DNA of 33,293 bases. It comes from Deltaproteobacteria bacterium (GTDB lineage: Bacteria > Myxococcota > JACRCW01). Under the pieces are notes generated by a model. The model was not told where the DNA came from and ran no database searches. It was given only the letters and a program-made list of their open reading frames with translations. The DNA lies in contig JACRCW010000088.1 of NCBI GenBank assembly GCA_016218805.1, forward strand, positions 1-33,293. The letters are read 5' to 3'. Positions 1-33,293 of the stretch are shown here, one piece after another. The translations under genes were made by a program, and so were the position numbers. The first letter of the stretch is position 1; each line of letters opens with the position of its first letter.

Positions 1-406
1 ACGCTGCGGAGGTGGGGCGGGCGTGTGGAACGCAGGCGTTCGCGTGAACCGGGCAATGCGTTGTTGGGCGGCGGCTTGTTTCAGGCCCGGAAGCGGTGCT
101 GGGTCGGCCGGGCGCGAGGACCCTTCCGCGGCGTCGCAGGAAACGGACGCGGAGCGACTTCGCCCACGCTGCGGAGGTGGGGCGGGCGTGTGGAACGCAG
201 GCGTGCGCGTGAACCGGGTAATGCGTTGTAGGGCGGGGGCTTGTCCCCCGCCCGGATGAGTTGCTGGGTCGGCCGTGCGCGAGGACCCTTCCGCGGCGTC
301 GCTGGAAACGGACGCGGAGCGACCTCGCCCACGCTGCGGAGGTGGGGCGGGTTTGTAGAACGCAGGCGTTCGCGTGAACCGGGCGGGGGACGAGCCCCCG
401 CCCTAC
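1..406. repeat. 165-bp tandem repeat (about 2.3 copies, truncated by window start) carrying GTAG-type REP palindromes
   Basis: ACGCTGCGGAGGTGGGGCGG recurs at 1, 166 and 331. REP GTAGGGCGGGGGCTTGTCCCCCGCCC at 228-253 (+), near-identical inverted copy at 381-406, degenerate copy at ~63-88. Confidence 0.85.
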
Positions 407-432
407 GACGACCGGTCGGGCGGCCCACGCGC

Positions 433-2892
433 TCAATGCTGCAGCTCCTCGATCTTCTTCGAATACACGGGATTCGGACTGAGCGAATACGCCTGTTGCA
501 GGATGAGCACCGCCAGGCGCGCATTCCCACGCGCAGCGGCGAGCCGTGCCGCGGCGAGCGCGGGGCGCGGGTCCTTCGGGTTGGCGCGCGCCGCGTCACG
601 GTAGGCGCGGATGGCGGCATCCGTGTTGCCACTGCTCTCCTCAAGCTGCGCCTCGCCCATCATGACCTCCAGCATTGGCTTGCTTTCCGCCGCCAGCGCG
701 TTCTGCAGGCGTCCCAGCGCCGCGAGCGCTTCTTCCCGCGCGCCACGCGCCAGCGCGTTCTTGAACGCCGCGCGCTGGATGTCCGCATCACCGCTGCGCT
801 CTGACGCCCGGCGCAGCAGCGGCGCAGCCTGGTCCGCCTTCCCGTTGGCCTCCAGCGCCGCAGCAAGCACGTACATGCTGCGCGGGTCCTCCGGGGCCAG
901 TTCCAGCGCACGCTGCGCAAGGGACTCCGCCTCCCAGGGATCATCCAACAGGTGGAGCGTGAGGTCCGCCAGCAAGCGTTGCAGAGCGGGGTCCGCCGGG
1001 TTGTCCCGCCGCACCTGCGCCACGCAGCGCGTGGCCATGCCTGCCTCCTGGCCGCGCCACAACTCCTGGCACACCCACGTGTTCTCCCTGCCGAACACAG
1101 CCCGCAGCTGCTCCACGGACGCCCCCCGCCGCCGCAGTTCACCGAGGATGCGCGCGCGTGGGGCTTCGTGCGCGCGTGCGGCGTGGCCGTACTCAATGAG
1201 CGCCTGGTCGGTACGGTCCAAGTCCCACAGCGCCGCAGCCGCGTCGAGGTGTCCTTCAACGTAGTGCGGGCGCAGGAACATGGCGCGGTTGATCCACGCA
1301 AGGCGGCGGGCCCCGTCCTCCGGTTGGGTCGCGTGGAGAATGCGCGCCAGCGCCAACGCGGCCACGTAGTCGGTCCTGTGGCCTCGGAGATGTTCCTCCA
1401 GCGCAGCCACACGTTCGGGAAGGGGCCGGGCCAGGGCGCGGGCGCGGGATGGCTCGGTGGCCGCGCGCACGGACGCCAGCGCGGGCAGCGAGACAACCAG
1501 CGCAACCGCCACGCCACCGACCATGGCGGCGGTGGAACTGGTGTGCGAGCGCTGCCGCGGCCGGCGCTGCGGGAGGGTGGCACCGGCGGCGGCCACCAAC
1601 GCCAGGAACGGCAACGCAATTCCCAGCAATTCCAGATTGAAGTCAATCTGGTTATGCAGAAATGTGGCCAGCACCGCGACGAGGCATACCCGTTCCAGGA
1701 GGCCGTGGTTCCGCCGCAATTGCCGCAGCACGGGGTAGGCAAAAGCGGCCATATAGAGCAGCGCGAACGGCAGGCCCCACTCCACGGCGAGCAGCACTTC
1801 AATGTTCTCCGGCCCGACGACGGTGAGATTGACGTCAACGGTCATGTGCCGCGGGAACACCTGCGAGAATGCGCCGCGTCCCATGCCGGTCAGCCAGTAG
1901 AACTCCAGCGGGCGGACCGACTGCGCCATCAGCGCGACCTTTCCGCCCAATGCGTGATGCATGGCCGCGGCGAGGCGCGTGAAATCCAGCGCGGCCACCA
2001 CCGCCGCGATGCCCGCGGCGGCCACGAGCGCGGCGAACGGCGAGAGCGGGATGGCGCGCGGGTTGTCCTGGCGGCGACGCAGGTTCCACGCCATCACCGC
2101 GGGCCACGACACCAGCGCGATCCCGACCAGCCCGGCGACCAGCGCAACGTTTCCGCCGTGGGACTGGTTCTTGGGGATGCGCACCGCACAGGCAAGGGCC
2201 ACGGCGAGCCAGGCCGCGCGCACGCGCAGCGTCCGCGCGTGCAGGACCAGCGCGACCGACACGAGGATCCCCAGGTTCATGAACGCGACCGCGTGGTTGG
2301 GGTTCACGAACGGCGCGACATAGGGCGGCCAGTACGGCGTGGTGACGACGTCCAGCAGGCGCTTCCAACCGAACACGTACTGCGCGACGCCGGCGAGCAC
2401 GCCGACCGCGGCGGACAGTCCGACGAGCGAGACCAGCCACGGCCGGTTGCGTTCCTGCCGCGCGAGGTCGTTGCATACGGTGAGGAACGCGGCGCACGTG
2501 AGCAACTGCCCCGCGGCCACCAGCGTGGACAGCGGCTCCACGCTGATGGCGCCCCAGGCGGCGGTGCCATCCCACGTCATGAACTCGTGGAGTTCGGCGG
2601 CCTGCGGAGAGAGCAGGCGCAGGAGCCCCATGGGCAGGGGGACCGCCTGCAGAATGGACCACAGCGCACCCGCGGCGAGCACCCACGGCAACTGCCCCGG
2701 CACGACGCGGCGGCCCTGCCGGCGGCGCGCGTACCCGTGCACGGCGAGGGTGATTCCGACCAGGACGGCGCAGGCGGCTTGCGCTGGCGGGTGCACGCTG
2801 CCGACCGCGAGTGGCGCGCCGATGATGACCGTAGCGAGCAGCGCCCAGGTGGCGCGTGCGGGTGCGGTGAGAGTCGACGGGGGCGGTGGCAT
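433..2892 (-). CDS. O-antigen ligase-like (Wzy_C) polytopic membrane protein with C-terminal TPR repeats
   Basis: Many TM segments with FVNPNH, TGMGRGAF..ENxxxxxxxEWG and HNQIDFNL motifs, then TPR-like helices (ALELAPEDP, AYRDAARANPKDP). ATG 2892 chosen as start; ORF is open to 3003. Confidence 0.8.
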   Translation of the reverse strand: MPPPPSTLTAPARATWALLATVIIGAPLAVGSVHPPAQAACAVLVGITLAVHGYARRRQGRRVVPGQLPWVLAAGALWSILQAVPLPMGLLRLLSPQAAELHEFMTWDGTAAWGAISVEPLSTLVAAGQLLTCAAFLTVCNDLARQERNRPWLVSLVGLSAAVGVLAGVAQYVFGWKRLLDVVTTPYWPPYVAPFVNPNHAVAFMNLGILVSVALVLHARTLRVRAAWLAVALACAVRIPKNQSHGGNVALVAGLVGIALVSWPAVMAWNLRRRQDNPRAIPLSPFAALVAAAGIAAVVAALDFTRLAAAMHHALGGKVALMAQSVRPLEFYWLTGMGRGAFSQVFPRHMTVDVNLTVVGPENIEVLLAVEWGLPFALLYMAAFAYPVLRQLRRNHGLLERVCLVAVLATFLHNQIDFNLELLGIALPFLALVAAAGATLPQRRPRQRSHTSSTAAMVGGVAVALVVSLPALASVRAATEPSRARALARPLPERVAALEEHLRGHRTDYVAALALARILHATQPEDGARRLAWINRAMFLRPHYVEGHLDAAAALWDLDRTDQALIEYGHAARAHEAPRARILGELRRRGASVEQLRAVFGRENTWVCQELWRGQEAGMATRCVAQVRRDNPADPALQRLLADLTLHLLDDPWEAESLAQRALELAPEDPRSMYVLAAALEANGKADQAAPLLRRASERSGDADIQRAAFKNALARGAREEALAALGRLQNALAAESKPMLEVMMGEAQLEESSGNTDAAIRAYRDAARANPKDPRPALAAARLAAARGNARLAVLILQQAYSLSPNPVYSKKIEELQH

Positions 2893-3131
2893 CGGGCGTC
2901 GGGGTTGCACTCGCTTTTGGGGGCCGCCAAGGACAGGCCGTGGTGCACTGCGTGACCGGCGATGGTGGGACTGTTCTGTAGCAGGCCCACGACGGCCGAC
3001 CAACGCGGAACGGCTGGCCGGGGCACGCGCTTTGTCTCACCCGCGCGGTCGCAGTTCACTGACGCCCGCGGCGAGTGCAGGCCTCACCGCTACGACGTCG
3101 ACCGCTTCCGGACGGTGAGTGGCGTGCCGCG

Positions 3132-4241
3132 TCAACCCGCGCGCACGGCGCGCCGCAACTGGTCCACCACGTACTGCTGTTGCGCTTCCGTGATGTCCGG
3201 GAACATCGGGAGCGACAGGATCTCGCTTGCGGCCTGCTCGGCAACGGGGAACGCGCCGCGCTTGTGGCCCAGGTGCGCAAACGCGCCCTGCAGATGGATG
3301 GGCACCGGATAGTGGATCCCTGCCCCCACTCCGGCCTCCTTCAGCGCCGCCAGCACCTCATCCCGGCGCGGCACGCGCACCACATACAGGTGCCACACGT
3401 GCTCATTGCCGGGGAGCGTTTCCGGCCTCTGCACCATCGTGAGCGGCGCAAGCAGCGCATCGTACCGGGCTGCGGCCGCGCGGCGCGCCGCGTTCCACGC
3501 ATCCAGCCGCTTGAGCTTGGCGGACAGCACCACCGCCTGCAGCGTATCCAAACGCGAATTAAAGCCGATTTCCGGGTGGTGGTATTTCACGGGACTGCCG
3601 TAGTTGCGCAGCGCGACGAGCTTCCCCGCGACGTCGTCTGAATCCGTGAGCACCGCACCGGCATCCCCGTACGCACCCAGGTTCTTGCCCGGGTAGAAGC
3701 TGGTGCCGGTGGCGATCCCCCATCCGCCCGCGCGCTTCCCCCGGAACGCCGCGCCCTGGGACTGCGCGGCATCCTCCACGAGGTGAAGGCCCTTCTCCCG
3801 CGCCAGCGCCACCAGTGGCTCAACGGGGGCGAGCTGCCCGAACAGGTGCACCGGCATGAGCGCGCGCGTCCGAGGCGTCAGGTGCGCGCGCACCTGCTCA
3901 ACGTCAATCAAATGGTAGCGCGGGTCGCAGTCCACCAGCACCACGCGGGCGCCGGCGCGCTCCACCGCCAGCGCAGAGGCGACGAACGTGTTGGCGGGGA
4001 CAATCACCTCGTCCTCGCCGCGCACACCGAGGGCGCGCAACGCCAGTTCCAGCGCGTCCGTGCCGTTGGCCACACCCACGCAGTGGCGGACGCCGGAGAA
4101 CGCGGCAAACGCCTGTTCAAACGCCGCCACCTGCGGTCCCATGATGAAGGCGGCCTGGGAGAGGACCTCGTCCCAGCCTTCCCGCAGTTCTCCGGCAATC
4201 GCCGCGTGCGACGCCGTCAGGTCCACCAAGGGTATCTTCAC
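3132..4241 (-). CDS. DegT/DnrJ/EryC1/StrS family PLP-dependent sugar aminotransferase
   Basis: IPLVDL N-terminus, VANGTDALELAL, EDAAQSQGA, SFYPGKNLGAYGDAG (PLP Lys), GFNSRLD, LSLPMFP. GTG start with GGAG RBS. Confidence 0.95.
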   Translation of the reverse strand: MKIPLVDLTASHAAIAGELREGWDEVLSQAAFIMGPQVAAFEQAFAAFSGVRHCVGVANGTDALELALRALGVRGEDEVIVPANTFVASALAVERAGARVVLVDCDPRYHLIDVEQVRAHLTPRTRALMPVHLFGQLAPVEPLVALAREKGLHLVEDAAQSQGAAFRGKRAGGWGIATGTSFYPGKNLGAYGDAGAVLTDSDDVAGKLVALRNYGSPVKYHHPEIGFNSRLDTLQAVVLSAKLKRLDAWNAARRAAAARYDALLAPLTMVQRPETLPGNEHVWHLYVVRVPRRDEVLAALKEAGVGAGIHYPVPIHLQGAFAHLGHKRGAFPVAEQAASEILSLPMFPDITEAQQQYVVDQLRRAVRAG

Positions 4242-4315
4242 GCTTGCTCCGTAGGTCCGCCCCGCTGTTCACGCTGTAGGGGTAGAACCCGTGGTTGCCG
4301 CCGCGCAAGGTCACT

Positions 4316-5278
4316 TCACGCGCCGCAGCACTTTTTGTACTTCTTACCTGACCCACATGGACACGGATCATTGCGCCCGACCTTCGGGCCCGACCGGACC
4401 GATGCCTCCGGGAGGGGCACCACGGCCTTCCGCTCCCATTGCCGCTTGAGGAACGTGCCCACCTCTTCCTTCATCCGGCGGTCCCGGCGGCGCATGGCCT
4501 CCAGGCCTCCGATCCGTTTGACGTGAATGTCCACCCACGCACCGACCTTCATGGGGTCCATGCCGTGCACATCCGTGAGGTGGTGGTCTCCGGTGCGAAG
4601 GTCCAGGCGAACGTGCGCCGACCCGCCGCCACCGCGTTCGGCCGCGCACGCCAGGACGGCCTCGGTGCAATCGCACTTGGCGTCCACGCAGTACGCGTCC
4701 GAGACCAGCACCGAGTCGGCCTCAATGAACGTGGGCGGCTCATCGTCAAAGGCCTCATCCCAGTGGACCATGGCACCCGGATCCACCTTGCTCCAATCGG
4801 CGGTCCGGTAGCGGTCGTGCCGGCCCCACCCGCGCCCTTCGCGGAACGCAGAGACCAGCAGGGTGCTGAGCGGACCTCCGCCAAGACAGCGTTTGAAGAA
4901 GGCGTCGGCCGTATCGTCCAGCGGCTGGAGCCCCTCCGGCGTTGCGGGGTCGGCGGCGAACAACCTGCCGGAGCCGACCTCAAGCTTGCACAGCCTTCCC
5001 TGCCGCTGGATCGGCCGGTCGATCGGGCGCCGGGTGACCAGTTCGCCGTCGCGGAAGGCGGCGTCGTCGTCGTGCTCGTCGAGGCGGAACACTTTGAGAT
5101 CCACGTCCATGCACGCGCAGCCCGGGTTGCGGCAGAAGCTGGCCACCGCCGCGAGCCCCAACGTCCGGTCCTCGGCGCCGTCGTAGACGGGGTACGCGGT
5201 AAAGACGTTCCCGGCGCGCTTGACGCGGATGACCTCACCGGTCTCCGGGGCGGGATAGCGGATGGCAACAACGTCCAT
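4316..5278 (-). CDS. SEC-C motif (zinc-binding) domain protein
   Basis: C-terminal [20 protein letters not shown]; two internal Cx4CxC motifs; GGAG upstream of ATG. Confidence 0.85.
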
Positions 5279-5436
5279 GGCGGCTCCTTGATGCGTGCTG
5301 GAGGGGAGGCTGGCATCCGCCCGGACACGCCGGCAACTTCCTCTTCCTCCTCAGCCGCTGCGGATTCCATCCTGAGCCACCCGGCTGGATTGGCGGCAGT
5401 GGCAGATTGAAGGTCCAGCCTCCCCGACGCGCGTCC

Positions 5437-5658
5437 GGCTTGCCGCAGGCAAGCCATCTACGCCGCCCCCCTTGCGGGGGCGGCCCTCGACGCCGGAGCG
5501 CAGCGACGTCGGCGAGGGGGGTGGGGGGTCCGTGAGAGATTCGCTCGTCTGCGCTGTTGGAGGGGACCCCTTTGCCGCTCCCCCCACCCCCCGGCGACTG
5601 ACGTCGCCGGCCGCCCCCCAAAGGGAGGCGGGTAGGCATGCGCGCAGGGCGTGCATGC
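5437..5658. repeat. Nested inverted-repeat element (REP-doublet/MITE-like or structured RNA)
   Basis: CTAC+hairpin at 5458-5485 mirrors hairpin+GTAG at 5609-5635. An inner G-rich tract (~5505-5530) is complementary to a C-rich tract (~5579-5605). Flanking hairpins at 5437-5455 and 5636-5658. Confidence 0.55.
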
Positions 5659-5715
5659 GGGCCCGTGACGACGCTGAAGTGGAAACACGGTGGCCCGCTC
5701 AGGGCGGGATCCGCC

Positions 5716-6543
5716 TCACCGCCCTTTGAGCCGCTCCAACTCTGCTTGCAGCGCGGCCACCTGGCGTTCAGCGTCCTCCGCGCGGCGAGTTTCCTCCTCC
5801 GCGCGGCGAGTTTCCTCCTCCGCGCGGCGAGCTTCCTCCTCCGCGCGGCGAGCTTCCTCGTCGGCGCGAGCGAGAGCACCCGTCAACAGGTCCTCGAGAC
5901 GGCCGATCAACTCCGTGGCGTCGGGCAGAGCGGCCAGCGAATGGAAGAAGCGCAGCCGACTGCCCTCCAGCGCGACGTCAAGCCCGAGCACCTCCGACGT
6001 GTACCGCCCTGCCTGCGGGAGGATGGGCCGGTAGACGTTGCCCTCGGCCGGGAGGCGCTGCCCGCGCAGTGACAGTCGTCGCCGGTCGAACAGGAAGTAC
6101 TCGCGGATGCCGAGGCGCGCGAACCACGCCGCGTTGCGGACGTAGTCCTTGTCCTTGCTGCCGGAGTAGTGAATCTCCATCGCGAAATCGATGCCCTTGC
6201 CCTCGGCGGAGACCGCCCAGCGCTCGCGGACGCGGTCCTCCACGTCGAGAACGGCGATGAGGTCGCACGCGAACATCCTTTCACCGGGGTAGTAGATCGG
6301 GATCTCGTTGGCGACGTAGATGCGGCGGCCGGCGCGCCGGAAGAAGCGGCGGAGCACGTCGCGCGCATCCACCTTGGCGTCAAAGTGCGGTTCTCCTTCC
6401 GGCGGCCCGGCCAGCGGGAAATCGGACGGCAGGCTGTCGACGACGCGGGCGCGCGCCTGGGCATCCATGGCGTCCCACTCCGCTTGGCTGGGCGCGCGGG
6501 GATCGTCGGGGTCCACCTGGAAATCGTGAAAGCGGGAAACCAT
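5716..6543 (-). CDS. Uma2 family (DUF820) PD-(D/E)xK endonuclease-like protein with coiled-coil tail
   Basis: PPEGEPH, FACDLIAV, FAMEIHYSGSKDKD, RLGIREYFLFD, SEVLGLD; C-terminal RRAEEE(A/T) repeats. Confidence 0.88.
   Translation of the reverse strand: MVSRFHDFQVDPDDPRAPSQAEWDAMDAQARARVVDSLPSDFPLAGPPEGEPHFDAKVDARDVLRRFFRRAGRRIYVANEIPIYYPGERMFACDLIAVLDVEDRVRERWAVSAEGKGIDFAMEIHYSGSKDKDYVRNAAWFARLGIREYFLFDRRRLSLRGQRLPAEGNVYRPILPQAGRYTSEVLGLDVALEGSRLRFFHSLAALPDATELIGRLEDLLTGALARADEEARRAEEEARRAEEETRRAEEETRRAEDAERQVAALQAELERLKGR
5774..5857. repeat. 4 x 21-bp tandem repeat encoding the RRAEEE(A/T) coiled coil of the Uma2 protein
   Basis: TCCTCCGCGCGGCGAG(T/C)TTCC units start at 5774, 5795, 5816 and 5837. 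Confidence 0.9.
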
Positions 6544-6691
6544 GGGCCAGGGAGCCTACCAAGGCGTGGCGCGGCGCGGCAGGTCATCCCCATCCGTTTG
6601 CTTCCGGCGGCTGACCCGCAGAGGCGTGCCCGGTACCTCCGTCCGTCGTGACAGTGCTTGCCCGGAGCGCCCGGACGCGGGATAGGGCGCC

Positions 6692-9238
6692 ATGCGCGCC
6701 ATCATGCTGGACCCCGGAAAGCACGACGCTCCCCGCTGCCTGTCGTATTCCGATGAGACTGCCGTCCGCGAATTCGAGCGCGAGATGCGGCTGCATCGCG
6801 CGGTGACCGAGCCCTTCGTCATCCACCCGCCTGGCGATTCGCTGCGAGCGACCTGGCGCGTGCAGGCGGCGCGTGGCGCGCTGTACGACGTGGACCTGGT
6901 GGACGGCAGCGCTGGCTCCGACACGTGCACCTGCCCGGACTTCCTCGGCGGCCTGCTGGGGACGTGCAAGCACATCCACGCGGTGCTGCGCTGTATCGCC
7001 ACGCGGCCGCGCCTGTCCTCCGCATGGAAGCGCGATCGCGCGGAGCGTTCCCCGCCCGTGCTGGGCGTGCGCACCGATGGAGGTCTCTCGCTGGTCGCGC
7101 TTGGGCGGTGGCCTGCGCGGGCCATGCGCGCGCTTGGCCGTGACGCTGACGTCGAAGTCGCGCTGGAACAGGCCATCGCGCGTGACACGCTCGATCTTGC
7201 GGCGCTGGCCGTTGCGGGCGTGCGCGTCCTGGCCGCGGTGCGTCCCGCGTGGGAGCGCCTGCGTGCGCGTGCCGGCCACGGCGCCCGGCGGACCGGTCTT
7301 GTCGACGACGCGCGCTCCGGGCGGCTTGGACTGGATGTCCTCAACGTGCCGCTGTTCCCCTACCAGCGCAACGGCGTGATTCACCTGGCGTCGCAGGGCC
7401 GCGCGCTCCTCGCCGACGACATGGGCCTGGGGAAGACCGTACAGGCCATCGCCGCCTGCCAGCTGCTCCGTTCGCGCGGTGAAGCGCGCAGCGTCGTGGT
7501 GGTCACGCCGGCCTCGCTCAAGGACCAGTGGGCCCGGGAGATCTCCCGCCTCGCCGGCGAGCGCGCCGTCGTCGTCACCGGCAACCCGCGCGCGCGCGGG
7601 GACTTCCTCCGCTCGGACGCGGCCTACAAGGTGCTCAACTACGAGCAGACGTGGCACGAGCTCACGCTGCTGCAGTCCCTGCACCCGGACGTGCTTGTGC
7701 TGGACGAGGCGCAGCGCGCGAAGAACTTCCGCACCAAGACCAGCGCAACGCTGCGGTCCATTCCCAGCCGGTTCCTGTTCATGTTGACCGGTACACCGGT
7801 GGAGAACCGGCTGGATGATCTGTACGCGCTCATGCAGCTGGTTGATCCGGAAGTGTTCGGTCCGCTGTGGTGGTTCAACTTCAACTTCCACCGCCAGGAC
7901 GACAGCAAGCGCGGCCGCATCCAGGGCTACCGCAACCTGGGCCGCCTGCGGGAGACGGTGACGCCGTTTGTGCTCCGGCGCCGCAAGGAGGAAGTCCTGC
8001 AGCAGCTCCCGCCGCTGTCGCAGCAGACGCGCTACATCCCGTTGCTCGCCGAACAGGCGGAGCAGGAACTCGCCTATCGCACCAACGCGGCCAAGCTCGC
8101 GAAGATCGCCGAGCGGCGACCGTTGACCGACAGCGAACAGAAGCGCCTGATGGCGGCGCTGCTCAAGGCGCGCCAGGCGTGTGACGCGCTGGAGTTGCTG
8201 GACGAGAAGCGGCACGGGAGCCCCAAGCTCGACGAGCTGGAGGAGTTGCTGGAGGAGATCACCGCGTCCGGCGCGCACAAGGTGTTGGTGTTCTCCGAGT
8301 GGGTGAAGATGCTGGAGCTCGCCGCGTCGCGCCTCGCCGCAAAGGGCATTGGGCACCGCATGCTTCACGGCGGTGTGCCGCAGCAGCACCGGGCCGCATT
8401 GCTGGACTCGTTCCGCTCGGACCCCGCCATTCCCGTGCTGTTGTCGTCGGACGCCGGCGGCGTGGGTCTGAACCTCCAGGAGGCGACCTACGTCATCAAC
8501 CTGGACATTCCGTGGAACCCCGGGAAGCTGGACCAGCGCACCGGGCGCGCGCACCGGCTGGGCCAGACGCGCGGCGTGACGGTGATCCACCTGTGTTCGG
8601 AGGCGGGCATAGAGCGCGGCATTGACCAGTTGCTCGGTGGAAAGCGTGACCTGCGTTCTGCCGCGCTGGACGCCGACTCGACGGCGGAGCAGTTGGACGC
8701 GGGCAGTTTTGCGCTGTTCCTCAAGGAGCTTCAGAAGCTGCTGACAGTGAGCGAGTTGCCCGTCGTGACGCCGCCCACCGACGTGGCGGCCGTTGTTGTT
8801 GACGTGCCGGCGGTGGCGGCCGGTCCGGGCCAACCGCTGCAGCTCACCTCGCCGCCCGCGCCGTCCGCCGAGCCGCGTGCCGACGGTACTTCGCTGCCTG
8901 GCCGCGCCCGCGAACGGCTGCGGCTTGCGCGTGTGGTGCTTGATGCGGGGTTTCCCGCGGATTCCGTGCGCGCCGCGTACGAAGCATTGGCGACGGGAAT
9001 CCGCGCGCTGCTGCCGGCGCCCGCGGGCGCGGACCACGCCGGTCTCGTCGCGGCGATCTACACGGACCTCATGCCGGCGGGAAAGCTGGCGCCGCCCGCG
9101 CACGCCGCGCTGGCGCGCCTGCATGACCTCACGCTGCTCGACGCGCACGGCGTCGCCGTGGACGCGGCGCTCGCACGCGCGTCCGTCACCGAGGCGGAGG
9201 AATGGCTGGGCCGCCTGGAGTCCGCCGCGGTGTCCTGA
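6692..9238 (+). CDS. SWIM zinc finger + SNF2-family (DEAD/H) helicase/ATPase with C-terminal HEPN-like domain
   Basis: SWIM CTCPD..CKH; LADDMGLGKT, LDEAQRAKN, LTGTPVENRL, LRRRKEEV, KVLVFS, AGGVGLNLQ, PWNP..QRTGRAHRLGQ; helical HEPN-like tail. Confidence 0.92.
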   Translation: MRAIMLDPGKHDAPRCLSYSDETAVREFEREMRLHRAVTEPFVIHPPGDSLRATWRVQAARGALYDVDLVDGSAGSDTCTCPDFLGGLLGTCKHIHAVLRCIATRPRLSSAWKRDRAERSPPVLGVRTDGGLSLVALGRWPARAMRALGRDADVEVALEQAIARDTLDLAALAVAGVRVLAAVRPAWERLRARAGHGARRTGLVDDARSGRLGLDVLNVPLFPYQRNGVIHLASQGRALLADDMGLGKTVQAIAACQLLRSRGEARSVVVVTPASLKDQWAREISRLAGERAVVVTGNPRARGDFLRSDAAYKVLNYEQTWHELTLLQSLHPDVLVLDEAQRAKNFRTKTSATLRSIPSRFLFMLTGTPVENRLDDLYALMQLVDPEVFGPLWWFNFNFHRQDDSKRGRIQGYRNLGRLRETVTPFVLRRRKEEVLQQLPPLSQQTRYIPLLAEQAEQELAYRTNAAKLAKIAERRPLTDSEQKRLMAALLKARQACDALELLDEKRHGSPKLDELEELLEEITASGAHKVLVFSEWVKMLELAASRLAAKGIGHRMLHGGVPQQHRAALLDSFRSDPAIPVLLSSDAGGVGLNLQEATYVINLDIPWNPGKLDQRTGRAHRLGQTRGVTVIHLCSEAGIERGIDQLLGGKRDLRSAALDADSTAEQLDAGSFALFLKELQKLLTVSELPVVTPPTDVAAVVVDVPAVAAGPGQPLQLTSPPAPSAEPRADGTSLPGRARERLRLARVVLDAGFPADSVRAAYEALATGIRALLPAPAGADHAGLVAAIYTDLMPAGKLAPPAHAALARLHDLTLLDAHGVAVDAALARASVTEAEEWLGRLESAAVS

Positions 9239-9257
9239 GTGGCGTGATTTGACGTTT

Positions 9258-10982
9258 CTACCCGGGCCGGGTGACCTTCTGGATGTCCACCACCCGGTCC
9301 GCCACCTTCCACAGCGCTTCGCGGTGCGTGGCCATCACCACCGTGCACGTCCCCCGCAGTGCCTGCAGCGCACCCGCAATCTCGTTCTCCGTCGCCGCGT
9401 CCACGTTCGCCGTGGGCTCGTCCAACACCAGCAGGTCCGGCCGCGCCAGCCACGCGCGCGCCAGGCACAACCGCTGCTTCTGTCCCGCACTCAATCCCTG
9501 CAGTTCCTCGCTGACCATGCGCGTGCGTCCGGCCAGTTCCTCCAACCGCGCAAACCGCAGCGCGGCGCGCACCTCGTCGTCAGACGGGCGCGCGCCCAGC
9601 CCGTAGGCCAGGTTGTCCACCAGGTCCCCCAGCACCAGGAACGGTTCCGGCCCCACGTAGCCCACGCGCGGATTGGCCTCGGCGCGCCACCGCGTGGCGG
9701 GGACGCCGTCAACAAGGACCTCGCCCGTGCGCGGCTGCAGCGCGCCCAGCACCAGCATCAGCGCCGTGGTCTTGCCCGCGCCGCTGGGACCCGCCAGCGC
9801 CAGGATCCCGCCCGCGTCCACGGCGCACGTGAGCCCGGACAGCACCGGTTCATCTGCCCCGTACGCGTACGCCACGTCCCGCAGCGCAATGGCCGGGGGG
9901 CGCGGCTCACCCGCCCGCAACCCGCGTGGGGCCGGCGGGTTCGCGGGGGCGCCGGCCGGCCGCAGGTGCCGCGTGGCCCGGGTGATGACGTCATCCGGAA
10001 ACGCGGCAAGGAACTCCGCAGCGGCGCGCAGCGCCGGCAGGTTGGTCTGCGCGCGCAGCAACTGGGCCAGTGCGCCCTGCGCAGCCTGCAGGAAGCGCAG
10101 CGCCAGGTAGAGGAACACCAGCAGGCGCAGGCCCGCGGTGGCGAACACGTCCCGCGACACGAACACGACCGCGGCGACGACGAGCACCGCGAGCAGCGGG
10201 ACCACCGCGGCGAGCGCGTTGACCGCGCCCAGGTTGCGCACCTGCTGCCGCTGCTGATCAGCGAGGTCGACGAGCAGGCGGTCTTCCTCGGCGGGCTCCG
10301 TGCTCGTCAGCGAGATGTACAGGCGGTTGCGGGTGACCCGCTCCACGGCACGCGCCACAGCGCGCTGCAGTTCCAGGTGGCGCGCGGAACCGCGCCGCAC
10401 GCGCGCCTGCAGCACGCGGTACGCGCCGCCGGCCAGGACCACGCCCGCCACCACAACGAGCGACTCGCGCCAGGCGGTCAACAGCATGGCACTGAGCAGC
10501 ACCAGCGCGACGAGCGCTTGCACGGCGACGGCGACCGCGCTGGAGACGCACGCCCAGGAGCGTCCGCCCAATTCTCCCAGGCGCAGCTGCGCGTCCGACG
10601 ACGGGGACGCGCTCCCCAGCGAGGGAAACAGCAGCTCATGGACGGCCAGCGCACGCAGCCGCCCGGTGAGGGACTCCGCGGCCTGCACGGACACGTGCGC
10701 GCCCAGGAACGTCCCCGCGGAGCGGAGCGCGCCCAGGGCGACAAGCGCGGCGGTGGCCCCGGCGGTGCCCAGCGCGGTGGTCCAGGCCAGCGCGGCCGGG
10801 AGCTGCTCTGCGGGCGCAACGCCCACCACCACGAGGAACGCCTGCAGGTACAGCGCAAACCCGATCTCCGCGGCGGACTGCACCAGCGTGACGACGACGC
10901 CCGCCGCCAGCACACGCACGCCGCGCGGTCCCACCAGGTGGAGGATCTTGTGGGCGCCCATGGTGATGTCCGCGCTTTCCAT
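9258..10982 (-). CDS. ABC exporter, fused permease + ATPase (MsbA/PglK-like)
   Basis: N-terminal TM helices; Walker A GPSGAGKTT, signature LSAGQ, Walker B LLVLDEPT, H-loop ATHR. Confidence 0.9.
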   Translation of the reverse strand: MESADITMGAHKILHLVGPRGVRVLAAGVVVTLVQSAAEIGFALYLQAFLVVVGVAPAEQLPAALAWTTALGTAGATAALVALGALRSAGTFLGAHVSVQAAESLTGRLRALAVHELLFPSLGSASPSSDAQLRLGELGGRSWACVSSAVAVAVQALVALVLLSAMLLTAWRESLVVVAGVVLAGGAYRVLQARVRRGSARHLELQRAVARAVERVTRNRLYISLTSTEPAEEDRLLVDLADQQRQQVRNLGAVNALAAVVPLLAVLVVAAVVFVSRDVFATAGLRLLVFLYLALRFLQAAQGALAQLLRAQTNLPALRAAAEFLAAFPDDVITRATRHLRPAGAPANPPAPRGLRAGEPRPPAIALRDVAYAYGADEPVLSGLTCAVDAGGILALAGPSGAGKTTALMLVLGALQPRTGEVLVDGVPATRWRAEANPRVGYVGPEPFLVLGDLVDNLAYGLGARPSDDEVRAALRFARLEELAGRTRMVSEELQGLSAGQKQRLCLARAWLARPDLLVLDEPTANVDAATENEIAGALQALRGTCTVVMATHREALWKVADRVVDIQKVTRPG

Positions 10983-11047
10983 GACGCGTCCGCGCCCGCG
11001 CGACAAGGGGCGCGGCGCCCCCGCCGAATCCTGCTACGCTGCCTGCC

Positions 11048-11587
11048 ATGACCTCACCCCGCGTTTCGCTCCGCCCGCTCGACGTCAGCGACGTCGACAC
11101 CGTCCTGCGCTGGATCAACGACCCGGAGGTGACCCAGTACCTGCTGCTGGGGCGCATGCCCATCAACCGCACGCGCGAGCTGGAGTGGTTGCAGAAGCTG
11201 TACACGTCCGAGACCGACGTGGTGTTCGCCATTGTGCGCACCAGCGACGGGACACACGTGGGCAGCTGCGGTTTGCACCGCATTGACTCGGTGGACCGCA
11301 GCGCGGAGGCGGGGATCATGATCGGTGAGCGCACCGCGTGGGGGCACGGGTTTGGGACCGACGCGATGGAACTGCTGCTGCGGTACGCGTTTGACGTGCG
11401 GGGTTTGAACCGGGTGGAGCTGGAGGTGTTTGGGGACAACGCGCGGGCGATTGCCACCTACCGGAAGCTGGGCTTCCGCGAGGAGGGGGTGCACCGGCAG
11501 CGGCGCTTCAAGCAGGGCGCGTTCCGCGACGTGCTGTGGATGGCGATGCTGCGCGACGAGTGGAAGGCGCGGCCGCCGCCGGCATGA
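11048..11587 (+). CDS. GNAT N-acetyltransferase, RimJ/RimL-like
   Basis: VSLRPL, AEAGIMIGE..WGHGFGT, LNRVELEVFGDNARAIATYRKLGFREEG. Confidence 0.92.
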   Translation: MTSPRVSLRPLDVSDVDTVLRWINDPEVTQYLLLGRMPINRTRELEWLQKLYTSETDVVFAIVRTSDGTHVGSCGLHRIDSVDRSAEAGIMIGERTAWGHGFGTDAMELLLRYAFDVRGLNRVELEVFGDNARAIATYRKLGFREEGVHRQRRFKQGAFRDVLWMAMLRDEWKARPPPA

Positions 11588-12380
11588 CGTCCACGGCGTG
11601 CAGCGCGCGGGCGGCGCCCTCGCCGTCCGGCCAGGCAGCGTCACCCAGGAGCCACAACGGCACGCGGTGAACACGGAGGGCACTGCGCAAGGCGGCTGCC
11701 TGTTGGCGGAGTGATTCCGGCCGGCGGTGTGCGCGGGTGGCCAGGACAACCAGGGCCGCCGGGCGCAGCGCGCGCAGCGCGCGAATGACGGACGGCACGG
11801 GCGTAGGACCACCGGCCCACAACGTGGGTGCGCCGCCGTCACGCAGCAGCAGCTCCGCCAGCGCCAGCGGGACGCGCGCGGGCTCTCCCTCCGCGCAGGT
11901 GAACAGCCACGGCGGGGTGCGGTCATCAAACGGCAACTGTTCCGTCAGCAGCTGCGTGGCGCGCAGGATGCGTTCGGTGGCCAGGCGCTCCTCCAGTCCG
12001 GTGAGGTGACCGCTCTCGCGGCGGCGCAGAGCAAGGTCCCACGCCTGTTCAACCACGCCCACCGCGGCGGTCCACGCTCCGGTGCGGCCGCGCAGCGCAA
12101 GCAGGTGCCCGGCGGCCTCGCCGGCATGGCGCGCGGCCAGGACGTCACCCAGGAAGCGTTCGTGGGCGGGGCGTTCCGCGGAGCGTCCGGAGGGGACGCC
12201 GGCCTGGGCGGCGCGGAGGCGCTCCACGTCCGCGGCGGCAAACCGACGGTGCCCCCCCGCGGTGCGCGACGCCCGGAGCAGGCCCGCGTCACACCAACGC
12301 TTCACGGTGGCGGTGCCCACGCCCAGTTGCCGGGCGGCCTGCGCAACGGTGACGAGTAAGGACTCCATGTTGTCCATCAT
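11508..12380 (-). CDS. MerR/excisionase-type HTH regulator with degenerate cobalamin-binding (CarH/LitR-like) domains
   Basis: TVAQAARQLGVGTATVKRWCDAG..RTAGGHRRF HTH, followed by a helical bundle and a Rossmann-like segment (TLWAGGPTP). Start could be 12377 or 12368. Overlaps the 3' end of the GNAT gene by 80 nt. Confidence 0.8.
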   Translation of the reverse strand: MMDNMESLLVTVAQAARQLGVGTATVKRWCDAGLLRASRTAGGHRRFAAADVERLRAAQAGVPSGRSAERPAHERFLGDVLAARHAGEAAGHLLALRGRTGAWTAAVGVVEQAWDLALRRRESGHLTGLEERLATERILRATQLLTEQLPFDDRTPPWLFTCAEGEPARVPLALAELLLRDGGAPTLWAGGPTPVPSVIRALRALRPAALVVLATRAHRRPESLRQQAAALRSALRVHRVPLWLLGDAAWPDGEGAARALHAVDVMPAAAAPSTRRAASPSTARRGTRPA

Positions 12381-12527
12381 ACTTCGAGCGTTTCACCGCG
12401 TCACCATGCTCTGCCAACCGACCAAACCGCCCACCCAGCGAGCGGGCCGTCCTTCCCGCCGATACCTGGGCCACCTGGGAGGGCGAGGCTCCTGCCGAGC
12501 CGCGCCACCGGGCTGGAGCGTGACACG

Positions 12528-13424
12528 ATGCGTTTCAACAGCGCGCTGGGTGCGTGGACGGGACTGGTGTTGGCCGCGGGGCCGGTGGCCGCGCAGTACC
12601 GGAACAACGGGTTGTTCGCGGAGGTGGGCGCGGAGAGCCACGAGGTGGCGCCGCTGACGGTGGCGACGGTGGCGGGCAGTGAGTTGGGTCTGCGGGGCTG
12701 GAAGGCGGCGTACCGGGAGCGCGTGCTGCCCGCGGGCCCCGGTGCGCGGCAGGGATGTCTGGCTCAGGTGACGGCTGGGGACGGCGGTCTGCCCTGCCGC
12801 TACGACTGGTGGGGCCTGACGGACGGTCCGTACCTGGGGGTGGGCGTCCAGCGCGTGGTGGGTGACCTGCTGGTGGACGTGTCCGAGGCGCCGCTGCTGC
12901 GCAACCTGGTGCTGACGGGTCGGACGGGGGTGGCGCCGGGGCTCACGCTGCCGTTCAGCCGTGACGTCGTGCGGCCGGCGGCGGCGTGGCACGCGGAGAC
13001 GGGCATCCGGTGGAACATCCTGGATGAACAATGGCGCCCGTTCATCGGGCTGGCGGGCGGGATGACGGTGATGCTGGACCCGGTGGCGGTGCTGCTGCGG
13101 GCGCGGCGGATGGATGAGACGTGTCGCCGCGTGGAGGCGGGCGAACCGCTGGGCCCTTCGGACGTGTGCGTGCGCGAGGACTACCAACTGCCCAACGGGA
13201 CGTCGGTGAACCCGTCGTACCTGTTGTTTGGCGCCAACGCGGCGCCGGTGCTGGTGAACCTGCGGCCGGAGGCGGGGCTGGAGTGGTTCTTCAAGGAGGA
13301 CCTGAGCCTGCAGGCCAGCGTGACGGCGGCCGTGCACGGGACGCTGCTGCCGGCCTACCTGCTGCACCCGCCGTTCTTCGGCGTGGACGGGCGGGCCACG
13401 CTGGCGGTGGTGGCGTACTACTGA
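12528..13424 (+). CDS. Hypothetical exported protein, probable outer-membrane beta-barrel
   Basis: Signal peptide ending VAA-QY, amphipathic strands (WRPFIGLAGG, AGLEWFF), C-terminal YY; GC3-rich codons. Confidence 0.6.
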   Translation: MRFNSALGAWTGLVLAAGPVAAQYRNNGLFAEVGAESHEVAPLTVATVAGSELGLRGWKAAYRERVLPAGPGARQGCLAQVTAGDGGLPCRYDWWGLTDGPYLGVGVQRVVGDLLVDVSEAPLLRNLVLTGRTGVAPGLTLPFSRDVVRPAAAWHAETGIRWNILDEQWRPFIGLAGGMTVMLDPVAVLLRARRMDETCRRVEAGEPLGPSDVCVREDYQLPNGTSVNPSYLLFGANAAPVLVNLRPEAGLEWFFKEDLSLQASVTAAVHGTLLPAYLLHPPFFGVDGRATLAVVAYY

Positions 13425-13427
13425 CCG

Positions 13428-14768
13428 TCACCGCGCGCGGCGGTTGCTCACTGACAGCCAGACCCCTATGCCGCCCATGATGGCAATCACCGAACTTCCC
13501 CCGTAGCTCATCAGCGGCAGCGTGACGCCAACCACCGGGAGTGTGCCGGTGACCATGCCCACGTTGATGAACACGTGCCAGAAGATGAACGAGGCCACCC
13601 CGACGCTGAGCAGCGTGCCAAAGCGGTCCCTGGCGCGCGACGCGATGGAGATACCGGCCCACAGCAGGGCAAAGAAGAGGATGAGCAGGACGGCGCCGCC
13701 GAACAGGCCCCATTCCTCGCCCAGCACGCTGAACACAAAGTCCGTGTGGTTCTCCGGCAGGAAGCTCAACTGCGTCTGGGTGCCCGCCTTGAAGCCCTTC
13801 CCGTCGGTCCCACCGGAGCCGATGGCGATCATGGACTGGTTGGCGTGGTACCCGGCGCCCAGCGCATCCGCCTCAGGGTCCAGGAACGTGAGCACGCGTT
13901 TCTTCTGGTACGGCTTGAGCACGTTGAACCACGCCACCACGCTCCCCACCACGGAAAACACCGCGGCAATGATGACGGACACCGGTTTCATGCCGCAGAA
14001 CAGGACCATGGACAGGCTGATGACGAGGTTGATGGACGCGGTCCCCAGGTCGGGCTGCACCAGGATCAGCACCACCGGCACGGCGATGATGTCGATGGGC
14101 GCGACCAGCGACCGCGGTGGGAAGCCCTGGCGAACCACCTTGAACACCGCCACCAGCAGCCACGCCAGCACCAGGACCAGCAGCAGCGTGCGGATGGTGC
14201 CACCGGAGACCTGCCAGCCCACCCCGGGAATCACCAGCGTGGCCGCGCCAATCTTCTCCCATTTGACGACGATGGCGGCCACCGCGCCCAGCGGGCGCGA
14301 CAGGTTCAGCGGGCGGAACAGGTCACGCAGGGTGTACCCGCCGGGCACCTCCCACGCGGCCAGGTAGCGGGCCATCGTGAGAATCAGCGCCAGCTTCATC
14401 GGCTCGGACGGCTGGATGTTGATGGGCCCCACGGCCAACCAGCGCTTGGCGCCCAGGATGGCCCGCCCCTTCCACAGCACCAGCACCAGCAGCACCAGCA
14501 CGACGACGTACAGCGGGTAGGCCACCTGTTCCAGGTTGCGGTAGTCCCACCGGCCGATCACCAGCGCGACCACCGCGCCGAACGCCACCCAGGTGGCCTG
14601 GTACAGATACAGCGTGGGCGCGGTCACCTGCGCGGCGGACGAGATGTTGACCACGCCGATGGTGGCGATCACGAGCGCGAAGAACAGCGGCGTGAGGTCC
14701 ATGCCGCCCTGCCGCGACGACGACGACAGCGAGGAAGACAGCAGGCCGTATTCGCCGCGGGCGATCAT
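13428..14768 (-). CDS. rodA: Rod shape-determining protein RodA (SEDS glycosyltransferase)
   Basis: GAKRWL, IQPSEPMK, QPDLGT, GYHANQSMIAIGSGG, FLPENHTDFVFSVLGEEWG, PVVGVTLPLMSYGGSS; directly downstream of mrdA. Confidence 0.95.
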   Translation of the reverse strand: MIARGEYGLLSSSLSSSSRQGGMDLTPLFFALVIATIGVVNISSAAQVTAPTLYLYQATWVAFGAVVALVIGRWDYRNLEQVAYPLYVVVLVLLVLVLWKGRAILGAKRWLAVGPINIQPSEPMKLALILTMARYLAAWEVPGGYTLRDLFRPLNLSRPLGAVAAIVVKWEKIGAATLVIPGVGWQVSGGTIRTLLLVLVLAWLLVAVFKVVRQGFPPRSLVAPIDIIAVPVVLILVQPDLGTASINLVISLSMVLFCGMKPVSVIIAAVFSVVGSVVAWFNVLKPYQKKRVLTFLDPEADALGAGYHANQSMIAIGSGGTDGKGFKAGTQTQLSFLPENHTDFVFSVLGEEWGLFGGAVLLILFFALLWAGISIASRARDRFGTLLSVGVASFIFWHVFINVGMVTGTLPVVGVTLPLMSYGGSSVIAIMGGIGVWLSVSNRRAR

Positions 14769-14769
14769 G

Positions 14770-17043
14770 TCAGTCCTCCGCATCCACGACGGGCGGCGCG
14801 TCCGGCACGGCCGCTGCGGCCCCCGCCGGGGCGACGGGCTGCGGGACCACACGCACGCGGTCCCGTTCCGGCCGCGCGTGAAAGCCCTTCTTCTCAAAGT
14901 ACGCGCGCATCACGGCCGCACTCACCGGCGCGCTGGTAGAACCGCCAAACCCGCCGTGCTCGGTGAGCGTGACCACCACAATCTCCGGCGCCTCCGCCGG
15001 CGCAAACCCGGCAAACCACGCGTGGTCACGCAGCAGGTACTCCGTCTTGGCTGCCTCCACGTGCTGCACGCTCTTGGACAGCCGGGCCACCTGCGCGGTG
15101 CCGGTCTTTCCGCCAATGGCAACGCCCGCCGTGCGCAGCCACAGACCCAGGCCCGGCGGATCATCCTTCCACATCACCCCCGCGGCGGTGCCGCCGGGTT
15201 TCACCACCTCGCTCATGCCGGTGAGGACCTCCTTCATTCCGGCAGCGGGCAGCGTGATCTTCCGCCGCAGGCGCGGCGGGTGCTCGTGGAGCACGCGCCC
15301 CTCCTTGTCCTCCGTGCGCAGCACCAGGCGCGGCTCATACAACATCCCGCCGTTGACAATGGCGGCGTAGCCCATGGCCAGTTGCAGCGGTGTGAGCACC
15401 ACGTCACCCTGACCAATGGCGTTGTTGACCACGTAGCCGCCCTGGTAGCTGCCAAACCGCGTGACGTAGTAGTTCTCGTCGGCAACCAGGCCGGAGATCT
15501 CGCCGTCCAGCGGCACGCCGGTCTTCTCCCCCAGCCCAAACTCGTGCGCGTGTTGTGACAGCAGGTCCGCTCCCAGGTTGTAACCCAGCCGGTAGTAGTA
15601 CGCGTCACAGCTGACCTGGATGGATTTCTGCAGCGCCACCCCGCCGTGGCCAAAGCGGTTGAAGCAGCGCCAGGTAGTGCGCCCCAGCTGGAAGAACCCG
15701 GGGCACGGCAGCACGCTGTCCGGGCCAATGCGTGACTCCAACAGCCCGGCGAGCGCGGTGAACAGCTTGAAGGTGGAACCGGGGGCGTAGTGCTGTTGGA
15801 TGGCCTTGTTGATCCACGGCTGCAGGGGGTCCAGGTCCAGCGCACGCTTCTCCGCCGCGGTCATCCGTCCGCTGACCACGTTGGGGTCGTAATCAGGGAA
15901 GGAGGCCAGCGCCAGGATGGACCCGGTGGCCACGTCAACGGCGACCACCGCGCCGGCGCGGCCGCGGAAGCTCTCCTCGGCGGCGCGCTGCAGGTCCATG
16001 TCCAGCGCCAGCACCAGGGTCTGACCGGGCGTGGCCTCCACGCGGGCGTCATCGCCCAGCAGGGACCGCGCCCGGTCGTCGTTGAGGCGGCGGCCCTTGG
16101 CGTCCACCACCACCTTCTCCTGGCCGTCCTTGCCGCGCAGTGTCCGTTCGTAGCTGCGCTCCAGGCCGCGGCGCCCCATGTAGTCACCGCGCAGGTAGCC
16201 TTGCGGTTCCAATTCGCCCAGTTCCTGCGCGCCCACCTCGTTCATGTAGCCCAGCAGGTGCGCCGCCAGCGCGCCCTCGCGGTAGCGGCGGACCACGCTG
16301 CCGGTGACGTCCGCACCGGGCAGCTCACCCATGGATGCGGCGTGGCTGGCGCGCGCGTACGCGTCCCACGGGAGGTTCTGCTTGACCATGATGGGGACAA
16401 ACCGGTTCAGCCCGCGGGCGCGCGCCACCTCCTTGCGCACCTCCGCCAGGCCGCCCTCCGGGAGGTCCAGCACGTGTTCCAGGCGGCGGAACACCAGCGC
16501 GGCGGTGGCAAAGTCATGCGGGTAGGCCACCAGGTCGGTGCCGCCGTTGTCGCCGGGGACCAGGTCCAGCCCGGCCACCTGGGTGGCCTCCAGGGCGGCA
16601 CGGGTGGCGGTGACGGCGGAAGGGCTGAGCCCGGTGGCGATGACCACGGGCGCAACGTCCTTCTCGCCGACGCGCTTCTGGATGGCGTCCGCCACCTCGC
16701 GGGGGGCGCGCGCCACGCCGGCGGCTCCGAGCACACGCGCGAGCATGGCGCGGGCATCGGGGAGGAACGCGGGGGTGACAAACACGTCGTGGGAGGGGCG
16801 GTTCTCGGCCAGCACGCGGCGTTCGCGGTCACGGATCATGCCGCGTTCATGGGCCACGCGGCGCAGCTGGATGAAGTTGCTTTCGCTCTTCTGGCGGAGT
16901 TCCTGGTGGCGTTTGACCTGGAGCACGTAGAGGCGCACGACGAGGAACGCGAGCGCCACGCCCGCGACCGCGGTCAGCACGCGGAAGCGCACCCGTCCGA
17001 ACTGTCGATCGCCGCCGATGCCCAGCGCCACCACGACGTGCAC
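14770..17043 (-). CDS. mrdA: Penicillin-binding protein 2 (class B transpeptidase)
   Basis: TM anchor, RGMIRDR, GRRGLERSYE, PGSTFK (SxxK), SCD, AIGQG, KTGTAQ, DHAWF. GTG start (17043 or 17034) after GGAGG. Confidence 0.95.
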   Translation of the reverse strand: MHVVVALGIGGDRQFGRVRFRVLTAVAGVALAFLVVRLYVLQVKRHQELRQKSESNFIQLRRVAHERGMIRDRERRVLAENRPSHDVFVTPAFLPDARAMLARVLGAAGVARAPREVADAIQKRVGEKDVAPVVIATGLSPSAVTATRAALEATQVAGLDLVPGDNGGTDLVAYPHDFATAALVFRRLEHVLDLPEGGLAEVRKEVARARGLNRFVPIMVKQNLPWDAYARASHAASMGELPGADVTGSVVRRYREGALAAHLLGYMNEVGAQELGELEPQGYLRGDYMGRRGLERSYERTLRGKDGQEKVVVDAKGRRLNDDRARSLLGDDARVEATPGQTLVLALDMDLQRAAEESFRGRAGAVVAVDVATGSILALASFPDYDPNVVSGRMTAAEKRALDLDPLQPWINKAIQQHYAPGSTFKLFTALAGLLESRIGPDSVLPCPGFFQLGRTTWRCFNRFGHGGVALQKSIQVSCDAYYYRLGYNLGADLLSQHAHEFGLGEKTGVPLDGEISGLVADENYYVTRFGSYQGGYVVNNAIGQGDVVLTPLQLAMGYAAIVNGGMLYEPRLVLRTEDKEGRVLHEHPPRLRRKITLPAAGMKEVLTGMSEVVKPGGTAAGVMWKDDPPGLGLWLRTAGVAIGGKTGTAQVARLSKSVQHVEAAKTEYLLRDHAWFAGFAPAEAPEIVVVTLTEHGGFGGSTSAPVSAAVMRAYFEKKGFHARPERDRVRVVPQPVAPAGAAAAVPDAPPVVDAED

Positions 17044-17299
17044 GCGCCTCCGTGCGGACACAATGCACTCCGCGCACCCCGTCCCGCAATGCGCCACCCG
17101 CCGCGCGCCGCGTCGCCCGGCCCCGCTCACCCATGACCAGCGCCGGCACGGGGTGGCCCCACCGCGGTGGGTCGGCGCGTGGCTCGGGGAAGGCGCACTC
17201 CACGACGTCGCGCTGGCTTCCTTGTGGGCCACCACCCTGCGTGCTACGGCGCGGCGCCTGTCGCCGGGGCGTGGCCGTCGGCGAGAACGGAGTGCCGAC

Positions 17300-17866
17300 G
17301 TGCAGGTGAAGATTGACAAGACGCCGTTCCGGGACGTGTTGGTCGTGCGGTCCGAGGTGTTTGAAGACGCGCGCGGGTTCTTCACGGAGGTCTACCGGCA
17401 GGACCAGTTTGCGGAGCTGGGCGTGCCGTCCACGTTTGTGCAGTTCAACCACTCCGGCAGCGTGCGCAACGTGACGCGGGGGCTGCACTTCCAGTGGGAA
17501 CCGCCCATGGGCAAGCTGATGCGGGTGACCCGCGGCGAGGCGTTCCTGGTGGCGGTGGACCTGCGCAAGGGCAGCCCCACGCTGGGCAAGGCGTTCACCG
17601 TGGTGGCCAATGACCACAACCGCCTGCAGGTGTTTGCGCCGGCGGGGTTTGCGCGGGGATTCTGCGTGTTGTCGGAATTTGCGGAGCTGCAGTACCTGTG
17701 CACGGGTACGTACTCCAACAAGGCGGAGAGCGGCATCCGGTGGAATGACCCGGCGCTGGGGATTGACTGGCCGGTGAAGGAGCCCATCCTGTCGGACAAG
17801 GACCAGAAGGCGCAGACGCTGGCAGAGTGGCTCAAGCGCCCTGAATCGGACCACTTCAAGTACTGA
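17300..17866 (+). CDS. rfbC: dTDP-4-dehydrorhamnose 3,5-epimerase
   Basis: FEDARGFFTE, FVQFNHS, RGLHFQ, VAVDLRKGSPT, GIRWNDP, LSDKD; GTG start with GGAG RBS. Confidence 0.93.
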   Translation: MQVKIDKTPFRDVLVVRSEVFEDARGFFTEVYRQDQFAELGVPSTFVQFNHSGSVRNVTRGLHFQWEPPMGKLMRVTRGEAFLVAVDLRKGSPTLGKAFTVVANDHNRLQVFAPAGFARGFCVLSEFAELQYLCTGTYSNKAESGIRWNDPALGIDWPVKEPILSDKDQKAQTLAEWLKRPESDHFKY

Positions 17867-17880
17867 CGGAGGTTTCCCGG

Positions 17881-18846
17881 ATGCGCATCCTCGTCGCAGG
17901 CGGAGCGGGTTACATCGGCAGCGTGCTGGTGCCGCGGCTGTTGGAACGCGGCTACCAGGTGGACGTGGTGGACCAGCTGTGGTTCGGCAACCACCTCCCC
18001 GCGGGCGTGAAGATCATTGAGCGGGACCTGATGGACCTGGGTGAGAAGGACCTCGCCGGCTACCAGCAGGTCATCTACATCGCCGGGCTCAGCAACGACC
18101 CGATGGCGGAGTACAGCCCCGCGCGCAACTTTGTGGAGAACGGCGCCGGCGCGGCGTACCTGGCGTACATTGCCAAGCGGTGCGGTGTGGAGCGCTACAT
18201 CTACGGCGGCAGCTGTTCGGTGTACGGCTACACGGTGAACGAGCTGTACGACGAACAGAGCCCCACGGTGAGCAGCTACCCGTACGGCATCAGCAAGCTG
18301 CAGGGCGAGTTTGGCTCCATGCAGCTGCGCGACGACAAGTTCTCCGTCATCTGCTTCCGGCAGGGGACGGTGAGCGGGTATTCGCCGCGCATGCGGTTGG
18401 ATCTCATTGTGAACACCATGTTCAAGTGCGCCGTGGAGGACAAGACCATCACGGTGAACAACCCGGCCATCTGGCGCCCGCTGTTGGCCATCCAGGACGC
18501 GGCCAGCGCCTACGTGCGCGCGGTGGAGGCCCCGCGGGAGATCTCCGGCGTCTTCAACGTGGCCTCCGGCAACTACACGGTGGGCGAAGTGGCGGACTAC
18601 GTGAAGCACGGCGTCAAGGAGTCCCTGGGGATTGACGCGCGCATTGTCATCAAGCACGTGGAGGACTTCCGCAACTACAAGGTGTCCACGGAGAAGGCGC
18701 GCAACGTGCTGTCCTTCAAGCCGCGCCACGACGTGGAATCAATCGTCAAGGAGCTGGCGGAGAACCTGGAACGCTTCAAGGCGTTTGACACCGAGCGGTT
18801 CTACAACATCCGCACGTTCAAGAAGCTCAACCCGGTCCCGCACTGA
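17881..18846 (+). CDS. NAD-dependent nucleotide-sugar epimerase/dehydratase (extended SDR)
   Basis: GGAGYIG, AGLSNDP, SCSVYG, YGISK, SPRMRLDLIVN; GGAGG RBS. Confidence 0.9.
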   Translation: MRILVAGGAGYIGSVLVPRLLERGYQVDVVDQLWFGNHLPAGVKIIERDLMDLGEKDLAGYQQVIYIAGLSNDPMAEYSPARNFVENGAGAAYLAYIAKRCGVERYIYGGSCSVYGYTVNELYDEQSPTVSSYPYGISKLQGEFGSMQLRDDKFSVICFRQGTVSGYSPRMRLDLIVNTMFKCAVEDKTITVNNPAIWRPLLAIQDAASAYVRAVEAPREISGVFNVASGNYTVGEVADYVKHGVKESLGIDARIVIKHVEDFRNYKVSTEKARNVLSFKPRHDVESIVKELAENLERFKAFDTERFYNIRTFKKLNPVPH

Positions 18847-18856
18847 GGAGGTTCCC

Positions 18857-19711
18857 GTGAAGGTGGCGGTCATTGGCGCCAACGGCCAGCTGGGCGTGGA
18901 CGTGGTGGCGGCGTTCCGCGCCGCGGGGCACGACGTGGCGGAGCTCAACCACGACCGGTTGGACGTGGTGGACCTGGACGGGTGCCGCAGTGTGCTGGGC
19001 GATGCACGCCCCGCCCTGGTCATCAACACCTCCGCCATGCACCACGTGGACAAGTGCGAAGCGGACCCCGCGCGCGCCTTTGCGGTGAACGGGATGGGCG
19101 CGCGCAACCTGGCGCTGCTGGCGCGCGAGCTGGACCACGCGCTGGTGCACGTCTCCACGGACTACGTGTTTGACGGCGCCAAGCGCGCACCGTACGTGGA
19201 GACGGACCTGCCGCGTCCGCTCAACGTGTACGGCAACACCAAACTCTCCGGTGAGCTGTTTGTTGCCACCCTGGCGCCGCGGCACTTTGTGGTGCGCACC
19301 TGCGGGCTGTTTGGCGGCGCGCCGTGCCGCGCCAAGGGCGGGCTCAACTTCCCGCGCCTGATGCTCAAGCTGGCCCGGGAGCGCGGCATGGTGCGCGTGG
19401 TGGATGACGAGCACGTGGCGCCCACCTACACGGTGGACCTGGCGCAGGCGCTGCTGGGCCTCACCGCGACGACGCACTACGGCCTGTACCACGCGGTGTC
19501 GACGGGCGGCTGCAGCTGGTACGAGCTGGCGCGGCACGTATTCGAGCTGACCGGCACCCCGGTGGACCTGCAGCAGGCCGCGCCCGGCGAGTTCCCCGCC
19601 AAGGTGCCGCGGCCGCTGTACTCGGTGATGGACAACGGGAAGCTCGCCGCCGCGGGCGTGTGCATGCCCACCTGGCAGGACGCCCTCACCCGGTTCCTTC
19701 GCGCCGGCTGA
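18857..19711 (+). CDS. rfbD: dTDP-4-dehydrorhamnose reductase
   Basis: GANGQLG, VDKCE, HVSTDYVFDG, PLNVYGNTKLSGE, RPLYSVMD; GTG start after GAGGAGG. Confidence 0.93.
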   Translation: MKVAVIGANGQLGVDVVAAFRAAGHDVAELNHDRLDVVDLDGCRSVLGDARPALVINTSAMHHVDKCEADPARAFAVNGMGARNLALLARELDHALVHVSTDYVFDGAKRAPYVETDLPRPLNVYGNTKLSGELFVATLAPRHFVVRTCGLFGGAPCRAKGGLNFPRLMLKLARERGMVRVVDDEHVAPTYTVDLAQALLGLTATTHYGLYHAVSTGGCSWYELARHVFELTGTPVDLQQAAPGEFPAKVPRPLYSVMDNGKLAAAGVCMPTWQDALTRFLRAG

Positions 19712-19716
19712 CCCGC

Positions 19717-20586
19717 ATGGCCCGCACCTTCCACGCGCTCTACCTGCAGCACGGGGACCGCCGCCTCCCGGAGGCGCTGGCCGCCGTCCGCCGCATCCAT
19801 GAGTGCGTCTTTCCCGGCCTGGAGCGCCGCATCGTCGTCACGGACAACGCGGTCACCTCCGGCGGCGCCAGCCCGGTGGCGGCGGACACCGTGCTGGTGG
19901 CCGGGGACAACACCTACCGCGAATTCAGCGGCTGGGACCGCGGCTGGCGCTGGCTGGAGGAGCACCGCGCGCCCGCGGACGACGACGTGCTGTGCCTGTG
20001 CAACGACACGTTCATGGCGGACCCGGAAGCGGAGGACTTCCACCGCCTGGACGGCGCCACCGCGCTGCGGGACCTCCAGGCGGGCCGGCTGCTGGGGCAC
20101 GTGGACGGGCTGGCGGCTGACGTGAACGTGTTCGGCACACCGCTGCGTCACTGGATCAAGAGCAACCTGGTGCTGATGAGCGTGCGCACGCTGCGGGACC
20201 TGGCGCCCCTCACGCTCACCCTGGCGGATGAAGAGCTGTTTGTGGACGACCCGGCGGTGTTCTTCCGCGACCGCGATGACCTGGGGCGCGACTACCGCGA
20301 GTTCATCAAGGGCTTCCTGCAGGGCCGGCCCAACGCCGCGCTGTGGCGGTGGCACTCGGCGCGCCCGTTTGACCACGACAACCTTGCGCTGTTCCGCCTC
20401 AAGGCCCGCGCCATCCTGTCGGAGCACGGGCTGAGCGCGCGCGCCGCGCGCACCGGCCACGCCATCGTGGACATCTCGGCGCCGCGGCTGCCGTCCAAGG
20501 AGCTGCGCCACCGCCTGCGCTTTGAGCTGTACCGCACCGGTGCCTGGCGCCTGGTGCCGCGCTTCCGGCGGCGCTTCAACGTCTGA
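19717..20586 (+). CDS. Hypothetical glycan-biosynthesis protein, possibly RgpF-like rhamnosyltransferase domain
   Basis: Last gene of the rml operon (5 nt after the rfbD stop); motif GDNTYREFSGWDRG..DVLCLCNDTF. Confidence 0.6.
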   Translation: MARTFHALYLQHGDRRLPEALAAVRRIHECVFPGLERRIVVTDNAVTSGGASPVAADTVLVAGDNTYREFSGWDRGWRWLEEHRAPADDDVLCLCNDTFMADPEAEDFHRLDGATALRDLQAGRLLGHVDGLAADVNVFGTPLRHWIKSNLVLMSVRTLRDLAPLTLTLADEELFVDDPAVFFRDRDDLGRDYREFIKGFLQGRPNAALWRWHSARPFDHDNLALFRLKARAILSEHGLSARAARTGHAIVDISAPRLPSKELRHRLRFELYRTGAWRLVPRFRRRFNV

Positions 20587-20593
20587 CCCCGGT

Positions 20594-21265
20594 TCACTCG
20601 CCGGGCTTCAGCACGTCAAAATGCACCTTGTCACCGGACTTGGGGACGCTCATGCGCTGGTTGACCCACGCCGCCAGCAGCGGTCCGCCCAGTGACACTC
20701 CAATGAGCCCAATGCCCCACACCAGGAACGCCAGGACCAACAGCGGCCCCGCCAGGCCCCACCCGTAGTAGCCCGCCGGCGTGTACATCCCCCCAAATCC
20801 CGCTCCCCACGCCGACCAGACCAGCACCGCGGCAATGATCCCGGCCACCAGCGTCCCCACCAGGCCCACGCCGGTGGCGACGAGCGTGGGCACCAGCAAC
20901 CCGCCGCGGCGCCCGCCCAGCCAGGACATCAGCAGCCACGCCAGGAAACCGCTGGCCCCCACCACCAGGGACGCCCACAGCACCACCACAAGGAATGAGA
21001 ACGGCGCCGCCGGGCCAAACACCCACGCAAACCAGATGCACGGCAGCGCCACCAGCAGCAGCGGCACCACGGACGCCGCCAGCCCGGCCAGCAGCCAGCC
21101 CAGTTCGCCCTTGAATGGTGACGACGACGCGGACGACGAACCCTTGGGCGCGGCGCGGCCCTTCTTCACCGGCTGCCACTCCACCGCGGGGGCCGCCACC
21201 TCCGCGCCGGCCGGTTCCACGGCGGGCGCACCGGCAAGGGTGACAAGGAGCATGGCAGTGATCAT
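20594..21265 (-). CDS. Hypothetical membrane protein
   Basis: Signal-like N-terminus, several hydrophobic segments, AGGAGG upstream of ATG. Confidence 0.7.
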   Translation of the reverse strand: MITAMLLVTLAGAPAVEPAGAEVAAPAVEWQPVKKGRAAPKGSSSASSSPFKGELGWLLAGLAASVVPLLLVALPCIWFAWVFGPAAPFSFLVVVLWASLVVGASGFLAWLLMSWLGGRRGGLLVPTLVATGVGLVGTLVAGIIAAVLVWSAWGAGFGGMYTPAGYYGWGLAGPLLVLAFLVWGIGLIGVSLGGPLLAAWVNQRMSVPKSGDKVHFDVLKPGE

Positions 21266-21315
21266 GGGTGGCTTCCTCCTGCGCGGCCCGGGCGGCGCCG
21301 CACGCTGGCCGCCTT

Positions 21316-21656
21316 CTACCTCACACAGGTCACCGCGGCTGCGGTGGCCGTGCTCTCCACCGGACCGAACCCCAACTCAAACCCCTGCCCCATGCACCAC
21401 TGCCCCACCGCGTGGCCGCACGCGGCGCGCAACGACCCGTCAGACACGCACGCCAGGAGCCGGCCAAGCTCCCCGACGACGCCACGCCGTGGCCCCCGGC
21501 GTCCCCCGGCCACCCCGGCGCGCACGTCCCCTCATCACAGGAATGACCCGGTGCGCAGTCCGCCGCCCCTGTGCACCGGTACGCCACCGTGTCCGGGCAT
21601 CCCGCGACGACGAGGCACGCGACGGTGAGTGCGGCCCCGATGCGCAATGGACGCAT
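21316..21656 (-). pseudogene. Small Cys-rich lipoprotein gene with an apparent 1-nt frameshift
   Basis: Frame A: lipobox VAGC plus a Cys-rich module. Frame B continues with ACVSDGSLRAACGHAVGQWCMGQGFELGFGPVESTATAAAVTCVR*. The switch falls near G runs at ~21471-21516. Confidence 0.55.
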
Positions 21657-21687
21657 CCGTCCGACGGTAGCCGGGGTCCCCGCCCGG

Positions 21688-23505
21688 TCAAGCTTCCAGC
21701 GCCGCGCGGTCCAGCACTTCCACCAGGCCGGCCAGGTCCGCCGCCCCACCGGACGCCGCCACCCGCACGGATTCCGGCCACGCAGCGCGGCCCCGGCCGG
21801 GCGGGTCCTTCAGCAGCGCCTCCAGCGCGCCGCGGTTGGCTGTGGCCGCCGCCGCGGGGTCCATGCGCGTGGCGCCGTCCAGGTCCGCCAGGGTGACCGC
21901 CGGCACCGCCCCCGGCACCACCAGAAAGCGCTCCAGCGCCGCATCCGGCAGCCCCACGCCCTCGCGCGCCACGCACAGCAGGATGCGGGCGCAGCCCGCC
22001 AGCAGCGCCAGCCGTGCAGCCGGATCCACCGGGGCGGTGCCCGCGGACCACGGCTGGCCCGGCCCGGCCACAACGACAAACGCCGTGGCACCGTCCACCC
22101 CGTGGAGCACCTGCCACGCCACGCCGGGCAAGCGCAGCAACGCCTGCAGGGCCGCCTCCGCCGCCAGCCGCGGCGCGGCCGACGCCTCCGCCGTGCGCAC
22201 CCACGCTTCGCGCTGGCGGTCCAGCAGAAACGCGGGCCGCAGGCCGCGGGTCCCGCCCGGGACCGACGCGGTGCCCAGGCGCGCCAGGCGCGGGCCGCGC
22301 AGCGCCTCCAGCCAGCGCGCTGGGAGGCGGAAGCCGGGCTGCTGTTTCACCACGGCCTCCAGCAGCGCCTCCGCGCGTTTGTCGTCGTGCAACGCCAGGA
22401 AGCGCGCCGCCGCCCGCAGCGCCAGCCGGGAGAAGTCCCGGCCCTGCCCGGGGAGCGCGGGAAGCAGCACGCCCGCCACGCGCTCCAGCGCCGGCCGCGC
22501 CAAGCCCGGTTCAAGCGCGGTCTCCACCAGCGGCACCAGCAGCGCCGGCGCCAGCGTCCGCAGTTCGCCGTCGGGGAGCGACAGCATCACCTCCAGCCCC
22601 GCCCGAAGAGTGGCCGCGGGCGCCCGCGTTTCCCCGTGCCCCGCCCGGGCCACCGCGCACACCGGCGCCACCGCCGCGGCCAACTCCGGCGGGACCTGCG
22701 CCGCCGCCGCGTCCCACGCGCGGCCAAAGGCTTCGTTCTCCAGCAGCCCCAGCAGCGCCTGCACCCGCGCCGGACCCTCAAAGATCTCCAACATCACCTG
22801 CAGCAGCCGGATCAGCCGCGCCGTGGACAGCGCCGCAAAATCAATCCGCCGCACCGCCTCGGCGAACGCCTGCGCCTGCTCCGCGCGCGTGCGCAGCTGG
22901 GTCAGCGTCTCCAGGTACATGAGCAGCACGCCCACATCGCCAGTGAGCCGCACCGCACCAGCCAGCAGCCGCGCGCGGGCTTCCGCGTCGGAGCGCGCGG
23001 GCTCGCGGGCCAGCGCGGACTCCACCGCGGCGCGGTCCAGCTTGGCCAGCAGGTGACGGCACACCCCGCGGTCGGACGGCTCACGCTGCCCGTTGACCAG
23101 CAGGTCCTCCGCTGCGTTGAAGGTCAGCCGCAGCACCGGCCGGTGCGCGCGCAGGAACTCCAGGTGGCGGCGCATCTCGGCCACCTCGGCCGGGCTCATT
23201 GGCTGGTCCGCCGGCGCGTCGCGGAGCAGCCCGGTGACGTCGGGGACCAGCGCCTTGGGTGGCGGCGGCGGGCGCGCGGGTTTGCGCGGGTTGTCACGCG
23301 GAGCCGGGCCCTTGGGCCCCGGGGATCCGCCTCCAGGCTTGCCCTGGGCAGGGGCTCCCCCGCCCTGCGGCGGCGGGCCACCTGCGCCGCCGCTGCCGCC
23401 TCCGCCACCTCCTCGTCGCCGGCGCCTGCGCTTGCCGCCTCCGGCCGGCGCTCCCGGCGTGCCCGGCCGCCCCTGCAATGGACCCTGGCTCATGACGTCG
23501 CTCAT
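21688..23505 (-). CDS. Hypothetical protein: G/P/R-rich N-terminus, helical core, C-terminal pseudokinase-like domain
   Basis: Long GC3-biased ORF; start ATG 23505 or 23493; kinase-like spacing of PGVAWQVLHG, AFVVV, GVGLPDAALERFLV, VTLADLDG. Confidence 0.7.
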   Translation of the reverse strand: MSDVMSQGPLQGRPGTPGAPAGGGKRRRRRRGGGGGGSGGAGGPPPQGGGAPAQGKPGGGSPGPKGPAPRDNPRKPARPPPPPKALVPDVTGLLRDAPADQPMSPAEVAEMRRHLEFLRAHRPVLRLTFNAAEDLLVNGQREPSDRGVCRHLLAKLDRAAVESALAREPARSDAEARARLLAGAVRLTGDVGVLLMYLETLTQLRTRAEQAQAFAEAVRRIDFAALSTARLIRLLQVMLEIFEGPARVQALLGLLENEAFGRAWDAAAAQVPPELAAAVAPVCAVARAGHGETRAPAATLRAGLEVMLSLPDGELRTLAPALLVPLVETALEPGLARPALERVAGVLLPALPGQGRDFSRLALRAAARFLALHDDKRAEALLEAVVKQQPGFRLPARWLEALRGPRLARLGTASVPGGTRGLRPAFLLDRQREAWVRTAEASAAPRLAAEAALQALLRLPGVAWQVLHGVDGATAFVVVAGPGQPWSAGTAPVDPAARLALLAGCARILLCVAREGVGLPDAALERFLVVPGAVPAVTLADLDGATRMDPAAAATANRGALEALLKDPPGRGRAAWPESVRVAASGGAADLAGLVEVLDRAALEA

Positions 23506-23560
23506 CACCCCGGAGGTGCCCGGCGTGCAACCGGCGGCCGCGCTCAACCGGTGAAACACC

Positions 23561-23875
23561 CCGGGTCCCGCTCAGCAGGCCGGCAGGTTGGGTCGCCGCG
23601 GTGAATGGGCCAGGTTGGGCTTGGAAGGCCGTCGCGGCCGGGGGAATCCCGCGGCCACCTTGATGCCATCGGTGCCTTCCGGACCGGGTATCGCTGGCGG
23701 ATTGGGCCAAGCGGCGCGATGGGTCCTGGACCTGTGCGGGGGTGTGCGCCCCGCATCCGTAATGTCCACATTACGGTCCACCCTCAGGGACAAGCCCCCC
23801 CCGGCGCTTTCACCGCGAACCTCCGCGCGGCATCTCGCGACGGGGGTGGATGGGTCAGGTGCGGTTGGGACCCGG
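23561..23875. other. Highly base-paired intergenic element (candidate structured ncRNA or MITE)
   Basis: Terminal CCGGGTCCC/GGGACCCGG pairing; nested CGCGGTGAA/TTCACCGCG; internal hairpins including perfect CCGTAATGT-CC-ACATTACGG at 23757-23776. Confidence 0.4.
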
Positions 23876-23911
23876 CGGCGCGGGGGCTGCGCCCGCCACA
23901 TGGATGCTGTT

Positions 23912-24883
23912 TCAACTCCCCGGCGCCCCCACGTAGGACGCCAGCGCCGGCTCCCACAGCGCGGGCAGGCTCACCGGCGGCGGGTTGCGCACCTCCTCCG
24001 CCCACACCGCCCCGCGCAGCGCGTACAGGGGGTCCACGTGGGACGACACCACGCTCCAGCAGTTTGCGCCGGACAGCCGCCCGGGGTCCGTTCCGCCCGG
24101 GCGCGTGAAGGCGTCCACCACCATCTCAAACACCACCGAATCCCAGGCCAGCCCAACGTGGGAGACGTACCGCAGTGGGCACACGTCCTGGATGCGGATG
24201 TTGGCGGCGCCCTCCAGCCGCGCCGTGGCCCGCCAGAAGGACGGTTGCACCAACGTGTCCTGCGCCGAGTAAATGCTGGTGTAGGACACCTCACCCGGCG
24301 TCTCGTCTCCGTCGTTGAGCGTGCGCAGGAAGTCACTGCCCACGCGCATCTGCAGGCATGCCGGGGAGGCGCACGGCAGCGGCGCAAACAGGCTTGCCAC
24401 CACGGTTCCATGGTGCGGCGTGCCCAGCGTGACCACGTCATCCACCATGGCGCGAAGGTCCGGCCAGTACTTGAGCGCCCAGCGCGGCTCCAATCCGCCC
24501 TGGCTGTGCCCCAGGATGTCCACCTTGCGCCCCGTCATGGCGTGGATGCGCCGCACCGCGTGCACCACAAACTCCGCCGCCACCTGGATGTCCCCCAGCG
24601 CCCGCCTCGGCAGCTTCACCGTGCACGTGTCAAAACCCGCCGCCGGCAGCGCACCCAGGTAGTTCCACCCCCAGTTCTCGTCGGGAGTCACGCCCGTGCC
24701 GTGCACCAGCAGCACCGGTTCATGCTCCGGGTGCGCAAAGCCCTCCGGGCAGCGCAGCGCCGTCTCGCGCTCCAGCGGGTCGGTCCGCAGCGGTGGGTCG
24801 GACTGGGCCAGCAGCGGCGGCGTCCACAGCAACAGCACCGCCACCCAAGTCCCCGGGTGGCTACCTCTGCGTCGGCTGTCCAT
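23912..24883 (-). CDS. Secreted lipase/esterase (alpha/beta hydrolase)
   Basis: Signal peptide, PVLLVHGTG, nucleophile GHSQGG, YTSIYSAQD, VSHVGL. Confidence 0.9.
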   Translation of the reverse strand: MDSRRRGSHPGTWVAVLLLWTPPLLAQSDPPLRTDPLERETALRCPEGFAHPEHEPVLLVHGTGVTPDENWGWNYLGALPAAGFDTCTVKLPRRALGDIQVAAEFVVHAVRRIHAMTGRKVDILGHSQGGLEPRWALKYWPDLRAMVDDVVTLGTPHHGTVVASLFAPLPCASPACLQMRVGSDFLRTLNDGDETPGEVSYTSIYSAQDTLVQPSFWRATARLEGAANIRIQDVCPLRYVSHVGLAWDSVVFEMVVDAFTRPGGTDPGRLSGANCWSVVSSHVDPLYALRGAVWAEEVRNPPPVSLPALWEPALASYVGAPGS

Positions 24884-24952
24884 GCGGTGAAACCCCTTCA
24901 CGCCCGCGCCAACTGTGGCCCATCCCCGCCGGCCCGTCCACAGCCCGCGCCG

Positions 24953-26908
24953 TCACCGCGCGTTCGCACCCCGGCACGTCTGCAGGTGCAGCCGCGCCGC
25001 CTCGTAGCCCGGCTGCAGCGCCAGGGTGCGCTCAAACACCGGCGCCGCCTCATCACACCGGCCCAGCGTCATCAGCGCGTGGCCCAGGTTGAAGGTGGCC
25101 TGCACGTGCCGGGGCTGCGCCGCCAGGAACCGCCGGTACACCGCCACAGCGTCCTCCAGCTTCCCTGTCATCTGCAGCGCAAAGCCGCGGAGGAAGCCCG
25201 CGTCCGCGTAGCCGGGCGCCACCTGCTCCAGCCGCTCCAGGAACACCAGGGACCCGGCGTAGTCCCCCGCCACCTGCAACTCGCGCGCGGCGCGGTGCTG
25301 ATAGGTCGCGTTGCGGCCGTCCAACTCCGCCGCGCGGCGCGCTTCGGCCGCTGCTTCACGCGTGCGCCCCAGCTCCGAGAGGGTCACCGCGTACCAGTAA
25401 CGCGTCTGCGCCCCGCCCGGGTCACGCCCCACCGCCGTGCGCAACAGCGCCAGCCCCTCCTCCACCTCCCCCTGCGCCACGCGCGCGCGGCCCAGGTTCA
25501 CCTCCACCAGGATGTACCCCGGCGCCATCTCCAGCGCCTTTTCCAGCAGCGCGCGCCGCTCTGCCAGGTCCGCCGTGGCCATGCCCAGGTTCAGGTGCGC
25601 CAGCGGGCCGCCGCCGTGCAGCACGCTGTACCGCCACAGTGACGCCTCGGAGCGCCACGTTGTGTTCAAGTACACCGAGCACCCCGCCCACCACACCAAC
25701 GCCGCCGCCGCCACCGCGCCCGCGCGCCGGCCGCTGCGCACCCGCGCCAGGCCCAGCCCCAACAGCAGGAACAGGAACGGGCTGGATGGATAGGGCCGGT
25801 AATCCACCGCCAGGTGGTGCAGCGGCAGCACGCCGGAGGTGGGGAACATGGGGATCCAGTAGGCCAGCACCAGGAACGCCACCGGCGGGGCGCGCCGGGA
25901 CAGCGCCACCGCCAGGCCAATGCTCCCCAGGATGAACAGCCCGCCGGCCAGCACGCCCGGCTCCAGCAGGCTCGTCGCCGGCGGCACCTGCGGGTCCTGC
26001 CGGATGGGGAGGGGCCAGGCGAAGTTCGGCAGGTAGTGGAACAGGTGCAGCCGCGCCTGGGTGAACGCGTAGCTCCACCGCTCTCCCCTGCCGGCCATGA
26101 CGGTGGAGAAGTCAGAAAATCCCAGCACGTACTTCTCAAACGCGAAGAACGCCCCCACCACCCCCGCCGACGGGAGCGCCCAGGCCCACGTGCGCGGGCG
26201 GAGCCAGCCGCCGCCCCCCAGCGTGGCTTCAAAGACCACAATGAGCGCCGGCGCCACCACGCCGTCCGTCTTGGAGAGCAGCGCCAGCGCCAGCAACCCC
26301 AACGCCGCCGCCCAACGCCCCGCCGTGGTCCCCATGCGCCGCATGCGCACGTGCGCCAGCAGGCACGCCCCCAGAAACACCTGCATCAGCGCCTGGTCAC
26401 GCGCGCAGATGTAATTCACCAGGATTCCTGACACCGGGTGCACCGCAAAGGCCAGCGCCGCGCCCAGCGCCACCACCCGCGGGTGCGCGGGCGTGAAGCG
26501 CCCGCACCAGAACAGCAACAGCTCCAGCAGCAGCAGGTAGACCACGTACGCCGCCACCCCGTGCAGCAGCATGTTGCCCAGGTGGTAGCCGGGCAGGCTG
26601 TCCCCGGCGATGGCGTAGTTCACCGACAGACTCAGCGGCAGCAGCGGGCGGTAGGCCGCGATTCGCTCCAGCGTGGACATGGTCCGCGGGTCCGTGAAGT
26701 GCACCCACGGCCGGCTGAACTGCTGAATCCCCGGGTTGTCCTTCACCCGGTAGAAGTCATCCAGGTGGAAGCCGTTCCACAGCGTGTTGGCAAACACCGC
26801 CCCCACCACCAGCGCCAACAACCCCGCCGCCACGTGCGCCGGGCGGTGCTCCCACCACCACCGCGCCCGGCTCAGCACCGCTTTCTCGTCGGGCGCAACG
26901 CTCGCCAT
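24953..26908 (-). CDS. TMTC-like GT-C glycosyltransferase with C-terminal TPR repeats
   Basis: TM1 followed by FHLDD, YRPL, YHLGNMLLH, FAVHP, LLSK, DYRPYP, WRSEASLW, then multiple TPRs. Confidence 0.85.
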   Translation of the reverse strand: MASVAPDEKAVLSRARWWWEHRPAHVAAGLLALVVGAVFANTLWNGFHLDDFYRVKDNPGIQQFSRPWVHFTDPRTMSTLERIAAYRPLLPLSLSVNYAIAGDSLPGYHLGNMLLHGVAAYVVYLLLLELLLFWCGRFTPAHPRVVALGAALAFAVHPVSGILVNYICARDQALMQVFLGACLLAHVRMRRMGTTAGRWAAALGLLALALLSKTDGVVAPALIVVFEATLGGGGWLRPRTWAWALPSAGVVGAFFAFEKYVLGFSDFSTVMAGRGERWSYAFTQARLHLFHYLPNFAWPLPIRQDPQVPPATSLLEPGVLAGGLFILGSIGLAVALSRRAPPVAFLVLAYWIPMFPTSGVLPLHHLAVDYRPYPSSPFLFLLLGLGLARVRSGRRAGAVAAAALVWWAGCSVYLNTTWRSEASLWRYSVLHGGGPLAHLNLGMATADLAERRALLEKALEMAPGYILVEVNLGRARVAQGEVEEGLALLRTAVGRDPGGAQTRYWYAVTLSELGRTREAAAEARRAAELDGRNATYQHRAARELQVAGDYAGSLVFLERLEQVAPGYADAGFLRGFALQMTGKLEDAVAVYRRFLAAQPRHVQATFNLGHALMTLGRCDEAAPVFERTLALQPGYEAARLHLQTCRGANAR

Positions 26909-27183
26909 GCCTCTTCACCCGGGTACCGCGCCAGCGCGGCAGCGGCGCGGCACGGATACCGGGCCGCTCGTCTGCGCTGCAACGGACCCGCCCTGTCTGC
27001 AGGCCCCACCCCGTGCACCGCGCTCGTCGCCGGGAACGCGCAATCCGTTCGGCGGGCGGGGCCAGGACTTTCCGTCGCTGGGAGTGTTGAGGGCAACCTG
27101 AAGGGCGTGTTAGCGCGGCCACGGATGGGGCGCGGGAATGTCGCTCCGCCCGTGGAGGCAACGTGTCGACGAAGCACTGGACG

Positions 27184-30100
27184 ATGAAGCGGTCTCACCT
27201 GGTTGCGGCGCTGGCGTTGGCTGTGGGGTCGCTGGCGGGTTGCGGCGGTCCTCCGGGCCGTGACGGTGACCCGGGCCAAGCAGGACCCAGCGGAGAGGTG
27301 GGCCCAACCGGCGACACCGGGCCGCGCGGACCGCGCGGTGACACGGGCGATCCCGGCCCCACCGGCGCTCCCGGCCCCGCGGGCAGCACCGGCGCCACCG
27401 GGGACACCGGCGCCACCGGAGACACCGGCCCCAGCGGCCCCACCGGGGACACCGGCCCCCAGGGCCCAACGGGCCCCACCGGGGACACCGGCCCCCAAGG
27501 CCCGCGCGGCAACACCGGCCCCCAGGGCCCCGCCGGCCCCCAGGGCCCCGCCGGCAGCACCGGCCCGCTGGACACCGAGCTCGGCCCCTACGAAGACCTG
27601 CCCGGCGTCGCCGTCACCATCACCACCATCACCGGCGCCACCCGGTCAGACGGCAACTTCCAGGCGGGGGACACGCTGGCGGTCACCTTCTCCATTGCCA
27701 CGCAGGACGGCGCCGCCATCCCGCTGAGCGAGGTTGACAGCGCCGCCATCTGGGTGGCCGGGCCAACCAACCACTACCAGCGCGTCATCCCCTCGGCGCG
27801 TGATGCGTTCTCCCTCAGCGACGTGAAAACGCTGGCCGCCAGCAACGGCAACGGCACCTACACGTACACGTTTGCCGCCCCGCTGCCGGCCACCTACGGC
27901 TCACCGCTGTTTGACACCACCAAGTTCACCCAGGGCGAACTCACCGGCCAGACCCTGGAAGCGGGGACCTACAGCGTGTCGCTGCGCCTGTACAAGAACT
28001 ACTCGGTGGAGGGGACCACCTACCGCGACGTGGGCTACGACGTGGGGTACTTCCTCCTTGGCGCGGCCACGGTCCTGGACCCGCGCGCGGTGGTGACGGA
28101 CAACAACTGCAACCAGTGCCACGTGCGGGTGCAGGCCCACGGCGGCAGCTACCGCAGCGTGAATCTGTGCGTCACCTGCCACACCGCCGGCGCGGAAGAC
28201 CGCAACAGCACGGACACCGGTGACGCCACCCCGCAGACCATTGAGTTTGGCGTGATGATCCACAAGATCCACAACGGCGAGCACCTGCCCTCCGTCAACG
28301 GCATCACCGTCGACGCCACGGGCAACCTGGTCTACGGCACCGGTACGCCGTACGCCGTGGGCGGCAACGTTGCCACGGACTACTCCAACGTGGCCTTCCC
28401 CGTCTGGCCCAACCTCAACATCGCCATGCCCAGGGACCAGGGCTATTCCGCCCTCACCCCCGCCGCCAAGGCCGCCGAAGACCGCGTGCGCACCGGCGTC
28501 ACCGCCTGCGCCAAGTGCCACGGTGACCCTGACGGCGCCACCGGGCCCATGCCCGCCCCGGCCCAGGGTGACAACGCCTACACCGCCGCCTCCCGCCGCG
28601 CGTGCGGCTCCTGCCATGACGACGTCAACTGGGACCGCACCTACCGCGCCAACGGCCTGTCCATGGGCGCGCAGAGCGGTGAGACCTCCTGCCTGATGTG
28701 CCACAGCGACTCCCTCTACGGCTCCGTGCAGACCGTGCACCGCCACCCGCTGGAGGACCCGGCCATCAACAAGGGCGCCAGGTTCAACCTCACCGCCGTC
28801 ACCGGCGGGACGGGCGGCGGCGGCAACTTCCAGGCGGGGGATCCCGTGCTGCTCGCCTTCACCATCCAGGATGACGCCGGCGCTGACCTGCCCATCGGCG
28901 CCATGGACGCCGCCAGCGCGCTGATTGTCGGTCCCACCACCAACTACAACGCCGTGCTGCCCTATCCCTCCGCCAACGGGCTGGCCATCAACCCGTTTGA
29001 TTTCAGCGGGCGGCTGGTCTCCAGCTCCACCAACGGCAAGGGCGCCATGAGCAAGGTGCTGCCCGCCTCCATCACCGCATCCGAACCCCTGGAGGTCCGC
29101 TTCTCCTCCTCCACCGCCTTTGACGTCACCGGCCGGCTCTCCGGCGCGCTGGGCAGCGGCACCCTGGCCACCGCCGCCAGCACCAACCCGGCGGGATCCT
29201 CCGTCTCCGCGCTGGCGCTGTCCGCCGCCACCGCCGCCGGCACCTGGTCCATTGAGTTCACCAGCGCCACGGCGTTCACCGTCAAGAACCCGTCCGGCAC
29301 CGCGGTGGGTGCCGGGGGAACCCTGCCCGCCGCCACCGCGGCGTCCACGCGGTTTGCCAATGCCGCCATATCCTTCAATCTCAGCGTTGGCACCACCGCG
29401 TTTGCCACCGGCAACACCGTGTTTGTCACCGTGTTCAAGGGCGGCGCCGCCAACGCGGTGGTGTTTGGCATCATCCACGGCCGCACGGCGTTTGCTGCCA
29501 ATGACCGCTTCTACCAGGAGGTGGTGGCGCCGGCCGCCAGCTACACCGTCAACCTCCCCATGGACCTGGCCTTGGAACTGCTGGGCCGCGGTGACGGCAC
29601 CGTGGGCCAGCAACTCACCGCCGCCAACCTCCCCGTCTACTGGGGCCGCCAGCTGGTTTGGGAGCGCACCGCCCTCACCGGCACCGCCACCGCCCTCACC
29701 GCCCCAAGCGCGTTCCTGGACCGCTACATGGACGTGGCCGCCGTGGATGCCGGGCTTGCCAGTGGGGACTTTGTCGTTGTGGACAACGGCGGCACCGGCA
29801 CGGAAGAGTACGTGCAGGTTGGCCTGGTGGAGAACACCGCCAGCCTCAAGCGCGTGTGGTTCCGCACACCGCTGCGCTACGCGCACGCCGTCGGCACGGC
29901 GTTCCAGGAGGCCACCTTCACGCTGCGCCTGGAAGGCACGGATTACACGTTGGATGACACCAACGGACGCATCACTTCCGCCGGCACCGGCTTTGGCAGC
30001 GGCAACCCGGTGATCATGAGCTACCGCACCCATGGCCGGTTCGGCTGGCGCCGCCACGGTGGAGACACCGTGCAGGCGGTCTACGCGGCGCCGCCCAATG

Positions 30101-30849
30101 ACTCCCCGGACCTGGGCGAATCCGCCGGCGAATGGGCGGGCAGGTCCTACGTGGACGGGACGTACACGGTGGGCCTGTGGGCCGCGCCGAATATCGACGT
30201 GGCCCTGTTTGGCGAGCTGCAGACCTACCGCGGCACCTCCGAACCGGCCACGCGGGACGTCCTGTACGGCGGCGCCACCACCGTGGCCCCGTACGGCTTC
30301 ATCTCGGGCGCGGGGAATACCTGCTATTCCTGCCACAATGACCTGTATTTCCACGGCGGCGGCCGCCACGGATTCAACACCTGCATCCTGTGCCACGGCA
30401 TTGCCGGCGGCGAGGACTGGGCGCGCTACAGCCCCAATACGGCCTATACCGTGGGCGCCACGCCCGGCGTGACCATTGATTTCCGCACCATGCTGCACAA
30501 GATCCACAAGGGTAAGGAACTGGCCAACGCGGCAACCTACCAGGTCAACGGCTTCTCCAGCGCAGCCAGCTACGCTGAGGTGGTGTTCCCCGCCTGGCCC
30601 GACGGCACCAAGAACTGCACCACCTGCCATGGCACCAGCACCGCCTGGGAGTACCCCAGCGCGCCCGCGCACCCGGACCAGACCACGGACCCCACGCCGG
30701 CCAGGTTTGTGTGCGGCGCGTGCCATGACTCCACCGCGGCGCAGGCGCACATTGACAGCAACACCAGCCCCGCCGGCCAGGAGTCCTGCGCCGTCTGCCA
30801 CGGCCAGGGCCGCGACAAGAACGTGAAGCTGGCCCACAAGGTCCGCTGA
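27184..30849 (+). CDS. Collagen-stalked decaheme c-type cytochrome lipoprotein (OmcA/MtrC-like)
   Basis: Lipobox LAGC; 36 Gly-X-Y triplets; ten CxxCH in two groups of five; MIHKIH/MLHKIH motifs; [10 protein letters not shown] domain I strand. Confidence 0.92.
27247..27570 (+). repeat. Collagen-like (Gly-X-Y)36 repeat
   Basis: Uninterrupted from GPP GRD GDP to GST GPL. Confidence 0.95.
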
Positions 30850-30859
30850 GCGCGCGCGT

Positions 30860-30893
30860 GGCCCGGCGGGGGCACCTTCACCGCCGCCGGGCC
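30860..30893 (+). terminator. Possible terminator hairpin after the cytochrome gene
   Basis: GGCCCGGCGG..CCGCCGGGCC 10-bp stem 10 nt after the stop; only a weak U-tract. Confidence 0.4.
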
Positions 30894-31390
30894 GCTGTCT
30901 TCCCCGTCAATCTGTGCTGCCCGCGCGCGTCACGGCACCGCCAGCTTCTCCGCCGCGGCCCCGGCCCTGCCGCGCAGTGGGCGTCATCTTCTCCAAGCGC
31001 CCGGCCGACCGCCCCCAACGTCCATGATGTCATAGCCACCACGCGGGAGCCCCTCTCCCGCGTGCACCACAACCCCTGGCCGACCCCGCTCAGCAGCGGT
31101 CGGTGCTCTCCACGCCCATGTCACACGCACGGGTTGTGGTTCACTTGAGGTCGTCGCGATCAACTCCCTCAGATGGACTTTTGCCTCCTTTCCATGCCGG
31201 GCACACTCGTGGCAACGAACTCGGCCATTCCGCCCTAATCACGGAGTTGCCGAGGACCCATGCGACGGTTCGCAATGTCTTGTCGACGCGCGGCAGGACG
31301 ATGCGTGGTTTGGCCGCGCTCGGCGGCGCCCCGGGCACCCCCACGGGCGCAATCGCCCACGGGGTGGGACGCTTCACCAGGACGGGCCGT

Positions 31391-32767
31391 CTATGGCTGT
31401 AGGGCCGTCTGGCTGAACGTCCACCACCGGATTTCTCCTCGAAGGACCGCGAAGAGGCGGACATTGTCCATGGCCATGAGGCGCGGGTCACGGGGCACCT
31501 GGCTTTCCGGGATTGGAATCTCGCGCACGGTTGCTTGGTCCACGTTCACCCAAAACACTCTCCGGTCGGCACGGCGGACAACAAGATGGTCCAATGAGGC
31601 AAAGAGCGTGAGATGGGTGCCCACACCCGCGGCGGTGCCCGCAGACTCGGGCAGCTTGATGCGGCGCTCCTCCGACCAGCCGGCCTCGGCAAGTCGGAGC
31701 ACGAGGAGGGCCCGACCCGCGACGACGATGCGAGAGCGTGAAAAGACAATGTCCGAAGGAGTGTCTGGCAACCTGATGGACTGCGCGACCCGAAACGCCC
31801 CGGATTCACGCCGATAGACGTCCAAGTGATAGGCACCGCCGTGATGCTCTGTGGTCAGCACCAGCGTCGAGCCATCCGGTGAAAGCGAGAGCCCCCACCA
31901 AAGATCGCTCGCGGTTGGGGCAAAGGGAAGCTGCGTCCCGTGCCAGCGACCTGCCTCCTTTTGAAACTGGAGAAGAGCAGAACTGGCCTCGTCGAGCGGC
32001 TCGTTCCTGATGTCCGACCCCGGATTGGCGAGGGTGAACAGTTGGCCACCACGAAGGATGACCGGTTTCCCGTATCCGGACTCGAAACCGCGGGCTCCGC
32101 TCTCGCGCCACGGCGGAATCACCTCCACACGTGACCAGCGTCCCTCCGCCTCCTCAAGGACGAGAAGCGAGCAATTCCAGTGCTCGCCGAGCCGCCCCAC
32201 CGCCAGGCGCGTACCACCCGCGGATGCGTCGAGCGCCAACTCCGGCGCATAGTCGACGTCACCATCCTGGTCCGTATGCACTGGAATGCGGGTGGTCCAG
32301 TGGATGGCTCCCGCCCCGAGAACGCCCGCCCACACGTACGGCGTCCGCGATTCGCCCTGGTGCCCTCCAACGAGGATCCGAATTCCTTCAACGGCAATGG
32401 ACGTAATCTCGAAGCCCGGCGGACCGTTGGCGCGGCCTGGTTCTCCCAACACAATGGGCGGCTCCGCCTGTGTGCTCGGGGACCCCTGCCCGGGCTGCGG
32501 CGCGGGTCCGGCGCTGGGGGCGGGATTGCTCGGATGGTCGGACATGGGTCCCTTTGGCAGCTGGGCAGGTTGCGGATTGCCGGGGCACGCCGCGAGCAAC
32601 AGCGCAGGGAGTGTGACCACCCGCAGGAGCCTCGCGAGTTCGTTCGTCGCTGTTGATGATACCGCTCCGGTGTCGTCACGCTCGCGGGAATGTGAGAACC
32701 GCAACACAAACGTATTGGAATGCTGTAGGGGGTGAGCAGGTGCCCTTCGGAACGCACCATCCGGCAT
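31391..32767 (-). CDS. Hypothetical protein, possible lipoprotein with a beta-rich (propeller-like) domain; start uncertain
   Basis: ORF open to 32920; LLLAAC lipobox-like segment (~32585-32602), Pro-rich linker, strand-rich repeats (LSLSPDGSTLVL); codon usage less GC3-biased than its neighbours. Confidence 0.55.
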   Translation of the reverse strand: MPDGAFRRAPAHPLQHSNTFVLRFSHSRERDDTGAVSSTATNELARLLRVVTLPALLLAACPGNPQPAQLPKGPMSDHPSNPAPSAGPAPQPGQGSPSTQAEPPIVLGEPGRANGPPGFEITSIAVEGIRILVGGHQGESRTPYVWAGVLGAGAIHWTTRIPVHTDQDGDVDYAPELALDASAGGTRLAVGRLGEHWNCSLLVLEEAEGRWSRVEVIPPWRESGARGFESGYGKPVILRGGQLFTLANPGSDIRNEPLDEASSALLQFQKEAGRWHGTQLPFAPTASDLWWGLSLSPDGSTLVLTTEHHGGAYHLDVYRRESGAFRVAQSIRLPDTPSDIVFSRSRIVVAGRALLVLRLAEAGWSEERRIKLPESAGTAAGVGTHLTLFASLDHLVVRRADRRVFWVNVDQATVREIPIPESQVPRDPRLMAMDNVRLFAVLRGEIRWWTFSQTALQP

Positions 32768-33293
32768 GTCCTGGGCCTCACAGGAGGGCCTCCAGATTCG
32801 ACTCCTCACGCCGTAGACTGTGCCCCGCGCGGCGGCTTCCGGCAACCGGCTCCCCCGGCTGGTCTTCGGTAGGCTGCAAGGTGCCAGGCGGATGCCGGAG
32901 GCCGCCGTGAGGGAACGCAACGAGCTCCGTGCAGCAGGTGGCTGTCGCCGTCAGGGACGGACCCTGCCGTGGTGCGCCCGGAGTGACCAAACCGCATGAT
33001 GCGGTGCGGCGGCGGAACCGCTCCAGGGAGCACGCCACGGGGCGTGTGGTTGAACCCAGCACCGCACCCGTGCGGACGCGGCTGGGGCGCATGCTTGGCT
33101 TCTCACGGCTGAATGGGCAGCTTGCCGCTTGATTGCACCGACCCCGGGAAATAAATGGCTCTCCTGCACTCCGAGTGGGTCTGATTGCATTGAATTCACC
33201 AGCGTTTCGTTGGCTGTGGCGGGCAAGACCCACCGGGCTTGACATAGGCAGCGCGATGACGGCCTCGACGCCCGTACTCCGGGCAGCGGCGCT

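Follow-up and report, generated by a model that had tools for sequence, protein, structure and literature searches.

The window analysed here, a whole contig of 33,293 nucleotides (JACRCW010000088.1), encodes a decahaem c-type cytochrome of the OmcA/MtrC type whose domain III carries beta-domain inserts at two sites, with a unit nested inside its own copy at one of them. Insert 1 has the arrangement A1[A2] and insert 2 the arrangement C[D], the bracketed domain being the inner one. With slightly better than even likelihood in our analysis, the two inserts would form a rigid, non-conducting head for contact or docking on a stand-alone surface cytochrome.

Overall structure of the cytochrome

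The gene reads as 1228 aa from a GTG, and the likelier start is the ATG at 27184. The gene and its features outside domain III were located as follows.

27163..30849, + strand: OmcA/MtrC-family decahaem c-type cytochrome gene, 1228 aa from GTG
27184..27243, + strand: lipoprotein-type signal peptide ending in LAGC, Cys27 being the predicted lipid anchor (sequence)
27244..27576, + strand: collagen-like stalk of 37 Gly-X-Y triplets (PF01391)
27592..28104, + strand: domain I, beta domain, aa ~144-314 (model and alignment)
28105..28764, + strand: domain II, haems 1-5 (PF22113)
30316..30846, + strand: domain IV, haems 6-10 (PF22113)

The protein contains ten CxxCH motifs and scored 228.6 bits with TIGR03507 (OmcA/MtrC decahaem), above the curated cut-off of 209.3. 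PF22113 matched it twice, giving two pentahaem domains that are each preceded by a beta domain. At the N terminus, LAGC (aa 24-27) follows a basic and a hydrophobic stretch; judged by the consensus it is a predicted lipobox, and a lipobox-like pattern was present in 102 of 123 full-length relatives. Judging from its family, the cytochrome most likely sits at the cell surface and passes electrons along its ten haems.

A model of aa 140-1228 (pLDDT 93.3, pTM 0.90) aligned with OmcA at Z 22.0 (rmsd 4.6, 579 of 694 residues, model 7..1089; Foldseek E 3e-16). Because the alignment runs along the full span, the MtrC four-domain core has survived. From this model, which was built without haems, a staggered-cross arrangement of the haems can be inferred. 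The Shewanella proteins OmcA (4LMH), MtrC (4LM8, 6QYC), MtrF (3PMQ) and UndA (3UCP) share the 5+5 CxxCH motifs, the lipoprotein-type N terminus and the four-domain fold, Z being 16.5-17.8 for MtrC, 15.1 for MtrF and 18.7 for UndA. A comparison with Shewanella MtrC had been proposed in the preliminary description of the sequence. Compared with the Shewanella cytochromes, the present protein has ~340 extra residues forming four nested beta domains in domain III, a 37-triplet collagen stalk, no adjoining mtrAB, and domains I and III that are recognisable as paralogues in sequence.

Genomic context

The host genome assembly is 6.43 Mb in size and 92% complete. No other multihaem ORF and no porin or periplasmic-cytochrome neighbour (mtrA, mtrB) was found on the 33-kb contig, and the flanking ORFs that were scanned were TPR, lipase-like or without assignment. 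In the 92% complete genome PF11854 (MtrB) had no match, nor had TIGR03509, whose control was also silent. The genome encodes GspD of type II secretion, which is compatible with surface exposure. In lacking a porin operon the cytochrome is like OmcA and UndA, which need no operon shared with a porin (PMC11492766, in excerpt). Some relatives are encoded by orphan genes; in the neighbourhood of others there are Qrc/Act-like, DsrOP-like, Rieske/cytochrome b and multihaem genes and, occasionally, a porin gene. A promoter and terminator scan stayed at chance level. Contigs of four groundwater runs from one study matched pieces of the cytochrome gene, none of them spanning it, and the genome may itself derive from one of these runs. 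No RNA dataset was listed as carrying the gene.

Two nested inserts in domain III

Haem 5 (aa 510) and haem 6 (aa 1054) are separated by 544 aa, in agreement with the ~540 aa of the preliminary description. The motifs quoted there were found where it had placed them: GNFQAGD at 27652 (domain I) and 28822 (domain III), GTYSVSL at 27964, GTYTVGL at 30157, and the further units at 29092, 29248, 29368, 29752, 29869, 29932 and 30010. The spacing of the bracketing motifs is 104 aa in domain I and 445 aa in domain III, an excess of ~341 aa; the extra residues announced earlier are thus present, in slightly smaller number than the ~350-400 estimated. Domain III minus the insert aligned with domain I (HHalign prob 100, E 2e-40). 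Its parts are listed below, the boundaries of A1, A2, C and D being approximate.

28765..28995, + strand: domain III core, N-terminal part, aa ~535-611 (HHalign to domain I, prob 100)
28996..29526, + strand: insert 1, outer unit A1, aa ~612-674 and ~760-788, FlgK/FlgL-like small beta domain (fold comparison and HMM matches)
29185..29439, + strand: insert 1, inner unit A2, aa ~675-759, A1 paralogue nested in an A1 loop (HHalign)
29527..29559, + strand: domain III core strand between the inserts, aa ~789-799 (aligns with the YTYTF strand of domain I)
29560..30036, + strand: insert 2, outer domain C, aa ~800-833 and ~921-958, small beta domain (fold comparison)
29662..29922, + strand: insert 2, inner barrel D, aa ~834-920, beta barrel with conserved EEY and RYxH motifs
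30037..30315, + strand: domain III core, C-terminal part, aa ~959-1051 (alignment)

In the alignment the strand at aa ~789-799 corresponds to the YTYTF strand of domain I, so that two adjacent domain III loops each received an insertion; the strand at aa ~789-799 is retained in relatives without unit A. A single nested insertion had been proposed, of which the nesting holds, but there are actually two inserts that flank one domain III strand. Likewise, the two similar units are indeed paralogues (A1 versus A2, HHalign prob 99.0, E 3e-18) but are not in tandem, as A2 lies inside A1. A common origin of unit A and C/D was rejected, A, C and D being mutually unrelated (HHalign prob <=17.5).

A model of the insert (aa 600-965, 97 sequences) was all-beta with pLDDT 94.5 and pTM 0.90. 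When aa 605-965 were used as a search query, with 8000 candidates of similar length scored, all 79 matches were multihaem cytochromes. The alignment of domains I and III, these 79 matches and the confident fold indicate that the insert is neither chance nor a local artefact. All four nested domains are devoid of haem motifs. An extra haem ligand at His908 was considered but dismissed, since 7 of 8 haem-free phage-type rows have this residue as well.

The packing of the inserts bears on a structural or shielding role, in which they would stabilise domain III or cover its cleft, limiting the access of flavin or oxygen to the haems with no specific partner. The DFxGR and DRFY motifs are conserved at the junction of A1 with the core, and the pTM of the whole model suggests fixed packing. 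In Shewanella clades a CX8-15C disulfide in domain III controls the cleft and gates flavin binding (PMC4486940, in excerpt), whereas no cysteine lies between haems 5 and 6 in this cytochrome or in 53 of the 123 relatives; the Shewanella disulfide is therefore absent here. Stabilisation by such domains has a parallel in the rider barrel of K1 lyase, which contacts a neighbouring subunit and polysaccharide, stabilises the trimer and raises thermal stability (PMC8822698, in excerpt). However, many decahaems of this phylum have no insert (20 of 20 distant relatives fetched), and four successive additions kept family-wide seem more than stabilisation needs. We consider such a role rather unlikely.

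Fold matches of the inserted domains

In a fold comparison with 48,161 chains, where Z under 8 may represent a common arrangement, unit A1 matched FlgK at Z 8.2 (4UT1; rmsd 2.7, 84 aligned, model 13..189) and 7.7 (9GO6), FlgL at Z 7.7 (5ZIZ) and the Wzc N-terminal domain (PF23607) at Z 6.3. The fold of A2 follows from its paralogy with A1, plus a match to 5zj0 at Z 6.2 over model 492..618; all scores for unit A come from larger models and not from unit A alone. Identity to FlgK, FlgL and Wzc was 12-22%, and unlike them the cytochrome has no helical polymerising domains.

Domain C was closest to the baseplate of a Streptomyces contractile injection system (9gtp, Z 9.2, rmsd 1.4, 79 aligned, 27% identity), followed by the R4C baseplate (8gtc, Z 8.5) and the DT57C neck (8hqo, Z 8.2). 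Its matches to the T4 gp10/TSP4 XD2-XD3 type, namely residues 187-250 and 265-332 of CBA120 TSP4, were middling (Z 6.8 and 6.5, rmsd ~2.0) and weaker than those to the contractile-injection and R4C baseplates. For barrel D the best match was the Chi tail tip (8vjh, Z 11.4, rmsd 2.1, 82 aligned), and the Mystique tail tube (9n71, Z 11.3), K1 lyase (7w1c, 10.8) and JBD30 baseplate (8rk3, 10.7) came next, with EF-Tu-type and ATP-synthase barrels at ~6; a further comparison gave the LKA1 tailspike (10.7) and GH110 (8.5). Phage tail, baseplate and tailspike domains (8VJH, 9N71, 7W1C, 8RK3, 9GTP, 7RFV, 7REJ) hence have folds like D and C. Proteins without an adhesive role also have these folds (EF-Tu-type and ATP-synthase barrels, Wzc, GH110), and function does not follow from a common fold.

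The structural search suggested by the preliminary description had a divided outcome: Foldseek of the insert against the PDB gave no match at E<=0.001, whereas the fold comparison gave matches for A, C and D. Foldseek against BFVD returned 7 matches with low TM-scores, which were given no weight, and the best ESM Atlas scores, 0.85 and 0.81, are leads only. Matches of the insert to UmuD (NCBIfam E 0.046, PDB E 0.7) and to antibody Fab were rejected as weak or compositional. The discrete domains of phage and flagellar likeness that had been predicted were found, both in the homology of unit A described below and in the folds of A, C and D; the segment is not an ordinary enlarged MtrC domain III, the alternative that had been named.

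The phage and flagellar relatives of these modules sit in trimers, rings or filaments. A collagen triple helix requires three chains, and the 37-triplet stalk of this cytochrome is the longest among the 123 relatives. The modules might therefore join cytochromes into trimers, chains or a surface lattice, the collagen stalk co-trimerising, and domains of the XD2/XD3 type are trimer modules that bind partner proteins (PMC8825819, in excerpt). Against this, 114 of the 123 relatives have just 0-9 collagen triplets and yet keep the inserts, other haem proteins of the host genome bear long collagen stalks without inserts, and unit A is an optional insert in head-decoration proteins rather than their conserved core. 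A homotrimer prediction of the insert scored 0.00 without a verdict and counts for neither side. Polymerisation or oligomerisation thus appears quite unlikely to be the role of the inserts.

Homology to virion proteins

Among 1.84 billion representatives, phmmer found 78 matches to the insert, mostly cytochromes or cytochrome-like pieces. Seven were identified as non-cytochrome: two head-decoration proteins (PF02924), which match via unit A (E 1.2e-4 and 3.9e-4), and five members of a virion-module family. Profiles of A1 and A2 made from cytochromes only matched 51 of 54 viral loci, all fetched with a head-decoration protein query, and no reversed ORF. Twelve ORFs carrying unit A were scanned, giving 6 with PF02924, 3 cement proteins, 1 tail sheath and 2 without assignment; one of the PF02924 carriers (locus L017) sits between an S49 protease and major capsid protein E. 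With a mixed unit-A profile (9 cytochrome and 29 viral units) 456 proteins were matched, the best 120 of which comprised 114 with PF02924, 1 with a sheath domain and 5 with none, and FlgL in the PDB was reached at E 2.4e-4. As a control, the cytochrome-only A2 profile gave at least 20 bits in 113 of the 120 best proteins versus 0 of 1200 shuffles.

These sequence comparisons show homology between unit A and an accessory domain carried by head-decoration, cement and tail-sheath proteins of phages. The pattern GNGT..FT.AT.F.V..G..FT...G.TAF..GD.F is common to the cytochrome and to lambda gpD-type head-decoration (PF02924, phrog_49), cement (PF22758) and tail-sheath proteins. With gpD-type proteins the optional insert alone is common: PF02924 and phrog_49 had no match in the protein or the insert, and the gpD core is absent. 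Unit A is nested in its own copy in the cytochrome, whereas one head-decoration protein (P0143) has two separate copies. The insert had no family match in Pfam or in PHROGs, the latter search having been recommended by the preliminary description, and tblastn of A2 against annotated phage genomes gave no match.

The virion-module family (417-443 aa) matched the insert with a best E of 8e-14 and was found at three viral loci (L071-L073). In the annotated locus, L073, its gene lies between the capsid gene and the neck, tail-tube and tape-measure genes. A 443-aa siphophage protein of this family (P0110) has the same C[D] cassette, 32% identical to that of the cytochrome over 134 aa and with matching boundaries; in this virion protein an Fn3-like domain (weak PF00041 match) seems to be split by the cassette. 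In a search of longer proteins with C[D], all 48 matches were cytochromes and the phage family was not recovered. Phage tail-fibre matches of the whole protein were discarded; all of them begin in the collagen stretch and for that reason are not evidence. Taken at the level of sequence, phage virions and a respiratory protein present a clear case of domain sharing, including a domain inside its own copy.

The inserts had been described as adhesion or polymerisation modules grafted onto a cytochrome of extracellular electron transfer (EET). The structural part of this reading stands, while the function is inferred only, and no result spoke for polymerisation. Grafting from phage is just one possible direction, since flagellar proteins, Wzc and glycosidases carry these promiscuous surface domains too.

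Distribution and history of the inserts

The few named carriers among the relatives belong to Planctomycetota or Myxococcota only, and Planctomycetota account for 9 of 13 GTDB loci of the family. No link to anammox bacteria is claimed: two loci are labelled Kuenenia/Brocadiaceae, but their GC contents are 64% and 60%. All 123 full-length relatives have C and D, which is expected because they were gathered by insert-based searches. Their haem 5-6 gap was ~360 aa without unit A in 16, ~470 aa with one unit A in 10, ~550 aa in 96 (94 scored as having two A units, 2 as having one) and 730 aa in a single protein.

An insert-independent search was carried out with domains I and II only in 401 genomes of the host phylum, of which 48, including the host, were matched. 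There was a sharp gap between 11 genes in 10 other genomes at E<1e-70 and the remainder at E>1e-25. C[D] was present in 10 of 10 full-length close relatives, the eleventh gene being cut by a contig end, and in none of the 20 distant decahaems fetched, whose haem 5-6 gaps were 170-244 aa. Mean identity to the query was 0.45-0.56 for the inserts versus 0.45-0.54 for the core; on alignment, the inserts are as conserved as the core and haem domains.

Trees of the core columns, with insert columns removed, were rooted on insert-less decahaems, the outgroup branch being long. FastTree was run on 105 rows (from 148, near-duplicates removed) and IQ-TREE quick LG+G4 on a 48-row subset. In both trees the C[D]-only proteins formed a basal grade and the A-bearing proteins one clade (98/99), which splits into single-A (100) and double-A (97) groups, with 3 changes as the minimum. 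The core trees support that C[D] was acquired first and unit A later, the inserts then being inherited with the cytochrome lineage. In an unrooted tree of the cassettes only, single-A proteins were nested in the double-A group, against a simple one-then-two order. The phage cassettes formed one side of a branch (95) and joined the C[D]-only grade at an unresolved node, and the phage cassette was ~28% identical to every cytochrome class. The sharing between phage and cytochrome is therefore old and may have gone in either direction. A recent acquisition was rejected, given this low identity to phage and a GC3 of 0.85-0.90 in the insert against 0.89-0.94 in the core.

The units turn up in many kinds of protein (head decoration, cement, sheath, FlgL, Wzc), their adjacent N and C termini favour insertion, and the copy number of unit A varies between 0, 1 and 2. 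They could on these grounds be neutral passengers in tolerant loops that are kept for folding, or decoys or masks toward phage. The presence of C[D] in every full-length close relative found independently of the insert, its conservation at the level of the haem domains and the absence of any clean secondary loss of C[D] among the proteins seen speak against this, and we hold it to be very doubtful.

Possible function of the inserts

In the favoured explanation, a lipid-anchored OmcA-like decahaem cytochrome would conduct electrons over its ten haems at the cell surface, two neighbouring loops of its domain III having each taken up a mobile beta-domain cassette, A1[A2] and C[D]. The resulting head would hold the haem wire against a partner, which could be a surface protein or cytochrome, a matrix polysaccharide or a particle. 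Within one lineage of cytochromes the cassettes would have been added step by step, beginning with C[D] and continuing with unit A. An adhesion or docking role of the inserts is plausible by analogy with XD2/XD3, the K1-lyase rider barrel and the fibronectin domains that occur in the cytochrome OetF (PMC10553843, in excerpt). With OetF of syntrophic sulfate reducers the common theme is a putative contact domain on an EET cytochrome; OetF differs in cytochrome family and domain types, and its domains are not nested in an MtrC barrel. Counted against a docking head were the missing Pfam, PHROG and Foldseek PDB matches, the lack of a porin neighbour and the middling XD2/XD3 match.

A bolder version would have a branch of EET cytochromes take virion-decoration domains directly from phages, first C[D], then A, then A into itself. 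Acting as a specific docking head, these domains would fasten the haem wire to a partner, either a cell or a cytochrome, or to matrix polymer, and electron transfer would be partner-selective without an MtrAB operon. We regard this version as fairly improbable.

Significance

It is an open question how a surface cytochrome locates its acceptor or partner and stays attached to it; to our knowledge the solved structures of MtrC and OmcA have no dedicated contact domain. No published description of the domain III insert was found in the full-text literature, which covers few subscription papers. The accessible part of the MtrCAB survey PMC8805035 has no mention of domain III, Planctomycetota or Myxococcota, and nothing on a domain III insert was found in the accessible parts of PMC11475568 and PMC11492766; the supplement of the latter lists 57 MtrC-like sequences, which could include members of the insert-bearing family. 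The MtrC survey PMC12133095, in the part available, removed proteins with additional domains and genomes without a full MtrCAB, so that EET inventories of Planctomycetota and Myxococcota probably contain too few members of this branch.

Two loops of domain III tolerate grafts of 160-180 residues, which is useful for engineering interfaces between cytochromes and materials. The family also offers a natural series consisting of no insert, C[D], C[D] with A, and C[D] with A[A], and since this series shares one scaffold, deletions are directly comparable.

Phage proteins carrying the inserted units

Unit A, which occurs as A1 and the nested A2 in domain III of the decahaem cytochrome, proved to be a widespread phage decoration insert with 456 matches in profile searches. 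It was carried in one to several copies per protein by gpD-type, cement and sheath proteins (viral loci L029, L017, L046 and L065; proteins P0183-P0301), while Pfam contained no dedicated model for it. The C[D] cassette, in which barrel D is nested in domain C, was found in an uncharacterised siphophage protein of 443 aa whose gene sits between capsid and neck genes. There, an Fn3-like domain seems to be split by the cassette. Loci coding for this siphophage protein included:

L071:3271-4599, C[D]-bearing protein
L072:6001-6816, C[D]-bearing protein
L073:4992-6320, C[D]-bearing protein

Relatives of the cytochrome and their gene neighbourhoods

Among the loci of cytochrome relatives (L001-L013, L120, L122 and L124), Qrc/Act-like, DsrOP/NrfD-like, Rieske/cytochrome b and multihaem genes often adjoined the relative, and some relatives were orphan genes. 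Porin matches nearby were weak and occurred in L007 and L122. In L007 a tandem pair of decahaem genes was followed by flagellar rod genes. The GC contents of L010 and L013, recorded as Ca. Kuenenia stuttgartiensis and Brocadiaceae, were 64% and 60%, respectively. These values are higher than is typical of anammox bacteria, and the organism labels may be wrong.

Two relatives differed in architecture. In P0003 (1629 aa), a repetitive N-terminal region of about 550 aa without a Pfam match replaced the lipoprotein start. In P0093 the gap between haems 5 and 6 reached 730 aa, with about 150 extra residues inside A1.

Genes flanking the cytochrome gene

The neighbours of the cytochrome gene in the window were:

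24953-26908, minus strand, divergent 651-aa membrane protein with C-terminal TPRs (Pfam)
31391-32920, minus strand, downstream 509-aa ORF

In the 651-aa protein Pfam detected only TPR families; judged by eye, the protein is reminiscent of TMTC-like glycosyltransferases. As Ser and Thr make up 23-28% of inserts A1 and A2, their composition offers a weak lead towards possible glycosylation. The GC3 of the 509-aa ORF was 0.73, lower than the 0.81-0.93 of most called genes, and profile searches of Pfam and NCBIfam gave no family match.

Other multihaem cytochromes of the host genome

Stalks of 33-50 collagen-like triplets, each following a lipobox-like cysteine, were present in eight haem-motif ORFs of the host genome (window positions 27244-27576 and contigs C16, C40, C62, C90, C101, C110 and C154). 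The stalk is a trait found in cytochromes across this genome, independent of the domain III insert. Additional MtrC-like genes were located as follows:

C154:32452-35835, MtrC-like gene
C16:32076-35117, MtrC-like gene
C62, C40 and C151, further MtrC-like genes

Some showed unusual haem spacing (22,34,237,22,86,23,26,340,31 in C154), and units A, C and D were absent from all of them. Four other cytochromes contained 30-33 CxxCH motifs and two more contained 14 and 19 (C36, C54, C89 and C165; L151-L155). The 30-haem gene of C89 was followed by a 743-aa ORF without a Pfam match; this arrangement may represent a non-Mtr conduit.
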